Assembly (NCBI GenBank): GCA_963828735.1
Contig: CAWHFW010000005.1
Location: 2,176,001-2,240,000 of the forward strand
DNA: 64,000 nucleotides
Reading direction: 5' to 3'
Origin: an uncultured Gemmatimonadales bacterium
GTDB lineage: Bacteria > Gemmatimonadota > Gemmatimonadetes > Gemmatimonadales > GWC2-71-9
In this document: positions 1-64,000 of the stretch, in pieces
How the letters are laid out: each line of letters starts with the position of its first letter
Position numbering within the stretch: position 1 is the first letter of the stretch
Position numbers and translations under genes: made by a program
The notes under the pieces: generated by a model
What the model was told of the DNA's origin: nothing
Seen by the model: only the letters and a program-made list of their open reading frames with translations
The model's database searches: none

Positions 1-1205
1 GGGACCTCGCCGCGTACGATGCCTACCTCAAGGGCGAGGCGGTCTCCCAAGGCATGGGCGTCCGGGACGTCCCGACGCTCCTCCGCGCCGACAGCCTCTA
101 CGCTCGGGCGGTGGAGCGGGACCCGACCTTCGGGCTCGCGTGGGCGAGGCTCGCCACCGGGCACGTCCTGGTCTACTACAACGGCATCCCCGATCCCGCC
201 GAGGCCGACGCCGCGCGGCGCGCGCTGGCCCGGGCCGAAGCGCTGGCGCCGGCGGCGCCCGAGACCTTCCTCGCTCGGGTCACCTACGAGGCGGGTATTC
301 CGTTCGACAACGTCGCCGCGCTCGCGGCCGCCGAGCGCGGGCTCGCGCGCACGCCCGACAGTCCCGAGCTGCTGGTGGCGGCGGCGCTGGCCGAGCGCGG
401 GCTCGGCCGCTGGGACGACGCCCTGGCCCACCTCGAGCGCGCCAAGCTGTTCGACCCGCGGTCGTTCGCGGTCGCTGAGCGGCTGGCGCGCATCCTCACC
501 AATCAGCGCCAGTGGGAGCGGGCCCGCGTCGAGCTGGACCGCGCGCTCTCACTGGCGCCGACGGCGCTCAACGCCATCGACCTCAAGGTGTTCACCTATC
601 TCGGCGAGGCCGACACCGCGGGCGCGCGGCGGACCATCGCGGCGGCGGCGCCGCTGGTCGGCCGCCAGACGCTGGCCGCGTTCCTCGCGAGCGTGGGCGA
701 CCTTTACTGGGCCCTGGACCGGGACGACCAGCGGCTGGTCCTCTCGCTTGGTCCCGAGGCCTTCAACGGCGATCGCTCGTCGTGGGGCATGGCGCTGGCC
801 CAGATCTACCGGCTCTTCGGCGATTCGGCCGAGACCCGCGCGTACGCCGATTCTGCGCGCATCGCGCTCGAGGCGCAGCTTCGGGCCGCGCCCAACGATG
901 CCCAGCGCCACGTCATGCTGGGTCTCGCCCTGGCGTATCTGGGCCGGCCGGACGAGGGGATCCGCGAGGGCGAGCGCGGGGTGGCGCTGCTCCCGCTGTC
1001 CAGAGATGCCTACTTCGGTGCCTATCTGCAGCACGTACTGGCCAACACGTATGTCGTCGCGGGCAGGCAGGAGCAGGCCCTCGACCGGATCGAGCGGCTG
1101 CTCGAGATTCCGTATGTTCTGTCCCCCGGGTTGCTCAGCGTGGACCCCATGTTCACGCCGCTCCGCGGCAACCCACGCTTCCGGCGGCTGGTCGAAGGCT
1201 CGTGA
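1..1205 (+). CDS. TPR-repeat protein, 5'-truncated by the window edge (probably the C-terminal part of a Ser/Thr kinase-TolB-like-TPR protein)
   Basis: The frame is open from position 3 (DLAAYDAYLKG..., typical of this family). It has TPR-like helices (AVERDPTFGLAWARLA) and the characteristic end DPMFTPLRGNPRFRRL. Confidence 0.8.
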   Translation, partial: DLAAYDAYLKGEAVSQGMGVRDVPTLLRADSLYARAVERDPTFGLAWARLATGHVLVYYNGIPDPAEADAARRALARAEALAPAAPETFLARVTYEAGIPFDNVAALAAAERGLARTPDSPELLVAAALAERGLGRWDDALAHLERAKLFDPRSFAVAERLARILTNQRQWERARVELDRALSLAPTALNAIDLKVFTYLGEADTAGARRTIAAAAPLVGRQTLAAFLASVGDLYWALDRDDQRLVLSLGPEAFNGDRSSWGMALAQIYRLFGDSAETRAYADSARIALEAQLRAAPNDAQRHVMLGLALAYLGRPDEGIREGERGVALLPLSRDAYFGAYLQHVLANTYVVAGRQEQALDRIERLLEIPYVLSPGLLSVDPMFTPLRGNPRFRRLVEGS

Positions 1206-1245
1206 TGCCGAGTACGTTTGATGCAGTCGAGCCACCGGAGGTCAC

Positions 1246-2040
1246 ATGATCGAGCGCCTGCTCCTCGGCTTCATCACCAACTTCTTCGACACCCTCGGCA
1301 TCGGCTCCTTCGCGCCGACCACGGCCGCGTTTCGCGCGCGGCGCCTGGTAAGCGACGAGCTGATCCCGGGCACCCTCAACGTCGGCCACACGCCGCCCAC
1401 CATCGTGCAGGCCATCATCTACATCACGGTCATCGCCGTGGACCGGTCGACGCTTGCGCTCCTCATCGGCGCATCCGTCGTTGGGGCCTGGTTCGGGGCG
1501 GGCATCGTGAGCGGCTGGGAGAAGCGCCGGGTCCAGCGGGGGATGGCCATCGCACTCCTGGTCACCGCCGGCTTCATCGTGCTCCGCATGACCGGCGTCT
1601 TCCCCGGCGGCGGCGATGCGCTCGGTCTCCGGGGTGTGCCGCTGGTCGCCGCTGTGTTCGGGAATGCGGTGCTGGGCGCCCTGATGACGCTGGGCATCGG
1701 GCTCTACGCCCCGTGCATGGCCATGATCAGCCTCCTCGGCATGAACCCGATCACCGCGTTCCCCATCATGATGGGATCGTGTGCCTTCCTGATGCCGGTG
1801 GCCAGCATCCGTTTCCTGAGGGCCAGGCGATACGACCGGGCCGCGGCGCTAGGCCTGGCGATCGGTGGCATCCCGGGTGTGCTGCTGGCCGCGTTTCTGG
1901 TGAGGTCGCTGCCGCTGGATGCGGTCCGCGTGCTGGTGGTCGTCGTGATCGGCTACACCGCCGCCACGCTCTGGCGGGATGCTCGCCGGGAGACCGAGCC
2001 CGTACGCGCGCCATCGCCTTCCGTGGCCGACGTGGGTTAG
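1246..2040 (+). CDS. TauE/SafE (sulfite exporter) family permease
   Basis: GGAGG RBS before the ATG; multi-TM hydrophobic protein with NFFDTLGIGSFA and GIGLYAPCM repeats. Confidence 0.8.
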   Translation: MIERLLLGFITNFFDTLGIGSFAPTTAAFRARRLVSDELIPGTLNVGHTPPTIVQAIIYITVIAVDRSTLALLIGASVVGAWFGAGIVSGWEKRRVQRGMAIALLVTAGFIVLRMTGVFPGGGDALGLRGVPLVAAVFGNAVLGALMTLGIGLYAPCMAMISLLGMNPITAFPIMMGSCAFLMPVASIRFLRARRYDRAAALGLAIGGIPGVLLAAFLVRSLPLDAVRVLVVVVIGYTAATLWRDARRETEPVRAPSPSVADVG

Positions 2041-2108
2041 TCCCCTCCCGACAATGACTACGACCCCGCTGGTGTCCGATTCGGGAGTGCCGCCCGCCGG
2101 TCACGCGG

Positions 2109-2198
2109 CCGCGGTATTCGTGGTTGAACAACGTCGTCGCCGTCGGCGTGTATCGAGGTGGCGGGAAGTTTGCTTATCGCATCTACCAGATTCTGTAG
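2109..2198 (+). pseudogene. Start-less 3' remnant resembling the C-terminus of DUF3237 proteins
   Basis: Translates PRYSWLNNVVAVGVYRGGGKFAYRIYQIL*; no ATG between the in-frame stop at 2055-2057 and this segment. Confidence 0.5.
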
Positions 2199-2347
2199 GC
2201 GAGGTTCAGGCGGCCCGGCCTGACGGGCGCGCGATCTCCCGGTCCCGTGGGACACACTACCTTTCCCACAGTTGACGCAAACCATCCCCCCGCCGCATGC
2301 TTAAATGACCAGCAAGAGAACGGCCCATGGGACAACGGGAGGTGATC

Positions 2348-2848
2348 ATGTCCGCCAAGAGTGTGCTCGAGGTCCACGAGATGTCGGCTGACGGCGGTGA
2401 CCAGCTTAACCGGATAATCGCAAAGCATAAGGACGCCGTGGCGGCGGCGAAGGCGGCGGCCGAACAACGGGCCCGTAACGACGCGAACGCCCGGCACGAC
2501 TGCGAGGCGCCGCTCCGCAGAGTAGTGTTGCCGCTGCTTCGAGATTGGTCGGAGCGGCTCGCGGTCGAGGGATACCCGACGAGCGTCGAGGACCGGCTGG
2601 GCTGTCGTCCCTCCAGCCTGGTATTTCGGCTGGCGCCTCACGGGGGCCCGGAATCCTCCCTGACGTTTGGGTGCGTGGCTGGCCCGGCGGTACGCTTCCG
2701 ATTGAACGTCGATGGCAAGGACCTCGAGGGCGATTTGCAGACCCCGCTCGCCGAGCTGCAGCCCAGTGACGTTCTCGAGGGACTGGGCCGCTTCGTGGCG
2801 GCGGCGCTGGCGGCGTCCATACCGAAAAGAAGTGACTGCGGGCCGTGA
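2348..2848 (+). CDS. Hypothetical protein
   Basis: GGAGGTG RBS before the ATG at 2348; protein-like composition; possible TTGACG -35 element at 2272. Confidence 0.65.
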   Translation: MSAKSVLEVHEMSADGGDQLNRIIAKHKDAVAAAKAAAEQRARNDANARHDCEAPLRRVVLPLLRDWSERLAVEGYPTSVEDRLGCRPSSLVFRLAPHGGPESSLTFGCVAGPAVRFRLNVDGKDLEGDLQTPLAELQPSDVLEGLGRFVAAALAASIPKRSDCGP

Positions 2849-2855
2849 CCTAGCG

Positions 2856-3149
2856 CTACTGCCCGCCCGGCGCCTCGCGCACGGTGATGGTGAGCCACTC
2901 CCGATAGTCCACGTCCTCGGCCGCCTCCGTCTTGCTCGACCCCGAGTCCCCCGGCATCTCGAGCTCGCCGTAGCCGAGCATGTCGAGCGACGTCATCCCG
3001 GGATCGAGGTCCATCGTCATCCTGCCGTTGCCGTGCTGGCCTGGCCTGGCTTGGCTTCGTGGCTCGACTGGCTTCACCCCGAGCGAGGCGGTTTTTCCGG
3101 CCCTTCGGGCAGAAGCCACCAGGGTAGCGCTCGCCTCCATACCGTTCAC
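2856..3149 (-). CDS. Possible small hypothetical protein or gene remnant
   Basis: ORF fills an otherwise empty gap and has a GGGGAG upstream; only the C-terminal half looks protein-like. Confidence 0.3.
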   Translation of the reverse strand: MNGMEASATLVASARRAGKTASLGVKPVEPRSQARPGQHGNGRMTMDLDPGMTSLDMLGYGELEMPGDSGSSKTEAAEDVDYREWLTITVREAPGGQ

Positions 3150-3184
3150 ACTCTCCCCAACGACCCGTCCGACTCGCCACCGCC

Positions 3185-3211
3185 CGTCGAATTCCGCGGT
3201 CCTCGTTCGAC
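3185..3211 (+). promoter_or_regulatory. Putative ECF42-type promoter of the DGPF/YciI gene
   Basis: CGTCGA-17 nt-CGAC, one mismatch to the TGTCGA...CGA/TC motif known for ECF42 targets, which are typically DGPF genes. Confidence 0.45.
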
Positions 3212-3275
3212 GTGGTGGTAGAGGCGCGAGCAGATATCCTGCGGTCGGTATCCACCCTTCTGGGAGACCCCGTCA

Positions 3276-3635
3276 ATGAAGTGTCTCATGCTCATCAAAC
3301 ATTCGGAGAGCCACCGGGGAGAGCCGATCCCCCAGGGCCTGATGGACGCCATGGGCGAGTTCGTCGCCGAGGGCTTCAAGACCGGCGTCCTGAAGGATAC
3401 GGCGGGCCTCAAGGGGACGGCCGAGGGCTTCCGGGTTCGCTCGAGCGGGAATCGGCTCACGGCGACGGACGGACCATTCACCGAGGCGAAGGAGATCGTG
3501 GGCGGGTATGCGATGGTGGAGGTCGCCTCCAAGGAAGAGGCGCTCAAGTTCGCACGCCAATTCATGGAGCTGCACCGCGTGCACTGGCCGTCCTTCGAGT
3601 GTGAGTGCGAGGTCCGGCCGGTCGAGGATATGTAG
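3276..3635 (+). CDS. YciI/DGPF (DGPFAETKE) family protein
   Basis: Motif TDGPFTEAKEIVGGY and C-terminal EVRPV; GGGAG RBS. Confidence 0.92.
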   Translation: MKCLMLIKHSESHRGEPIPQGLMDAMGEFVAEGFKTGVLKDTAGLKGTAEGFRVRSSGNRLTATDGPFTEAKEIVGGYAMVEVASKEEALKFARQFMELHRVHWPSFECECEVRPVEDM

Positions 3636-3654
3636 CGGGGCGCCGACGGGCCAT

Positions 3655-3699
3655 CGCGTCGGCCTGGTTTCGTGTGCTATTACCTGACAGGGAGAATCG
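3655..3699 (+). repeat. Copy A of a 45-bp imperfect direct repeat
   Basis: 39/45 identical to 5594-5638, with the last 18 nt (ACCTGACAGGGAGAATCG) exact. Confidence 0.85.
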
Positions 3700-3761
3700 A
3701 CTCGAGAGTCGCGTCTCCCGACTGCGGTTTACGGTTTCCGCGCATCATGCCCACCGACAGG

Positions 3762-5153
3762 TCACCGGGGAAGTGCAGTCGCGCCTCCCGGCAGGACCAT
3801 CGGTGGCCGCGGTGCCTGGTTGAAATCGAAATCCTGGGTGAGGTCACCGAGCACGGGGACGTCCTCCCGCACCGTGGGCCGGGGATCCGGCCTGCCGTCG
3901 GTCTGCGGATCGATCCGCTGGCTCCCCAGAAAATCGTCCTCGATGAACTTCACGTAGGCGTCGAAGCTCAGGGTCTGGTGGTCGATGTACCCCTTTCTGG
4001 CATAGGGGCTGATCACGAGCCCGGGGACCCTGAGACCGTAGCCGTTCACATCGACGCTGGGCGGGGGGACGTGGTCGTAGAAGCCACCCCAGTCATCCCA
4101 GGACAGGAAGATCGCGGTGCTGTTCCAGGCTGGGCTCTGCATGATGGCATTGATGAGCCCGGTGACGTAGGCCTGTCCGGTGCTGACCAGCGCCGGAGGA
4201 TGCTCGCTCACCGCGCCGTTCGGCACGACCCAGCTCACGGCAGGGAGGGTGCCGGCCTGGACGTCGGCGAAGAAGTTGTCCAGCGTCTGGACGTTTCCCA
4301 CCTCGCTGTCCTGGCGCACCGTGGTGAACGAGGGCAGCGGGTTCCAGATCCCCGGTGTCCCGGCGGACTGCGGATCGGGGGGGCAGGTCATCGCGCCGTC
4401 GTCGTCGCAGTCGGGCTCGGTGCCTTCCGCCACATAGTACTTCCAGCTCACCTTGGCCTTGTGCAGCAGGTAGGTGAGGTCGGTCCAGGCGTAGGGGGCT
4501 GGCGACCCGGCGGTCCGGCTGGGACCCTGCGGCCTATCGAGCTCGTTGATGCAGCTCATGGGGTTGTCCACCTGGCTGCATTTGGCCGACCACTCCGACA
4601 CCATGAAGAGGTGCTCGGGCAGGCTCCAGGACGCGTTGGGCTCGAACATGTGATCCTGCAGCACGAAGTTCGTGGCGTACGCCCAGTAGTTCGGGATCTC
4701 GCGCTGGTCGTGGTATCCCATGACATCGGTCGGGCCGGTGGCCCGACAGGGCGGCAACCCCGACGCGTTGCAGGTGGTGCCCATCTTCTTCTCGGCCCGC
4801 GAGATGAACCCGTCCATCCGCCCGCCGTCGATGTCCATGGAGGCGTCGCCCGCTGCATGGGGTCCGCCGCGGTTCAGGTCCGCCGAGTCGTGAAAAGGCA
4901 CGACGCACCTGCCCAGCTCGGAGTCCGGCACGCACGCCGCAGGGACTCCGCTCAGCATGGGGATGCCTTCGGCGCCCGGGAAGGTGCCGAAATAGCTGTC
5001 GAACGATCGGTTCTCCTGCATGATGACCACCACGTGCTGGATCTTGTGGATCGCGGCGGGAGCCGTAGGAACCTTGGGCACCGAATGCGGTGCGTTCGAG
5101 TCGTTGCAGGCGAGGACGAGCAGCAGGAAGGCCGGACGTGGGAGGCGGGACAT
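3762..5153 (-). CDS. Phosphoesterase / phospholipase C-acid phosphatase (AcpA/PlcH) family lipoprotein
   Basis: [36 protein letters not shown] and GLRVP motifs; lipobox LVLAC. Confidence 0.92.
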
Positions 5154-5361
5154 GGCAACGCTCACCGTGTCGGCGCACGGCTCCCGGTTGGTGGCCTATG
5201 GCGTTGTGCCACGGGAGGGTCGAGCGCCTCCTCCTCTAGATTATCCGATCCGCCGAGTCGTCGCGCGCCGCCATCCGCACCCGTCCGGCGGGACGCGGCG
5301 GGAGACAATCTTGGCCTCCCACCGCATTATCATTCGTGGACATGGGCTCATGGAGCGTCCT

Positions 5362-5541
5362 ATGTCGTTGACTCTCTCGGACGATGACGCAGTTCTCTTG
5401 CGAGACCTTTTGGCCGACTACCTCCCGTCGCTGAGGCGCGAGGTGGCGCGGACCGAGCAGCGCACCATGCGACACGCGCTGGCCGAGCGGCAGGACCTGG
5501 CGGAGCGACTTCTTCAGCAGCTCGAGCAGCCGACGGCCTGA
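5362..5541 (+). CDS. Small hypothetical helical protein (59 aa)
   Basis: GGAG 6 nt before the ATG; MSLTLSDDDAVLLRDLLADYLPSLRREVARTE... forms amphipathic helices. Confidence 0.7.
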   Translation: MSLTLSDDDAVLLRDLLADYLPSLRREVARTEQRTMRHALAERQDLAERLLQQLEQPTA

Positions 5542-5593
5542 GATCCCGGCGACAGGCTGAATCGTGAACACGGCAGCCGGTGTGGGCGGTCGC

Positions 5594-5638
5594 CGCGTCG
5601 GCCGGACTTCGTGTGCCGTGACCTGACAGGGAGAATCG
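5594..5638 (+). repeat. Copy B of the 45-bp direct repeat (msrA 5' leader including its RBS)
   Basis: See copy A; it ends 3 nt before the msrA ATG. Confidence 0.85.
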
Positions 5639-5641
5639 GAA

Positions 5642-6178
5642 ATGAACAGTGAAGAGAGGGCCACTCGCTCGGCCGTGGCCGGCGCGCAGCAGACCGAGGT
5701 CGCCGTACTCGCCGGGGGCTGCTTCTGGGGAGTAGAAGAGATCCTGCGCGGCGTGCCCGGCGTACTCGACACCGACGTCGGCTACACCGGCGGCTGGATG
5801 GAGAACCCGACCTACGACGATACGCATGACAGCAAGTCGGGTCACGCGGAAGCCATCCGGGTGACGTTCGACCCCTCGGTGCTCGACTACGAGGACCTGC
5901 TCGAGCAGTGGTTCTTCCGCCTGCACGACCCGACCACGCTCAACCGCCAGGGCAACGACCTCGGAACCCAGTACCGCTCGGCGATCTTTCCGCAGACCCC
6001 CGAGCAGCGGAGCGCGGCCGAGCGGGTCATCCAGCGCGTCCAGGCCTCGGGCCGGTGGAAGCGCCCGATCACGACGACCATCGAGCCCGCCTCCACCTGG
6101 TACAGCGCCGAGGCGTACCACCAGGACTACCTGCGCAAGCACCCGGGCGGATATAGCTGCCACTACCTGCGCGACTAG
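5642..6178 (+). CDS. msrA: Peptide-methionine (S)-S-oxide reductase MsrA
   Basis: GCFWG catalytic motif, GHAE, RQGNDLGTQYRSAIF, AEAYHQDY. Confidence 0.97.
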   Translation: MNSEERATRSAVAGAQQTEVAVLAGGCFWGVEEILRGVPGVLDTDVGYTGGWMENPTYDDTHDSKSGHAEAIRVTFDPSVLDYEDLLEQWFFRLHDPTTLNRQGNDLGTQYRSAIFPQTPEQRSAAERVIQRVQASGRWKRPITTTIEPASTWYSAEAYHQDYLRKHPGGYSCHYLRD

Positions 6179-6284
6179 CTCAGTCGGTCGCGGGCCGGGG
6201 GTGCCCGAGTCTGCCGGGGTGGTGAGGCATCAGCGAAGGCCGCTGCATGCCGAGCCACCCCTTTCTGTATGCGGGCGAGATCGG

Positions 6285-7406
6285 TCAGCGTTCGACGATC
6301 GCGGAATCCGGCGGCAACGGACCGGGTGGGGGCAGGGGGGGAGGCGTCCACGCGATAACGGTGAGCCGTGCCCCGTCGACGCTGGTCTCCGCCATCGTGA
6401 TCGTATGGTCCCCGGCACTCTCGAGAGGTGATCCCGGCATTCCGGCAACGGGGGTCGGAGGTCCCGGGTATCGCAGCGCCTCCACCCGCATGCTGAACTC
6501 GAAGCGGAACTGGGCCGCCTCGCAGCGGAACTCCGCCCAGTCGAACGTCGCGCGGTCGGCGCTGCACGATCCGCCCGATGCCTCGAGCGCGTTCGACTGA
6601 CTCCCTTCGACGGCATACCAGGTCCCTGCGTCTTCGACCAGGTACTCACCCATGAAGCCGGGGTAGCCGCCGCCGCGTCCGCCTCCGGTGCTCCCGCCGC
6701 TCCCGCTTCCGGTGCCCCCGCTTCCGGTGCTCCCGCCTCCAGCACTCCCACCTCCACCGCTCCCGCCTCCGGCCGAGTCGCCTGGGACCGGCGGCGAAGC
6801 GGGCTGAGGCGGTTCGGCGGGGACTGGGTTCGTGGGCAGTCCCGTCATCACGTCCGGAACGTTCGTTCCAACATCATTGCTCCCGGCGTCGGCCACGATG
6901 CGCACCACCTCGGCCATGCGCTCGGGCTCCCAGGCGATCAGCGTCCGCATCGAGAACGTGCCGACGTCGACGCACTCGCCGGGTGAGCCCGGAGACGGAG
7001 GGGTCATGCTGTCCATGGCCATGGGCATCGGATCGGTCGCGCCGCTGTCGCCCGGCTGAACGATGACCGTGTCGCCCGGAGGCGCGACTCCACTGTCCGA
7101 CGGCCAGGTGCACTGGAGGGTCGGAATGTCGAGCTGTTCGGCTACCGCGAGGAAGCTCCGGCTCGCGCCGTCGATGGTGAGCGTGACCGGTGTCGCATGG
7201 CCCGTCAGGCGCACGATTTCGGCGGCGTGCCGGAGTGCCTCGGCGGTGGCGGATAGCCCGGCGCCGCCCACCGAGTCCGCGAGCCGCTCGAACTGGCTGG
7301 CCAGACGCGCCCCGTCGTTGTCGTCCGGCGGAGCGGTTCCCCCGTCGCCGCAGCCCATCGCGCCGAGCAGTGCCGCTCCCAGCAGCCATCGAGCGCGTTG
7401 CCGCAT
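6285..7406 (-). CDS. Hypothetical lipoprotein with Gly/Ser- and Pro-rich linkers
   Basis: Signal peptide with lipobox-like GAMGC; GGAGG RBS; low-complexity GGGS tract. Confidence 0.75.
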   Translation of the reverse strand: MRQRARWLLGAALLGAMGCGDGGTAPPDDNDGARLASQFERLADSVGGAGLSATAEALRHAAEIVRLTGHATPVTLTIDGASRSFLAVAEQLDIPTLQCTWPSDSGVAPPGDTVIVQPGDSGATDPMPMAMDSMTPPSPGSPGECVDVGTFSMRTLIAWEPERMAEVVRIVADAGSNDVGTNVPDVMTGLPTNPVPAEPPQPASPPVPGDSAGGGSGGGGSAGGGSTGSGGTGSGSGGSTGGGRGGGYPGFMGEYLVEDAGTWYAVEGSQSNALEASGGSCSADRATFDWAEFRCEAAQFRFEFSMRVEALRYPGPPTPVAGMPGSPLESAGDHTITMAETSVDGARLTVIAWTPPPLPPPGPLPPDSAIVER

Positions 7407-7687
7407 AAAGCCTCCGGGTCAGATCGTGCTAGCCACGCTTCGCCACACTCCTCATAATGGGGGGCGAACGCGACGTCGTCGAGATGGCGAGGGAGAACCG
7501 CACGCCAGCCTGAAACATTGGGGCTGATCCGATCCCGGAGGCGCCGGATGACCAGGGCATGGAGCGAAACGTGGTCGAGCCGATGGGAGGTCGCGCCGGC
7601 GGCCTCTCTCCATGGCGGTCGAAATGGCTCGGCCCGCTCGGGGGAGGCCTCGTCGGCCCGCGGCGTGGCGAGCGGCATGACGAGCAC

Positions 7688-8506
7688 ATGATGCGGACGA
7701 GCCGGACCGGAGCCCTTCCCGCCGACGTGGGAGACCGCGCCGACGCCGCCTTCGTCACCCACGTGAGCTGGGCCCTCGACCGTACGCCGCGCATGTCGAC
7801 GCAGATCACCCCCGAGCTGGTGCTCGCCGATTCGGGCCTGCGCTGCGACACCTTCAATTTCATCTGCCGGGCGCGCCTCACGCCGGAGACGATGCGGGCC
7901 GCGGCGGCAGAGGCGCTCGCATACTTCGCGCGCGTCCAGCGCCCCTTCTCCTGGTGGGTAGGCCCCGCGGACCGCCCAGGCGATCTCGGCGCGGTCCTCG
8001 AGCAGCTCGGCCTGGAGCGAGTGGAGACCGAGCTCGCGATGGCGCTGCCGCTGGCGTCGCTCCCCGCCACTGCGCCCGACGTTCCTGGTCTGGAGGTGCG
8101 CCGCGTCAGGACGCGAGACGAGCTGGACGTGCTGGCGCGGCTCGCAGCCGCCAACTGGACCCCGCCCGATCCGAACGTGCGGGAGTTCTATCGCCGCACG
8201 GCCGACGCGCTGCTCGACCCCGCTTCGCCGCAATGGTTCTACCTCGGCTGGTTGGATGGCGAGCCGGTGGCCACGGCGGAGGCCGCCGTGCACGCCGGGA
8301 CGGTCGCGCTGTTCGGCATCGCCACGCTGCCGCCGTTCCGCGGGCGCCGTATCGGCTCCCGGATGACCTGGCAACCGCTGCATGACGCGGCCGCCGTGGG
8401 GTGTGATCTCGGTGTCCTGCAGGCGGCCGAGGAGGGCGTCGGCCTCTATCGCCGGCTCGGCTTCGAGGCCTTTGGAGGGATCACGGAGTACAAACCCACC
8501 TACTGA
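7688..8506 (+). CDS. GNAT family N-acetyltransferase (start uncertain, ORF open from 7559)
   Basis: IATLPPFRGRRIGS acetyl-CoA motif; LYRRLGF. Confidence 0.88.
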   Translation: MMRTSRTGALPADVGDRADAAFVTHVSWALDRTPRMSTQITPELVLADSGLRCDTFNFICRARLTPETMRAAAAEALAYFARVQRPFSWWVGPADRPGDLGAVLEQLGLERVETELAMALPLASLPATAPDVPGLEVRRVRTRDELDVLARLAAANWTPPDPNVREFYRRTADALLDPASPQWFYLGWLDGEPVATAEAAVHAGTVALFGIATLPPFRGRRIGSRMTWQPLHDAAAVGCDLGVLQAAEEGVGLYRRLGFEAFGGITEYKPTY

Positions 8507-8527
8507 GGTGGGGCGCAGGTGTTCGGG

Positions 8528-8989
8528 TCAGAGCGCGAGCTCCAGCGTCATGAACACGCTGTTCGGATCCTCCCGGTAATCCCCGAACGGCCCGCACTCT
8601 ACGAACCCGTGGCGCGCGTACAGCGCTCGCGCTGGCACGAAGTACGGCCACGAACCCGTCTCCAGGCTGAGCCGCGTCATTCGCCGCGCCCGTGCCGCCG
8701 CCATGATGTGCCCCAACATCGCCGATCCCACGCCCTGCCCGCGCGCCGCCTCGGCGGTGTGCATGGACTTGATCTCGCCGTGCTCGGCGCTCAGTCGCTT
8801 GAGCGCGCCGACCCCCACCACCGCGTCGCTCTCCCACGCGGACCAGAAGGTCACGTCGGGCCCCTGGAGGGCCGAGAGGTCGAGCGCGTGCGCGCTCCCG
8901 GGCGCGGTCTCCGCACGAGCGCGCGTCACGTGGGTTTCGAGCAGCTCGACGACACGTGAATCGTCGAGGCCACCTTCGACGATATGCAT
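8528..8989 (-). CDS. GNAT family N-acetyltransferase (YsnE/YedL-like)
   Basis: HALDLSAL, GEIKSMHTAEAARGQGVG, LSLETGS, YREDPNSVFM. Confidence 0.92.
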   Translation of the reverse strand: MHIVEGGLDDSRVVELLETHVTRARAETAPGSAHALDLSALQGPDVTFWSAWESDAVVGVGALKRLSAEHGEIKSMHTAEAARGQGVGSAMLGHIMAAARARRMTRLSLETGSWPYFVPARALYARHGFVECGPFGDYREDPNSVFMTLELAL

Positions 8990-8994
8990 GAGGG

Positions 8995-9102
8995 CTACGC
9001 TTTCGCCGGGATGACAACGATCTCGACGAGCCCGCCGGGCCGGATGCGCCGGGGGACCACGAGCACCATCAGCCCGACCTCGTGGGTCGTGCGACTGATC
9101 AT
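8995..9102 (-). pseudogene. 35-codon sORF whose end resembles a RidA/YjgF C-terminus
   Basis: MISRTTHEVGLMVLVVPRRIRPGGLVEIVVIPAKA*; purine-rich AAGGAAGGA/GAGGG upstream. Confidence 0.3.
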
Positions 9103-9224
9103 GAAGCCCTCGGGACGGTCCTTCCTTAGTATAGCTCCGGCCGCTTTCCCCTTCCGCATGCGACGTGGCGCGAGGCAGATTGGTGGAGTCTCGGGGGAGG
9201 CGGCCTGCGCGAGGAGCGGACCAC

Positions 9225-9581
9225 ATGCGCCTTCTTGATTTTACTCCCGGTCACGGTACGCCGATCACCGTGTACGAGAGCCACGGAGCCTTCGCGCTTC
9301 CGCTTGGCGAGGGACGCGGCGAGGGCCACGTCTACTGCGTGCGGATCGAGCCGGGCGGGGCCATCGGTCCCCACGAGGCCGGGTTCGGGCAGCTCTTCCT
9401 CGTCGTCGCCGGCAGCGGCTGGGTCAGCGGCGCCGACGGTGTGCAACGGCCGCTCGGCGTGGGCCGCGGCGCGTTCATCCCTCGCGGAGAGGTCCACGCC
9501 AAGGGGAGCGATGCGGGGCTGACGGCAATTATGGTGCAGCTCACCGAGCTGGCGGCGGCGCCGATCGCGCGCGCGGTCTGA
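9225..9581 (+). CDS. Cupin domain protein
   Basis: GPHEAGFGQLFLVVAGSGWV and IPRGEVH cupin motifs; GAGGAG RBS. Confidence 0.88.
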   Translation: MRLLDFTPGHGTPITVYESHGAFALPLGEGRGEGHVYCVRIEPGGAIGPHEAGFGQLFLVVAGSGWVSGADGVQRPLGVGRGAFIPRGEVHAKGSDAGLTAIMVQLTELAAAPIARAV

Positions 9582-9727
9582 CCGGCGACGCGGGCCGACG
9601 CCAGACGTGCCATGCCATGTCGAGTGTTTCGACTAGCCCCCGAGTGGACCTGCCGGTCCGGGCCGGGGCGGTTCCGATGCCGACCGAAGGAGGGTGAGCG
9701 GAATGGGATCGCCCTCGAGCGTATCAC

Positions 9728-10147
9728 GTGATTCGACGTGCTTTGGTCGTCTGGGTCATCCTTTTGATCCTCGCCGTCGTGAACGGCGGCGTACGAGACA
9801 TGTGGTTGTCGCCGTGGCTCGGAGAGACCGCCGGTCGGGCGCTCAGCTCGGTGCTGTTGTCCGGCCTGATCGTGCTCGCCACATGGATGACGATCGGCTG
9901 GATCCGCCCGCCGGACGCACGTGCCGCGCTGGCCGTAGGGATACTCTGGCTCGGCCTGACGCTGATCTTCGAGTTTATCGTGGGGCACTTCGGGTTTCGG
10001 AAGACCTGGGCGGAGCTGCTCGCCGACTACGATCTTCGCCGGGGCCGAATCTGGATAGCGGTGCTGGTGGCCACCACGCTGGCGCCCCTGGGGATGGCGC
10101 GACTCCGGCAGCGTCACCCGGAATCTGGCAGAGCGGAGGGTGAATGA
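9728..10147 (+). CDS. Hypothetical 4-TM membrane protein
   Basis: Four hydrophobic segments; NGGVRD, FEFIVGH and LLADYD motifs; ATGA overlap with the next gene. Confidence 0.8.
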   Translation: MIRRALVVWVILLILAVVNGGVRDMWLSPWLGETAGRALSSVLLSGLIVLATWMTIGWIRPPDARAALAVGILWLGLTLIFEFIVGHFGFRKTWAELLADYDLRRGRIWIAVLVATTLAPLGMARLRQRHPESGRAEGE

Positions 10148-10704
10148 TTCGCAAGCTGCCTCCCGCCGATGCCGCCACGATCCCGGACCTTCGGGATACG
10201 ATCTTCGATGCGTGGCGGACGAACAATCGCCTGACGGTCTTTCTTTTCGAGCACCTGCCACCGAGCCTGTGGGCCGCCGCTGTCCCGGGCGCGCCCCGTC
10301 GCACGATCGGCATGATCGCGGGCCACGTGCACAACGCCCGGTGCCGATGGATCAAGTCCCTGGGCCAGGAATTCGGCATCCCCGTGCCGCGGAGCGTCGA
10401 CCGCCGGCGCGTCGGACGGCAGGAGCTGGTTCGGGGTCTCGACCGGAGCAGCCAGGGCATCCTCCGACTGCTGGCCCTCGGCTGTGAGCGCGGGGGTACG
10501 ATCCCGACGGCTTCGACCTACGTCTGGCGCAATCTACCGCTCGACGTCGGGCACGTGCTGAGCTATTTCGTGGCCCATGAGGCACACCACCGCGGCCAGA
10601 TCGTGCTCGCGGCGCGGGCGCTGGGGGAGCGACTTCCCGCCGCGGTCACGGACGGCCTCTGGCAATGGACCAAGCGTGCGGCGGAGGCGAAGAGTCGCGG
10701 GTGA
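10144..10704 (+). CDS. DinB family protein
   Basis: AGHVHNAR and HEAHHRGQ metal-binding His motifs. Confidence 0.9.
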   Translation: MIRKLPPADAATIPDLRDTIFDAWRTNNRLTVFLFEHLPPSLWAAAVPGAPRRTIGMIAGHVHNARCRWIKSLGQEFGIPVPRSVDRRRVGRQELVRGLDRSSQGILRLLALGCERGGTIPTASTYVWRNLPLDVGHVLSYFVAHEAHHRGQIVLAARALGERLPAAVTDGLWQWTKRAAEAKSRG

Positions 10705-11951
10705 GACCCTCGGGATCCTCGGGATGGCGTGGCCCCCTCCTCTGGGTCGCTGGACTGGCCATCGCGTTGGCGCTCGCGATTCCGGTCGGGCTGCACCAGC
10801 ACCTCGGGGAAGACTTCCACGTGTTTTGGCAGGCGGGCCGCAACTTCGCGACCGGCGCGCCGCTCTATCACGACTCGCTGCCCGGTGCCCGGCCGCTCAA
10901 GTACCCGCCCTTCGCGGCCATGGCCTTCACCCCGCTCGCGCTGTTCTCCCTGCACGTGGCCGCCATCCTGATGTCGTTGCTCAACCTCGGCCTGTGGGTG
11001 GTCGCGGTCGGGCTGACGCGGCAGATCGTCGCGCGCACCTTGCCAGATCGCACTCCCTCCCCAGTGCCGCTGGTGCTCGCGTTCATCCTCAGCGCCCAGT
11101 TCTTCCTCGACAACTTTCATCACGTCCAGATGAACGAGGTGACGTTCGTCCTGGCCCTGCTCGGGATCAAGGCGTATCTGGACGGACGCGATGTGACCTC
11201 GGCGGCCGCGTTCGTCGCCGCGACGGCGCTCAAGATCACGCCCATCTTCTTCACCGCGTGGCTCGTGATCCGAGGTCGCCGTCGCGCGGCGCTCGCCGTG
11301 TTTCCGATCGCCCTCGCGTGCCTGCTCGTGCCCATGGTCCTCAGGGGTCCTTCCCGGGGCGTGGACGAGCTGCAGGAGTACTACCACAAGTTTCTCCGGC
11401 AGCATCAGCACGGGGAGATCGAGTCGTACTCGGCGGGACAGAACATCGCAGGCGTGGTGAACAGGATGACGCTCGCGCCCGCGTCTCCGGACCAGTCTTC
11501 CTTCCAGTGGGTGCCGGCCACCAGGCGGGCGGCGCAGCTCGCCTACCAAGGCGCGTGGGTCACCCTGCTGATGCTGTTTCTGGGCCGGCTGGTGCACCTG
11601 CGCGTGCGCCGGGCGCCGCTCAACGCCGACGAGCTGGCCATGATCTTCGCGACGTCCCTGTTGCTCAGCCCCATCACGTTCACGACCCACCTCGTGCCGC
11701 TGCTCTTCGTGTTCGCGACCGCACTGTCCGCGTGGCCGGTCGCCCGCGGCCCAGCGCGCGTGGTGGCGCTCGCGATCGGTGTCGGCATGGCCGTCTGCGG
11801 ATTGAGCGGGCGGGACCTCGTCGGCGGCGCGATGTACTTGGACGTCGGCGGCTACAGCGTGTGTGGCTGGACCATCCTGGCGCTCTTCGGCGTGACCCTG
11901 GTGCGTGGTGGGCGTGCGGGGCTGGCCATGGATGGAGAGCCGAAGGCATAG
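10701..11951 (+). CDS. Glycosyltransferase family 87 (DUF2029) polytopic membrane protein
   Basis: DFHVFWQAG, YPPF, QMN, LKITP and SPITFTTH motifs; GTGA overlap with the DinB stop. Confidence 0.88.
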   Translation: MRPSGSSGWRGPLLWVAGLAIALALAIPVGLHQHLGEDFHVFWQAGRNFATGAPLYHDSLPGARPLKYPPFAAMAFTPLALFSLHVAAILMSLLNLGLWVVAVGLTRQIVARTLPDRTPSPVPLVLAFILSAQFFLDNFHHVQMNEVTFVLALLGIKAYLDGRDVTSAAAFVAATALKITPIFFTAWLVIRGRRRAALAVFPIALACLLVPMVLRGPSRGVDELQEYYHKFLRQHQHGEIESYSAGQNIAGVVNRMTLAPASPDQSSFQWVPATRRAAQLAYQGAWVTLLMLFLGRLVHLRVRRAPLNADELAMIFATSLLLSPITFTTHLVPLLFVFATALSAWPVARGPARVVALAIGVGMAVCGLSGRDLVGGAMYLDVGGYSVCGWTILALFGVTLVRGGRAGLAMDGEPKA

Positions 11952-11967
11952 GGGGGCACCAGAGCCC

Positions 11968-14900
11968 TCACGAGGCCGCGCTTTCGCGCGAGTGCATGGC
12001 GAGGCCCCGACGGTGGACCGGCTCCCCGAAGATCTCGAGGAACACGGGCACGATCAGCAGCGTGACGAGCGTCGAGACCACGAGGCCGCCCACCACGGCG
12101 AGCGCGAGCGGCCGCTGCAGCTCCGCCCCGGCGCCGAGGCCGAGTGACAGCGGCACGAGGCCGGCCAGCGTGCATACGGTGGTCATGAGGATCGGCCGCA
12201 GCCGGACCCTGCCGGCGTGGGCCAGCGCTGCCGCCGGCTCCTCTCCCGCGTCGGACGCGTGGCGGGCGGCGTCGAGCAGCAGGATGCCGTTCTTCACGAT
12301 CAGCCCCACCAGCAGGATCAGTCCCATGAAGCTCGAGACGTTGAACGGAACCCCCGTCACGCCGAGCATCGTCAGCGCGCCGGTCACGCCGAGCGGCACG
12401 GCGAGGACGATGGCGAGCGGGCCGCGGAAGCTCTCGAACTGCGCCACCAGCAGCAGCAGCACCGCGCCGAGCGCGAGGGCCAGCACGCCGAGCAGCTCGC
12501 GGAACGCGGCCTGCTGGCTGGCGTACTGCCCGCCGACCTGCAGCGTCACGCCCGCCGGCAGCGCCACCCGACCCAGCGCCCGCCGCACGTCGCCCATTAC
12601 GCCGCCGAGACTGCGGCCGCTGGTCCGCCCGGTCACCGCGACGTATGGCCGGAGATTCTCGCGCAGGAGCTCGCTCGCCCCGCCGGTGTCGCGCACTTCG
12701 CCGAGCTGAGCCAGCGGAAGCCAGCCGCCGGGCCCGATGATCGGCACCCGCGCGATGGCGTCGCCCTGGGCGCGCACGCTGTCGGCCAGTCGCACGCGGA
12801 TCGGCACCAGCCGGTCCGGCTCCCGCGCGGTGCCGGCGTCCGCGCCGAAGAGGGCCGCCCGCGCCTGGGCCTCGACCTCCCCGGCCGTGAGCCCCAGCCG
12901 CGCGACGCGCGCCGGGTCGAGCTCGACCCGGCGCTCGGGGTTGGGGCCCTGCACGCCGTCGAACAGGTCCACCAGGCCGGGCGTCGGCTCGATCGCCGCC
13001 GCCACCGCCCGGGCCGCGCGTTCGGCGGCGGCCTGGTCCCGGCTGAACAGCTTGAGCTCGACCGGCTCCGGCGCGCCGGCCAGGTCGCCGATCACGTCCT
13101 GCATGAGCTGCACGAACTCCACTCGCACGGCTGGCGCCCTCTCCTCCGCCGCCGCGCGCACCCGATCCATGACCTTGTAAACCGACGGCCGGGCACCGCG
13201 CGCCTTGAGCAGCACCGTGAAGTCGCCGCGATTGGGCGACGTGGCTGCGAAGCCGAGCTCGCTGCCGGTCCGGCGGGTGAACGCCTGCACCGCGGGGTCG
13301 GCCAGCAGAATGCCCTCGAGCACGCGCACCTGGCGGTCGGTCTCGGAGAGGGCGGCGCCGGTCGGCGCCCAGTAGTCGAGGATGAAGCCGCCCTCGTCCA
13401 TCTCGGGGAGGAAGCCGGTCCCGATCACGCGAGAGAGGCCCAGACCGAGCGCCAGCAGCGCGACGCATGCGCCGACGGCCGCTGCGCGGTGCGCGAGCAT
13501 CCAGCCGATGGCCCGGGCGTAGCGCTCCTCCAGCGCACGGAGCGAGAGTCGCGGGGCCCGCCGCCCCCGCGCCTCGCGGGCGGCCCACTGCGCGACCACC
13601 GCCGGAATCACCGTCATCGCGAGTGCGAGCGAGATGAGCACGGCCACCGCGAGCGCGATGGCGAACGACCGGAAGAACTCGCCCACCACGCCGGTGAGGA
13701 GCCCGAGCGGCGCGAAGACGACGACCGTGGTGAGGGTCGAGCCGGCCACCGGCCCGAGGATCTCGTCGGTGCCCGTCCGCACCACCTCCGCCGGCGGCTC
13801 GTCCGGGTGCAGCGCGAGCCGGCGCTCGATGTTCTCCACCACGACGACCGCGTCGTCGATGATGATGCCGATCGCCACCGCCAGGCCGCCCAGGCTCATC
13901 AGGTTGAGCGAATCGCCCGCCAGCGCCAGGCCGAGAAGCGTGATGGCGACGGTGAGCGGCAGGCTGAGCGCGGCGGCCGCCGTCGTCCGCCATTCGCCGA
14001 GGAAGAGGAGCAGCACGAGCACCGCGAGGGCGCCCCCGAGCAGCATCGCGTCGCGGACGCTCCGCATGGAGTCGCGCACGAGCGCGGCCTGGTCGTACAC
14101 CGACTCGAGGCGCACGCCGGCCGGCAGCAGGGGGCGGAGCGAGTCCAGCGCCGCCCGCACCGCGGCCTGCAGGCGCAGCGTGTTGCCGTTCGGCTGGCGG
14201 GACACGTTGACCAGCGCGGCGGGCCGGCCGTTGCCGGCCACGATCTGGAAGAGGTCCTGGGCGCCGTAGCTCACGGTGCCCAGGTCGGCCACGCGCACCG
14301 GCCGCGGCCCGCTCTCGCGGACGACGACCCGTCCCACCGCCTCCGGCGTGTTGGTGAGCCCCGAGACGACGACGGCGTACTGCCGGTAGTCGCGGTCGGT
14401 GCGGCCCGCCGCCGCTTCCACGTCCGTGCCGCCGATCGCCTGGGCGACCTGGTCCACGCTCACGCTGTTCGCCGCGAGGCGGGCCGGGTCGAGCTCCACC
14501 GCGATCTCGCGGACGCGCCCGCCTTCGACCGCGACCTCGCCCACGTCCGGCAGCCCGGCCAGCCGCGGCCGCACGGTGCGCTCGGCGAGGTCCCGGAGGA
14601 CGAGCGGGTCGGCCCCCGTGAGCTCGTACTGCAGCATCGGAAACACTGACGGCGTGAGCCGCTCGGCGCTGAGGTCGAGCCCGTCGGGCAACGTGCCCCG
14701 CGCCGCGGCCAGCCGGCCCTGCACCTGGCTCAGCGCGAACTGCATGTCGGCGTTGGGACGGAAGTCGAGGCTCAGCTCCGCCGAGCCGCGGACGGTGAGC
14801 GTGCGGACGCGCCGGAGGCCGAGGATGCCGCTCAGCGCCTCCTCGAGCGGTCGGGTGACCGCGACCGTCATCTGCTCCGCCTCGAACGTGCCGCCCCGCG

Positions 14901-15045
14901 CGAGCACGACGATGCGTGGGTACGTCACCTCCGGATAGATCCCCGCGGGCAGCGTGAGCAGCGCCCATACGCCGCCCAGCGCGAGCAGCGCGACGGTGAG
15001 ATAGACGGCCGCCCGGTGCCTGAGGAAGAGACCGGTGAGCCTCAC
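11968..15045 (-). CDS. RND efflux permease (AcrB/CusA superfamily)
   Basis: GIIIDDAVVVVENI, FLPEMDEG, KNGILLLD and RLRPILMTT; the GTG start overlaps the adaptor stop (the 1566-aa ORF is over-extended). Confidence 0.95.
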   Translation of the reverse strand: MRLTGLFLRHRAAVYLTVALLALGGVWALLTLPAGIYPEVTYPRIVVLARGGTFEAEQMTVAVTRPLEEALSGILGLRRVRTLTVRGSAELSLDFRPNADMQFALSQVQGRLAAARGTLPDGLDLSAERLTPSVFPMLQYELTGADPLVLRDLAERTVRPRLAGLPDVGEVAVEGGRVREIAVELDPARLAANSVSVDQVAQAIGGTDVEAAAGRTDRDYRQYAVVVSGLTNTPEAVGRVVVRESGPRPVRVADLGTVSYGAQDLFQIVAGNGRPAALVNVSRQPNGNTLRLQAAVRAALDSLRPLLPAGVRLESVYDQAALVRDSMRSVRDAMLLGGALAVLVLLLFLGEWRTTAAAALSLPLTVAITLLGLALAGDSLNLMSLGGLAVAIGIIIDDAVVVVENIERRLALHPDEPPAEVVRTGTDEILGPVAGSTLTTVVVFAPLGLLTGVVGEFFRSFAIALAVAVLISLALAMTVIPAVVAQWAAREARGRRAPRLSLRALEERYARAIGWMLAHRAAAVGACVALLALGLGLSRVIGTGFLPEMDEGGFILDYWAPTGAALSETDRQVRVLEGILLADPAVQAFTRRTGSELGFAATSPNRGDFTVLLKARGARPSVYKVMDRVRAAAEERAPAVRVEFVQLMQDVIGDLAGAPEPVELKLFSRDQAAAERAARAVAAAIEPTPGLVDLFDGVQGPNPERRVELDPARVARLGLTAGEVEAQARAALFGADAGTAREPDRLVPIRVRLADSVRAQGDAIARVPIIGPGGWLPLAQLGEVRDTGGASELLRENLRPYVAVTGRTSGRSLGGVMGDVRRALGRVALPAGVTLQVGGQYASQQAAFRELLGVLALALGAVLLLLVAQFESFRGPLAIVLAVPLGVTGALTMLGVTGVPFNVSSFMGLILLVGLIVKNGILLLDAARHASDAGEEPAAALAHAGRVRLRPILMTTVCTLAGLVPLSLGLGAGAELQRPLALAVVGGLVVSTLVTLLIVPVFLEIFGEPVHRRGLAMHSRESAAS

Positions 15046-16097
15046 CGCGCGGATCCGGCGGCCGCGGCCGTCGGCACGACGTGCATCCCATCCTCCAGGC
15101 CGAAGGCGCCGGTGGTCACGACACGCTCGCCCTCGCGCACGTCGCCCCGGATCTCGGTCCGGCCGCCGGCGCGAAGCCCGCGTGTCACGGTGCGCGCGTG
15201 CGCCACCGAGTCCGGCCCTACGACGAACACCACCGTGCTGTCGCCGGCGAGCACCACCGCCGAATCGGGAGCGACCAGCACGTCGCGCCGGACGCCCAGG
15301 CGGATCCGCGCCGTGGCCGCCGCGCCCGAATGCAGCCGGCCGGCGCCGTTCGGCACGCGGATCACGGCCTCCCCGGCGTTGGTGAGGGTGTCGACGCCCG
15401 GGGCGAGCGCGGCGAGCCAGCCGTGGGCGACCGCGGTGTCGCCGTCTTGCACGACATCCACCGCCAGCCCGGTGCGGAGGCGCCCGAGCTCGGGCGCGGG
15501 CACCGGTGCGGCCAGGTCGAGGGTATCGGCCGCGACCACTTGCGCCAGTGCATTGCCGGCGTCCACCCGCTCGCCTGGCTGGACCATCACCTCCTGAACC
15601 CGGCCCGCGACCGGGCTCGCGACCCGCGTGCGGGCCAGGAGGTCGTGCGCGGCGGCGGCGGCGGCGGCCGTCTGCCCGGCATTCGCGGCCGCCTCCTCGG
15701 CCTGGCGCGCCGACGTAATCCCGTCGGCCAGCAGTTGCTGCTGCCGCGCCGCCTCGCGCTCGGCCTGCGACGCTACGGCGGCCTTCTGCGCGGCGTCGGC
15801 CGCGAGCTCGGGCACCTCCAGCTCGACCACGACCGCACCCCGGGCGACGCGGTCGCCGACCTGCGCGCGCACCGCCCGCACTACGCCGGCCGCGGGCGCC
15901 GCGAGGAGCGCGCCGCCGCCGGGCCGCGGCTCCAGGCGGCCGGTCAGCGCCAGCGTTTCGGCGAGGGAGTCGCGCGCGATCATGCCCAGCGCGACCGGGA
16001 CCCGCGCTGGCGCGGCGCGCTCTTCGGCGCCGCTGTCGCCGCCCGAGCCGCAGGCGGCGAGCAGGACGAGCCCGGCCGACAGGAGGCCCCGGGTCAC
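15042..16097 (-). CDS. RND efflux periplasmic adaptor (membrane fusion lipoprotein)
   Basis: Lipobox LAAC; biotinyl-lipoyl-like halves (GDRVARG; SPVAGRV...PGERVDAG); GTGA overlap with the TolC stop. Confidence 0.93.
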   Translation of the reverse strand: MTRGLLSAGLVLLAACGSGGDSGAEERAAPARVPVALGMIARDSLAETLALTGRLEPRPGGGALLAAPAAGVVRAVRAQVGDRVARGAVVVELEVPELAADAAQKAAVASQAEREAARQQQLLADGITSARQAEEAAANAGQTAAAAAAAHDLLARTRVASPVAGRVQEVMVQPGERVDAGNALAQVVAADTLDLAAPVPAPELGRLRTGLAVDVVQDGDTAVAHGWLAALAPGVDTLTNAGEAVIRVPNGAGRLHSGAAATARIRLGVRRDVLVAPDSAVVLAGDSTVVFVVGPDSVAHARTVTRGLRAGGRTEIRGDVREGERVVTTGAFGLEDGMHVVPTAAAAGSAR

Positions 16098-17266
16098 TCG
16101 GCGTATCCGGCGAGGGCGTGCCAGTCGGCGAGCGCCTCCTGGAAGGCGAGCTCGTCCTGTATGGCGGCGAGCGACGCGTCGCGCTCGCCACGGAGCGCGT
16201 CCAGCACCGGGAAGATTCCGGTCTCGCCGGCCTGGTACGCCCGTAGCGCCCTCCCGCGCAGCACGGCGGCGCCCGGGACGATCGAGTCGCGGTCGAACCG
16301 CGCGCGGGCCGCGGTCTCCTCGAGATGGATGCGGGCCAGCCGCAGCTGCCGCACGACGTCGAGCCGGGCCTCGCGCGCCAGCGCCGACGCCCGGTCCGCG
16401 CGGGCCGTCGCTTCGGCCGCGGTGCCCCCGCCGATGTTCCACAGCGGGAACGGCACCGCGATGCCGATGACGCCCAGCGTGCCCGGCTGCGACTCGTCGC
16501 CCCACTCCGCGCCCGCCTGGACCGTCGGCATGGGGATGCGCGCCCGGTCGGCGCTTCGCGCCTGGGCGGCGGCCGCAGCCGAGTCCGCCGTTGCGGTGCG
16601 CACTGCCGGCAGGGTGGCGAGGTCGATCGCGGTGTCGGGAAGCTGGTCCACGTCCGCGTCGAGGGCACCCATCGGGATCGGCGGCGCGCCCTCCCAGGCG
16701 ATCGCTCGCGCCAGCTCCGCTTCGCCCACGCGCGCGACCTCGCGCGCGGTCGCGGCGGTCTGCCGGGCGCGCGCCGCCTCCTGGGCCGCCTGCTCCTGCT
16801 CCAGCAGCGAAATGTCGCCGGCGCGGAGCCGTGCGGCCGCGAGCCGGGCCACCGAGTCGGCCAGAGACGCCTGCGCGCTCACCAGCGACTCCGCCACGCG
16901 CGAGGCGCGTGCACGGTAGAACGCGCTCCGCACGTCGCGCAGCAGCCCGGCCAGGGCGAGCGACGAGTCGGCCAGCGCGCGCTCGACGCCGGCCTCCCCG
17001 GCCGAGCGGTTGCTGCCGCGTCGGAGCAGCCAGTCAAGCGGCTGGTCCACCAGCAGGTGGTTGCGAGGGGTGGATTCGCTGTGGCTGTACGACACGGTGG
17101 GATTCGAGATGGTGCCCGCCACGCGGAGAGCCCCGCGCGCCTCGGCCACGCCCGCCGCCGCCGCGGCGACGACGCCACGCGCGTGCCGCGCGTGGTCGAG
17201 CGCCTGCGCCAGGGAGATCGAGTCGGCCGGCGATTGGATCAGGAGAGCGATAGTCAGCAGAATCAT
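16094..17266 (-). CDS. TolC family outer-membrane efflux protein
   Basis: Signal peptide; VPFPLWN and AYQAGETGIFPVLDA repeats; operon position. Confidence 0.92.
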   Translation of the reverse strand: MILLTIALLIQSPADSISLAQALDHARHARGVVAAAAAGVAEARGALRVAGTISNPTVSYSHSESTPRNHLLVDQPLDWLLRRGSNRSAGEAGVERALADSSLALAGLLRDVRSAFYRARASRVAESLVSAQASLADSVARLAAARLRAGDISLLEQEQAAQEAARARQTAATAREVARVGEAELARAIAWEGAPPIPMGALDADVDQLPDTAIDLATLPAVRTATADSAAAAAQARSADRARIPMPTVQAGAEWGDESQPGTLGVIGIAVPFPLWNIGGGTAAEATARADRASALAREARLDVVRQLRLARIHLEETAARARFDRDSIVPGAAVLRGRALRAYQAGETGIFPVLDALRGERDASLAAIQDELAFQEALADWHALAGYAE

Positions 17267-17443
17267 CGGCGTGCCGCCTTCGCACTCACGCGCCGAGAGC
17301 CGGGACGGGCAGGGAGGTGGAGGGACACGGCTGGAACCTGCACTGCCGGAGTCAGGCGCGCAAAGGCGGGCGAAGGGCATCACGGACCTGGGGCGTGTGG
17401 CATCCCCGAGGACCATGATCCGGGTGGTCTGAGGATCGGATTC

Positions 17444-18967
17444 TCAGCTCTTCGTGATCCGGATCCGGTCGATCTCCGCCCCCGATTCGTCAATCTGCCT
17501 GAGGATCAGCTCGGTCGCCTGAACATCGACGACCGTCAGCGAATGCCGGTCGGACACCAGCCGATCCACATAGGCGACGTTCCCGTCTTCGGGGCGGACC
17601 CACCGTGACGGCTGACCGGTGAAATCCACGTCGTACAGGCGCTTGCCGCCGGCGCCGGTCGTGAGGTAGATGATGCCCCGGGGCCGCGTGACCCGCACGC
17701 CGTCGAACGCGGTGTCCACGGTAAAGGTGCCGGGCACCAGTCGCTTCCTGGCGTTGAGGCTCCCGGCCGCGCCCGGCCCCGACGGTGCGAAGCGGATCGG
17801 TCGGGTGCGCTGGTAGTTGTGCTCGTGGCCGTGAAAGACGATCGCGACGTCGTGCCGCTCGAACAGCGGCGCGAGCACCCGCATGTGCTGCTCCTCGTAG
17901 TGCTCGACGCCCACGTTGAACGCCGGATGATGGTAGACCACGAACTTCCACGCGGCGTCGGTGCCCGCGAGGTCTTCGGCCATCCACGCCTGCCACTCCG
18001 CGTCGGTCGGATCCAGATAGAGGTTGGAGTCGAGGCAGAGGAAGTGGACGTCCCCGTAGTCGAACGAATAGTTGGCCATGCGCGGAAACCGGGCGCCCGC
18101 GCAGGCCCGGAACGCGTCGAGACGGGCCGCCGCACCGACCACCGGCGTGGGCCGCCGGTGGATGGGCGCGTTCAGGGGCAGGTGCATGTTGGTGAAGTAG
18201 GCTAGGGAGTCAGCGTCGGCATCGAAGTCGGCCACCGGGTGGTCGTCGGCGGTCTTGCCGTTGACGTCGTGGTTCGCGATCACCGTGTAGAACGGAATCG
18301 AGCGAAGGAGCGGCGCCCCGGTGCGCGGCGTGGCCCGGTCGGCATTGTAGACCGGGAAGAAGTAGCGGGCATACTCGGTGTCGAGACCGCTCTCGTAAAC
18401 GTTGTCCCCGGTGTTCATCACGAAATCGGGCCGGGCCTGATAGGCATGGTAGGCGATGGCGTGGTCGCTGATGTCGCCGTAGGAGTTGTCGCCGAACGCG
18501 ACGAATCGGGTCGGGGTGCCGCGCGGCTTCCGGGTGGTGAAGTACCCCTCGGCGATCCGCTCGCCCCGGAGGGTCACGCGGTAATGATAGGTCTCGCCGA
18601 GCCGGAGGCCCTCGAAGGCGGCCGTGTAATTGAGCCGCGCCTCCCCGTCCTCCTTGTCGGCGGCCGAGCGGCGGTTGACCGTGACGTCGGCCGTGCTCCT
18701 GTACTGGGTCGTGGGCCCGAAGACGACGCGGAAGTCGGCTGGGGTGGCCTCGGTCTGCCAGGCGAGGATCACCCGCTCCTGGTCCGCCACGAGCCGGCTG
18801 TTGTCTCCCGGTTGTACGTAGGGCAGGGCCGTGAACAGCGGCGGCTCCGCGCCCGGAACCGATACAGAGCGCAGCGCGAAGCGGCCCCGCGACACCGGCA
18901 CCAGCGCGAGAAACGTGAGTCCGCCGGCGGCCTTGAGCAGGTCGCGCCGGCTGATGTCAGCCGACAT
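17444..18967 (-). CDS. Tat-exported purple-acid-phosphatase-like metallophosphoesterase
   Basis: SRRDLLK twin-arginine signal; FGD, GDNVY, NHD, HHP and GHEH motifs; N-terminal Fn3-like region. Confidence 0.92.
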   Translation of the reverse strand: MSADISRRDLLKAAGGLTFLALVPVSRGRFALRSVSVPGAEPPLFTALPYVQPGDNSRLVADQERVILAWQTEATPADFRVVFGPTTQYRSTADVTVNRRSAADKEDGEARLNYTAAFEGLRLGETYHYRVTLRGERIAEGYFTTRKPRGTPTRFVAFGDNSYGDISDHAIAYHAYQARPDFVMNTGDNVYESGLDTEYARYFFPVYNADRATPRTGAPLLRSIPFYTVIANHDVNGKTADDHPVADFDADADSLAYFTNMHLPLNAPIHRRPTPVVGAAARLDAFRACAGARFPRMANYSFDYGDVHFLCLDSNLYLDPTDAEWQAWMAEDLAGTDAAWKFVVYHHPAFNVGVEHYEEQHMRVLAPLFERHDVAIVFHGHEHNYQRTRPIRFAPSGPGAAGSLNARKRLVPGTFTVDTAFDGVRVTRPRGIIYLTTGAGGKRLYDVDFTGQPSRWVRPEDGNVAYVDRLVSDRHSLTVVDVQATELILRQIDESGAEIDRIRITKS

Positions 18968-19045
18968 GCTTGTCTCTCTCTCTGCGTCCCGGGCTCACCG
19001 ATTCAGCCGTACGCGGACGAGTCGCTGGGACGGAAGCGCCCACGA

Positions 19046-20107
19046 TCAGGGCTCGAGCACCAGCAGCGCGAATGTGCCTGGCACGAGGCTCGGCCGCGGA
19101 TGGGGCTCGCTGGGCGTCGGGGCCGGCGTCGGCCCGAACGCGGACGTCACGGTGTAGATCCGATGGGTGCGTCCGTCAAGCGCCATCGTCCTCGCGCCGG
19201 GCCGTGTAGTCACCGTCGAGACGACGTGAAAGGTGGCCGGGCTGTCCTCGTGAACCACGGTCAGCGTGCCGTCGCCGTTCGACGCGAACGCCAGCTGTGA
19301 CGAGGGATCGAACGCATTGCCGTCCACGCCCCCGCCGATCGGCACCTGCGCAATCACCTTGCCATGTACGGCGTCGGAGATGGCCATGATCTTGTTGTGG
19401 CATCCGCTGAACAGCAGGTGATGGTCGCGGTCGATCGCCAGGCCGGTGGGCTCCTCGCACGGCGCAAGGGACCAGCGCCGGAGCACCCGCATCGCCGTGG
19501 GATCGATCTCCACGATTTCCGCCTTGTCCTCCAGGTTCACGTACAGGCGTCCGTCGCCGGTCGTCACGCCGAACTCGGGCTTGCCGCCGAGCGGGATGCT
19601 GCCGATCAGTACCCCCGACACCGGATCGAGCACGCTGGAGGTGGCGGCGTCGCCGTTGAATGTGAAGATGCGCTTCGAGGCGGGGTCGTAGAGCACGGCG
19701 TCCGCATCGTCGGCGGCCACCGTCCGCCGGAGCACGTGCAGCGTGGCGAGGTCGAACATCGTGACGGTGCTGTCGTGTCCCGACGTGGCGAACCCATGGC
19801 TCGTCGCATAGACAAGGGCTACGCCGTGGGCGCCGTTGAGCCCCGGCACCTCGCCCAGCAGCTTCCCAGAATCTGGGTCCACCACCATCACGCGGGTCTG
19901 CCGGGCGATGAACAGCCGGTGACGGGCGGTGTCCACGGTGACGTAGTCCCAGCGGCCGTCTCCGCCGAGGGTGATATCCCTGGCGACGTGATACCCGGCG
20001 GCCGGAGGGCTCGTTTGGGCGGAGAGGCCGGTGGCGGGTGCCGCGAGCAGGCAGAGCGCCGTGATCAGACGGCGGGGGAGGAGAGGGGTCGCTTTCGTCG
20101 AGGTCAT
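19046..20107 (-). CDS. YncE-family secreted beta-propeller protein
   Basis: GRWDYVTVD, AHGVAL, GKPEF, CEEPTGLA and GARTMALD blades; signal peptide. Confidence 0.9.
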   Translation of the reverse strand: MTSTKATPLLPRRLITALCLLAAPATGLSAQTSPPAAGYHVARDITLGGDGRWDYVTVDTARHRLFIARQTRVMVVDPDSGKLLGEVPGLNGAHGVALVYATSHGFATSGHDSTVTMFDLATLHVLRRTVAADDADAVLYDPASKRIFTFNGDAATSSVLDPVSGVLIGSIPLGGKPEFGVTTGDGRLYVNLEDKAEIVEIDPTAMRVLRRWSLAPCEEPTGLAIDRDHHLLFSGCHNKIMAISDAVHGKVIAQVPIGGGVDGNAFDPSSQLAFASNGDGTLTVVHEDSPATFHVVSTVTTRPGARTMALDGRTHRIYTVTSAFGPTPAPTPSEPHPRPSLVPGTFALLVLEP

Positions 20108-20377
20108 GGAGGTGTCGCGTCTAGGGAAAAAGCGTCGGGGCCGTCCCGGGCCAGCGGGCTCCGCGTCATCGCTTGGAGGATAGTCAGGTTGCGTAACGAT
20201 GGCGCAGCACGGTTCGGGCACCGCCTGCCGGCCCGTCGCGAATGGTGCTTTTCGGCTGCGTGTCCCCTTCCGCACGTCGCGTCGCGCGAGACAGATTGAG
20301 GGCAGCCTCGAAGCCGAGCACCCCTGTCCTGTCACATCGAGCGAACTCCCTTCCTTGATATCCACCAAGGAGTCGCG

Positions 20378-20722
20378 ATGGAAGTCCACCCTGGCGTGTT
20401 CGTGTCCAGCATATCCACGGACGATTGGCGAGCCGACCCGGAGGTCGGCGGCGCCGCCGAAGAGCACGTGCTCTCCGATACAGGAGACATGCGAGCCGGA
20501 CTGAGCCGCTTCACGGCGGACGCGGATCCCGATCCGCCGCCCTGGAGACTGCCGCAGGCCGAGGTCCTCCTGGTGCTCGAGGGCGCAGCGCGGATCGAGA
20601 TCGAGGGTGGTCCCACGCTCGAGTTGAAGCCCGGCGACATGGCGTCACTCCCCAAAGGGGCGGTGACACGCTGGCATCTCACGCTGCCGTTCAAGGAGAT
20701 GTGGGTCCTCGCCGGCGCCTAG
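20378..20722 (+). CDS. Cupin (DUF861/EutQ-like) protein
   Basis: EVLLVLEGAARIE...LKPGDMASLPKG...W; AAGGAG RBS. Confidence 0.88.
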   Translation: MEVHPGVFVSSISTDDWRADPEVGGAAEEHVLSDTGDMRAGLSRFTADADPDPPPWRLPQAEVLLVLEGAARIEIEGGPTLELKPGDMASLPKGAVTRWHLTLPFKEMWVLAGA

Positions 20723-20859
20723 CGGACAGGAATTGTACGTCGTATGGGGACGGCGTCTCGGAGAAGGCCGTCCAACGCGCAAGCGGCTGGCGTGAGGGCC
20801 TGCAGCCGATTTGCAAGTCGTTGAATGATCACAGTCCCGACGGAGAGGAGCCCCGACCG

Positions 20860-21087
20860 ATGGACGAGGATCGCCTGGCCCGCGTGCTCGAGGAGATCCG
20901 CGATCTGCAGCGGCAACAGGTCGAAGCCTATGCCCGCGCGTTGACCAATCAGCAGGACGCGATACGAATGCAGCGGGAGGGAGTCGTCCGAGTGCGCAAG
21001 CTCTTGGCTGGCGTCGGTGTGATCATCGTAATCGTACTCGTCACGGTGCTCGTGCTTCTCCGATACGTCCTGCGGCACTATGCCTGA
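20860..21087 (+). CDS. Small coiled-coil protein with a C-terminal TM helix
   Basis: GAGGAG RBS; MDEDRLARVLEEIRDLQRQQ... followed by a hydrophobic tail. Confidence 0.75.
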   Translation: MDEDRLARVLEEIRDLQRQQVEAYARALTNQQDAIRMQREGVVRVRKLLAGVGVIIVIVLVTVLVLLRYVLRHYA

Positions 21088-22354
21088 GGATCGGCTCCGG
21101 CTGCGCCTCAAGAGCGACGGTCGGACTCCGGGCGCGGATGAGCGGTCCAAGGCCTCTTCGATCGAGCGGCAGCTCCTGCTCACCTACGATTTCCCGCCGA
21201 TCGGCGGCGGCATCGCACGGCTGTCCGGAGAGCTGGCCAAGCGCTACCCACCCGGCACCCTGCTGGTCTCGACCGGCCTCGTTCCGGGGAGCGAACAAGT
21301 GGACGGTCAGTTCCCGAATCCGGTGGATCGCGCCGGCATCAAGAGCACGCGGCTCCGCACCGTCCAGGGGCTTCTGGTCTGGACCCATCGGGTGAACCGC
21401 CTAGCGACCGCGTTCGACCCGGGCTTCGTCTGGTGCTGCAACCTCAAGCCCGCGGGCTTTCCCGCGCTGTGGCTCCGCCGGCGCCAAGGTATCCCCTACG
21501 GGATTCTCCTGCACGGGTCCGAGCTTCTCCTGTTGCGGCATCGCATCCGCACCTCGCCGCGAAAGCGCGTGGCGGCGCGGTGGGTCCTCCGGGATGCAGC
21601 CGTGCTCGCGGCCGTGAGCGAGTGGACCCGCCGCCTCTGCCTCGAGGTCCTGAGCGAAATGGGGTTACGGCGTGGGGAGAACGAGGTGCGGGCGATTCCG
21701 CTTGGCACCGACCCGGTCCACTTCCGCCCGGGCCTCGATACCCGGGCGGTCCGCACCCGGTACGGTCTCGATGAGGGCCGCTGGCTCCTCACCGTGGCGC
21801 GGCTCGCGGTCCACAAGGGCATCGACACCGGGCTCAGGGTGGTCGCGGGGCTGCGCGAGGCGTATCCGGATCTACGCTACGCCATCGTGGGCTCGGGGAT
21901 CAAGCAGCAGGAGCTCGAGGGGCTGGCCCGCAACCTCGGCGTCATGGATCGGGTGCGATTTCTCACCAACGTGCCGGACGCCGATCTTCCCATGCTCTAT
22001 AACTGCGCCGAGCTCTACCTCGGCCTGTCGCGTCCGGCGGAGCGGTTGATCGAGGGGTTCGGGATCTCGCTGTCGGAGGCATCCGCCTGCGGCATCCCGG
22101 TGATCGGGGGCCGGGCGGGTGGCATTCCCGATGCCGTGCGGGAGGGAGAAACCGGCGTCCTCGTGGACTCCACCGATCTGGCCGCCGTCGTCGCGTCGGT
22201 GCAGTCGCTGCTTCAGGACCGGCAGCTTGCCCGACGTCTGGGGGAGGGTGGCCGGCGAGCGGTGGAGGAATACTTCAACTGGGATCGGGTGACCGCGGAT
22301 GTTCGGCGGATCGGCGAGGAGCTCGCCATGTCAGCCGCGACGAGGAGCCGCTGA
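21080..22354 (+). CDS. Glycosyltransferase family 4 (PimB-like); start uncertain
   Basis: DFPPIGGGI, VARLAVHKG and EGFGISLSEA (Ex7E) motifs. Confidence 0.93.
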   Translation: MPEDRLRLRLKSDGRTPGADERSKASSIERQLLLTYDFPPIGGGIARLSGELAKRYPPGTLLVSTGLVPGSEQVDGQFPNPVDRAGIKSTRLRTVQGLLVWTHRVNRLATAFDPGFVWCCNLKPAGFPALWLRRRQGIPYGILLHGSELLLLRHRIRTSPRKRVAARWVLRDAAVLAAVSEWTRRLCLEVLSEMGLRRGENEVRAIPLGTDPVHFRPGLDTRAVRTRYGLDEGRWLLTVARLAVHKGIDTGLRVVAGLREAYPDLRYAIVGSGIKQQELEGLARNLGVMDRVRFLTNVPDADLPMLYNCAELYLGLSRPAERLIEGFGISLSEASACGIPVIGGRAGGIPDAVREGETGVLVDSTDLAAVVASVQSLLQDRQLARRLGEGGRRAVEEYFNWDRVTADVRRIGEELAMSAATRSR

Positions 22355-22430
22355 GTTTTTCGACAGGATTGGGAGGGAGCGGGGTCGCCCGACCAGGAGT
22401 CGGCCGCCATCGCTCGACGCATGGCGTCGC

Positions 22431-22814
22431 TCAGGCCCGCGCCTCCCGCGGCACCGCGTTCGCGTGTCGCGCGAAGCACCGCCAGATCCCGTCCTCGAGC
22501 CGCCACAGGTTGGTGAACCGGCGGTTCGTGATTGTGCCTTCCGTCCCGTCCGTCACCCGGTCGCTCCCCATCACGACCACGACATTGCCGTGGCGACGCA
22601 CGAGCTCGATCTCCGACGTCAGCGACGTGTGCCGGATGCGGCCGGACTGAAGCAGCGCCAGCGTCCGCGCCTTGTCGTTCACGACGTTGATCGGCGAGTT
22701 CACGGCAAAGTCCTCGGTCCAGAGCCGGTCGAGGGTCGCGATGTCCGCGGCGAGGAAGGCGGTGCGGTTCTCCTCTTCGCGCGCCAGAATGTCCTGCTCC
22801 CAGCTGTTGCTCAT
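22431..22814 (-). CDS. NTF2-like / DUF4440 protein
   Basis: CAGGAG RBS; DIATLDRLW...NSP...RFTNLW...W pattern. Confidence 0.85.
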   Translation of the reverse strand: MSNSWEQDILAREEENRTAFLAADIATLDRLWTEDFAVNSPINVVNDKARTLALLQSGRIRHTSLTSEIELVRRHGNVVVVMGSDRVTDGTEGTITNRRFTNLWRLEDGIWRCFARHANAVPREARA

Positions 22815-22959
22815 CGAGATCTCCTGTGCAGAAGTGCGGGGGCTCAAGCCCCGGATGCGGGTGAAACGTAGCCAGCCCTCCGCCGTTCTCACTTCGGTCC
22901 CCCGACCCCAGCTCGGCGTTCGCTGGCGCCCCCGCGCGGTGTCCATTTATTTCCTGCCG

Positions 22960-23853
22960 ATGCAGATCGGCATTGATCTCGGCGGCACCAAGATCGAAGG
23001 CATCGCCCTGGACGCGAGCATTCCGGTCGCCCTCCGGCGCCGCCTCGCGACCCCGCGCGACGACTATCCGGGAACGCTCGACGCCATCGTTCGCCTCGTC
23101 ACCGGGATCGAGGCCGAGGCCGGCCCCGGCTCGGTCGGCGTGGGCATCCCGGGCGTCGTCAGCCACGTCACCGGCGTGGTCAAGAACGCCAACTCCACCT
23201 GGCTCATCGGTCGGCCGCTGCAGGCGGACCTCGAGGCCCGCCTCTCCCGTCCGGTTCGCCTCGCCAACGACGCCAACTGCTTCACCCTGTCCGAGGCGAT
23301 CGACGGCGCGGGCCGCGGCTTCGAGACCGTCTTCGGCGTGATCCTTGGCACCGGTGTAGGTGGCGGCATCGCGATCCGGCAACGCATCCACGAGGGACCC
23401 AACCAGATCGCCGGCGAGTGGGGCCACAATCCGCTGCCGTGGATGACCGACGAGGAGCGCTCGACGGCGCGTCGGTGCTACTGCGGGAAGGTCGGGTGCA
23501 TCGAGACGTTCCTGTCGGGCCCCGGCTTCGAGCACGACGCCGGACGCTCCAGCCGGGACACCGTTCGGGCCGCGGCGGCCGGCGACGCTCGCGCCATCCA
23601 GGCGCTGGACGCATATGCGGAAAGGCTGGCGCGCGCGCTCGGTGCCGTCATCAACCTGCTGGACCCCGACGTGGTAGTCCTGGGAGGCGGGATGTCCAAC
23701 CTGCCGGACCTGCCGGCACGGGTGTCCGCCCTGTTGCCCAGGTATCTCTTCTCCGACACGGTTCTGACCAAGGTCGTCCTGAACTCGCACGGCGATTCGA
23801 GCGGGGTGCGAGGGGCAGCGTGGCTGTGGACCCCAGGGCAGGTACCTGCATGA
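22960..23853 (+). CDS. mak: ROK-family sugar kinase (fructokinase Mak-like)
   Basis: GIDLGGTK, KNANST, NDANC, GTGVGGG, GEWGH, CYCGKVGC, HGDSSGVRGAAWLW. Confidence 0.9.
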   Translation: MQIGIDLGGTKIEGIALDASIPVALRRRLATPRDDYPGTLDAIVRLVTGIEAEAGPGSVGVGIPGVVSHVTGVVKNANSTWLIGRPLQADLEARLSRPVRLANDANCFTLSEAIDGAGRGFETVFGVILGTGVGGGIAIRQRIHEGPNQIAGEWGHNPLPWMTDEERSTARRCYCGKVGCIETFLSGPGFEHDAGRSSRDTVRAAAAGDARAIQALDAYAERLARALGAVINLLDPDVVVLGGGMSNLPDLPARVSALLPRYLFSDTVLTKVVLNSHGDSSGVRGAAWLWTPGQVPA

Positions 23854-24968
23854 ACGCCGCCGCCGTCCGCGCGCTCTTTCCCGGCCTCGCGGACACCGTC
23901 TACCTCAACACCGCCACGGTATCGGTCGGCTGCGCTGCCGCGCGGGCGGCGTACGAGCGGGCAGCGGAGCGGTGGTCGGCGGGACGGCTCGATTGGATGG
24001 AGGCCGAGCGGGCGGGCGAGGACGCCCGATCGATCTTCGCGCAAATCGTAGGCGCGCGGCCCGAGCATGTCGCGATCGTGCCGGCCGTGAGTACCGCCGC
24101 CGGGATCGTGGCGGCGAACCTGCGGCCCGGAAAGCCGGGCGAGAACGTCCTGGTCGGCGAGAACGAGTTCAGCTCGAACTATTTCCCGTGGCTGCTGCTT
24201 CGAGAGCGCGGTTACGAGGTCCGCGCCGTTCCCCCCGCCGGCGACGGCTTCTCGGCAGATGCGTTCGCCGAGCACGCGGATGGGGGAACCCGCCTCATTG
24301 CGGTGAGCGCCGTGCATTCGCCCACGGGCTACCAGGCGGACCTCGCCGCGTTCCGTCGCCTGGCCTCCCGCTCCGGTGCCTGGTTCTTCGTGGACGGCTG
24401 CCAGGCGGCCGGCGCGGTTCCGGTGGACGTGGTGCGCGACGAGGTGGATTTTCTGGCGGCCGCGAGTCACAAGTGGCTGCTCGGCGCCAGGGGGATGGGC
24501 TATCTCTACGTACGTCCCGAGCTCCTCGAGCGGATGCGCCCCATTCTGCCCGGGTGGAAGGCAGGGCGGACGCCGCACGAGAGCTTCTACGGCCCGGCCA
24601 TGCAGCTCTCGCCGACGGCGTCCAAGCTCGACACGTCGCTCGTCTGGTTCGCCGCGCTCGCCGAGCAGGCCGCACTCGGCATCTTCCGGCAGTTCGGGAT
24701 TGCCGCCCTGCTCGAGCGCAACGCGCAACTCTCCCGCCGCCTGCACGATGCGCTCGGCGCGCACTGCCCCGCGTTCCGGCCGTTCCCGGAGCGGCATCGC
24801 TCCACCATCGTCTCCATACCCGTGCGCGATACCGAGGCGGTCATGGCGCGGCTCGAGGCGGCCAACGTGGTCGCGGCGGTGCGCGCGGGCCGGGTGCGCC
24901 TGTCCGCGCATTTCTACAATCTCGAGGAGGAGATAGATCGCGTCGCCGAGCTGATCGGCGACGCGTGA
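23850..24968 (+). CDS. PLP-dependent aminotransferase class V enzyme
   Basis: YLNTA, DGCQAAG, ASHKWLLG (PLP lysine), RLSAHFYN; ATGA overlap with mak. Confidence 0.9.
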   Translation: MNAAAVRALFPGLADTVYLNTATVSVGCAAARAAYERAAERWSAGRLDWMEAERAGEDARSIFAQIVGARPEHVAIVPAVSTAAGIVAANLRPGKPGENVLVGENEFSSNYFPWLLLRERGYEVRAVPPAGDGFSADAFAEHADGGTRLIAVSAVHSPTGYQADLAAFRRLASRSGAWFFVDGCQAAGAVPVDVVRDEVDFLAAASHKWLLGARGMGYLYVRPELLERMRPILPGWKAGRTPHESFYGPAMQLSPTASKLDTSLVWFAALAEQAALGIFRQFGIAALLERNAQLSRRLHDALGAHCPAFRPFPERHRSTIVSIPVRDTEAVMARLEAANVVAAVRAGRVRLSAHFYNLEEEIDRVAELIGDA

Positions 24969-25056
24969 GCGGCACATGACGATGAGCTCGATGCTCAGTG
25001 AGCCGGAGTCGTTCCGGTCAACGAGCACGCGCGGGGTTCGTCAGGTTGGAGAGAGC

Positions 25057-25242
25057 ATGCAGCGGCGCATCGTGGGCTTCCATCAGGATCAGGAGGGCGC
25101 GTGGGTGGCCGACCTCGAGTGCGGCCACGCCCGACACATGCGCCACGAGCCCCCATGGCAGGTCCGGCCATGGGTCACGACGCCCGAGGGTCGGTCCACC
25201 ATGATCGGGACTACGCTGGAGTGCGTCCACTGTGGGGAATGA
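25057..25242 (+). CDS. DUF3565 family small Cys/His protein
   Basis: IVGFHQD..WVADLECGHARHMRHEPPW..RPW..ECVHC; GGAGAG RBS. Confidence 0.85.
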   Translation: MQRRIVGFHQDQEGAWVADLECGHARHMRHEPPWQVRPWVTTPEGRSTMIGTTLECVHCGE

Positions 25243-25301
25243 GGTCGAGGGGCAGGAGGCGCACCACCATCGCATCGTGCGGGTTCGTTATCATTGAAAT
25301 T

Positions 25302-26515
25302 ATGCTAACCGCCGCTACCAAATCGCCACCACCAGCCGTCACGCCGTCCCAGGCCATCGCCGCGCAGGCCTCGTCAGCCGTCACCTGGCCGCTCACGGCA
25401 GTGCTGCTCTCCTCCGCCGCCATCGTCGTGGGCATTCTCTGGGACATCTCCTGGCACAAGACCGTCGGCCGGGACACGTTCTGGACCCTCCCGCACCTCG
25501 TGGAACAGTTCGGCGCCATCGTCGCGGGTGTGAGCTGCGGCTGGCTGGTGCTGCGCACCACCTTCGCCGGCTCCGATCCGCCAGCGCGCCGAGTCGGTGC
25601 GCTTCTGGGGTTTCCTCGGGCCGCTGGGCGCCTGGGTCACCATCTGGGGCACCTTCGTGATGATCACTTCCGCCCCGTTCGACAACTGGTGGCACGACGC
25701 CTATGGGCTCGACGTGAAGATCATGAGCCCCCCGCACATGGTCCTCGCCCTCGGGATGATCTCCGTGGTTCTCGGCGGCATGCTCATGGTGCTCGCGGCG
25801 CAGAACCGGGCCACGGACGCCGGAGAGGTACGGAAGCTCGCCTACGCGTTCGCCTTCGCCGGCGGACTGCTCGTGGTCATGGTGGCGACGATGATCTCGG
25901 AGTACGCCAGCCGGCCGAACAATATGCACCAGCCGCTCTTCTACCAGGTGGCGGCCGGGGCCTTTCCCGTCCTGCTTGTCGCCCTGGGCCGCTCGGGTAG
26001 GCTCCGGTTCCCGGCCACGGCGAGCGCCGCGGTGTACATGGGCATCATCCTGGCGACGATGTGGATCCTCCAGCTCTTTCCCGCCGAGGCCAGGCTGGCG
26101 CCGATCTACACCCGCGTCACGCACATGGTGCCGCCGGAATTTCCGCTCTTGCTCGTCGTGCCAGCGCTCGCGATCGACCTGCTGCTCCTACGCGGGCGGC
26201 CGCGGGCACGATTGGCTGCTGACCGTCGGCCTTGGACTCGCGTTCGTCTCCCTGTTGCTCGCCGTGCAGTGGTACTTCGGGGAGTTCCTGCTCTCGCCCG
26301 CCGCGCGGAATTTCTTCTTCGCGGCGGACCAGTGGCCGTACATGGTCCGGCCGGGGCCGTGGCAGCACCGCTTCTGGAGTGTCCCGGTGGATGCCGCGGG
26401 CAATCTCGACGGTGCGGCGCTGGCCCGCGGCCTGGGCTTCGCCGTGCTCATCGCGATGGGCTCCGCACGGATCGGGCTCTGGTGGGGCAACGGGATGTCG
26501 CGGGTGCTGCGATGA
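25302..26515 (+). CDS. Polytopic membrane protein with two PmoC/AmoC-like metal motifs; interrupted by two frameshifts (~25575-25590 and ~26185)
   Basis: Stitched from ORFs 25101, 25597 and 25976: [39 protein letters not shown] and many TM helices; about 405 aa if repaired. Confidence 0.8.
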
Positions 26516-28039
26516 GACCAGCGGCCGCTCGGCCCTGGGTCTCGTGGGACTCGTGGCACTGTGCTCGGCTCACGTAGGCAGCCCGGACGTCTGGTACGAG
26601 GGAGCTGCGGGACCCTACCACGTCGTGGTGTACGTGCGCCTCCCGGGCGTGGTCCCCGGGATCGCGGACATCAACGTGCAGGTGGTGGACGCGACGCCCG
26701 AGCAAGTCACGGCGCTGGTCAACCTGTACGATGCCAACGCAGGCACTCCGCCGGCGGATGTGGCCCGGCCGGTCGGCGGTGGCTGGTATGCGACCCGCCT
26801 CTGGATCATGGCGCCGGGCTCGAACAGCGTCACCATCAGCGTCAAGGGAGCAAAGGGCACCGGGACGACCATCGTACCCGTGGCGGCCGTGCCCAACCGG
26901 CGGCTCCCGCTCCAGCGCTCGCTCGGCATCATCCTCGGCGCGCTCGGCCTGTTCCTCTTCGCCGGCATCGTGACCATCATCGGGGCCGCCGTGCGCGAGG
27001 GCGTGCTGCCGCCCGGCGAGACTCCCCAGTCGCCGGCGGGTCCTGGGCGCGCGAGGCGCCATGGTGGCGAGCGGCCTGATCGTCGGGCTCGTGCTTCTGG
27101 GCGGATGGACGTGGTGGGACGGCGAGGACCGCGGCTTCGTCGAGCGGATGTATCGACCGTTCCCCACGGAGGCCGGGGTCGTGGGGCCGGGTCGCATCGG
27201 TCACTCCGGCTCGAGATCATGGACTCCGGGTGGATCATGCGGCGCGACTCGGTCTGGCTCAAGCAGCATGGCCAGCGTGCCTGGCCGCCGCTTGTGACCG
27301 ACCACGGCAAGCTGATGCACCTATTCCTGGTCCGGCAGTCGGACATGGACGCCTTCGCCCATGTTCATCCGACGACGGTGGACTCTGTGCGTTTCGATGT
27401 GCCCCTTCCCGCGCTGCCGGCGGGACGGTACCGAGTCTTCGCCGACCTCGTGCACGAGAGCGGGTTCGCGAAGACGCTGGTGACCAGTGTGGATCTTCCG
27501 GCCCCGACGCCCCGGCTCCAGCAGACACGGCCGGTGACGACGGCCTCTATCTGGGCTCCTCTGCGGCCGGAGATAAGGCGACCCTGGCGGATGGCGCCAC
27601 GGTGACCTGGGATCGCGGGAGCGCTCCGCTGGTCGCGGGCGCGCCGGCTGCGCTGAGCTTCACCGTGCAGGAGCCGACCGGGCAACCGGCGTCGCTCGAG
27701 CCCTATCTCGGAATGCCGGGACACGCGGTCGTGGTCCGGGACGACGGGGCCGTCTTCATTCATCTGCATCCGATGGGGACCGTGTCGCCCGCGGCGCAGG
27801 AGACCTTCACCCTGCGCCAGCAGGGCGACACCGTCGCCGGTGCCATCGGCTCACGGATCGCGTCCCAGGACTCGGCGATGGCCGTGGGCATGACGCACGC
27901 GTTTCCCGGCGGCCGGATCTCGTTCCCATATGCCTTCCCCCAGCCTGGCCGATACCGGATCTGGGTCCAGGTGAAGCGGGGCGGGCGGGTGGAGACGGCC
28001 GCGTTCGATGCCCAGGTGCGGACCGCGCTGCCTCGCTGA
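26512..28039 (+). CDS. Secreted, 2-TM-anchored His-rich putative copper-binding protein; interrupted by about 5 single-base frameshifts
   Basis: Stitched from ORFs 26232, 27061 and 27230; ATGA overlap with the upstream gene; [22 protein letters not shown] and YLGMPGH..IHLHP; about 510 aa if repaired. Confidence 0.78.
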
Positions 28040-28048
28040 GCTCGGGCT

Positions 28049-28780
28049 CTACTTCGTCTTCGCCCAGACCAGATCCCACGCCTCCCGTCGCTCGGCGAAG
28101 TCCACGACGTGCCCGTCCGCGTCGCGCCGGAACACCTTCCGATACCGCGGCCGGCCGGGCACGAACAGCACGTCCCGCGTCTCGGCGCGCAGGGTGTCGG
28201 GCGCTCGCCCGGTCTCCTGCCCGACGAGCACGTCGCCGCTCCGGCGGATCTCGTAGCTCAGCTCCGGCGACAGTGTATACGTCCCCACCATCTCGTCGAG
28301 CGCCGCCGGCGTGAGCGCGACGCCCGGCGGGTCCGTGCGCAGCGCGAGGACCTGCGCGCCGATCAGCCGCCAGCCCGCCGGTGTCTTGAGCCACGTGTCG
28401 GTCGAGCGGTACTGGCAGTGGAGTGCATGCCCGTAGAAGGTCTCGTGCTCGTCGTCCACGTGGGTCGTCACGGCCACGTCGCCGTGGATCCTGGCAGTGA
28501 ACTCGACGATCTCGATCGACCCCGAGATCGTCTTCGGGAGGGGGCGGATGTCGCCCACCATCTCGCGCTTGGACCGGACGCTGCCGTCCTCGGTGGTGTA
28601 GCTGACGGTGGAATCCAGGTAGCGATCCCACACCGCCGCCGAGCCGGCCGAGACGGCATCGAGCAGCTCCTGCGTCTGACGCTGGAGCGTGGTGGTGACA
28701 TCATCGTTCGCGGACGCGGGGGGCGACGCGATACGCGCGCCGAGCACGAGCGCCGCGAGCGCCCACAGCCTGGATCCCAT
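28049..28780 (-). CDS. Secreted DUF4440 (NTF2-like) protein with a C-terminal beta domain
   Basis: Signal peptide; QELLDAV..WDRYL..TDTW..WRLIGAQV; GTYTLSPE C-terminal domain. Confidence 0.82.
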   Translation of the reverse strand: MGSRLWALAALVLGARIASPPASANDDVTTTLQRQTQELLDAVSAGSAAVWDRYLDSTVSYTTEDGSVRSKREMVGDIRPLPKTISGSIEIVEFTARIHGDVAVTTHVDDEHETFYGHALHCQYRSTDTWLKTPAGWRLIGAQVLALRTDPPGVALTPAALDEMVGTYTLSPELSYEIRRSGDVLVGQETGRAPDTLRAETRDVLFVPGRPRYRKVFRRDADGHVVDFAERREAWDLVWAKTK

Positions 28781-28849
28781 ACTCACGCCTTGTCGAAGGT
28801 CGAATGTCGGTGCGCCGGGCACCGTGCGTTTCGAGGTGTGCGCGCTACC

Positions 28850-29545
28850 TCATCGCCTCGTGACGGTGATAGGACTGAAGTACGCGTCCGTTTCCACATG
28901 GGCCCACAGCGCGATCCGCCCGGGCCGGCCCCCGTGTTTCAGGTCGCTGATGACGAGGCACGGCTGCGCTGCGCCATTGATATAGAGCTTCGCCTTCGAT
29001 CCCGCCACTTCGATCCTCATCGTGGTCCACGAGCCTGCTTCCATGTCGGCGTACGACTCGTAGACCCCCGGGCTCTCCTTCCGAAGCCGGTACCAGGGGA
29101 ACTCCGGCTCGGACACGTACTGGACGGCATGATTGCGTCGGAGCTGGTCGTCGGCCCGTCCGTTGGTCGGCCGCAGATAGAACACGTCGGACCACGCGGC
29201 GTGTGGCCCGGTGCGAAAGCTGATGCCGATGAATCCTCGCGAGTCCGCGGGCATCCCGGGTCGCGGAGCTCCGGCCACGTCGATCTGGATCGTGCCGTCC
29301 CTGAAGTCCGGCCCGTCCAGCAGCGCCAGCATGTCCTCGTCTTTCCCCGCCGTCTCGGCCGCCGGGACGAGCTTCAGCGCCCGGACGCCACGATACGTGA
29401 CGACCTCGGTGTGTCCGTTCACGACCTCGGCGATGGCGGGCAGCTCGGCGGACATGCTCGACGACGCGCTCCGCAGCGTCTGGCCCGCTCCGACGAAAGT
29501 GAAGCCGACGGCAAGGAGGGCCGCTCCGACGACACGGCTCGTCAT
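28850..29545 (-). CDS. Secreted DUF1080-like (concanavalin fold) protein
   Basis: AGGAGG RBS; FRDGTIQIDV, GFIGISFR, FYLRPTNGRADDQLRRNHAVQY. Confidence 0.75.
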   Translation of the reverse strand: MTSRVVGAALLAVGFTFVGAGQTLRSASSSMSAELPAIAEVVNGHTEVVTYRGVRALKLVPAAETAGKDEDMLALLDGPDFRDGTIQIDVAGAPRPGMPADSRGFIGISFRTGPHAAWSDVFYLRPTNGRADDQLRRNHAVQYVSEPEFPWYRLRKESPGVYESYADMEAGSWTTMRIEVAGSKAKLYINGAAQPCLVISDLKHGGRPGRIALWAHVETDAYFSPITVTRR

Positions 29546-29578
29546 CCTACGCCTCCTGAACGATGGCACTGGCATGGA

Positions 29579-30781
29579 TCAGTGCGACGGCCGGCTCGTC
29601 GGCGCGGAGACCAGCGCTGCGTCCGGCGGATCGAGTCTCGCGGAGAACGCCCATCCCCCCGTGCACTCGATGACGGCGAAGATCACCTGATTCCTGCCCC
29701 GCTTGAGCGGCAGGTAGACCGCATCTCCCACTCTGGCCATGACCCCGATGCCCCTCAGCCCGCCGGGATTCATCGCAAAGGCGAGCGGCCGGCCGTTGAG
29801 GTAGATGACGGCGCCATTGCTGTAGGCGTACTGCATGCGGCGGATCTCGTCCTTGGCGGCGGTGATCGTCGTCCGCGCGTATACGATCCGTGAGTCAGCG
29901 AGCTTCCCCGTCATCACGCTGTCCGTCAGCACCGCGCCCGCGCTGTCCCTCGGCACGCCGCCGACCGGCGCTTCCCGGTAGCGGTTGATCAGCACGAACC
30001 CTTCGGGTTCGGCCTGGACCCGCTGCCAGGTGAGCCGGCCGAGGTCGGGTAGTGCCGTCGGTATGAAGTCGGCGGCCTCGATCGCGTCGGAGATCTCCCA
30101 GTCGAGCATCGTCCCCGGCGGTGGGGCGGGGACGGCCGGGTCGGTGGAAGATCGCGGCGAGGCCGCGTACCGGACGTTCGAGAAGTAGGCGCCGCGCCCG
30201 AAGGCACCCGTCCAGACGCCAAGGCCCGCGCCGCCAGACGTTACCAGTCGCGGCACCACGAGCGTCGGAGTCGTCGTCGTATCCACGAAGAGCCGGGCGA
30301 CGGGTCCGTCCAGCTCCACGCGCACGTGGACCCACCGATTTCGCGGGATCTCGGCGACGGCATTGGCGCCGTCTCCGTGATAGACCTGCCACGCGACGCC
30401 AAGGCTGTTGAAGGCCGGGCCGTACTGCACGGCTTCCTCCGTGCCGCTGGCTCCCGGGCGCAGGAAGACGACGTTGGCGAACCGGGGCGACGTGGCGCGG
30501 AACGCCACTCCAAGGAAATTGGTGGTGTCGCTGGCCGCCACGTCGAGGTCAAGCGTGCCGTTCTCCATCGCCGCCCCACGCACCAGGGCCACACCCCGGT
30601 TGATGTAGAGGGCGGGTCGGCCCAGGTACGACACCGACCGGATGCTGTCGGTCGCCGTCCAGGCGTCGGGTGAAAGCGGAACGACCCCACTCTGGGCCGC
30701 GAGGGGCCCGCTGCTGGTCTGCGCGACGGCGAGCAGGATCGCGGCCATGACGGCGTGGGAGCGTCGGGCGCGGTGCGTCAT
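29579..30781 (-). CDS. Secreted concanavalin-like beta-sandwich protein
   Basis: Signal peptide; NGTLDLDV, FLGVAFR, FLRP..EAVQY, AYFSNVRY; extra C-terminal beta domain. Confidence 0.75.
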   Translation of the reverse strand: MTHRARRSHAVMAAILLAVAQTSSGPLAAQSGVVPLSPDAWTATDSIRSVSYLGRPALYINRGVALVRGAAMENGTLDLDVAASDTTNFLGVAFRATSPRFANVVFLRPGASGTEEAVQYGPAFNSLGVAWQVYHGDGANAVAEIPRNRWVHVRVELDGPVARLFVDTTTTPTLVVPRLVTSGGAGLGVWTGAFGRGAYFSNVRYAASPRSSTDPAVPAPPPGTMLDWEISDAIEAADFIPTALPDLGRLTWQRVQAEPEGFVLINRYREAPVGGVPRDSAGAVLTDSVMTGKLADSRIVYARTTITAAKDEIRRMQYAYSNGAVIYLNGRPLAFAMNPGGLRGIGVMARVGDAVYLPLKRGRNQVIFAVIECTGGWAFSARLDPPDAALVSAPTSRPSH

Positions 30782-30997
30782 CGTGCCCCTCGTCGGGAAC
30801 GCGGGCGGAGCGCTGAAGTGATGCGGGACCATTTCCGGACGAAGCGTCGCTCGGAAAGGTGTCAGGGCCGACTTGAGTCGGCCTCGTCCAGGGGCATATT
30901 GCTACCATGCGCCGGGCTTTCGTTCGCGTGCCCGGCCGTTGCGCGCGCGCCGCTCGTCGCGCCTGCGCTGAGCACACTGGAAGTCGAGGGCACGTCC

Positions 30998-31468
30998 GTG
31001 AGCGTGAGACCCGCCGAAGGAGCCGAGCTCGATCACCTGGCGAGGGTCTGGTACGACGGCTGGCAGGATGCCCATGCGCGCATCATGCCCGCCGAGCTGG
31101 CCCGGATGCGCACCCTCCAGAGCTTCCGTGAGCGGCTCGAGGCCGCGCTTCCGGACGTGAGGGTCGTGGGGCCGTTCCCGACGCCTGTTGGCTTCTGCAT
31201 CGTGAAGGGCGACGAGCTCTATCAGCTTTACGTCTCCGGCGAGGCGCGGGGCTCGGGCGCCGCGGCCACCCTCGTGGCCGACGCGGAAGGTCGGCTCGCG
31301 GCGCGCGGCGTCGAGACCGCTTGGCTCGCGTGCGCCATCGGCAACGACCGGGCCGCGCGGTTCTACGAGAAGTGTGGATGGCGCCGGGTCGGGACGGTGG
31401 CCTACCAGCCGGACGCCGCGGACGGAGCCGCGCTCGACGTCTGGCGCTACGAGAAACGAATGCGATAG
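30998..31468 (+). CDS. GNAT family N-acetyltransferase
   Basis: LYQLYVSGEARGSG, GNDRAARFYEKCGW. Confidence 0.9.
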   Translation: MSVRPAEGAELDHLARVWYDGWQDAHARIMPAELARMRTLQSFRERLEAALPDVRVVGPFPTPVGFCIVKGDELYQLYVSGEARGSGAAATLVADAEGRLAARGVETAWLACAIGNDRAARFYEKCGWRRVGTVAYQPDAADGAALDVWRYEKRMR

Positions 31469-31532
31469 TCTCTTGTCCGATCGACGATGACCGATGACGG
31501 ATGACTCCCGAATCACCCGATCCCGCTGACCC

Positions 31533-32171
31533 ATGCCCCGACCGACGGTCCCCGCGTTCTTCCTGCTCGCGCTGCTTGCCACCCTGGGACGGGCACAGGC
31601 CGAGCCGCGGTACGTGATCTATCTCCACGCACGGATCATCGAGGACAGCGGCGGCCGTCGCCCCACCGATCGCGCCTTCGGCACCTACGAGTACGACGCG
31701 ATCCTGGACAGCCTGCGGCACGCGGGCTTCGTGGTCCTAAGCGATCAACGCCCGCCCAGGACCGACTCGGACTCCTTCGCGACGCACGTCGCACGGCAGG
31801 TGGACAGCCTCCTTGGGCGTGGCGTCTCGCCGCGGGCGATCACCGTCATCGGGTTCTCCAAAGGCGGGTGGATCGCGATCCTGGCCTCGTCCCGCCTGCG
31901 GAACCCCGCGATCTCCTTCGTGCTCATGGGGGCGTGCGGACCCTGGGCCTTCGAGCGGCCCGATCTTCATGTGACCGGGCGCTTGTTGTCCCTGTACGAA
32001 ACCAGCGACACCATGGGCGTCTCCTGCGACCCGATGTTCGCCAGGCGGGGTGCAGGCTCTCGAGTCCGGGAGGTTCCCCTGACGCTGGGCCTCGGACACG
32101 GGACCTTCTTCCAGCCCCGTTCCGCCTGGCTCACCCCCGCGATCGCCTGGGCGCAGGGACGGGAGCCCTGA
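31533..32171 (+). CDS. Secreted alpha/beta hydrolase
   Basis: Signal peptide; GFSKGG nucleophile elbow; GLGHG. Confidence 0.85.
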   Translation: MPRPTVPAFFLLALLATLGRAQAEPRYVIYLHARIIEDSGGRRPTDRAFGTYEYDAILDSLRHAGFVVLSDQRPPRTDSDSFATHVARQVDSLLGRGVSPRAITVIGFSKGGWIAILASSRLRNPAISFVLMGACGPWAFERPDLHVTGRLLSLYETSDTMGVSCDPMFARRGAGSRVREVPLTLGLGHGTFFQPRSAWLTPAIAWAQGREP

Positions 32172-32244
32172 ACGTGGGGAGCCGTGACACGCATGAAGAG
32201 CCACTCGTTCCCCCGCACTACACCGCCGATGAGCAGAGGAGACG

Positions 32245-33756
32245 ATGTCAGCACGTCGGATGGAATCCGTGAACATCGGCCCCGACGACCCGCGATATCG
32301 CGCAGTAGTTGAGAAGCGCTTCAACAAGCGGTTCCGTGCGAGCCCCGACTACGTCCGCCTGGCGGGTACGACCGCCGAGGTCGTGTCGGCGGTCGAGGAC
32401 GCGGTGCGGGAAGGCCGGCGGCTCGCCGTGACCAGCGGCGGGCACTGCCTCGAGGGGTTCGTGTCGGATCCCGATGTACGGGTGATCGTGGACGTGTCGC
32501 CCATGAAGCGCGTGGACTACGACGCGGATCGGCACGCCGTAGTCGTCGAGGCTGGCGCCACGGTTGGCGAGACCTTCCGTGCACTGTTCGAGCGCTGGGG
32601 CATCGTTCTCCCGCTGGGCGAGCATCCGGCGATCGGCATGGGCGGACACGTGGTCGGCGGCGCGTTCGGCTTCCTCTGCCGCCAACTGGGCCTCGCCGCG
32701 GACTACCTGTACGCGGTCGAGGTGGTCACCGTGGACCAGCATGGCCGCGCGAGCAGCGTGGTCGCGACCCGGGAGCCGTCCGATCCGAATCTCGATCTCT
32801 GGTGGGCCCACACCGGCGGTGGGGGCGGCAACTTCGGCGTGGTCACGCGGTACTGGTTCCGACCACCCCACGCATCCGGGGAGGACCCCGCCGCTCTGCT
32901 GCCCTCGGCCCCCGAGTCCATCACCACGTTCAAGGCGGAATGGGACTGGAGCCACATCGGCCAGTCATCATTTCTCCAGCTGCTCCGGAAACACGGAATC
33001 TGGAGCGAGCGGAACAGCGGCGCTGACTCTCCGAACGCATCGCTCTGGACCCTCCTCGAGATCCATCGCAAGCAGTTCGGCAAGATCATCGTGCGTGGCG
33101 TGAGCACGGCCGGGGCCGGCGCCGAGCGGCAGGTGAACGACCACCTGGCAGCGCTGAGTGAAGGCATCGAGTCGCCAAAGGGCAGAGAGCTTGCACGGAT
33201 GTCCTGGCTCGGGTTCGCCCTGAACCCGTTGCCTGATCTGTTCGCCGCCCCGCCGGGCGGGGTAAGCGCGAAGGTGAAGGATGCGCTGCTCAAGCGGCGG
33301 TTCACCGATCGCCAGGCGGCCGTGGCGTATGAGTGGCTCACCAGCGCCGACCATGACGTCATGGGTGGGATGCTCGGTCTCGCGACCTACGGCGGCCGGA
33401 TCAACACGGTCGCGCCCGAGGCCACCGCCTCCGCGCAGCGCGGCGCGATCCTCGACATGGCCTGTACGACCGGCTGGCTGGATCCGGGCGACGAGGCGAG
33501 GAACCTGGCGTGGGTCCGGGGGTTCTATCGGGAGCTGTTCGCGGAGACCGGCGGCGTGCCGGTTCCGGGTGACGCGTACGAGGGCGCGTTCATCAATCAT
33601 CCCGACACCGACCTCGCGGACCCGGCGCTGAATACCTCGGGGGTGCCCTGGCACACCTTGTACTACGGGGAGAACTACCCGCGCCTGCAGCGGGTCAAGG
33701 CGCGCTGGGATCCGCGCGATGTGTTCCGGCACCCACTGTCGATTCGGCCGGGATGA
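32245..33756 (+). CDS. FAD-linked oxidase, berberine-bridge/AknOx-TamL-like
   Basis: SGGHCLEGF, LWWAHTGGGGGNFGVVT, BBE tail YYGENYPRLQRVKARWDP. Confidence 0.92.
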   Translation: MSARRMESVNIGPDDPRYRAVVEKRFNKRFRASPDYVRLAGTTAEVVSAVEDAVREGRRLAVTSGGHCLEGFVSDPDVRVIVDVSPMKRVDYDADRHAVVVEAGATVGETFRALFERWGIVLPLGEHPAIGMGGHVVGGAFGFLCRQLGLAADYLYAVEVVTVDQHGRASSVVATREPSDPNLDLWWAHTGGGGGNFGVVTRYWFRPPHASGEDPAALLPSAPESITTFKAEWDWSHIGQSSFLQLLRKHGIWSERNSGADSPNASLWTLLEIHRKQFGKIIVRGVSTAGAGAERQVNDHLAALSEGIESPKGRELARMSWLGFALNPLPDLFAAPPGGVSAKVKDALLKRRFTDRQAAVAYEWLTSADHDVMGGMLGLATYGGRINTVAPEATASAQRGAILDMACTTGWLDPGDEARNLAWVRGFYRELFAETGGVPVPGDAYEGAFINHPDTDLADPALNTSGVPWHTLYYGENYPRLQRVKARWDPRDVFRHPLSIRPG

Positions 33757-34916
33757 AGCCGGACACGATCGTCGTCGGCGGAGGGCCGGCCGGTCTCGCC
33801 GTTGGAGCCAGCCTCGAGCGGCGTGGCGTCGGGTGTCTGATCCTCGAGGCGGGCCACGCGGTAGGCGAGTCCTGGCGCCGGCACTACGATCGGCTCCATC
33901 TGCACACCGACAAGGCGCATTCCGCGCTTCCCTTCGTCCCCTTCCCCCCGGATGTCCCGCGCTATCCGTCCCGCTTGCAGGTGATCGACTACCTGGAGGC
34001 GTATGCCCGCGCGTTTCGGTTGGAGATCCGGTTCGGCCAAGGCGTGACTCAGGCGCGTCGCACCAACGGCGGCTGGGAAGTGCGGACGCAAGACGCGCTG
34101 TACCGGGCATCGGAACTGGTGGTCGCCGCCGGGTACAACCGCGAGCCGTTCCTGCCGGCGTGGCCCGGGCAGAGCTCCTTCCGCGGCACCCTGCTGCACA
34201 GCTCCCAGTATCGAGACGGCGAGCCGTTCAGGGATCGAGACGTGCTCGTCGTCGGGTTCGGCAACTCGGGCGGAGAGATCGCGATCGACCTGTGGGAGCA
34301 TGGCGCTCGCGTGAGCCTCGCCGTGCGGGGGCCCGTGAACGTCATCCCGCGCGAGCTGTTCGGCATTCCGATCCTCACGTTCGGCAGACTGCAGCGCCGG
34401 CTCCCGCCGCGCCTGGCGGACGCGCTGAGCGCCCCGCTCCTGCGGGCCGTCATCGGCGACCTCGCGCCATACGGGCTCAGGATGTCGCCGCGCGGGGCCA
34501 TGACCCGGATCCGCCGCGATGCGCGCATTCCGCTGATCGACGTTGGCACGATCGCGCTCATCAAGCGCCGCGAGGTCGCTGTGCGTCCGGGGATCGACGC
34601 GTTCACCGAGGATAGCGTCGTCTTCACCGACGGCAGCCGCCGGCGATTGGACGCGGTCATCCTGGCCACCGGCTATCGCCCGAGGGTGAACGCGTTCCTC
34701 GAGGACGCCTCGGCGGCGCTCGACGCCGACGGCAGGCCTTTGACCAGCGGGGGTGAGGCCCCGATCGCGGGGCTCTATTTCTGCGGCTACCGGGTCTCGC
34801 CGAGGGGAATGCTGCGCGAGATCGGCGACGAGGCGGCGCGCATCGGCGCGGCGATCGCGCACAGCCACGCGGGGACGTTGCGCGCGAAGCACGGCCGCCG
34901 AGCCGAAGGGACGTGA
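33753..34916 (+). CDS. Flavin-containing monooxygenase (class B, YUCCA/CzcO-like)
   Basis: GGGPAG, W..HYDRLHLH, FxGxxxHxxxY (FRGTLLHSSQY), GFGNSG, ATGY. Confidence 0.92.
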   Translation: MKPDTIVVGGGPAGLAVGASLERRGVGCLILEAGHAVGESWRRHYDRLHLHTDKAHSALPFVPFPPDVPRYPSRLQVIDYLEAYARAFRLEIRFGQGVTQARRTNGGWEVRTQDALYRASELVVAAGYNREPFLPAWPGQSSFRGTLLHSSQYRDGEPFRDRDVLVVGFGNSGGEIAIDLWEHGARVSLAVRGPVNVIPRELFGIPILTFGRLQRRLPPRLADALSAPLLRAVIGDLAPYGLRMSPRGAMTRIRRDARIPLIDVGTIALIKRREVAVRPGIDAFTEDSVVFTDGSRRRLDAVILATGYRPRVNAFLEDASAALDADGRPLTSGGEAPIAGLYFCGYRVSPRGMLREIGDEAARIGAAIAHSHAGTLRAKHGRRAEGT

Positions 34917-35090
34917 GCGGACGGCTCCGGCACGGCTGTCGGATGGCGATGGCGCGAGCGAAGGTGCAAGTTTGTCGCGAGCGCTTGACAGGTCGATGCG
35001 GTCGGCGTGCTGCTCGCGGCGGTCCATGAGAGCACGGCCGTATTGCCGGTGGGAGCAGCCCCGGCAGCCTGAGCGCGCGAGGATCGTCGC

Positions 35091-35474
35091 ATGCTCGAGG
35101 AGTGGACTGAGCCGCCTCCGATGAGCGCCGTGGCCCCGGCGCCGGCCGTCCTGTCCTCGGATGGTACCCTGTGGCTGGCCTATCGGATCGCTCGCGATCC
35201 GCACCATTGTGCCGTGATCCGGTTTCACCACGTGCAGCAGTACGTGTGGGGGCCGCCGCCCGCTGTGTACGGCCTGGACAGCCTGGGCGATCTCTCGCAG
35301 GGCAGCTTCTATGAGGTTCCGGTCACGAGCGAGGAGAGCGGTGGGACCGGACGCCGCTGGCTCATCACCTTTCCCGATGCGATACTCGAGGTACGGGCCG
35401 CCGACGCTGGGGTGGTGCTCAGGGCAGCCGCGGCGCTCGGCCCGGCGCATGCCCTGGCGGCGTTGCTGGCCTAG
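35091..35474 (+). CDS. Hypothetical protein
   Basis: GAGGA RBS; protein-like beta-rich sequence (AVIRF..WGPP..FYEV..ITFPDAILEV). Confidence 0.7.
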   Translation: MLEEWTEPPPMSAVAPAPAVLSSDGTLWLAYRIARDPHHCAVIRFHHVQQYVWGPPPAVYGLDSLGDLSQGSFYEVPVTSEESGGTGRRWLITFPDAILEVRAADAGVVLRAAAALGPAHALAALLA

Positions 35475-35491
35475 GTTGCCGAGGAGGAGCT

Positions 35492-35914
35492 ATGGTGAAC
35501 GGCAAGACACCCCTCTATCTCACGGTTGTCGCGGCTCTGTTCTTGGCCGCGGCCGTTTTCTTCCTCCAACCGTATACGGCCGATTTTCCCGGCACCGCCT
35601 ACGCCAAGGCGGCCAGGAGCTACCTGCATGCCGCGATTCGTCGCGACTCCCTTGCCCTGGACCGTACTTCGGCATCGGCGGTCGCGGTGGCTTGGGCGCT
35701 GGCGGTCGGCCGGCGGCATCCGGATTCGCTGGCCGCGTGGTCGGGGCGTACCCAGACCTACATCACCGCGCAGCGGGGCGATACGGCGGACGTGCTGGTG
35801 TATCCCGAGCACGACCCGTGCAGCGAAGTCCCGATCGTGCTGAGCCTGGTCGGGACCGGACCACGGGCTCGGGTCGTGCGGGCAAGCTCTGCCTGCCTGA
35901 ATGCCGTTCGCTAG
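35492..35914 (+). CDS. Hypothetical membrane-anchored or secreted protein
   Basis: GAGGAGG RBS; N-terminal hydrophobic helix; two Cys. Confidence 0.7.
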   Translation: MVNGKTPLYLTVVAALFLAAAVFFLQPYTADFPGTAYAKAARSYLHAAIRRDSLALDRTSASAVAVAWALAVGRRHPDSLAAWSGRTQTYITAQRGDTADVLVYPEHDPCSEVPIVLSLVGTGPRARVVRASSACLNAVR

Positions 35915-35993
35915 GATCGCGAGCTCACGAACGCGTTGGTGGCCTTCGAGAATTCTCGGGTGACGAACGCCTATCGCGATCCAGGGAGAAAAC

Positions 35994-36227
35994 ATGCCTG
36001 ACGTGTCCCACCCGTTGCGGCGCTCCAGGACCAATCGCCAGATCGCCGGCGTCGTCGGTGGCCTGGCCGAATACTTCCACATGGATGCGACCTTGTTACG
36101 GGTCATCTATGTGGTCGGCTCCATCGTGTCCGCGGCGTTTCCAGGGGTGCTCGTGTACGTTCTGCTCTGGCTGGTGATTCCCGAGGGCGACGACGGGCCG
36201 AGTGCTTCGTCGCCCACCACGCAGTAG
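35994..36227 (+). CDS. PspC domain protein
   Basis: LRRSRTNRQIAGVVGGLAEYF..LLRVIYV..YVLLWLVIP. Confidence 0.92.
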   Translation: MPDVSHPLRRSRTNRQIAGVVGGLAEYFHMDATLLRVIYVVGSIVSAAFPGVLVYVLLWLVIPEGDDGPSASSPTTQ

Positions 36228-36240
36228 CCGCAGGGCGTTC

Positions 36241-37107
36241 ATGCGACGCGATCTGCTGAGCTACGTTGGCCTCACCTACCTCATCACGTGGCTCTTCACG
36301 ATCCCGTTTGTCATCCTGTGGCGGACCTCGCTCCATCAGACCTTCTCCTGGTGGCTCGTGGTCTTCCTCCCTGGCGCCTACGGACCGAGCATCGCCGCGT
36401 TGATCCTCGCATGGCGCCGTGGCGGACGCCCCGCCGTGGCCGACCTCCTGCACTCTCTGTTGCGTTGGCGTTTGCCGATCTGGCTCTACGCCGCGGTTCT
36501 GCTCACGCCGCCTGCCATGACCACGCTGGCCACGCTCCTCTCGGGTTACCACCCGATCTGGGGACCGGTCGCGCTCGGCCCCGGTCTCAGCGCGATACCA
36601 GCGGCCTACGCGCTCGCGCTGCCGTTCGGCCCTCTTCCGGAAGAGCTCGGATGGCGCGGCTACGCCCTCCCTCGGCTGCTTCGGGAGCATGGTGTGTTCA
36701 CCGCGAGCGCCATGCTGGGTGTCGTCTGGACCTTCTGGCACACCCCCATGTTCTGGTTCCCGGGGGTCGCGATCCCGTCGGCCTTCGCCCTGAGCTTCGG
36801 CTCGGTGCTGCTCTACCTCGTGCAAATGATCGCCGAGGCCTGCCTCTTCACGGTTACCTACCTCGTGAGCGGGGGCAGCGTACTGCTCGCGGTCCTCCAG
36901 CACCTCGCCTTCAATACCTCGGAGAACATCCTGTTCGGGTTCATACCCGAGCCCGGCGCAGCGGACAAGCGGCAGATCTATGTGCTCAACACCGTCGTGA
37001 TGTGGCTGGTTGCGCTCATCGCGCTGCGCTGGTGGGCCTGGCGCTCACGACGCGCGGCGAGTCTGGGTGCGCTCCCCGACACTGGATTGCATGAGACCGA
37101 GGCATGA
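36241..37107 (+). CDS. CPBP (CAAX/Abi) intramembrane metalloprotease
   Basis: EELGWRGY, WTFWH and HLAFN motifs. Confidence 0.92.
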   Translation: MRRDLLSYVGLTYLITWLFTIPFVILWRTSLHQTFSWWLVVFLPGAYGPSIAALILAWRRGGRPAVADLLHSLLRWRLPIWLYAAVLLTPPAMTTLATLLSGYHPIWGPVALGPGLSAIPAAYALALPFGPLPEELGWRGYALPRLLREHGVFTASAMLGVVWTFWHTPMFWFPGVAIPSAFALSFGSVLLYLVQMIAEACLFTVTYLVSGGSVLLAVLQHLAFNTSENILFGFIPEPGAADKRQIYVLNTVVMWLVALIALRWWAWRSRRAASLGALPDTGLHETEA

Positions 37108-37574
37108 ACTCGACCGTCGCGGACCTCCTCATGGAGCTCCAGGACATTGTCGCCAGCACCAGCCCGCGCAAGGCAGCAGCCCAGCGCGCAGCCGCGGCGA
37201 TCGCACGTGTCGGCCGATACCGCTGGGTCGGCCTGTACGATGTCGGGGCCACGGAGATCGGCGTGATCGGCTGGGCCGGGCCGAGCGCCCCGACCTACCC
37301 GACCTTTCCACGAACCCAGGGGCAGAACGGAGCCGCCGTGGCCTCCGGCGAGCCTGTCATCGTCCAGGACGTGAGTCGGGACTCTCGCTACCTGAGCACG
37401 CTGGGCTCGACCCGCGCGGAGATGATCATGCCCGTCCTCGCCGGATCTGAGCGTGCCGTGGTGGGCACGATCGACGTGGAGAGTGATCGCCTGGCGCCGT
37501 TCAGCGATCACGATCGCGAGCTTCTGAGCGGGTGCGCGACAGTATTGGCCGGCCTCTGGCGCGACGCGGTCTAG
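37104..37574 (+). CDS. Stand-alone GAF protein, fRMsr (MsrC/YebR)-like but lacking the motif cysteines
   Basis: WVGLY, GQNGAA, VQDV, EMIMPV, GTIDVES..FSDHD. Confidence 0.85.
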   Translation: MNSTVADLLMELQDIVASTSPRKAAAQRAAAAIARVGRYRWVGLYDVGATEIGVIGWAGPSAPTYPTFPRTQGQNGAAVASGEPVIVQDVSRDSRYLSTLGSTRAEMIMPVLAGSERAVVGTIDVESDRLAPFSDHDRELLSGCATVLAGLWRDAV

Positions 37575-37656
37575 CCGACGTCATGCGGCCGACACGCCGG
37601 CGGAGCCACGCTCGCCGCGGTGGTGCCGGAGAGGCCGTCTCTTTCGCGGAGCCTCG

Positions 37657-40611
37657 GTGCTCGGAACCCTCCTTCTCATCGGTCTGACGGCGACGCCGAC
37701 AGGCGCGCCGGCCGACACCGCCGGCGACGGCGCCCGCCGGCTCGTGCGCGAGGCGCGCATCGCCGTCGAGGGAGACAGCGCGCCGGCCGTCATGGCCCGA
37801 TGGTCGGCGCGACTCGCTCCCGACTCCACCGACCGCGCGGCCCTCCTCGTCCTCGCCACCGCGGCCCGCCTGTCCTACGACGATCCGACGGCGACGCGCC
37901 TGTACCGGCGCCTGCTCCCGCCCCCACGGAGCAGCGCCGACGCATACACGGACTATGCCCGCCTTGGCCTCGCCCGGCTCGCCTTTGACCGCACGGACAT
38001 GCCGGAGTCCGACTCCCTCGCGCGCGCGGCGCTCACCGGTGCGCGCGCGCGTCACGACCGCATCGCCGAAGGCGAGGCGCTCCTCGCCGTGGCCGACGCG
38101 AGGATGGACGAGGACGCGCCGGTGGGCATGGCCTATCTCGACAGCGCGCGCCGGGCGCCGCCAGGCACCGCGACGGAGCTGCTCGCGGAGGTGGGCTGCC
38201 GGCGTGTCCGCCTCGCCTTTCGGAGCGGGGCGACGCTTCGCCCAAGCGAGTTCGCGGCGGCGCTGGGGTACGCGCGGCGGGCCGGGGCACGCCGAGCGGA
38301 GTCGCAGTGCCTGCGTACCGCCGCGATCGACTTCTGGACCCGGGGCCTCGAGGATTCGGCGGTCGTGCTCTTGCGGCAGTCGGCCGAGCTCCAGCGCGCG
38401 GTCCGCGACCGGCGCTCGCTCGCGTTCACCCTGACGACGCTGGCGGACCTCTACCGCGACCGCGGCGCCTACGGCGAGTCGAGGGCCGCAGCGAACGAGT
38501 CGCTCGCGCAGGCCAGCGCGTCGCACTACGTGTCCGGCGAGGCCCTGGCGACCCAGATGCTGGGCACGCTCGCCTACTCCCTCCGCGACATCCCCACCGC
38601 CGCGCGCCAGCTCGATCGGGCGTACGCGCTGTACGGTACGCTCAACGATTCGGCCGATCAGATGAACGTACGGTCCTGGCAGGCGAACATCGCGCGCGAC
38701 GAGGGCGATCTGGCGGGCGCGCGCCGGCTGACGCGCGAGGTGATCGCCGAGGCCCGTCGCGAGGACGCCGTACCGTGGACGGTCGATCTGTTCCAGGCGC
38801 TCGCCGACATCGAGATCCTCGCCGGCGACTGGCCGGCCGCCGCCGCCGCGCTCGACACCGCCGAGCAGGTCCTCCGCGCCCATGGCACCGAGACGTGGTC
38901 CGGCAAGCTGGTCTACCAGCGCGGCCGTCTCGCCCTGCGGCGCGGCGACCTCGACAGCGCCGAGACCATCTTCCGGCGCTACCTCCGCCGCTTGGGACCG
39001 GAAGACCGGCTGCGGCAGCATGAGACCCGCGCCTACCTCGCCGAGATCCTGGCCCGTCGTGGCCACCTGGCAGCCGCCGAGCAGGAGCTGACCGCCGCGA
39101 GCGACGCCCTGGACGCATGGCGCGCGACGCTCGATGACCAGGAGCTCCGGCGCTTCGCCTTCCAGGCGACCGCGACCGACGAGAGTGACCGGAATGCGAG
39201 CGTCCCCCGCGTCCTCGCGGCACTCGCCGCGGGGGGGCGGACCGAGGCGGCGTTCGCGCTGGCCGAACGGCGCCGGGCGCGCGAGCTCGGCGACCGGCTG
39301 CTCGCGGCGTCGGCGCTCGACGCTCGTTCGCCGGAAGGCCCGAGCGACGCATCGAGCGCGGGTGCGGTGACCGGCTCTGTCACCCGCGCGACCACTGCCG
39401 CCGGCATCGCGGGACTCCTGCCCGACGACGGGACAGTGCTGGTCGAGTATGTCACCGGTGCCCTCGGCGCGCCCACGACCGCCTTCGTCATCACCCGTCG
39501 CGGCGGGCCGCCGCGCGCGTACATCCTCCCGCCGGCCGATTCGCTCGCCGGGCCGATCGGGCGCTTCGTCGCGCTGGTCGCGAAGGGCGAGGTCGCGACG
39601 CGGGACGCGCGAGCCCTCGGGGGCGTCCTCGTCGACCCGGTCCTCGCCGGGCTTGGGCCCGAGGTCGTCCGGCTGGTAATCGTCCCGGACGGGCCGCTGC
39701 ATCGCGTGCCGTGGGACGCGCTCCGGCTCGCGGACGGGCGCTGGCTCGTGGAGCGCTACGCGGTGGGCCTCGCCCCGTCGGCGGGCGCGCTCGCCGTGCT
39801 CTGGCAACGTTCGCGTACGGCAACGCCGGCCGACTCGCTCCGCCTGCTCGCCATGGGCGATCCCGACTTCGGCCGCCTCGCCAGCCGGGACACCGAGCTC
39901 TTCGCCGCCGCCGGTGGGCTGCCGCCGCTCCCGGCCTCGGGCGCCGAGGCGCGGCTCGTCGCCCGCTACGCGCCGCATGCCGAGCTGCGCCTCGGCGCCG
40001 ACGCCAGCGCCGCCTGGCTGCGCCATGCCTCGCTAGTCAAGTTCCGGGTGCTTCACCTCGCCACCCACGCCCTGGTGGACGACCGTGCGCTTGGCCGTAC
40101 AGCACTCGCCCTCGCGCCCGGCGACACGACCACCTCCGACACGGGCTCGGGCCTCGTGACCCCCGGCGACCTGGCGCGGCTGCAACTCGACGCCGACCTC
40201 GTCGTGCTCTCGGCGTGTCGCACCGCTGGGGGCGTCGTGGTGGATGGGGAGGGGATTCAGGGCCTCACCGGTCCGCTGCTCGAGGCAGGAGCCCGCAGCG
40301 TGGTCGCCACGAGCTGGCGCGTGGGGGACCGGAGCACGGCGCGCTTCGTGGAGGGGCTCTACACGGCGCTGGCGGACCGCCGGCCGGTCATCGACGCCCT
40401 GCGCGCGGCCAAGCTGGGGGCGGTGCGGGATGGCACGCCGCCAAGCGTCTGGGCGGCGTTCGAGATGGTAGGCGATCCGGCGACCCTCGTGCCGCTCACG
40501 CCGCCGCGTCCGAGGACGGCGTGGTGGGCGGGTGGCGGGGGCCTGCTCGTACTCGCGATCGCCGCCGCGCTCCGTCGGTGGCGCTCGCGCCCGATCAGCA
40601 GTCGGTCGTGA
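37657..40611 (+). CDS. TPR + CHAT (caspase-like) domain protein with N-terminal signal and C-terminal TM helix
   Basis: IVPDGPLHRVPW, LHLATHA (His), LVVLSAC (Cys), GEG, SWRVGD, WAAF. Confidence 0.93.
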   Translation: MLGTLLLIGLTATPTGAPADTAGDGARRLVREARIAVEGDSAPAVMARWSARLAPDSTDRAALLVLATAARLSYDDPTATRLYRRLLPPPRSSADAYTDYARLGLARLAFDRTDMPESDSLARAALTGARARHDRIAEGEALLAVADARMDEDAPVGMAYLDSARRAPPGTATELLAEVGCRRVRLAFRSGATLRPSEFAAALGYARRAGARRAESQCLRTAAIDFWTRGLEDSAVVLLRQSAELQRAVRDRRSLAFTLTTLADLYRDRGAYGESRAAANESLAQASASHYVSGEALATQMLGTLAYSLRDIPTAARQLDRAYALYGTLNDSADQMNVRSWQANIARDEGDLAGARRLTREVIAEARREDAVPWTVDLFQALADIEILAGDWPAAAAALDTAEQVLRAHGTETWSGKLVYQRGRLALRRGDLDSAETIFRRYLRRLGPEDRLRQHETRAYLAEILARRGHLAAAEQELTAASDALDAWRATLDDQELRRFAFQATATDESDRNASVPRVLAALAAGGRTEAAFALAERRRARELGDRLLAASALDARSPEGPSDASSAGAVTGSVTRATTAAGIAGLLPDDGTVLVEYVTGALGAPTTAFVITRRGGPPRAYILPPADSLAGPIGRFVALVAKGEVATRDARALGGVLVDPVLAGLGPEVVRLVIVPDGPLHRVPWDALRLADGRWLVERYAVGLAPSAGALAVLWQRSRTATPADSLRLLAMGDPDFGRLASRDTELFAAAGGLPPLPASGAEARLVARYAPHAELRLGADASAAWLRHASLVKFRVLHLATHALVDDRALGRTALALAPGDTTTSDTGSGLVTPGDLARLQLDADLVVLSACRTAGGVVVDGEGIQGLTGPLLEAGARSVVATSWRVGDRSTARFVEGLYTALADRRPVIDALRAAKLGAVRDGTPPSVWAAFEMVGDPATLVPLTPPRPRTAWWAGGGGLLVLAIAAALRRWRSRPISSRS

Positions 40612-40698
40612 GCCTCGATATCTTGCTGAGCCCGGCGATCCTCGCCGAGCTGGCACCGCTCGTGCATTGAGGGGTTCGCCCTGTCCAGTCGAGGCTCT

Positions 40699-42405
40699 GT
40701 GCTGATTCCGAAGCTGTTCACCACGCTCCGGACATACGATCGCTCGCAGTTCCTGGCGGATTCGGTAGCCGGCGTCATCGTCGGGATCGTCGCCCTGCCG
40801 TTGGCCATCGCCTTCGCCATCGCCAGCGGGGTCACGCCGGAGCGTGGTCTCATTACGGCGATCGTCGCCGGATTTCTCATCTCCTTGTTGGGCGGGTCAC
40901 GGGTCCAGATCGGCGGGCCGACCGGGGCCTTCGTCGTCATCGTCTACGGCATCGTTCAACGGTACGGCCTCGATGGACTGCTGTTGGCGAATCTGATGGC
41001 TGGCGCCATGCTCATCGCCTTTGGCGTCGCGCGACTCGGAGCCGCGATCAAGTTCATCCCGTATCCCGTCGTGATCGGCTTCACCAGCGGCATCGCCGTG
41101 ATCATCTTCTCGGGCCAGGTCAAGGATTTCCTCGGGTTGTCGATGGGCGCGGTGCCGGCCGAGTTCGTCGCCAAGTGGCAGGCATACGGGGGTCATCTCA
41201 CCGGAGTCAATCCGTGGGCGGTCGGTATCAGTCTCCTGAGTCTCGCAATCATCAGTCAGTGGCCCCGGGTGGGGCGGCGCGTGCCGGGCCCATTCGTGGC
41301 ACTGATCGTCACAACCGTAGTCGCTTCGGCCTTTCACCTGCCAGTCGAAACGATTGGAAGTCGCTTTGGGGGCATTCCGGCCGGCCTTCCGCGTCCCGTT
41401 CTGCCCCATGTCTCGATGGCGGACGCGTCTGCGCTCGTCGGCCCGGCATTTACCATCGCCATCCTTGCGGCCGTGGAGTCGCTCCTCTCGGCAGTCGTGG
41501 CCGACGGGATGATCGGTGGGCGCCACCGTTCGAACATGGAACTCGTCGCCCAGGGCATCGCGAATATCGCGAGCCCCCTGTTCGGTGGCATCCCCGCTAC
41601 CGGAGCCATCGCGCGCACCGCGACGAACGTGAAAAATGGCGGCCGCACCCCGGTGGCCGGCATGATACACGCGTTGACCCTGCTGCTCATCACGCTGTTC
41701 TTCGGGCGCTGGGCGGCCCGTATCCCGCTGGCGACGCTCGCCGCCATTCTCGTCGTCGTGGCCTACCACATGAGCGAATGGCGGACGTTCAAGAGCCTGT
41801 TGCTCTCGCCGAGAAGCGATGTACTGGTGCTCCTGACCACGTTCCTGCTCACGGTGCTCGTCGACCTGACGGTGGCTATCGAGGTAGGGATGGTACTGGC
41901 GGCCTTTCTGTTCATGAAGCGCATGGCCGAGGTCACCAACGTCACCACGATCACGCGCGATCTAGCGGACCCGAGCACGCCCAGCACGGACGAGTCGGGC
42001 GCGCTTTATCGTCGCGAGGTACCGCCGGAGGTCGAGGTATACGAGATCAACGGTCCCTTCTTCTTCGGCGCGGCTGAGGCGTTCAAGAATGCGGTAGGGC
42101 AGGTGGCCAGGAAACCGGCCGTGCTCATTATCCGCATGCGGCATGTGCCCGCCATGGATGCCACGGGACTCCATGCCCTGAAAACGCTCATCCGACAGGC
42201 TGGCCACGATCGCACGCGGGTCATCCTCGCCGAGGTCCACGCACAGCCCATGGTGGCGCTGACCCGCTCGGACATTCTCGAGGAGGTGGGCGAGTCGAAT
42301 CTGGCGGGCTCTCTCGACGACGCGCTCGAGATCGCCAGGACGCATCTGGAGGCCCGTGCGGGTGCGGTTCCCGTGCCTCCGGCGGCTCCCACGTCTCCCG
42401 GGTGA
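40699..42405 (+). CDS. SulP/SLC26 anion permease with STAS domain
   Basis: VALPLAIAFAIASG, GGPTGA, ESLLSA, ATGAIART, GPFFFGAA, DATG. Confidence 0.96.
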   Translation: MLIPKLFTTLRTYDRSQFLADSVAGVIVGIVALPLAIAFAIASGVTPERGLITAIVAGFLISLLGGSRVQIGGPTGAFVVIVYGIVQRYGLDGLLLANLMAGAMLIAFGVARLGAAIKFIPYPVVIGFTSGIAVIIFSGQVKDFLGLSMGAVPAEFVAKWQAYGGHLTGVNPWAVGISLLSLAIISQWPRVGRRVPGPFVALIVTTVVASAFHLPVETIGSRFGGIPAGLPRPVLPHVSMADASALVGPAFTIAILAAVESLLSAVVADGMIGGRHRSNMELVAQGIANIASPLFGGIPATGAIARTATNVKNGGRTPVAGMIHALTLLLITLFFGRWAARIPLATLAAILVVVAYHMSEWRTFKSLLLSPRSDVLVLLTTFLLTVLVDLTVAIEVGMVLAAFLFMKRMAEVTNVTTITRDLADPSTPSTDESGALYRREVPPEVEVYEINGPFFFGAAEAFKNAVGQVARKPAVLIIRMRHVPAMDATGLHALKTLIRQAGHDRTRVILAEVHAQPMVALTRSDILEEVGESNLAGSLDDALEIARTHLEARAGAVPVPPAAPTSPG

Positions 42406-42589
42406 AAGGCCATCCCATCACGGACGAGACCGCTCACCAGCGCGCCGCTCACCTCCCCGCTCCCCCCACCGATCGCTTAGGACCTGCCCCCGAGCCCCAG
42501 ACCCCGGGCCCGAGTGAGAACGATCTCCCCCTCGCCACGTCCCACGGAAAAGCCCTGTTGAACACTCGGACCCTGGACCAGGAACGGCC

Positions 42590-43453
42590 ATGCGCACCAC
42601 GACTAGCACCTTTGCCACGCGTTCGGTTCTCCTCCTCGCCACCGCCGCCCTCACGGTGGGGGCCATCCACGTCGCGCGACCGACGCCCAGCGCCGGCGGC
42701 CACCACACCCGCTACAGCGCCCCCGTGGCGCTCGGGAACGGCCAGGCCCGCACCTACGTCGTGATGGACGAGCGCTCCAGCCGCCCGGTGGAGGTGGGCA
42801 TCGCCCTGAGCGCCGAAGCCCTCGAAGGCCTGCCGAAGGATTCGCCGGATCACGGCCCGGGCTCCCACGGTCCCCACAGCGAGTACCTGCTCGACCTGCC
42901 CGCCGGCAACCCGACCCCGTACCGGTTCGTCGAGCTCGACTGGAACCCGCACGGCCATGGCGGCCCGTACACCGCGCCGCACCTCGACTTCCACTTCTAC
43001 CGGGTGCCACTCGGGACCCGCAACGAGATCGACATCACCGCCGCCGACTTCGCCGCCAAGGCCGCCCGGATGCCGGCCGCCGACGAGATCCGCCCCGGCT
43101 ACGTGTCCACGCACGTCCTTCTCGGCACCACGCCGGCCGGCATGACCGTCCCGCGCATGGGGCTCCACTGGGTGGACCTCAAGTCGCCTGAGCTGCCACC
43201 GCAGAATCAGCCGTTCACGCGGACGTTCATCACGGGGTCGTGGGACGGGCAGGTGATCTTCGACGAGCCGATGGTGACGCGCGACTTCATCCTCGCCCGG
43301 CGCTCGGGCTCCGCCACCGCGGAGACGATCGCGCTGCCGCAGTCGAAGCGCTATGTACCGGCCGGGTTCTATCCGGAGAGCTATGGCATCCGATGGGACG
43401 AGGCCGCGGGGGAATACCGCATCGCTCTGCAGGACCTGACCTGGCGGGACTAG
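42590..43453 (+). CDS. Secreted His-rich DUF5602 (TTHB210-like) protein
   Basis: Signal peptide; DWNPHGH, PHLDFHFY, PRMGLHW, FDEPMVT. Confidence 0.8.
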   Translation: MRTTTSTFATRSVLLLATAALTVGAIHVARPTPSAGGHHTRYSAPVALGNGQARTYVVMDERSSRPVEVGIALSAEALEGLPKDSPDHGPGSHGPHSEYLLDLPAGNPTPYRFVELDWNPHGHGGPYTAPHLDFHFYRVPLGTRNEIDITAADFAAKAARMPAADEIRPGYVSTHVLLGTTPAGMTVPRMGLHWVDLKSPELPPQNQPFTRTFITGSWDGQVIFDEPMVTRDFILARRSGSATAETIALPQSKRYVPAGFYPESYGIRWDEAAGEYRIALQDLTWRD

Positions 43454-43475
43454 CCGCCGACCCACGCGCCGCGGG

Positions 43476-44366
43476 CTACCGTACCCGGGTCGCCCGCGCC
43501 GCCGTGCTGCCGCTCTGCGTCTCGACCTCGAAGCCCGTCGCCCGCCCGTTCTCCACCGTGAACGACACGATCATGCCCGCGTCCGCCCAGTACTGGCCGT
43601 CCGCGTACCGGCGCGCGCGGCTGAACTCGTCATCGCTGGCGGGGCTCAGTATGAAGTCGCGGCGGTCTGGCTCCATGCCGTCGGCATCGCGCCAGCGGAG
43701 CGTGTCGCCCGCCTGGACGATGTCCACCAGCAGCCGTTCCCGCTTGACGCCTTCGTCGTCCCGCATGAGCACGTGAAGGTCGTAGCGGCCGACGTAGGGC
43801 GCCGCGTCGCCGCGCGAGGCGAGCAGCGCGAGCGGCGGTGGGATCGCGGCGATCTCGAGCGGGACCACCACCGGGCCCCAGCGCAGGCGGAGCGTGGTCG
43901 CCGCCGGACGCACCGCGGGGAAATCGAAGGTGAGGACCTCGACCGGTGGGCCACTCGCGGGTGGCACCGTGAGCCGAAGCTGCTCGTCGGTCGAATCGGA
44001 TGGTGGGGGGACGTGGAACTTGTGCCAGGTCCGGTGGAACTCGACCGTCCAGCGGTCCGGCCGCACCACCGTCCAGAGCGCGTACTTCCCCTTCGGCAGG
44101 ATCGCGCCGTTCACCCGCACGTCATGGTCCACATCCACCGTCGTGGCCCAGTTGGCGCCCGGTGTCCAGTGCTCGCCCCAGGTGACGACCTTCCCGAACA
44201 GCGAGTCCCGCCCGCGAGCCACCGGTCGGTAGTACTCGACCGTGATCGTCGTGCCGGCGATGGTCTGCGCCGCGACGCCGTGTTCGCTCAGCATCCCCTG
44301 CGCCGCGCCCGGCCGCGCCCCGGCCACCGCGAGCGCGCCGAGCGCGACCGCCGTCGCGGCGCGCAT
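43476..44366 (-). CDS. DUF2911 domain secreted protein with a C-terminal extension
   Basis: YYRPVARGR..FG..W..GANWAT..GKYALW. Confidence 0.88.
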   Translation of the reverse strand: MRAATAVALGALAVAGARPGAAQGMLSEHGVAAQTIAGTTITVEYYRPVARGRDSLFGKVVTWGEHWTPGANWATTVDVDHDVRVNGAILPKGKYALWTVVRPDRWTVEFHRTWHKFHVPPPSDSTDEQLRLTVPPASGPPVEVLTFDFPAVRPAATTLRLRWGPVVVPLEIAAIPPPLALLASRGDAAPYVGRYDLHVLMRDDEGVKRERLLVDIVQAGDTLRWRDADGMEPDRRDFILSPASDDEFSRARRYADGQYWADAGMIVSFTVENGRATGFEVETQSGSTAARATRVR

Positions 44367-44837
44367 TCAGCTGCCGTAGCGCGCTTCGATCGCCGCGCGG
44401 ATCTCGTCGAGCGATCGGCCCTTGCCGTGTAGCCGGTACGCGAGCCGCGCCTGGCCCTCGCAGACCTCGCAGTCCATCGCCATCGCGTCGTCTCCTTCGT
44501 AGCAGGAGAGCAGCGAGCGCATGCCGGGGGCGTCGGAGCAGCCGCACTGGCACCGAATGCCGTCGAGAATTTCGGGGATGGTCCGCGCCTCGTCGAACGC
44601 GGCGACCGCCTTGGGATGCTCCCGCACGAGCTCGGGGCGTGCCATGTGCGACGCGTCGATTCCGGGACGCGGGTCCGGATGCGGCCCGCCGTTCCTCAGC
44701 GAACGCCGGCACGCGGCGCGGTGCCGGACGGCGTGCGGGGGCGGTGTGAAGCCGCCGGTCACGAGGCCGAGGGATACCGCGGCGCATGCACGGAGCCCGG
44801 TGCCGATCAGGCTCCGGCGGGTGACGAGACGGGGCAT
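44367..44837 (-). CDS. PCYCGC-motif (lipo)protein with a twin-arginine-like N-terminus
   Basis: TRRSLI; RCQCGC..SLLSCY..CEVC..IRAAIEARYG; its stop directly abuts the DUF2911 ATG. Confidence 0.85.
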   Translation of the reverse strand: MPRLVTRRSLIGTGLRACAAVSLGLVTGGFTPPPHAVRHRAACRRSLRNGGPHPDPRPGIDASHMARPELVREHPKAVAAFDEARTIPEILDGIRCQCGCSDAPGMRSLLSCYEGDDAMAMDCEVCEGQARLAYRLHGKGRSLDEIRAAIEARYGS

Positions 44838-44927
44838 GTGGCCCTCATGCGGTCGAATCAGTCAACGTGGGGACTTGGTCCCCAATTCATCTACGACCGC
44901 GAGGCGCGCCAGGTTGCGACTCGCGCC

Positions 44928-45452
44928 CTAGGCCTTCGCCGTCTGCATCTTCTCCCGCATCGCCGCCATGTCTTCCCGGTTCGGTCCGTAGATGGCCGGC
45001 GGCGTGCCGCCCGCCAGGCGGCACATGAGGGACAGCTGGCCGCGGTGATGGACCAGGTGCATCAGGATCCCGCCCCACAGCATGTCGCGGATGCTCATCT
45101 GCCGGTCGGCGAACGGAAGCTCCTGGTCGAGCTGATCCTCCGTGAGGTTGGCCAGCCGCGCCACCGACTCCTCGTGCACCTTGCGGTATCCGGGCGCGAG
45201 CAGCCGGACCTCGCGCGGACGCTGGAGATTGGGCGGGACCTCCTGGAACGTGACGGCGCCCTTGCTGATGCCGTAGCTGATGTAGGCGTCCACCTCGCTC
45301 AGGTGCCACGCCAGCTCGCCGAGGGAGCGGCCCTTCGGGTCGGGCCGGAAATCGTACTGCGAGGGCGGGAGCGCGTCGAGCAGGCGGGCGGTGGATTCGG
45401 CTTCCATGTTCCACACCGTGCGGAACCGGTCGAGCTCGTTTATGGGTGCCAT
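44928..45452 (-). CDS. DinB family protein
   Basis: GRSLGELAWH, HLVHHRGQL, PAIYGP; GGAGAGGA RBS. Confidence 0.92.
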   Translation of the reverse strand: MAPINELDRFRTVWNMEAESTARLLDALPPSQYDFRPDPKGRSLGELAWHLSEVDAYISYGISKGAVTFQEVPPNLQRPREVRLLAPGYRKVHEESVARLANLTEDQLDQELPFADRQMSIRDMLWGGILMHLVHHRGQLSLMCRLAGGTPPAIYGPNREDMAAMREKMQTAKA

Positions 45453-45550
45453 GGTATCCTCTCCGAACGGGGTCGATCGTGGGCGTGATCCTATTGTGCA
45501 CGGCCGGACGCCTCGGCGCAAACGGTGTCGAGCGCTGGGACGCCACCGCG

Positions 45551-46297
45551 CTACGGCCCGAGCGATGAAGCCAGGGTCATCAGATTCACCGGCTTGACGT
45601 GAATCAATCCGCCGCGCGGCGAATCGATGTCGGCGATCAACAATAGGGCCATGGACACGATGGCCGGGAGCACGCCGATCAGCAGGCCCGTCGAGCGGCC
45701 GCCGTGCCACGAGAAGCCGACCATGGCGGTGGAGCAGATCGCGATGACTTCGAGGAGCACCCAGGCCGCGGTCGGGATCCGGTTCCACCAGGCGGCCTGC
45801 GTATAACCTTGCGAGTTGATCACGTCGTTCATCCCGGCCACGGCGAGCCAGGTGACGGGCGTCTGCTCGGAGGCGATCCCGCTCTGCACGGCGCCCCACA
45901 GCTGCGTCTGGAGTTGCGCCGTCTCGGCATTGATCCGCGTGAGCGCGTCCGGGCGACGGGTCTCGTAGTACAAAATCCGCTGCTCCACGTAGCTCCGAAG
46001 CAGTCTCCGGACGTTCTCGCCACCGGTCGGCAGCAGGTCCGCGCGGAGGTACTCCGTGCCGATCGCGTTTGCTTCCTCCTCTTCGTACAGTTTCCGCTGG
46101 TCGTAGCGGGCGACGGCCATCGAGAAGGTGAAGCCGACGATGAGGCCCAGGAGGGTGAGCGTGGCCGTCATGACGACCCCGAGGTCCTCGCGGAGGGGAT
46201 CCGCGCGGTCCGCGAACCGCGCGCCGACTTTCGCCGAGGTCCAGAGCACGACGAGCGACACCGCGAACAACACCAGCGGGAAGTTCACGAGACTCAT
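45551..46297 (-). CDS. DUF4239 / bestrophin-like membrane protein
   Basis: LLGLIVGFTFSMAVARYDQRK..EANAIGT; DIDSPRGGLI. Confidence 0.85.
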   Translation of the reverse strand: MSLVNFPLVLFAVSLVVLWTSAKVGARFADRADPLREDLGVVMTATLTLLGLIVGFTFSMAVARYDQRKLYEEEEANAIGTEYLRADLLPTGGENVRRLLRSYVEQRILYYETRRPDALTRINAETAQLQTQLWGAVQSGIASEQTPVTWLAVAGMNDVINSQGYTQAAWWNRIPTAAWVLLEVIAICSTAMVGFSWHGGRSTGLLIGVLPAIVSMALLLIADIDSPRGGLIHVKPVNLMTLASSLGP

Positions 46298-46664
46298 CCT
46301 GTCGCCCCCGGATAGGGTCTTGGCGGCACCATGGGCAGAGGATGGCGGGGGCCTGCCGAACCGACCACTGGACCTTGGTCTACCGGGCGTTCGCGCTCGT
46401 CCGGTGCCGAGGCCTTCGACGTCGCGGTGGAAGGACAGGGCGGGCGTGACGGTGCTCGGGGATACCAGATGGGGAGTGTCCTCGTGCCGCCATCGAAGAC
46501 ACCAGGGAGTGCTCGGCACTCTCGCATAGCGGCGCGCCGCGCCGCTGCGCGCGATGTCGCCAGGTACTTGCACCGCGTTTACGGTGAGGGTCGAGATGTA
46601 ACGGTAGGTCGCCGTGCGGAGCTCGATCGACGCGTCCAGGAACCGACGGTACAGCCCCAGCGGA

Positions 46665-47792
46665 TCACAGCAGCTTGACGATCCAGTCTCCGATCAGGTA
46701 GCCGATCCCCGCCACGCCGACGCCGACGAGGAACATGTCCATCCCGCTCCGTACTACCCCTCGACCTGTGAAAAAGCTCCGTGCCGCGCCGACGGCGAAG
46801 TGGGAGAGCATGGCCAGGATGAACGAGGTCCAGATCGCCTCGCGGCTGGTGCTGAAGACCAGCGGCGCGACGGGAATGAAGGCGCCGAACGCTGTCGCGA
46901 TGCCGGTGATCCAGGCCTCGCGCATCGGCGTGGTCGTCGCCTCTCCGATCTTGAGCTCTTCCCGCACCTGCTCCGTGAGTGCGCGCGCCGGATCCTGCAT
47001 GATCTGCGCGGCGAGCGCGTTGGCTTGGTCGGTCGGCACGCCCTTCGTCTGGTAGATGAGGCTCAGCTCCTCCTGCTCGAGGTCCGGCATAAGCCGGATC
47101 TCCTCCTTCTCCATCGCGATCTCGTGCTCGAACACCTCGCGCTCGCTCTTGGCCGCGAGGTACCCGGACGAGCCCATCGATAAGGCGTCCGCCGCCATCC
47201 CCGCGAGCCCCGCGACCACGACGGCGTGCTCCGCCATCGGCAGGTTGCTCTGCGCGCCGATCATGCCCGCCACCAGGCCGAAGTTCGCGGTCAGCCCGTC
47301 ATTGAACCCGTAGACTACGTTCCGGAGGAAGCCGCCCGCCCCCGTCTTGTGCCAGGGCTCCCCGTCCGCCCCGGTGATCGAGGCCAGCGTCTCGGCGTGC
47401 TCCTTCGATTCCTTGGCCAGGGTCAGTGCCGTCGGTCCCACCACTCCATCGGGCGACTCCTGATACAGGCTCAGGTAGCCCTTGACCTCCCGACCCTCTT
47501 CCTGGAGCAGCATCGGCAGCAGGATCCCAGCGCCGACCCGCCGGGCCACCCAGGCGCGAAGCCGCGCCCCACGCGACGGTGGTGGCGGCGCCACGTCGTG
47601 TCCGTTCTCGGCCAGCAGCTTCCGCCACATCTCCACGTGCCGATCCTCGACCTGCGCCAGCTTCCGGTACAGGTCGGCCTTCCGCGTGTCCCGCTCGGCC
47701 TGGGCCAGCTCGCGGTACAGAAACGCCGCATCCGCCTCGTCCTCGAGATGGTGCAACCAGATGTCAGGAGCGGCAGTTGGCGAGGAGTTCAT
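46665..47792 (-). CDS. VIT1/CCC1 iron transporter with an N-terminal rubrerythrin/ferritin-like domain
   Basis: E..A..Y, EDRH and ESKEH carboxylate motifs; RNVVYGFNDGL and SMGSSGYLA. Confidence 0.92.
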   Translation of the reverse strand: MNSSPTAAPDIWLHHLEDEADAAFLYRELAQAERDTRKADLYRKLAQVEDRHVEMWRKLLAENGHDVAPPPPSRGARLRAWVARRVGAGILLPMLLQEEGREVKGYLSLYQESPDGVVGPTALTLAKESKEHAETLASITGADGEPWHKTGAGGFLRNVVYGFNDGLTANFGLVAGMIGAQSNLPMAEHAVVVAGLAGMAADALSMGSSGYLAAKSEREVFEHEIAMEKEEIRLMPDLEQEELSLIYQTKGVPTDQANALAAQIMQDPARALTEQVREELKIGEATTTPMREAWITGIATAFGAFIPVAPLVFSTSREAIWTSFILAMLSHFAVGAARSFFTGRGVVRSGMDMFLVGVGVAGIGYLIGDWIVKLL

Positions 47793-47963
47793 GGGCGATA
47801 TATAGCCCCGGAGGGAAGGGCCGGTAAGCACCGCTGGCGTTTCGTGCGCGCGCGCCGGCCACGCGATTATCAGCGATACTCCCGCCAAATATCAGGGTAC
47901 CAAGGAGGGCCGCAGGCACCCGCGATCCCGACTCCTCCCCAGCCCGCGCGTCCGAGATGCCCG

Positions 47964-48080
47964 GGCGCAGGCGGGAGCGACGCTCGCAGAGGGAGCGTCA
48001 GGGCGCACTCAAACCCCTGCGCGATTCCACCCCCGGAGCGCCCTGCAGCGACCGGCGCGAGCGTCGCTCCCGCCTGCGCC
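47964..48080. repeat. 117-nt palindromic element with 24-bp perfect inverted arms and an inner 8-bp stem
   Basis: GGCGCAGGCGGGAGCGACGCTCGC (47964-47987) and its exact reverse complement (48057-48080); inner CAGGGCGC/GCGCCCTG. Confidence 0.9.
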
Positions 48081-48144
48081 GCGCCCCCCCGGATTTCCGC
48101 GCGTTTGCGACCCTGCCGCCCACCCCGGCATCTTTCAGAACGCC

Positions 48145-48699
48145 ATGACAGGAACCCACATAATGGACTCGTACCTCCTCGCCAACGCCGAGTCGGTCAT
48201 CGCCCGCGCCAGGGCCGGGGAGGAAGCCGCCCTTGAAGAGCTCTACCGAGCCTTCGAGGCCCCCGTCTACAACCTCGCCCGCCGCATCTGCCGAACCACC
48301 GAAGACGCAGAGGATGTCCTCCAGGAGACCTTCTTCGAGGTCTGCCGGAGCATTGGTCGGTACCGCGAGGAGGGCAGCCTCTGGGGCTGGGTCCGTACGA
48401 TCGCCGCCAGCAAGGCCCTCATGCGGCTCCGTCGGAACAAGTACCGCGACACGGACGAGCTGCAGGAGGATGTGGTCGGGCATCGCCGCGAGGACACGGC
48501 GCTCCGGATGGACCTCGAGGCCGCCCTCGAGCGGCTCTCGGAGACCTCCCGCGCCGTGGTGTGGTTGCACGACGTCGAGGGCTACACCCACGACGAGATC
48601 GCTGGCATGATGGGCAAGACCCCGAGCTTTTCGAAGTCGCAGCTCGCCCGGGCGCATCAGCGGCTCCGGCGCTGGCTCGGTGAGGAGGTGGAGGTATGA
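48145..48699 (+). CDS. ECF RNA polymerase sigma factor (alternative start 48163)
   Basis: DAEDVLQETF, WVRTIA, LHDVEGYTHDEIA..SKSQLARA. Confidence 0.95.
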   Translation: MTGTHIMDSYLLANAESVIARARAGEEAALEELYRAFEAPVYNLARRICRTTEDAEDVLQETFFEVCRSIGRYREEGSLWGWVRTIAASKALMRLRRNKYRDTDELQEDVVGHRREDTALRMDLEAALERLSETSRAVVWLHDVEGYTHDEIAGMMGKTPSFSKSQLARAHQRLRRWLGEEVEV

Positions 48700-49292
48700 C
48701 GCACCTGACGATGGAGATGCTGTTGAGCCTGCGCGAGGCCGGCCAGGAGCCGGGCGATGCCTCCGCGCGGGAGCATCTCGAGGGCTGCCCGGCTTGCCGG
48801 GCCGAGCTCGAGCGGCTGCACCAGCGTGTGGCGCGGATCAAGGCGCTGCCGGCACTGCGTCCCAGCCGCGATCGCTGGCCCCAGGTGGCGGCGCGCCTTC
48901 GCGTCGACCGCCGGGCGCGCCGGCAGCGGACGGCCGGGCTGATAGGCCTCGCCGCCGCCGCATCCATCGCCATGGCGGTCCTCGTGCCGAGGACCGGGAC
49001 GCTCGGCGCGGGCGAGCAGGAGATCCAGGCGGTCATGGCCCGCTCCCAGGCGCTCGAGAGCGCGCTCAGCCAGTACCATCCCGAGGAGCGGATGCTCGAC
49101 GGACGGACCGCCGGCATCGCCCAGGAGCTGGAGGACCGGATCGCCCAGGTGGACCGGGAGCTGGAGATGGCCGACCTGCTCGAGCACCAGTCACACGACG
49201 AGCAGGTGCTCAAGCTCTGGCGCGAACGGGTGGGGCTGCTCGACGCCCTGGTGGATGTCCACGTCACCCGTGCCAGCAACGTGGGGCTTTGA
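48696..49292 (+). CDS. Zinc-finger (zf-HC2/ZAS) transmembrane anti-sigma factor
   Basis: HLEGCPAC, one TM helix, periplasmic helical tail; ATGA overlap with the sigma gene. Confidence 0.9.
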   Translation: MTHLTMEMLLSLREAGQEPGDASAREHLEGCPACRAELERLHQRVARIKALPALRPSRDRWPQVAARLRVDRRARRQRTAGLIGLAAAASIAMAVLVPRTGTLGAGEQEIQAVMARSQALESALSQYHPEERMLDGRTAGIAQELEDRIAQVDRELEMADLLEHQSHDEQVLKLWRERVGLLDALVDVHVTRASNVGL

Positions 49293-49312
49293 GCCCCGAG
49301 GAGAAGCTCGAC

Positions 49313-50215
49313 ATGAACGCTTCGTTCGTCCTGGCCGTCACGCTGACCGTTGCTAGCCTCGCCGCGCAGGGCGGGGCCCTCGTCGCCCAGAACCGGGCCG
49401 ACTCCGACTCGCTCCGCGACGACACGTTCGAGCAGCGCGTGGACGGGCCCGACCACCTCATGCGGATCGTGATGAACCGCCGGGCCCGCCTCGGGATCAA
49501 GGTCAACCTGCAGGCGCGCGCCACGGACTCCCTCGGGGCCTACGTCGAGTCGGTGTCCCCCAATGGCCCTGCCCAGAAGGCCGGGCTCCGGTCGGGTGAC
49601 CTCATCACCAAGCTGGACGGCAAGTCCGTGCTGACCGGCGGACAGGCCGACGAAGGCCCGGACCAGCACCAGTCGCTGCCGGGACTCCGCCTGGTCGAGC
49701 TGGCCGCCCGGCTCGAGCCCAACGACACCGTGCCGATCGAGTACCTCCGTGGCAAGGATCGGCGGACCGTTAGGGTCGTGACCGAGGACGAGCCCGACAC
49801 GTTCGTGCAGGGCCCGGATGGGCACCGTCCCTTTGCCATGCGTTTCTCGCAGCCCGGCATGCGGGACCGGTTCCAGGTGGGCGACTTCCAGGGCGACATG
49901 GGCCCGGGCCAGCGGTTCGAGTTCCTGGCCGGCGGCCCGCTCGGCGACCTCGACCTGGCGCCGCTCAACCCCGATCTGGGTCAGTACTTCGGCACCACCG
50001 AGGGCGTGCTGGTGATCCGCGCGCCGCAGGATGGGAGCCTCGGACTCAAGGGCGGGGACGTAGTGCAGGCGGTGGACGGTCGCAAGCCTTCGAGCCCAGC
50101 CCATCTCCTGCGCATCTTGCGGAGCTATGATCGAGGCGAAACCTTCAAGTTGGACATTCTGCGCAACCGGAAGCGGGAAACGGTCACGGCCCGCCTCGGC
50201 CCGCACGACGGCTGA
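49313..50215 (+). CDS. Secreted tandem-PDZ protein
   Basis: Signal peptide; RLGI..GPAQKAGLRSGDLITKLDG and GLKGGDVVQAVDG; no protease domain seen. Confidence 0.9.
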   Translation: MNASFVLAVTLTVASLAAQGGALVAQNRADSDSLRDDTFEQRVDGPDHLMRIVMNRRARLGIKVNLQARATDSLGAYVESVSPNGPAQKAGLRSGDLITKLDGKSVLTGGQADEGPDQHQSLPGLRLVELAARLEPNDTVPIEYLRGKDRRTVRVVTEDEPDTFVQGPDGHRPFAMRFSQPGMRDRFQVGDFQGDMGPGQRFEFLAGGPLGDLDLAPLNPDLGQYFGTTEGVLVIRAPQDGSLGLKGGDVVQAVDGRKPSSPAHLLRILRSYDRGETFKLDILRNRKRETVTARLGPHDG

Positions 50216-50281
50216 TGTGCGCCGCCTCACAGATGTCCTTTGGGGACCGCGATATATGTTCGGCCCACCTTGGAGGGCACT

Positions 50282-50548
50282 ATGAGTTTCCTGTGGACCT
50301 TGATCATCGGCTTGGTCGTCGGGGCGATTGCCAAGCTGCTGATGCCCGGCAGGGATCCGGGCGGCGTGATCGTGACGATGCTGATCGGCGTGGCCGGTGC
50401 CCTGTTGGCTGGGTTTCTCGGCCGGGCCCTCGGCTGGTACTCTGACCCGGGGACAGGTCCGGGCATCATCGCTTCCATCATCGGCGCGATGATCCTGCTG
50501 TTCATCTACCGTTTGTTCGTCGGCCGCCGGGGGACGACGGTTCCGTAG
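50282..50548 (+). CDS. GlsB/YeaQ/YmgE (transglycosylase-associated) membrane protein
   Basis: IIGLVVGAIAKLLMPGRDPGG..IGAMILL; GGAGG RBS. Confidence 0.92.
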   Translation: MSFLWTLIIGLVVGAIAKLLMPGRDPGGVIVTMLIGVAGALLAGFLGRALGWYSDPGTGPGIIASIIGAMILLFIYRLFVGRRGTTVP

Positions 50549-50564
50549 CGACGGACAGACCAGG

Positions 50565-50613
50565 AAACGAAAGGACGGAGGGTCGCACCACCGACCCTCC
50601 GTCCTTTTCGTTT
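50565..50613. terminator. Bidirectional intrinsic terminator between convergent genes
   Basis: AAACGAAA-GGACGGAGGGTCG-caccac-CGACCCTCCGTCC-TTTTCGTTT. Confidence 0.92.
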
Positions 50614-50632
50614 GGTGGCCTTCGTTCGACCG

Positions 50633-52354
50633 CTACGCCATCGCGACCCGCACGCGCGCGGGCCGGTCGGGATGTACCTGCCGGGCGAGCGCCGCGAACA
50701 TGGGTATGTCGAGGCTCTGCGCTCCGTCGCTCATCGCCTTCGATGGGTCCGGGTGCACCTCCACGATGAGGCCGCAGGCGCCGGCCGCGAGCGAGCCCAG
50801 GCTGAGCGGTGTCACGAGCGAGCGCACGCCGGCGGCGTGGCTCGGGTCCACGATCACGGGCAGGTGCGTCCGCTCGAGCACCATCGCGACCGCGTTCAAA
50901 TCCAGCGTGTGTCGCGTAGCGCGCTCGAAGGTCCGGATGCCCCGCTCGCAGAGCACCACGTTCGGGTTCCCCTCCGCGAGGATGTACTCGGCCGCCATCA
51001 GCCACTCCTCGATGGTGGCGCCCGCGCCTCGCTTGAGCAGGATCGGCTTGCCGCTCCGGCTCGCGGCGCGGAGCAGGGTGAAGTTCTGCATGTTGCGCGC
51101 GCCGATCTGGAGCATGTCGGCGAAGTGTCCCACCACCGCGACCTCCTCCCAGCTCAAGACCTCCGTCACTACTGGGAGGCCGGTCCGCTCGCGCGCGTCC
51201 GCCAGGTACCGCAGGCCTTTGACGCCGAGCCCCTGGAAGTCGTACGGGGAGGTGCGCGGCTTGTAGGCGCCGCCTCTCAGCATGTCGCCGCCCGCCTGCG
51301 CCACGGCGTCGGCGGTCTCGAGGATCATCGCCTCGCTCTCGACCGAGCACGGGCCGGCGATGAGCACACGCTCACCCCCGCCGAACGTGAGCGGCCCGAC
51401 CGGCACCCGCGTCCCCTCCGGGATGCGCCGGCGGTCCACCAGCGGAATGTCCGGCTTCCTGGTGTGGTGGGCCGGGGTCGGCGGTGGGGCCGACAGGCGC
51501 GACCCTTCGATCCAGGCCTCGTAGCTGCCGAGCACCACGACCCTCGCCGCGAGCGCCTCGACCTCCTCCAGCGCCTCCGCGACGCGCGGATCCGCGGTCG
51601 AGCCGTCGATGTCCACGTAGAAGCGGTACGTCCATGGTGCCGACCGCTCCGGCCGTGACTGCAGCGCCATGAGGTTGACCCCTCGAACGCCGAAGGCCTG
51701 GAGTGTGAGAGCGAGCATGCCCGGCTTGTGGTCGATCAGCACGATGAGCGAGGTCTTGAAGCGGGTGGTGCCCGCGCTTCCGGCCGGCAACCCTGCCGCA
51801 TCGGCCCGGGTGAAGGTGAGAAAGCGCGTCTGGTTGGTCGGATCGTCCTCGATCCGTTCGGCGAGCGGAACCAGACCATGGGCGTCCGCCGCGTGGCGGG
51901 CGGCGATGGCCGCGAGCGCTGGATTCCCCTCGCCCGCCACCAGCTCCGCGCTGCCCGCCGTGTCCCAGGCGCTCACCAGCTCGACGTTCGGCAGGTGCTC
52001 CGACAGCCAGATGCGGCACTGGCCAAGGGCGACGGGGTGCGACAGCACCCGCTTGATCCCGTCGAGGCGCGCGCCCGGCAGCGCCATGATCGTGTGGTGC
52101 ACCGGATACAGGATCTCGTGCGTCAGCCGGAGCGTGCCGTCCCCGAAGGCCTCCTCGAGCAGGTCGTACGTGGTCGTCACCGAGCCGATCAGCGAGTTCT
52201 CGATCGGGAGGCAGCCGGCCTCCGCCTCGCCCGCCCGTACCGCGGCTACCACGTCCTTGGCCTCCCGACAGGGAAGGGTCGTCAGGTCGGGCCAGCGCCG
52301 CCGAGCCGCCGCTTCGCTGAACGAGCCGTGAGTACCCTGAATCGCCACGCGCAT
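50633..52354 (-). CDS. Fusion of prephenate dehydratase (+ACT) and type I-beta DAHP synthase
   Basis: N-half: GSFSE, PIENS, SHPVALGQC, NQTRF, QSRP. C-half: IAGPCSVE, KPRTSPYDFQG, IGARNMQN, LLKRG, DPSH, EVHPDP. One continuous frame. Confidence 0.95.
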   Translation of the reverse strand: MRVAIQGTHGSFSEAAARRRWPDLTTLPCREAKDVVAAVRAGEAEAGCLPIENSLIGSVTTTYDLLEEAFGDGTLRLTHEILYPVHHTIMALPGARLDGIKRVLSHPVALGQCRIWLSEHLPNVELVSAWDTAGSAELVAGEGNPALAAIAARHAADAHGLVPLAERIEDDPTNQTRFLTFTRADAAGLPAGSAGTTRFKTSLIVLIDHKPGMLALTLQAFGVRGVNLMALQSRPERSAPWTYRFYVDIDGSTADPRVAEALEEVEALAARVVVLGSYEAWIEGSRLSAPPPTPAHHTRKPDIPLVDRRRIPEGTRVPVGPLTFGGGERVLIAGPCSVESEAMILETADAVAQAGGDMLRGGAYKPRTSPYDFQGLGVKGLRYLADARERTGLPVVTEVLSWEEVAVVGHFADMLQIGARNMQNFTLLRAASRSGKPILLKRGAGATIEEWLMAAEYILAEGNPNVVLCERGIRTFERATRHTLDLNAVAMVLERTHLPVIVDPSHAAGVRSLVTPLSLGSLAAGACGLIVEVHPDPSKAMSDGAQSLDIPMFAALARQVHPDRPARVRVAMA

Positions 52355-52370
52355 GGTCTGCTCCGAGGAT

Positions 52371-52407
52371 GAAAACGAAACGCCCCGCCGGATCGGTCCG
52401 GCGGGGC
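52371..52407 (-). terminator. Attenuator terminator hairpin upstream of the pheA-DAHPS fusion
   Basis: Minus strand GCCCCGCCGGA-ccga-TCCGGCGGGGC (11-bp stem) then GTTTCGTTTT, shortly before the RBS and ATG at 52354. Confidence 0.92.
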
Positions 52408-52434
52408 AGCGATGGGGGGTCCGGTCGGCGAGCG

Positions 52435-52524
52435 CTACACGACGCTACCGACACCGGACGGGCATCGAGCCGCGCCGGCGTTGGTAAAATAGAAGTAGAA
52501 CCACGCGCTATTGGACCGAATCAT
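52435..52524 (-). CDS. Aromatic amino-acid attenuator leader peptide (29 aa)
   Basis: MIRSNSAWFYFYFTNAGAARCPSGVGSVV*; six consecutive aromatic codons TGG TTC TAC TTC TAT TTT. Confidence 0.9.
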   Translation of the reverse strand: MIRSNSAWFYFYFTNAGAARCPSGVGSVV

Positions 52525-52530
52525 GGAGTG

Positions 52531-52560
52531 AACGTACCGGCGCATCCTCGGATTTGTCAA
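52531..52560 (-). promoter_or_regulatory. Sigma70 promoter giving a leaderless transcript of the leader peptide
   Basis: TTGACA (52560-52555)-18 nt-TACGTT (52536-52531)-6 nt-ATG; no Shine-Dalgarno. Confidence 0.8.
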
Positions 52561-52581
52561 GCGAGGTATCTTTTCCGGCTC

Positions 52582-53550
52582 GTGACGCGCCCACTCCCCG
52601 TCCTCACCGGACTCCTGATCCTGTCGTGCCTCCTGTCGCGGCCCGCCGGGGCCCAGGGGTTGCCGTCGTACGCGCCCATCAATCCCGTGGCGGATTCACG
52701 GACGACGCTCGGCTTCGAGCCCTACCGCGGGCCTCAACTCGACCGGTGGAGCCTCGGGCTGTCCCTCGACTACGCCAGCTCGATCGAGTACTTCACGGCC
52801 TCGCACGCGGACTACGTGCTCGACGCCGAGCTGATGCGGCTACGCCTGCGCGTGGCTAGGGACCTGAGCCCATCAGCCTTCGTCATGGCGGACGTCGCGG
52901 TTCAGGGCAGCTATGCCGGGTTCCTCGACGGGTTTCTCGACTGGTATCACAATCTCCTCGGCATCACGCTCGAGGCCCGCGAGCTCCGTCCGCAGAACGA
53001 GTTCCTCTACGAGATGGCGCTGCCGGACCGCGTGGTGCGCACGCGGGACCCGAGCGACATGTTCCTGGGCGACGTGCGTCTCTCGGCCGGCCTCCGGCGC
53101 GGGCCGCACTTCCAGGCAATCGCGACCGTCACGCTTCCGACCTCCACCGGGCCCACCGGTTATGGGCGTGGCGTGGTCGCCGGTGGTGTGATCGCGACGG
53201 TGCGGGCCCCGCTGGCGAAGCCGCTGGTCTACGAGGGAAGTCTGGGTCTGGGGTACACGCCCACCCACGGCGATCTCACGGCCTACCAGCACACCACCTT
53301 TGTCTCGTTGAGCTCGGGAATGCGCTGGCGGTTCTGGGGACGACAGTCGCTGTACGCGAATCTCTTCTACCACAGTCCGTACTATCACGACACGACGCTT
53401 CCGTCGCTCGATCGCCGGGACCTCTCGCTCGATTTCGGCTGGATCCTGGCGACGCGGAGCGGCCGCGAGTGGCGGATCGGCATGACCGAGGACCTGGAGC
53501 CGAGCGGCCCTGCGATAGATCTCGTGTTTCGGCTGGGGGTGGCCCACTGA
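52582..53550 (+). CDS. DUF3187-like outer-membrane beta-barrel protein
   Basis: Signal peptide; GFLDGFLDWYH, LPT..G, EDL; alternating beta strands. Confidence 0.75.
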   Translation: MTRPLPVLTGLLILSCLLSRPAGAQGLPSYAPINPVADSRTTLGFEPYRGPQLDRWSLGLSLDYASSIEYFTASHADYVLDAELMRLRLRVARDLSPSAFVMADVAVQGSYAGFLDGFLDWYHNLLGITLEARELRPQNEFLYEMALPDRVVRTRDPSDMFLGDVRLSAGLRRGPHFQAIATVTLPTSTGPTGYGRGVVAGGVIATVRAPLAKPLVYEGSLGLGYTPTHGDLTAYQHTTFVSLSSGMRWRFWGRQSLYANLFYHSPYYHDTTLPSLDRRDLSLDFGWILATRSGREWRIGMTEDLEPSGPAIDLVFRLGVAH

Positions 53551-53553
53551 CGG

Positions 53554-53799
53554 TCAGGTGCCGACCTGACCCGCCTTGAAGAGGAACTGCTCCATGTTGC
53601 GGAACAGAAACTCCTTCGCCTTGGGATCGCGAAGGTTGAGCCCGTAATGGTTGATCAGCTGCTGCTGCATCTTGAGCCACTCGCCCCAGCACACCCCGCA
53701 GATCTCGTCGTAGGCTCGCTTGCCTAGCTCGTTCTGAAAGGGCTGAAAGGCCATCTTGTCGCGCTCGAGACCGCAGCGCGCGCAATGCACGGTCGACAT
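53554..53799 (-). CDS. yggX: Fe(II)-trafficking / oxidative damage protection protein YggX
   Basis: VHC..PFQNELGKR..IC..CW.EWLKMQ..LINHYGL..FL..MEQFLF. Confidence 0.9.
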   Translation of the reverse strand: MSTVHCARCGLERDKMAFQPFQNELGKRAYDEICGVCWGEWLKMQQQLINHYGLNLRDPKAKEFLFRNMEQFLFKAGQVGT

Positions 53800-53872
53800 G
53801 CGGGCAAGATAGACGTCTCCCAGAGTGTGATCCAGTCTACGGGCAGCGTAGGCAATCTGCATTACCTTGCAT

Positions 53873-54154
53873 TCAGGGCGTGATTTGGTAGCGCGCCCGG
53901 TCAGTCCGGCGAATGATGCGGGCCCCCGATGCGGTTCCGAACCCGGTCCCGATGCCGAACATCACCGCCGGTGCCACGCTTACGAGTGGCAGCAGTGCCA
54001 GCGGCCAGGCGAAGGTGAACGCGAGTGCACCGGCCACGAGGGGGGCCCAGCCGCTGTGAATAGCATCGACGAAGCGCAGGCGATTCCGCACGAAGCTTCT
54101 GGCCATGAGGTAGCCGGTGACCCCTGCGGCCACGGCCAAGAGTATTTGCAGCAT
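53873..54154 (-). CDS. Small hypothetical membrane protein
   Basis: GAGGT RBS; three hydrophobic segments; FVRNRLRFVDA. Confidence 0.75.
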   Translation of the reverse strand: MLQILLAVAAGVTGYLMARSFVRNRLRFVDAIHSGWAPLVAGALAFTFAWPLALLPLVSVAPAVMFGIGTGFGTASGARIIRRTDRARYQITP

Positions 54155-54334
54155 ACAGATACCTCGGTTGAGGACATGAAGGCCGCGTTACAGTACGAAA
54201 CGTGCGTAAAAAAGATTCGCCGACGGAACGCGGCCAGGCATCAGAATCGCTGCAGTGAGAGCACGTATCGCGGGTGGAAGTGCCCGTGTCCTTGCCCCAG
54301 TCCCTATTGTTCCCATAAGGGAAGGAGGCTACCG

Positions 54335-54763
54335 ATGCGACATCCGACGGTGCAAGTGCCCAACATCGGACCCATGGACCACGCGTGGGACCTCTTGGGC
54401 GAGTGGCAGACTGAGTTCGAGCTGCCCGAGACCGAGTCGCCGGTCCATGGCAAGGTGACCTTCCGGTCGTGGACCGATGCGGAGCTGAGCCTGGATCCCG
54501 TGGAGGCGGCCATCGCCGGCATTCCGGCGTCGGTGCCGCTCGAGCGGGCCAGCGAGATTCACCTGACCGACGCTGGCGGCGGTGCGCTTCAGTGGGTATT
54601 GCACGCGCCGTCCACCAACTGGTCGCTGCAAGCCACCATGTGGCCCGGGTCGCTCCACCTGTTCGTAAGCGACGCCGATGATGACGAGGAGCAATTGTAC
54701 CGCGCGCGAGCCGTTCGGGCTCAGGATTACTACCTGAGGAAATACCCGATCGATCCTGAATGA
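54335..54763 (+). CDS. Hypothetical beta-rich cytoplasmic protein
   Basis: AAGGAGG RBS; MRHPTVQVPNIGPMDHAWDLLGEW...; strong GC3 bias. Confidence 0.8.
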   Translation: MRHPTVQVPNIGPMDHAWDLLGEWQTEFELPETESPVHGKVTFRSWTDAELSLDPVEAAIAGIPASVPLERASEIHLTDAGGGALQWVLHAPSTNWSLQATMWPGSLHLFVSDADDDEEQLYRARAVRAQDYYLRKYPIDPE

Positions 54764-55131
54764 TCGTGCGCACCATCGAGCTCCGGCTCCACGGGTTCGG
54801 CGCTCCGCCCGCGTCCGCGCGGGCGGAGGTCGCCGAGCTCGCCCCCGCCGATCGCCTCAAGCGGGCCGCCGTCGTGTTCGGTGCCTTTCTCGCCGTGGCG
54901 ATCATCGCGCTTCCCATCCCGATCGTGCATTTCATGCTGGTGCCGGGTGGGCTGTTGCTGGCGGTGGTGCTGGGCGGCGTTCGCCTTCGCGAGGGCACCA
55001 TCTTCCGGGACGTGAGCGGCCGCTGCCCGTTCTGCGGCATGGAGCAGCACTTCCCGCTGTTCGGCCGGTTCAGGCTCCCGAAGGACGTGCATTGCACGAG
55101 CTGCGGTCGGAAGTTGACGCTGGAGGAGTGA
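54760..55131 (+). CDS. 2-TM protein with a C-terminal zinc ribbon
   Basis: IPIVHF TM hairpin; CPFC...CTSC; ATGA overlap. Confidence 0.8.
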   Translation: MIVRTIELRLHGFGAPPASARAEVAELAPADRLKRAAVVFGAFLAVAIIALPIPIVHFMLVPGGLLLAVVLGGVRLREGTIFRDVSGRCPFCGMEQHFPLFGRFRLPKDVHCTSCGRKLTLEE

Positions 55132-55144
55132 GACCGGTGTCCCG

Positions 55145-55207
55145 GTCGTCCTGAATGAGCGAAGGGGGCATGCGTGACCGCATGCCCCTTCGGTGTTCCG
55201 GAATGCC
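55145..55207. repeat. Palindromic REP-like element or terminator between convergent genes
   Basis: Core CGAAGGGGGCATGCG-tgac-CGCATGCCCCTTCG (55160-55192) with degenerate outer arms. Confidence 0.7.
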
Positions 55208-55227
55208 GTGCGGCGCCGCGATGATCC

Positions 55228-56220
55228 CTACCAGCGCACCAACGCGCTCCCCCACAGAAACCCGCTTCCGAACGCTGTCATCGCGACGAGATCCCCGCTC
55301 CGAACCTTCCCACTCCGGACGCACTCGTCCAACGCGATCGGAATCGTCGCGGCGGTGGTGTTTCCGTACCACATGATGTTGTTGTAGACCTGGTCGTCGT
55401 GCAGGCCCAGGGCCTTCTGCATCATCTCGGCGATGCGGAGGTTGGCCTGGTGCGCCACGAGCAGGCTCAAATCCTTGGTGGTGTGCCCGGTGGCTGTGAG
55501 CACGGCCTGCACCGACTCCGGCATGCGCGCCACGGCGTGGCGGAAGACCTCCTTCCCGTCCATCTCCAGGAAGTGGCGCTCCTCCTCGATCTGACGCGCC
55601 GACATGCGTGGGTGATACATCGAGCCAGGCGCATCGACCCAGAGCTTCTCCGCATAGGTCCCGTCGCCGTGCAGGTCGAAGGCGAGGATGCCGCGATCGT
55701 CCTCGCTCGGACCCAACACCGCCGCGCCGGCGCCGTCGGCGAAGATCACCGCGGTGTTCCGTCCCCGGCTGCTGACGTCCATGGCGGTAGACTGGACCTC
55801 CGCCCCGACGACCAGCACGTGACGGAACGTCCCGCCGCGGATGAAGGCATCCGCGACCGCGAGCGCGTAGACGAATCCGCTGCACTGGTTCCGGATGTCG
55901 ATGGAGGGGATGGCCCCGACGCCGAGAAGCCGCTGGAGGTAGACGCCGTTGCCGGGTGCGAAGTGATCGGGGGTAGACGTGGCGTAGATGATCGCGTCGA
56001 TCTCAGCCGGGGCGAGTCCCGCCGCGCCAAGGGCCCGCGTCGTCGCGGCGTGCGCCAGAGCGGTTCCGGTCTCTCCCTCGCGCACCCACCGGCGTTCCTG
56101 GATCCCGGTTCGCGTCCGGATCCATTCGTCGCTCGTGTCCATCAGGTGGGAGAGGTCGTCGTTGGTCACGACGCGGTCGGGCACGGCCAGACCAGTGCCG
56201 AGGAAGCGCGCGCGGGGCAT
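55228..56220 (-). CDS. fabH: Beta-ketoacyl-ACP synthase III
   Basis: DTSDEWIRTRTGI, NQCSGF (Cys), FADGAGA, HQANLRI, YGNT, FGSGFLWG. Confidence 0.96.
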   Translation of the reverse strand: MPRARFLGTGLAVPDRVVTNDDLSHLMDTSDEWIRTRTGIQERRWVREGETGTALAHAATTRALGAAGLAPAEIDAIIYATSTPDHFAPGNGVYLQRLLGVGAIPSIDIRNQCSGFVYALAVADAFIRGGTFRHVLVVGAEVQSTAMDVSSRGRNTAVIFADGAGAAVLGPSEDDRGILAFDLHGDGTYAEKLWVDAPGSMYHPRMSARQIEEERHFLEMDGKEVFRHAVARMPESVQAVLTATGHTTKDLSLLVAHQANLRIAEMMQKALGLHDDQVYNNIMWYGNTTAATIPIALDECVRSGKVRSGDLVAMTAFGSGFLWGSALVRW

Positions 56221-56247
56221 TCGTGGACCCGGGATTATGTGAGGAGG

Positions 56248-57519
56248 TTAAGGATATCGCCGGCGCACGGCGGCCCACAGGAGCCAGGTCCACGTCACCC
56301 AGGCGATCGTCAGCGGCCAGCCCATCGCCCGCCAGGTCTCCCACAGGACACCCACGGGGGTGAGCCAGCGGGGCCACCCGCTGTCGGCGCGGAGCCGGTG
56401 GCGCTCCACGATGCGTGTGGTGCCGAAGCCTTGACGCAGGCCGTCGAGCACCGCCGCGCACGCGGCTGCGCCTTCGGGCCGAGGGCCGGTCAGGGGCAGC
56501 AGGTTCCACACCATGCTGGTGGCGCCCCAGCCGTGACTGTCGCTCGCGCCCAGCACGATCCGGTTCGTCCGTCGTGCGAGGGCCACGACCGAATCGCGTC
56601 GGGCCCGGGAGATCTCGTTCGCCTTGGGCGCGGCGTTCACGATCTCGAATCCGTCCGCGCCCGCCGCGACGAGCGTGTCGAGCCGCGCCTGGTGATTCCG
56701 CTCGTACTCGGGGAGCGAGAGCACGCTGAGGGCGCCGTACACCGACCGGCTCTCGCGGAGCAGCAGCTCCAACGCCTCGAGCGAGCCGTTGTAGCGCCTC
56801 GGGTCCACCGGGACGGAGTCGCCCAGCAGCACGACATGTGCGCGCCACGCACTCACCTCGATGCCCGGACAGCGCGCGGGTGCACCGGTGTGCGGACGGA
56901 GCCCCGAGACGGTATTGTGGTCCGTTATGAAGACGGCATCGAAGCCGGCGCGTCGGTGCCAGCGCAGGTTGGCCTCGGTGTCGAACCCGCCCATGAGCGT
57001 GCCTCGCACGTCGTGGGAGACGTTGGTGTGGCTGTGCACGTCGAACACGATTGCTCCCGGGCCGGCGCCCGCGAGCGCTGCCATGGGACGATGCCAGAGG
57101 AGCCCGACGACGAAGAAGGCCGCGAGGGCCGCGAGCGATGTGACCACGAGTTTCAGCTCGCGGCGCGCGGGGGCCCGCGGAGCCGGGTGGTCACTCCAGG
57201 CGACGCGCCACCAGAGGTGGCGGCCGGCGCGCCAGACGACGAACAGGATCAGGAGGCCGAGGAGAAACCCCTGCAGCCGGCTCATGCTCAGCATGGAGAC
57301 GCCGTCCCACAGCGTGAACAGCGGGGCGAGCAGGACGTACAGGATGGGGTAGGTGAGATGCAGCCCGGACGGCAGTGGTCCGCCCAGCGGATCCGCCAGG
57401 GGCGCGGCCGGGCAGGCGCGCGCCATGAGCAACCCGGCGGTCAGCGCGAGCGGGAAGAGAAGTCCGGGGCGGCGCGCCGGACGCTGGGACCACCGGGTCG
57501 GTGCTGGAATGGTGCACAA
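56248..57519 (-). CDS. Membrane-anchored PHP-domain metallophosphoesterase (start uncertain, probably downstream of 57519)
   Basis: DVHSHT..SHD, ITDHN, GIE, SDSHG motifs flanked by TM helices. Confidence 0.85.
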   Translation of the reverse strand: MCTIPAPTRWSQRPARRPGLLFPLALTAGLLMARACPAAPLADPLGGPLPSGLHLTYPILYVLLAPLFTLWDGVSMLSMSRLQGFLLGLLILFVVWRAGRHLWWRVAWSDHPAPRAPARRELKLVVTSLAALAAFFVVGLLWHRPMAALAGAGPGAIVFDVHSHTNVSHDVRGTLMGGFDTEANLRWHRRAGFDAVFITDHNTVSGLRPHTGAPARCPGIEVSAWRAHVVLLGDSVPVDPRRYNGSLEALELLLRESRSVYGALSVLSLPEYERNHQARLDTLVAAGADGFEIVNAAPKANEISRARRDSVVALARRTNRIVLGASDSHGWGATSMVWNLLPLTGPRPEGAAACAAVLDGLRQGFGTTRIVERHRLRADSGWPRWLTPVGVLWETWRAMGWPLTIAWVTWTWLLWAAVRRRYP

Positions 57520-57539
57520 TATAGGGGGGTGGCTGCGCG

Positions 57540-57767
57540 ATGAGCGAGCACGACGAGGAGAACGGCGAGGGCATGGTGGACACCGAGGCCACCGTCCGGT
57601 GTCCCTACTGCGGGGAGATCAACGAGATCGGGCTGGACCCGGGTGGCGGACGCCACCAGGTCTATGTCGAGGACTGCCAGGTCTGTTGCCGGCCCTGGCG
57701 GGTCCGGGTGACCTATGGGTCCGACGGCACCGCGGACGTGTCCGTCGAGGCCGAGCAGCTGGAGTAA
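57540..57767 (+). CDS. CPXCG-motif cysteine-rich protein
   Basis: CPYCGE..D..Q.YVEDCQVCCRP. Confidence 0.92.
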   Translation: MSEHDEENGEGMVDTEATVRCPYCGEINEIGLDPGGGRHQVYVEDCQVCCRPWRVRVTYGSDGTADVSVEAEQLE

Positions 57768-57778
57768 GGGGGCCGCGC

Positions 57779-58507
57779 TCAGATCCCGCCGAGCCACGGA
57801 TAGCCCTGGTCTTCCCAGTAGCCGCCCGGCCGCTCGCGCGTGAACGTCATCGCGGTGAGGTACTTGGTGAGCTTGTACCCGAGCTTGACCGGCGAATACA
57901 CCCGGAGCGGCGCGCCGTGCTCGATCGTAAGCGGGCGGTCGTTCCACGCATACGCGAGGATGGTCTGCGGGTGCATCGCGCTCGCGAGGTCCCAGCCGTT
58001 CATGTACTTGCTGTCGAACGAATCGAAACGCAGGTAACGCGCCTCCGCGGTCGGCTGCACCATCTGCGTCACCGCGGACACCGGCACACCGGTCCAGGTC
58101 GCGATCGCCGTCCACCCTTCGACGCAGTGGTGCTTCACGGTGTAGCTGACCCGCGGCAGGGCCTCGAGCATCGGCCGCGTGAGCCGCACCGGCGTGCGCA
58201 CCAGCCCACCGACCTCGAGGGCCCATTCGCCCGGAGGCTCCGGAAAGTGCCCGCTCTTATTGTGCGTGATGGAGTACTTCGGAAACGCCATGACCGGCGT
58301 TCGCTGCGCGATCGGGTACTCCGGCGCGAGCCGGCTCGGCGAGAACAGGATCTTCTCACCCACCCAGTCGTTGAGCCGGCTGAGGGCACGGAGGCGTGGC
58401 TCGAGCACCGGCCCGCCGTCCCAGCCGCAAGCCGCGGCCAGCGACGCCGGCGCCACGATGCCGAGTCGCATGAAGTCCCGCCGGGTGAGGCCGGGTCGGT
58501 CAGTCAT
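57779..58507 (-). CDS. Molybdopterin-dependent oxidoreductase (sulfite oxidase/MsrP-like), Tat lipoprotein
   Basis: TRRDFMR followed by LAAAC; HHCVEGW, HGAPLR, LGYKLTK, GYWEDQGY. Confidence 0.92.
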   Translation of the reverse strand: MTDRPGLTRRDFMRLGIVAPASLAAACGWDGGPVLEPRLRALSRLNDWVGEKILFSPSRLAPEYPIAQRTPVMAFPKYSITHNKSGHFPEPPGEWALEVGGLVRTPVRLTRPMLEALPRVSYTVKHHCVEGWTAIATWTGVPVSAVTQMVQPTAEARYLRFDSFDSKYMNGWDLASAMHPQTILAYAWNDRPLTIEHGAPLRVYSPVKLGYKLTKYLTAMTFTRERPGGYWEDQGYPWLGGI

Positions 58508-59249
58508 GGCTCGGAAATCTCCCGCGGTACCAGCCGGTGATCATCGCCCTCAGGGATGCCGGATCCACGAGGAACACGAGTGCCACGTGGAGCAGGGTGA
58601 ACCCCACGAAGACCCACACCGCCCAGAAGTGCCAGTACCGCGCCAGCTCGTACCCGCCGAACAGCGACGTCAGCCACGCGAGCTGCACCGGCTTGTAGAT
58701 GGCGAAGCCGGTGAGCACCGCCAACGCCCCCAGCACCACGATGAACGTGTAGGCGCCCTTCTGAAGCGCGTTGTGCTTGCCCTGCGGGGGATGCGTCTTG
58801 CGGAGTCTCAGATAGTAAAGCTGCATCTGCACTGCCGGCCCGATGTCGCGAGGGCGGAACAGGAGCGAGCGCCACTCGCCCGTGGCGGCCAGAAAGCCGA
58901 GGTAGACGAGGCCCGTGATCACGAAGGGCCACGCGAGCGCGAAGTGCCAGTTGAGCCCACCGGCGAGCCACCCCCCCAGCCGCGCCCACACGGGGATCGG
59001 CCCGCCATCCAGTGGGTTCGGGTAGTAGGGTTGGCCCCGCGGGCCGAAGTGGGCAAAGGCGAGGTAGATCTGGAGCCCGCTCGCGATCATGCCGCAGAGC
59101 ACGACCGCGTTCACCCAGTGGGCCACGCGCACCAACCCGTGATGTCGCTTGACGTCCGGGTGTGCTGCGCCGGACCCGCCCGCATCGAGCTGCCGGGACC
59201 CAGGCGGGTTGGTATCGGGTGGCTGGGCGTCAGGCTGCTCGGCGTTCAT
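58500..59249 (-). CDS. Cytochrome b/b6-domain membrane subunit (Ni-hydrogenase b-type/YdhU-like)
   Basis: RVAHW, WHFALAW, KHNALQK, ARYWHF, LLHV. Confidence 0.92.
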   Translation of the reverse strand: MNAEQPDAQPPDTNPPGSRQLDAGGSGAAHPDVKRHHGLVRVAHWVNAVVLCGMIASGLQIYLAFAHFGPRGQPYYPNPLDGGPIPVWARLGGWLAGGLNWHFALAWPFVITGLVYLGFLAATGEWRSLLFRPRDIGPAVQMQLYYLRLRKTHPPQGKHNALQKGAYTFIVVLGALAVLTGFAIYKPVQLAWLTSLFGGYELARYWHFWAVWVFVGFTLLHVALVFLVDPASLRAMITGWYRGRFPSHD

Positions 59250-59330
59250 CCGGCGCTCCCAAAGACGGTGGAACAGGAATCCTGGTAGAAACGCCGCCTC
59301 GGGCTGGCCGGTTCCATCCGCGCCTGGGGC

Positions 59331-60629
59331 CTAGTTCCCGGCCTCGATGGCGGCGGCCGCCTGCCTTCCGCTGTGGAGGGCGCCGTGCACGGTGGCGTTC
59401 CGGCCCTGCTCGGCGATGGCCTCGCCGGCCAGGTAGAGCGTGTTCTGCACCGGCGCATGGAGGGCCGTCCGCGCCTCGATCGCTCCAATTCCACCATAGC
59501 TGTAGGCCCCGCCGGAAAAGGGGTCGGCGGACCAGTCGTGGACGTATGCCATCCGGAGGCGCGAGCGCAACTCGCCGACATCCCGCCCGAACACAGACCC
59601 GAGCGACTCGAGCGCGAGCCGCAGCATGGCCGCTTCGCCTCGTCCCGCAAGCGCCGCGGCGCGGGGACCGCCCACCCAGCCCGTGATGACCGGCTCGCGT
59701 CGCGGCAGGCCCGTCCACCACACCGGGAAGGGCTCCGGGCCGCCATGGACGAAGCTGGGCCCGGCGCCGCCTGCCGGCGCCCACCAGCGGCCATCGAAGC
59801 CGAGCACGATGCGGTGGGCGGCACCCATGTGGAGGCGCCCGAGCGGTTCCCGCCAGCCGGCCGGGAAGGGGTCCAAAGTCGGAGCGCCTCCATCTCCAAT
59901 CATCCGCCGGAGCAGAGGGAGCGGAAGAGTCAGGATGGCCTTGGCGGCGGTGAGGGTCGCGGCGTCTCCCGGACCCACCGTCACCCGCACCTCGCCTGGA
60001 CGCCAGGAGATCGCCGTGACCACGGAATCCAACCGGATCTCGGCTCGATCGGACGGGATGCGGTCGGCCAGCCGCTGGATCAGCGCGCCGTATCCTTCGC
60101 CGACACGCTGGATGTCGTCGCCGTCCTCGGCGCTCGCGGCCTCGTTCTCGGCTACCGCTCGGGTGCCCAGGAGCGATAGATCTGCCGCGTGGAACCCCTC
60201 CAGGTAGCCGGCCACCGCCTCGAGCTCGCCGGGGGCGGTCGCCAGGTCGCGCCGCTCCCGGAGCAGGTCGGCGACGGGCCGGTCCGGCCCCGCCTCCGCA
60301 CTCTCGAGCAGCAGTTCCAGGGTCGATCGGATATCGGTCCGCGTGGTCGGCGGCTCGGCGGGGCCGCGTTCGTGCCGCTCGCGGCCGGGGATCACGCGAA
60401 GGCCGACCGACTCGATCAGCTCGACCATCTCGGGCGGGCTGCCGTGCACGAACTCGGCGCCGAGCTCGATCGGGGTGGCGAGCTCAGGATCGTGGGCGGT
60501 GTGGATGCGTCCGCCAATGCGGTCGCGCGCCTCGAGGACGAGCACGCGCCGGCCGGATGCGGCCAGCCGCTCGGCTGCCGCTAGACCGGCGATTCCGGCG
60601 CCCACGACGAGCACGTCGGCGTCGGCCAT
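59331..60629 (-). CDS. Flavin monoamine oxidase family protein
   Basis: GAGIAGL, EARDRIGGR, ELGAEFVHG, DW..DPFSGGAYS, AGEA, TVHGA. Confidence 0.93.
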   Translation of the reverse strand: MADADVLVVGAGIAGLAAAERLAASGRRVLVLEARDRIGGRIHTAHDPELATPIELGAEFVHGSPPEMVELIESVGLRVIPGRERHERGPAEPPTTRTDIRSTLELLLESAEAGPDRPVADLLRERRDLATAPGELEAVAGYLEGFHAADLSLLGTRAVAENEAASAEDGDDIQRVGEGYGALIQRLADRIPSDRAEIRLDSVVTAISWRPGEVRVTVGPGDAATLTAAKAILTLPLPLLRRMIGDGGAPTLDPFPAGWREPLGRLHMGAAHRIVLGFDGRWWAPAGGAGPSFVHGGPEPFPVWWTGLPRREPVITGWVGGPRAAALAGRGEAAMLRLALESLGSVFGRDVGELRSRLRMAYVHDWSADPFSGGAYSYGGIGAIEARTALHAPVQNTLYLAGEAIAEQGRNATVHGALHSGRQAAAAIEAGN

Positions 60630-60636
60630 CGGCGTG

Positions 60637-61851
60637 CTACTCGTACCGCAGGGCGTCGATCGGATCGAGCTGCGCGGCGCGGCGAGCGGGCCAGATGCCG
60701 AAGAAGAGGCCGACGAGCGCGCTGAACCCGAACGCCACCACCACGGCCGCCGGGGAGATGAGCGTGTTCCACTGCATGACGCGGGCGAGCACGATGGTCG
60801 CGCCGATGCCCAGGAGGATGCCGATGGCGCCCCCCAGAATGCACAGGGTGAGCGCCTCGATCAGGAACTGCAGCAGGATGTTGCCGCGGGTGGCGCCGAG
60901 GGCCTTGCGCACGCCGATCTCACGGGTGCGCTCGGTGACCGACACCAGCATGATGTTCATGATGCCGATGCCGCCGACGACGAGACTCACCGCCGCGATG
61001 CTCGCGAGCAGGGTGGTGAACACCTGGGTCGCCTGCTGCTGAGTCTGCAGGATGTCCTGCTGGTTGCGGATGGTGAAATCGTTGTCGCCGCCGGGGCGGA
61101 TGTGGTGCTCCCTGCGGAGAATCCGCTCCAGGTCCACCATGCCCTGCTCGATCGGCACGCTGTCCGCTACCTGGACGGACATCGAGCGGAGCCGCTTGCT
61201 GCCGAACACGCGGTACTGCGCGGTCTCGAGCGGGATCAGGATCTGCTCGTCCGGATTCTGGAAGCCGCCCGACGCGCCTTTGGCGCTCAGCACGCCGATG
61301 ATCTCGAAAGGGATCCCGCGGATGAGGAGCGTCTGGTGGATCATGGCGGCCGGGTTGGCGCCCAGCATCTCGGGCACCGAGGAGCCGAGCACGGCGTAGC
61401 GCTGGCGCGACGCGCCGTCCCCGGCGCTGAACATCCGGCCGAAGGGCACCGTATAGTTCCGGACGTCGGTGTAGTTCGCGGTGGTACCGATGATCTGGAG
61501 ATTGCGGTTCTGGTTGCCGAACACCACCTGCTGCGCGGATTGCGCTTCAGGCACCACCGCTTTGAGCAGGGTGGCGTCGCGCTGCAGGGCCTCGTAGTCG
61601 TCGGTGCTCAGGACGGTGCGGTCGGTGATCATGACCGCCCCCGAGCGGCCCTGGCCGGCGAAGACCGTGAACACGTTGGCGCCGAGCGCCGCGATCCGAT
61701 CCTCGACGGCCTTCTGCGCCCCGCTGCCCAGGGCCACCATCGTGATGACCGCGCCCACCCCGATGATGATGCCCAGCATCGTGAGCACCGCCCGGAGCGC
61801 GTTGCTCCGGATGGACGAGATCGCGACCGCGAACGTCTCGCCGAGCAGCAT
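60637..61851 (-). CDS. MacB/FtsX-type ABC transporter permease
   Basis: LTMLGIIIGV, GGIGIMNIMLVSVTERTREIG, PARRAA.LDPIDALRYE. Confidence 0.96.
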   Translation of the reverse strand: MLLGETFAVAISSIRSNALRAVLTMLGIIIGVGAVITMVALGSGAQKAVEDRIAALGANVFTVFAGQGRSGAVMITDRTVLSTDDYEALQRDATLLKAVVPEAQSAQQVVFGNQNRNLQIIGTTANYTDVRNYTVPFGRMFSAGDGASRQRYAVLGSSVPEMLGANPAAMIHQTLLIRGIPFEIIGVLSAKGASGGFQNPDEQILIPLETAQYRVFGSKRLRSMSVQVADSVPIEQGMVDLERILRREHHIRPGGDNDFTIRNQQDILQTQQQATQVFTTLLASIAAVSLVVGGIGIMNIMLVSVTERTREIGVRKALGATRGNILLQFLIEALTLCILGGAIGILLGIGATIVLARVMQWNTLISPAAVVVAFGFSALVGLFFGIWPARRAAQLDPIDALRYE

Positions 61852-61853
61852 GG

Positions 61854-63416
61854 CTACCGGCCGGGCGCGCCCGCGCCGCCCTGACCGCCGGGTCCGGACG
61901 TGCTCTGCCGCATGCCAGGGACCCCGCCGCCGCCGGTGACCTGGTTCATCCGCTGCTTGATGTCCTGCTGCGATTGGACCAGGCTGGCACTGGGCAGCAC
62001 GTACACCGAATCGTTCCCCTCGAGGCCGTGGATCACCTCGCTGTAGTCGAGGTCGGTGAGGCCGGTCCGGATCCATACCGGGATCGGCTGGCCGTTGCGC
62101 TTGACGAAGACGATGTAGCGGCCGCCGCCCGCATCGGTGCCCCGGGTCCGGCGCCCGGCGCCGCCGAAGCCGCGCTGCCGGCCTTCCGCGGCGCCTCCTT
62201 GGCCGTCCGCGAGGCCGCCGGCCCCGCCCCCCCGCACGCGCACCGAATCGCGCCACTCCCGGCGCGCGGCCGATTCGGGCAACGCCCGTCTCGTCGAATC
62301 GCGCGCGTTGCGCCGTGCCGAGTCGGTGCCAGGGGAGGGCTCGCCCGGGGTACGCAACGAGGCGCCGGCCGAGCTCGCCGCCTGGGCGGCGGAGGCCGCG
62401 AGCTCCTTCTGGACCTCGTCGGTCGAGAGGCCGAGCACCTGGGCGGCCGAGCCGACATCACGCTGCGTGCGGAGCGCCGCGTTCGGCACCGCCAGCACGC
62501 CCTCCCGCTGGCCCACGTGGATCTCCACCTCTGTGTTCATCCCCGGCCGGAGCAGCCCTCCCTCGTTGTGAATGCGGACCAGCACGGGGAAGACGGTCAC
62601 GTTCTGCTCCGTCGTCGCCTGCGGCTCGATCTTGAGCACCGTGCCCTCGAAGGTGCGGTTGGAGAACGCGTCCACCGTGATGGTGGCGAGCTGACCCGGC
62701 TCGACCTTGCCGACGTCGGTCTCGTCCACCAGCGTGCGCACCTGGACCAGGTCGAGATTGGCCATCTTGAGCAGCGTCGTGCCGCCGCTCACATTGGACG
62801 TCGCGGACGCGATGACGGTGCCCCGCTCGATGTCCTTCTCGATGACCGTGCCGGTGACGGGCGCGCGAACGTCGGTGTCCTCCAGCTGGATCCTGGCATT
62901 GTCCACCGACACCTGGGAGCGCACGACCTCCGACTTCGCGTCGGCATAATCGAGCTGTGCCGTCTCGTTCTCCTCCTCCGTGATCGCCTGGGTCTTGAAC
63001 AGCTCGTCCGACCGTCGCTTCTGGCTGGTGGCGTTAGCGAGCTTCGCGCGCGCCACGTCCAGGTCCGCCTGGGCCTGCGCGAGCGCGTTCCGCGCGTTCC
63101 GCGGGTCGATGTGTACCAGCAGGGCGCCTCGTTTGACCAGCTGGCCCGTTTCCGCATGGAGCTGCAGCACCTCGCCCGAGGCCTTGGATTTGACCTCCAC
63201 GGTGGTGTCGGGTTGGATCGCACCCGCGGCCTGCGCGTTGACGATGATGTCGCGGCGTTCGACCGGTACGGCCTGGTAGACGATCGGCGGCGCCTCTTTC
63301 TTGCAGCCCGTGAACAGGATCAGCGCGCCCAGCGACGCGAGGGTCCAGCCGGAGAACCCGCCGCCGCGCCGCCGGACCGCGCCCGGCACGACTCCCGATG
63401 TCCGGCGGGCGCTCAC
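61854..63416 (-). CDS. MacA-type periplasmic adaptor
   Basis: [35 protein letters not shown]; the GTG start overlaps the ATPase stop. Confidence 0.92.
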
Positions 63417-64000
63417 GCCTGCCTCCGCGTAGCGAAGTCGCGCTCGATGCGCCCATCCTTGAGATGCACCTGTCGCTGCGCGTGCGCCGCGATGTCGGTC
63501 TCGTGGGTCACGAGCACGATGGTTTGTCCGTCGCGATACAGGCCCTCGAACAGCGCCAGGATCTCCTCGCTCGTGGCGCTGTCGAGGTTCCCGGTCGGCT
63601 CGTCGGCCAGCAGGATGCTCGGCTGGTTGACCAGGGCTCGCGCGATCGCCACCCGTTGCCGCTGGCCGCCCGAGAGCTCGTTCGGCCGATGCTGCATCCG
63701 GTCCTGCAGCCCCACTCGCGCGAGCGCGTCCGACGCCGAGCGACGGCGCTCCTTCGCGCCGATTCCGGCGTAGACCAGGGGCAGCTCCACGTTGTGGAGC
63801 GCGGAGGCGCGAGGCAGCAAGTTGAAGGTCTGGAACACGAACCCGATCTCCTTGTTCCGGATCCGCGCCAGCTCGTCGTCTCCCAGCTCCGACACCCGGT
63901 GCCCGTTGAGCCAGTACTCGCCGCCCGTCGGGCTGTCGAGGCATCCGATCAGGTTCATCAGGGTGGACTTCCCCGACCCCGAGGGCCCCATGATCGCGAC
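63413..64000 (-). CDS. ABC transporter ATP-binding protein (MacB/LolD type), 5'-truncated by the window edge
   Basis: [39 protein letters not shown]. Confidence 0.97.

Follow-up and report, generated by a model that had tools for sequence, protein, structure and literature searches.

CuMMOs use copper and O2 to hydroxylate ammonia, methane, or short hydrocarbons, and the assembled enzyme is a trimer in which each protomer is made up of the subunits. CuMMO operons hold three genes that match family models. According to one source (PMC13058606), PmoB consists of a signal peptide, an N-terminal His, a beta domain, two membrane helices, and a beta domain, and the CuC and CuD sites each comprise two His plus Asp or Asn. 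The same text describes a dispute of many years over the pMMO/AMO active site, placed at CuB, CuC, CuD, or CuC plus CuD. In archaeal AMO, missing parts are replaced by other subunits, as stated in 10.1101/2022.04.06.487334. Two periplasmic copper systems are also relevant: Helicobacter pylori CrdA binds copper in the periplasm (PMC9182242), and Bacillus subtilis YcnI (DUF1775) has a copper site formed by a single N-terminal His, within a YcnI/YcnJ system that also contains a YtkA domain (PMC12362106).

Here, we analyzed a gene pair in a window of 64,000 nucleotides (the whole stretch of DNA under study) from a Gemmatimonadales bacterium. In contrast to CuMMO operons, this locus contains two genes, with sub-threshold family model matches only, and the pair resembles a distant, as yet unnamed branch of the CuMMO family with putative activity.

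Gene structure of the locus

The upstream gene and its partner have the following features.

25302..26515, forward strand: upstream gene, about 403 aa, with a PmoC-like core and a PmoA-like half (profiles, structure)
Near 25575 and 26195: assembly indels in the upstream gene (short-read contigs lack them)
25443..25737, forward strand: CuC-like motif Asp48-x3-His52-x12-His65 and CuD-like motif Asp127-x3-His131-x13-His145
25813..26512, forward strand: PmoA/AmoA-like half, residues 171-403 (structure matches, profile)
26512..28039, forward strand: partner gene, 509 aa when intact, interrupted by four assembly indels of one base each
Near 26531, 27021, 27182, and 27509: indel sites in the partner gene
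26512..26515, forward strand: ATGA overlap placing the partner start inside the upstream stop (sequence; NTGA junction in relatives)
26512..26570, forward strand: signal-peptide-like leader of 20 aa ending in C-S-A (sequence pattern, relatives)
26571..26573, forward strand: His21 codon following L-C-S-A, predicted residue 1 of the mature protein (conservation)
26571..26900, forward strand: N-terminal Ig-like beta sandwich, CrdA/YtkA-like (model, structure and profile matches)
26808-26810, forward strand: Met100 codon, conserved along with Trp98 in the first beta domain
26916..27147, forward strand: two membrane helices, residues 136-163 and 174-212 (sequence, model)
27166..27500, forward strand: second beta domain with His265, His270, His284, and His286 (conservation, model)
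27542..28021, forward strand: third beta domain with Met402, His405, His418, and His420, a repeat of the second

In the window sequence, the pieces of the partner gene are spread over three reading frames because of the four single-base indels. These indels were absent from short-read contigs of 3/3 DNA runs (from three studies) at three of the sites and of 2/2 DNA runs covering the site at 27182. Since short-read contigs lack them at every site that they reach, the indels in both the partner and the upstream gene are assembly errors, and the partner gene is a real gene; a pseudogene or a programmed frameshift was ruled out on the same grounds. P0002, an intact 509-aa relative with 98% identity to the first segment of the partner, was used as the intact stand-in for the partner protein; the named relatives closest to that protein are Gemmatimonadales. 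A sigma-70-like promoter was looked for and not found. Both genes are partly covered by contigs of one metatranscriptome (90-99% identity), a coverage that is no demonstration of transcription.

The upstream protein is a PmoC-PmoA fusion

A previous sequence-only reading had described the upstream gene as PmoC-like. The ligand positions do align, and a PmoA-like half was found in addition, such that the protein is a PmoC-PmoA fusion on the basis of ligand alignment together with profile and fold matches. Its model (pLDDT 93.5) has two parts, with residues 17-177 carrying both metal-site motifs, and these motifs were invariant in 76/76 rows of the upstream-protein alignment. The N-half matched an XmoC profile, built from four plasmid operons and metagenome loci, with a probability of 65.7% (E 6e-5) and six of six ligand positions in register, and the C-half matched an XmoA profile at E 0.003 over 171 collinear columns, while cross and reversed profile controls for the two halves gave E 0.067 or worse. 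Compared with PmoC/AmoC (PF04896), the upstream protein shares the CuC and CuD ligand positions but has Asp in place of the CuD Asn, and the alignment of its PmoC part begins only at about residue 120. Compared with PmoA/AmoA, its C-half shares the fold over about 208 residues but is joined in one chain with the PmoC part.

In a structure search, twelve pMMO/AMO PmoA/AmoA chains matched the C-half and took ranks 1-12 (Z 11.7-12.9, 184-217 residues, rmsd 3.3-4.7), with the next match at Z 9.4. PmoC (7yzy_C) matched the upstream protein over 148 residues at a score of only Z 7.1. When structures were searched most widely, cytochrome b561 was the best match for the N-half (Z 12.2), and pMMO chain B reached only Z 8.0; the PmoC link of the N-half rests on the motif alignment. 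Family models for C and A subunits gave sub-threshold matches only, in 3-4 of 76 upstream members; neither the upstream protein nor the partner (window pieces, intact relatives, and 95 members) had an above-cut-off match among Pfam and NCBIfam models, and a PF04896 search of the bacterium's own genome yielded no match even at E 1. When the sequences of solved structures were searched, neither the upstream alignments nor the alignment of the single-chain actinobacterial form described below had a match. The two metal motifs constitute an internal repeat (E 1e-4 in the upstream protein and 7e-12 in the actinobacterial form); the halves of XmoC showed no detectable internal repeat (E 0.16).

Asp/His/His sites suit harder divalent ions, and His-rich sites are not copper specific. 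Both membrane sites are of the Asp/His/His type and cytochrome b561 is a further match to the fold of the N-half, such that the sites might instead bind zinc, iron, or nickel in a hydrolase or redox protein whose chemistry is unrelated to that of CuMMOs. We consider this quite improbable, as all parts with named relatives point to copper (PmoC, PmoA, CrdA, YtkA, and the ATPase and cupredoxin neighbors discussed below).

Because the upstream protein is a C-A fusion, the partner occupies the place of PmoB in the C-A-B order. The case for a B-subunit analogue is therefore stronger than in the sequence-only reading, since the upstream protein holds a PmoA-like half besides the PmoC-like half.

The two genes are tightly linked

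The sequence-only reading had noted an ATGA overlap between the two genes, which lies at 26512-26515, and had asked whether relatives of the partner occur without the upstream gene. They almost never do. The upstream gene directly preceded the partner in 77/77 GTDB loci with upstream DNA, out of 80 fetched as the best 80 of at least 594 confirmed; these best 80 are labeled Gemmatimonadota, Acidobacteriota, Verrucomicrobiota, Bacteroidota, Eisenbacteria, and others. An in-frame NTGA overlap was present in 57/75 assessable junctions. Within the bacterium's own phylum (301 genomes), the partner was found in 71 genomes, the upstream gene in 72, and both in 69, and by gene coordinates all 69 double-positive genomes (one of which, G481, is unpublished) hold an adjacent pair. 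One of the two partner-only genomes reflects a contig end and the other a stand-alone C-terminal tandem. Of the three upstream-only copies, one has lost a single ligand and the other two have lost all six; as all three share one gene neighborhood, they may represent a single event. In the second copy of one genome, about 4.7 kb of other genes separate the upstream gene from the partner.

Recurrent neighbors in the 80 loci comprised only generic signaling proteins and local synteny, with no third conserved subunit among them and no recurring neighbor indicative of a substrate, reductant, copper transport, or copper regulon. Locus L004 has both genes in one frame, but with only 8 codons between the upstream match and the His it is treated as a deletion or an assembly fault and given no weight.

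The linkage also bears on whether the genes are merely coexpressed while the proteins act apart, with the partner serving as an anchored periplasmic metal sponge. The stand-alone existence of the C-terminal tandem and the partner copy set apart from its upstream gene would both agree with such a role. However, adjacency is strict across several phyla and accompanied by the stop-start overlap, loss of the partner is joint with loss of ligands, and a similar His module is fused to the upstream-type protein in actinobacteria, all of which make a separate sponge very improbable.

Layout of the partner protein and conservation of His21

The AlphaFold2 model of P0002 (141-row alignment; pLDDT 94.9, pTM 0.91) consists of a leader helix, a beta domain (residues 27-126), helices 136-163 and 174-212, and beta domains 219-329 and 345-504. 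This is the order that the sequence-only reading had proposed, and both of the membrane segments that it quoted are present.

That reading also had a signal peptide ending in LCSA followed directly by His. His21 was kept in 122/130 cluster representatives (440-580 aa); of the eight exceptions, four lack the N terminus, three have Asp, and one has Tyr. In alignment A1 (141 of 247 full-length relatives, after removal of near-duplicates and N-terminal fragments), His21 was present in 137/141 rows, with Asp or Tyr in the remaining 4/141; locus L080 has Asp at this position alongside an intact upstream protein. Among the 137 leader-bearing rows of A1, the residue at position -1 was A, G, or S in 136/137, a hydrophobic core was present in 135/137, and a basic N-region was present in 137/137. 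Signal peptidase cleavage directly before His21 fits this leader pattern and conservation, on which the prediction is based rather than on SignalP. The partner was also considered as a lipoprotein; this was rejected, as the Cys preceding the His lies outside any lipobox and is not conserved.

The first domain conserves Met100 at 97%, and an acid at position 83 is a further conserved candidate ligand (A1). Judged from strand order, His21 and Met100 would lie at the same, membrane-near end of the domain. No second conserved His was found in the first domain (residues 22-130 of A1), where the best column reached 21/141; a two-His brace, of the PmoB or LPMO type suggested in the sequence-only reading, is therefore not supported. 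In LPMO and CopC, the second His of the brace is part of the His-initiated domain, and the partner conserves no such His.

The conserved histidines are instead clustered toward the C terminus. As the sequence-only reading had observed, H-x-H motifs occur in the C-terminal domains and not in the first domain. All three of the His motifs that it quoted are present, although just 55% of the 247 full-length relatives retain the His of its "MTH" motif. His265/270/284/286 and Met402/His405/418/420 are conserved at 98-100%. The second and third beta domains, both Ig-like and His-rich, are repeats of each other (profile comparison, probability 93.5%), and the third carries a variable insert containing His and Met.

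Comparison with PmoB

The partner shares with PmoB/AmoB (PF04744) the last position in the C-A-B order, a predicted signal peptide followed by His1, and the succession of beta domain, two membrane helices, and beta domain. The layout used for PmoB was taken from PMC13058606 and from plasmid-borne XmoB sequences. It differs in having three beta domains, one of them extra, and in lacking the first-domain H-x-H of PmoB while carrying conserved His clusters in its C-terminal domains. The second and third CuB histidines are absent, with the XmoB H-x-H strand aligning to a His-free strand.

Given the common gene order, topology, and His1, the partner might be a true, deeply diverged PmoB ortholog in an operon vertically descended from xmoCAB with an extra C-terminal domain. 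Two profile matches fall in corresponding halves: residues 66-136 of the partner match XmoB 89-174 at E 0.012, and a patch of 29 columns in the second domain matches the XmoB C-terminal domain at E 6e-4, with reversed controls at E 0.15-0.29. However, the probabilities of these matches are 4% and 29%, the direct comparison of N-terminal domains gave E 0.2, and the C-terminal tandem is clearly of other origin; the XmoB profile is also shallow (73 sequences, mostly of one clade), which limits the test in both directions. A search for XmoB in the 301 genomes around G001 and three other records, run for reference sequences, yielded no match. PF04744 and NCBIfam B-subunit models matched 0/95 partner members, and PmoB was not among the matches listed (best 50) in three structure searches with the partner model. 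These sequence comparisons do not establish the partner as a PmoB homolog, and vertical descent from PmoB appears unlikely.

PMC13058606 states that the CuB histidines are likewise absent from verrucomicrobial PmoB and that mutation of CuB does not abolish HMO activity. The missing brace therefore lowers the prospect that the partner is a PmoB more than the prospect that it works like one. Of the sequence-only reading, the tie to the upstream gene and a role as B-subunit analogue or copper-delivery subunit are supported; the brace and the descent from PmoB are not. None of three refuting conditions set by that reading (a cleavage site away from the His, a His1 that is not conserved, and homologs mostly lacking the upstream gene) held.

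Relatives of the individual domains

The top structure matches to the whole partner model were of the Ig/FnIII type among the matches listed, down to Z 8.0, and the ESM Atlas returned unnamed clusters only. In structure searches, the first domain matched H. pylori CrdA (Z 10.8, rmsd 2.5, 100 residues), and a sequence profile comparison with CrdA gave a weak match (E 0.006). PF13115 (YtkA-like) gave sub-cut-off matches in 9/95 members, the best at E 5e-4. The partner first domain resembles CrdA/YtkA-like domains in fold and, weakly, in sequence; CrdA has a Met-rich loop and no His, whereas the partner has a Pro-rich stretch at this position and His21 and Met100 as conserved candidates. Since the carbohydrate-binding module CBM56 ties with CrdA against the first domain (Z 10.9-11.3), the fold alone is no demonstration of copper binding. 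A sequence search of solved structures returned no match for the first domain by itself. The YcnI/YcnJ system resembles the pair in setting an anchored protein with a single N-terminal His beside a membrane protein, but the membrane protein here has PmoC/PmoA architecture instead, and DUF1775, CopC, and CopD models had no above-cut-off match in the pair.

The C-terminal tandem is homologous to stand-alone "heavy metal-binding domain" proteins of 290-330 aa (probability 99.9%), and 26 plasmid records contain matches to it. The plasmid proteins of Nostoc, Hymenobacter, and Tsukamurella are uncharacterized and have the same His motifs as the C-terminal domains of the partner, but they stand alone, without the His1 domain, the membrane pair, or the upstream gene. 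In 3/3 records examined, a heavy-metal P-type ATPase is encoded next to the stand-alone tandem or no more than three genes away, and in two of these three a cupredoxin gene is also nearby.

A single-chain form in actinobacteria

Plasmid proteins of Streptomyces and Mycolicibacterium of about 480 aa combine a PmoC-like part with a shortened PmoA-like part, followed by a C-terminal part in which a signal-like stretch ending in A-x-A leads into a His and a beta domain, with one more membrane helix closing the chain. The C-terminal 161 residues of the Streptomyces protein were used as a query, the best 120 of 366 matches were examined, and 98 relatives of 440-540 aa were kept after removal of 11 near-identical sequences. 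All 98/98 match the upstream-protein profile in a region outside the query. His follows Ala in 98/98, a count partly fixed by the query. The fusion and upstream alignments matched each other with a probability of 99.9%. This shows that a second lineage joins an upstream-type protein to a His-initiated exported domain.

The match between the fusion His domain and the first domain plus first helix of the partner was moderate (43%, E 2e-4; reversed control 0.023), fell to 6% (E 0.006) with whole alignments, and was nearly equaled in score by the match to the second domain of the partner. Identity of the fusion His domain with the first domain of the partner is therefore not proven.

In 3/4 records examined, the neighborhood of the fusion gene includes genes for a multicopper oxidase, a cupredoxin, cytochrome c biogenesis, or a BlaI/CopY-family protein. 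Because of these neighbors and of the domain relatives, including tandems beside copper ATPases, the pair might be a noncatalytic module for copper uptake, storage, or hand-over like CopC/CopD or YcnI/YcnJ, in which the periplasmic protein captures copper and the membrane protein receives it; ECF S-components are a further structural match to the PmoA-like half, at Z up to 9.8. However, the 80 loci revealed no recurring copper transport or regulator gene beside the pair, plasmid records are biased toward metal-resistance islands, and retention of the full PmoA fold with both metal sites would exceed the needs of known copper importers. We regard a copper-handling module as a possible explanation, at well below even confidence.

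Proposed model

We propose that the partner is the copper-binding subunit of a CuMMO-derived complex, exported and anchored beside the upstream protein, an overall explanation that we consider reasonably probable. In this model, the single chain of the upstream protein would provide both the PmoA scaffold and the four-helix core of PmoC, the latter with two metal sites of three ligands each, and the partner would fill the place of PmoB. Following export, signal peptidase would expose His21 as the first residue, and the two membrane helices would hold the partner against the upstream protein. His21 may then bind one copper through its amine and imidazole in a single-His site like that of YcnI rather than in a two-His brace, probably assisted by Met100 and the nearby acid. 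The two C-terminal domains appear to have been recruited from a copper-homeostasis protein family; they could gather periplasmic copper and load it into the membrane sites, serving the complex as its own chaperone.

Because the PmoA scaffold and both metal sites have been retained, we narrowly favor a copper-dependent membrane oxidative enzyme over copper handling, although our confidence in this stays slightly short of even. A more specific proposal would have the pair be an active two-subunit copper oxygenase, putatively a fourth CuMMO branch, spread over several phyla among heterotrophic bacteria of soil and sediment. Its fused C-A subunit with symmetric Asp/His/His sites would preserve an ancestral CuC/CuD duplication, and its self-loading B subunit would have been rebuilt from copper-chaperone domains. 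We consider this full version rather unlikely; if true, no CuMMO-type catalyst smaller than the single-chain form of actinobacteria would be known.

Implications

Searching the literature by title and abstract start, a coverage that leaves out most subscription journals, we found no description of a family pairing a PmoC-PmoA fusion with such a partner. The pMMO/AMO enzymes resist recombinant expression, according to PMC13058606. The present family keeps both C-subunit sites without the CuB histidine set, in two genes or one; the pair occurs in the cultured Chondrinema litorale, at 5007-7832 of NZ_CP111053, and the single-chain form in Streptomyces and mycobacteria. The family should offer a tractable test of the role of the two-site center by itself and of the route by which copper arrives there. 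If the complex is an enzyme, an unrecognized oxidative activity would be present in about a quarter (69/301) of the genomes sampled from a phylum that is abundant in soil. If it handles copper only, the family would point to a copper-trafficking origin of methane and ammonia monooxygenases.

Gene neighbourhood of the pair

The surroundings of the PmoC-like upstream gene and its partner include the following features:
Window 11968-17416, minus strand: gene cluster for RND efflux, encoding a permease of the AcrB family, an adaptor and an outer-membrane factor
Window 24976-25242, same strand as the upstream gene and immediately 5' of it: small DUF3565 gene
L170:5007-7832: both genes, intact, in a plasmid record from the cultured Bacteroidota species Chondrinema litorale

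The RND cluster lies about 8 kb upstream of the pair, and some open reading frames there look fused, which is probably the result of additional assembly indels. In the C. litorale plasmid record, the pair is convergent with an RND efflux operon. The DUF3565 gene was not conserved as a neighbour of the pair. DsbD/CcdA-like and peroxiredoxin-like genes (labelled by eye) precede the pair in four to six Gemmatimonadaceae loci (L003, L006, L014, L017, L024, and L047), a recurrence that may be plain synteny.

Separated, apparently fused, and solitary copies

Departures from the usual two-gene arrangement were found at these loci:
L178:3130-7840: upstream gene and partner set apart by other genes, one genome copy
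L004:1300-1340: upstream gene and partner in one reading frame
L179:3355-4497, L180:3002-4144, L181:4347-5834: upstream gene in degenerate form, three copies

In L178, three or four genes lie between the two, one of them GMC-oxidoreductase-like (labels by eye). The junction is mostly gone in L004, a single case that likely reflects a deletion or an assembly fault. The degenerate copies lack the partner and have lost ligands; they share a neighbourhood of acyl carrier-, short-chain dehydrogenase-, acyl-CoA ligase-, sulfotransferase-, and glycosyltransferase-like genes, again labelled by eye. An unnamed ESM Atlas cluster of 372 residues, with 497 members and Chloroflexota most frequent, also resembled the upstream protein, with a score of 0.93.

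Single-chain form and repeated metal motifs

L171:5902-7371, L173:5944-7371, L174:5959-7404: single-chain actinobacterial copies (family proteins P0391-P0510)
Window 25443-25737: two metal motifs of the upstream protein (alignments A3 and A6)

The actinobacterial chain runs from a PmoC-like core through a shortened PmoA-like part, a signal-like internal A-x-A, His-Asp-Pro-Gly, and a beta domain to a terminal membrane helix. Its His-Asp-Pro-Gly start is invariant among the matches listed. One plasmid of M. chubuense NBB4 carries both a hydrocarbon monooxygenase operon and one single-chain copy.

The two metal motifs form a clear internal repeat in the upstream protein (E = 1e-4) and in the actinobacterial form (E = 7e-12), whereas the same comparison between the halves of XmoC, the C-subunit, revealed none (E = 0.16). 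Together, these alignments hint that the metal sites CuC and CuD originated from one helical hairpin by duplication.

Follow-up and report, generated by a model that had tools for sequence, protein, structure and literature searches.

A predicted leader-peptide attenuator with aromatic control codons ahead of a pheA-DAHP synthase fusion gene in Gemmatimonadales

Is the short, aromatic-rich reading frame ahead of a pheA-DAHP synthase fusion gene in an uncultured Gemmatimonadales bacterium a regulator of that gene, and which amino acids would it sense? The locus lies in the window, by which is meant the whole 64,000-nucleotide stretch of DNA that was analysed (GenBank assembly GCA_963828735.1, contig CAWHFW010000005.1). 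A sequence-only reading had described a promoter, a leader ORF, a hairpin, a ribosome-binding site and the fusion gene in this order on the minus strand, and all of them are present as described. The features referred to below are as follows.

52555..52560, minus strand: -35 hexamer TTGACA of a putative sigma-70-type promoter, conserved in orthologs
52531..52536, minus strand: -10 hexamer TACGTT, below the promoter-scan threshold; TAnnnT is kept in orthologs
52435..52524, minus strand: leader ORF of 29 codons without a Shine-Dalgarno sequence (ATG at 52524, TAG at 52437-52435)
52486..52503, minus strand: control codons Trp8-Phe9-Tyr10-Phe11-Tyr12-Phe13; the last Phe codon (TTT, then ACC) is the predicted switch boundary
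52463..52478, minus strand: segment A2, 5' strand of the predicted antiterminator (energy, covariation)
52442..52459, minus strand: segment B, whose predicted partners are initially the control region and A2 (early hairpin) and afterwards C
52419..52435, minus strand: segment C, predicted to pair with B in an inner hairpin that has the leader stop codon at its apex and brings A2 beside D
52397..52414, minus strand: segment D, 3' strand of the predicted antiterminator, containing the terminator 5' arm
52372..52407, minus strand: intrinsic terminator, an 11-bp GC hairpin and U tract (terminator scan, folding)
52361..52364, minus strand: Shine-Dalgarno sequence GGAG of the fusion gene
50633..52354, minus strand: PDT-ACT-type I-beta DAHP synthase fusion of 573 aa (Pfam PF00800, PF01842, PF00793)
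52582..53550, plus strand: divergent DUF3187 gene with a putative GTG start and a possible -10 box of its own (TATCTT at 52567-52572)

The start of the fusion was matched by 56 loci, and the 51 distinct orthologs whose upstream DNA was long enough were kept. Dropped were L051 and L077 (distant proteins with a different gene order and no leader), L097 (upstream DNA of 57 nt only), L092 (a duplicate) and L085 (from an unpublished genome). Together with 3 and then 5 further fusions, 59 leaders were available in total. When the upstream regions were aligned, a check that the sequence-only reading had proposed, the TTGAC promoter, the ATG, an in-frame aromatic run and the terminator were found together in 51/51 orthologs, in leader ORFs of 23-29 codons, and the stems A2:D and B:C covary. 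The conserved leader-peptide element is real. A covariance model of the leader family, run on 151 Gemmatimonadota genomes, reached at least 40 bits at 23 places, all of them belonging to the window's family; the 22 places examined all precede the fusion, and none of the seven weaker matches examined does so.

The start of the leader was considered from its promoter. On the minus strand TTGACA is followed after 18 nt by TACGTT and after a further 6 nt by the leader ATG at 52524. A promoter scan of the window region gave 0 promoter-like sites, so the promoter call rests on conservation: TTGAC stands 35-38 nt 5' of the leader ATG in 51/51 orthologs and a TAnnnT -10 box is present in 47/51. The distance from the -10 box to the ATG is 5-9 nt and mostly 6 nt in the 51 orthologs, a geometry that fits leaderless mRNA, and an SD-like motif precedes only three of the 51 leader ATGs, whereas one is found at all 51 fusion ATGs. 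We infer that transcription starts at or beside the A of the leader ATG, and the leader is probably a leaderless mRNA. Metatranscriptome contigs (4 of 15 matching runs compared; word shares 0.05-0.21) span the promoter and so bear neither on the transcript ends nor on the level of expression; in strain contig X4 (record 28, metatranscriptome) all four changes in the ORF are synonymous and the promoter hexamers are unaltered. A 393-aa ORF from 52369 is an upstream extension of the DUF3187 gene across the leader and offers no explanation for it; the leader is retained in orthologs whose upstream sequence differs. Back to back with the leader promoter, in plus-strand positions 52567-52584, TATCTT lies 9 nt before the putative DUF3187 GTG and is retained in close relatives, and this gene may also be leaderless.

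The ATG is in frame with the control codons in 51/51 leaders, across five length classes. The first leader codons differ 52, 46 and 50 times at the three codon positions, which amounts to no amino-acid constraint, and no purifying selection on the N-terminal peptide was found across orthologs (25 synonymous and 49 non-synonymous changes). The distal leader shows strong nucleotide conservation, and since in L012, L013 and L093 the distal peptide is frameshifted and the RNA motifs are intact, this part appears to be constrained as RNA. The use of AT-rich control codons, to which attention had been drawn, holds for TTT and not for TAT: the boundary codon is TTT in 51/54 leaders, in front of fusion genes in which 587 Phe codons are TTC and 81 are TTT, but in the window's clade 5 TAT stand against 35 TAC codons in the control windows of 32 leaders. 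Strong conservation of Phe-Thr and of a downstream Gly and Ala (Gly-x-Ala) in the leader peptide could point to nascent-peptide arrest, and translational control of the fusion, as an alternative to tRNA charging and termination, has a parallel in mycobacterial leaderless attenuators that act on translation (10.1101/834739, in the portion available). We consider either mechanism improbable. The conserved codons coincide with helix strands and have a near-fixed codon choice, the distal peptide tolerates the three frameshifts, and the U tract is conserved at 20 to 53 nt from the fusion ATG across orthologs, which speaks for termination and not for masking of the Shine-Dalgarno sequence.

The terminator hairpin (52407-52382) has 11 bp, or 12 with a U-G pair, and a folding energy of -26.5 kcal/mol. 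It is followed by the tail TTTCGTTTT at 52380-52372, and there is no other terminator-like site in 1.4 kb. At least six T in 9 nt occur at 50/51 orthologous terminators, for which the median hairpin energy is -24 kcal/mol, and the leader as a whole folds better than 200/200 shuffles (z -3.5). As antiterminator, the sequence-only reading had put forward 52459-52443 paired with 52411-52396 (B:D), with 52478-52463 paired with 52414-52397 (A2:D) as an alternative fold; the two change places here. A transcript ending before the terminator 3' arm folds best with B:C inside A2:D (-49.2 kcal/mol). When B:D is imposed the energy is -33.6 kcal/mol, a penalty of 15.6 kcal/mol, and the probability of B:D is 0.00 at all control codons. 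In the 51 sequences 85.8% of cells are paired for A2:D and 87.5% for B:C plus the terminator, compared with 68.0% for B:D; the covariation score of A2:D exceeds those of 500/500 shuffles, and those of B:C plus the terminator and of B:D are reached by 0/500 and 92/500, respectively, in shuffles that ignore kinship, with kin that are not independent and with most A2:D core pairs barely varying. In a register-free test of cognate against non-cognate duplexes, z was -5.2 for A2:D, -3.9 for B:C and -2.0 for B:D (121 of 5000). Although B:D thus does slightly better with cognate pairs, and 15 pairs are possible in the window's genome (duplex energy -26.2 kcal/mol), it is most unlikely to be the antiterminator: B has a nearer and earlier partner in C (52435-52419). 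In the models, a mutually exclusive antiterminator that a stalled ribosome leaves free is present, and it is A2:D. The control region and A2 are also predicted to pair with B in an early hairpin (median -26.5 kcal/mol), a possible pause site; covariation of this 1:2-type hairpin is not above shuffles.

The ribosome was modelled by masking the RNA to +13 of the P site, and the terminator arm was taken as sequestered at a probability above 0.6. Folding under these footprint constraints places the switch boundary at the last aromatic codon. With this codon in the A site the arm is sequestered in 50/51 leaders (the search pattern set D in the wrong place in L017, L020 and L095), one codon later in 48/51, two codons later in 9/51 and at the stop codon in 4/51; footprints of +11 and +15 move the edge by about one codon. 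Stall positions up to the last Phe codon free the antiterminator in the folding models, with full antitermination already from codon 8, and two codons later it is blocked. The full-length RNA with a stalled ribosome favours the terminator at equilibrium (-57.5 versus -53.4 kcal/mol), and read-through must therefore be kinetic, as is also described for classical attenuators (PMC1183508, in the part available). Early and late control codons cannot be told apart by their refolding barriers (medians 4.7-7.2 kcal/mol).

The fusion gene is very probably controlled by a ribosome-mediated transcription attenuator carried on a leaderless mRNA; folding, covariation and the architecture shared by 51/51 orthologs support the proposal that an antiterminator becomes free when the ribosome stalls at aromatic codons. 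Transcription would begin at the leader ATG. With charged aromatic tRNAs in good supply, the ribosome would pass Phe13, cover A2 and halt at the stop codon, which tops B:C, and D, left free, would pair with the 3' arm, with termination near 52372 according to the folding models. A stall at any of codons 8-13 would leave A2 free while B:C folds; A2 would then zip onto D before the terminator 3' arm is made, a step presumed to be kinetic, and RNA polymerase would read into the fusion gene. A different way to account for the strong nucleotide conservation of the distal leader and for the absence of amino-acid constraint on the first codons would be a ligand- or protein-binding RNA (riboswitch, T-box or TRAP-like) in which the ORF is incidental. 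This has very little probability in our view: no Rfam family comes near threshold, the scan giving three chance-level matches (14-21 bits; P15, sX13 and sR49) and none to Phe_leader, Trp_leader or T-box, the ATG, frame, aromatic run and stop position are conserved, and the switch boundary agrees with a ribosome footprint.

Which aromatic amino acids the attenuator would sense was judged from the codons inside the control window. In a quick tree the leaders fall into a Phe-only group and the clade holding the window (SH-aLRT 92; 96 for the inner 27 rows). In the other group 21 of the 22 leaders, ahead of the same fusion, carry Phe alone in the control window. In the 37 leaders of the window's clade Phe is present in 36, Tyr in 35 and Trp in 30 (a table of the Trp slot gives 31, as it counts the Trp of L093, which is outside the control window); outside this clade Trp is found in 0/22 and Tyr in 1/22. 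All three lie inside the antitermination window in 28/37 leaders of the clade (24/32, and 4/5 of the additional leaders) and in 0/22 of the other group. Phe, which is near-invariant, would be the core signal and is probably the ancestral one. The position of Tyr, before or after Trp depending on the subclade, suggests selection to keep one Tyr, and Tyr-tRNA is likely to be an added signal that is usefully sensed in the window's clade. For Trp the evidence is divided. With six amino-acid changes its slot varies less than the four codons before it (15-19), but the first base, with six changes against 8-12 at neighbouring first positions, varies nearly like its neighbours, and G-to-A changes give stops; selection on Trp is thus moderate. 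Trp was lost or altered about 6-7 times among the 37 leaders of the clade. The claim that all three aromatics are sensed accordingly stands for Phe, is well supported for Tyr and only moderately for Trp, and equal sensing is uncertain; that Trp-tRNA is usefully sensed falls a little short of an even chance.

The same attenuator may instead respond to Phe only, or to Phe and Tyr, with the Trp codon a tolerated passenger, a reading to which we give somewhat under half of the weight. The two transitions of TGG are stops, so that drift is possible only via CGG, and Trp is missing in 7/37 leaders of the clade, mostly by TGG to CGG. The other group has Phe-only leaders ahead of the same fusion, the PDT under control is specific for Phe, and Tyr is without effect at Corynebacterium glutamicum aroR in the available part of PMC11802643. 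Nor do Trp codons track Trp synthesis, since trpC, over cut-off in 52/58 genomes, is found in both leader groups. Prephenate dehydrogenase (56/58 genomes) and Phe hydroxylase (40/58) likewise occur in both groups and do not explain the split. Trp leaders near trp genes were seen neither in G000 (the window's genome), G201 and G092 nor in the Phe-only G086, G181, G007 and G015, and there is thus no contrast to support replacement of a trp attenuator. Against a Phe-only sensor stand the low number of changes in the Trp slot, the uneven distribution of Trp and Tyr between the groups, the shifting position of Tyr and the full antitermination predicted from codon 8. That a single homologous leaderless attenuator was reprogrammed during evolution, a Phe-only sensor having gained Tyr and Trp codons in one clade to become a true three-input OR gate on the bifunctional PDT-DAHP synthase, in which an unchanging UUU-ACC codon pair defines the edge of the footprint, is possible but on the doubtful side. 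The order from Phe-only to mixed leaders depends on the root, which was placed at the midpoint on a long branch. In L018, from a record labelled Acidobacteriota, the leader has Tyr-Trp-Tyr without Phe, and a convergent prephenate dehydrogenase gene adjoins the fusion; gene transfer or a mislabelled bin may lie behind this record.

The fusion is over cut-off for NCBIfam PRK11898 and TIGR01361, and no co-oriented ORF was found downstream of it at this locus. Full-length relatives occur in Gemmatimonadales and Gemmatimonadaceae-labelled MAGs and in the one Acidobacteriota-labelled record. The fusion is without the usual ferredoxin-like regulatory domain of DAHP synthase, and its ACT domain may regulate both fused enzymes; no solved structure spans both halves, and a literature search brought up no description of a PDT-DAH7PS fusion. 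A second DAHP synthase with a ferredoxin-like domain is encoded in the window's genome (C2:380391-381431), with no leader seen before it, and a copy at 50% identity or more is present in 51/54 fusion-bearing genomes. To call the leader one sensor for pathway entry, as had been done, is therefore an overstatement; because the second enzyme exists, the attenuator would govern Phe synthesis and an extra pathway input and not the sole entry. It would tune the DAHP synthase of the fusion, as an additional and inducible one, together with Phe synthesis, with Phe-tRNA as the main signal and, in the window's clade, Tyr-tRNA as a probable and Trp-tRNA as a possible addition. Chorismate mutase was of the AroH type in 5/5 cases and of the AroQ type in 0/5, and was unlinked to the fusion.

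The same promoter-ATG design recurs elsewhere in the lineage. The TTGAC-TAnnnT-ATG geometry is found at 22 sites in the window's genome, most of them before long ORFs, and the design occurs with Cys runs in 12/20 cysH loci and with unrelated aromatic leaders in 3/17 non-fusion pheA loci. Leader codons match the downstream pathway (aromatic, Cys or Trp), which provides an internal control for the attenuator reading. Individual loci were also noted. At C5:1754299 of G000, minus strand (L200, L205), a leaderless-type leader containing three consecutive Cys codons, and a terminator, precede a PAPS reductase gene. The trp clusters of L185 (G098), L186 (G070) and L192 (G218) each have ahead of them a terminator and a leaderless-type leader in which Trp codons occur three times; in G098 and G070 the trp cluster starts with its own DAHP synthase, and the fusion leader of G098 has a single control Phe. 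The standalone pheA loci L126, L127 and L128 have aromatic leaders unrelated in sequence to the fusion family, and that of L128 (Phe, Tyr, Trp) suggests independent origins of aromatic leaders. At C5:1407408 of G000, plus strand (L201), a leaderless-type, Asn-rich ORF of 19 codons, followed by a T-rich tail, precedes a Gcw_chp (PF09694) outer-membrane-type gene and is possibly a nitrogen-sensing leader. Short leaderless-type ORFs with terminators lie at C5:285123 and C5:1961445 of G000, plus strand (L202 and L203), ahead of genes that we take from their N-termini to be glutamate synthase-like and isopropylmalate/citramalate synthase-like, respectively.

Multivalent attenuators, such as those of thr and ilvGMEDA, are known, and the aroR attenuator of C. 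glutamicum is said to have been termed leaderless by Neshat et al. in 2014. As far as the accessible parts of PMC11802643 and PMC4046766 go, aroR has a Phe-Tyr-Phe leader before the DAHP synthase gene aroF and responds to Phe, not Tyr, with aroF transcription rising on Phe limitation. The present leader resembles it in placing mixed aromatic codons before a DAHP synthase, a likeness by description without sequence comparison, but belongs to a different phylum, has a PDT-ACT-DAHPS fusion as target and has six control codons including Trp. With pheL-pheA and trpL-trpEDCBA of Escherichia coli (PMC11802643, PMC1183508, in the sections available) it shares control codons, an exclusive antiterminator and an intrinsic terminator, and with pheL-pheA a prephenate dehydratase target; unlike them it has no Shine-Dalgarno sequence before the leader, no Rfam match, mixed codons and an antiterminator formed by a long helix around an inner hairpin whose apex holds the stop codon. 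An amino-acid-sensing leader peptide without a Shine-Dalgarno sequence is also known, from the excerpts available, for the mycobacterial poly-Cys ORFs (10.1101/834739), which sense Cys and act on translation, in contrast to the intrinsic terminator and aromatic codons here, and for C. glutamicum ilvBNC, whose leader has no ribosome-binding site (cited in PMC4046766). A Shewanella aroF leader is listed as a Tyr-tRNA attenuator in the accessible portion of PMC2659441, and those of PMC13236596 and PMC3937554 hold nothing bearing on the fusion leader. The novelty suggested by the sequence-only reading was thus too broad, since an aromatic leader before a DAHP synthase (aroR) and leaderless attenuators (poly-Cys, ilvBNC) are already published, judging from these partial texts. 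No description of a three-aromatic leader, or of attenuation or leaderless leaders in Gemmatimonadota, was found in the literature; attenuator surveys in subscription journals, which were not searchable, might list the family.

The mechanism is textbook attenuation, and what is new is this leader family in Gemmatimonadota. Classical attenuation is thereby extended to an abundant, mostly uncultured soil phylum, and an RNA family absent from Rfam is defined, with attenuators whose mRNAs appear to be leaderless and whose promoter is sigma-70-like. Should Trp sensing prove true, the family would be a clear example of a switch that went from one input to three. If the reprogramming is true, the 59 natural leaders would form a ready-made series on the addition of control codons, and the lineage would run several amino-acid pathways (aromatic, Trp and Cys) by leaderless attenuators.
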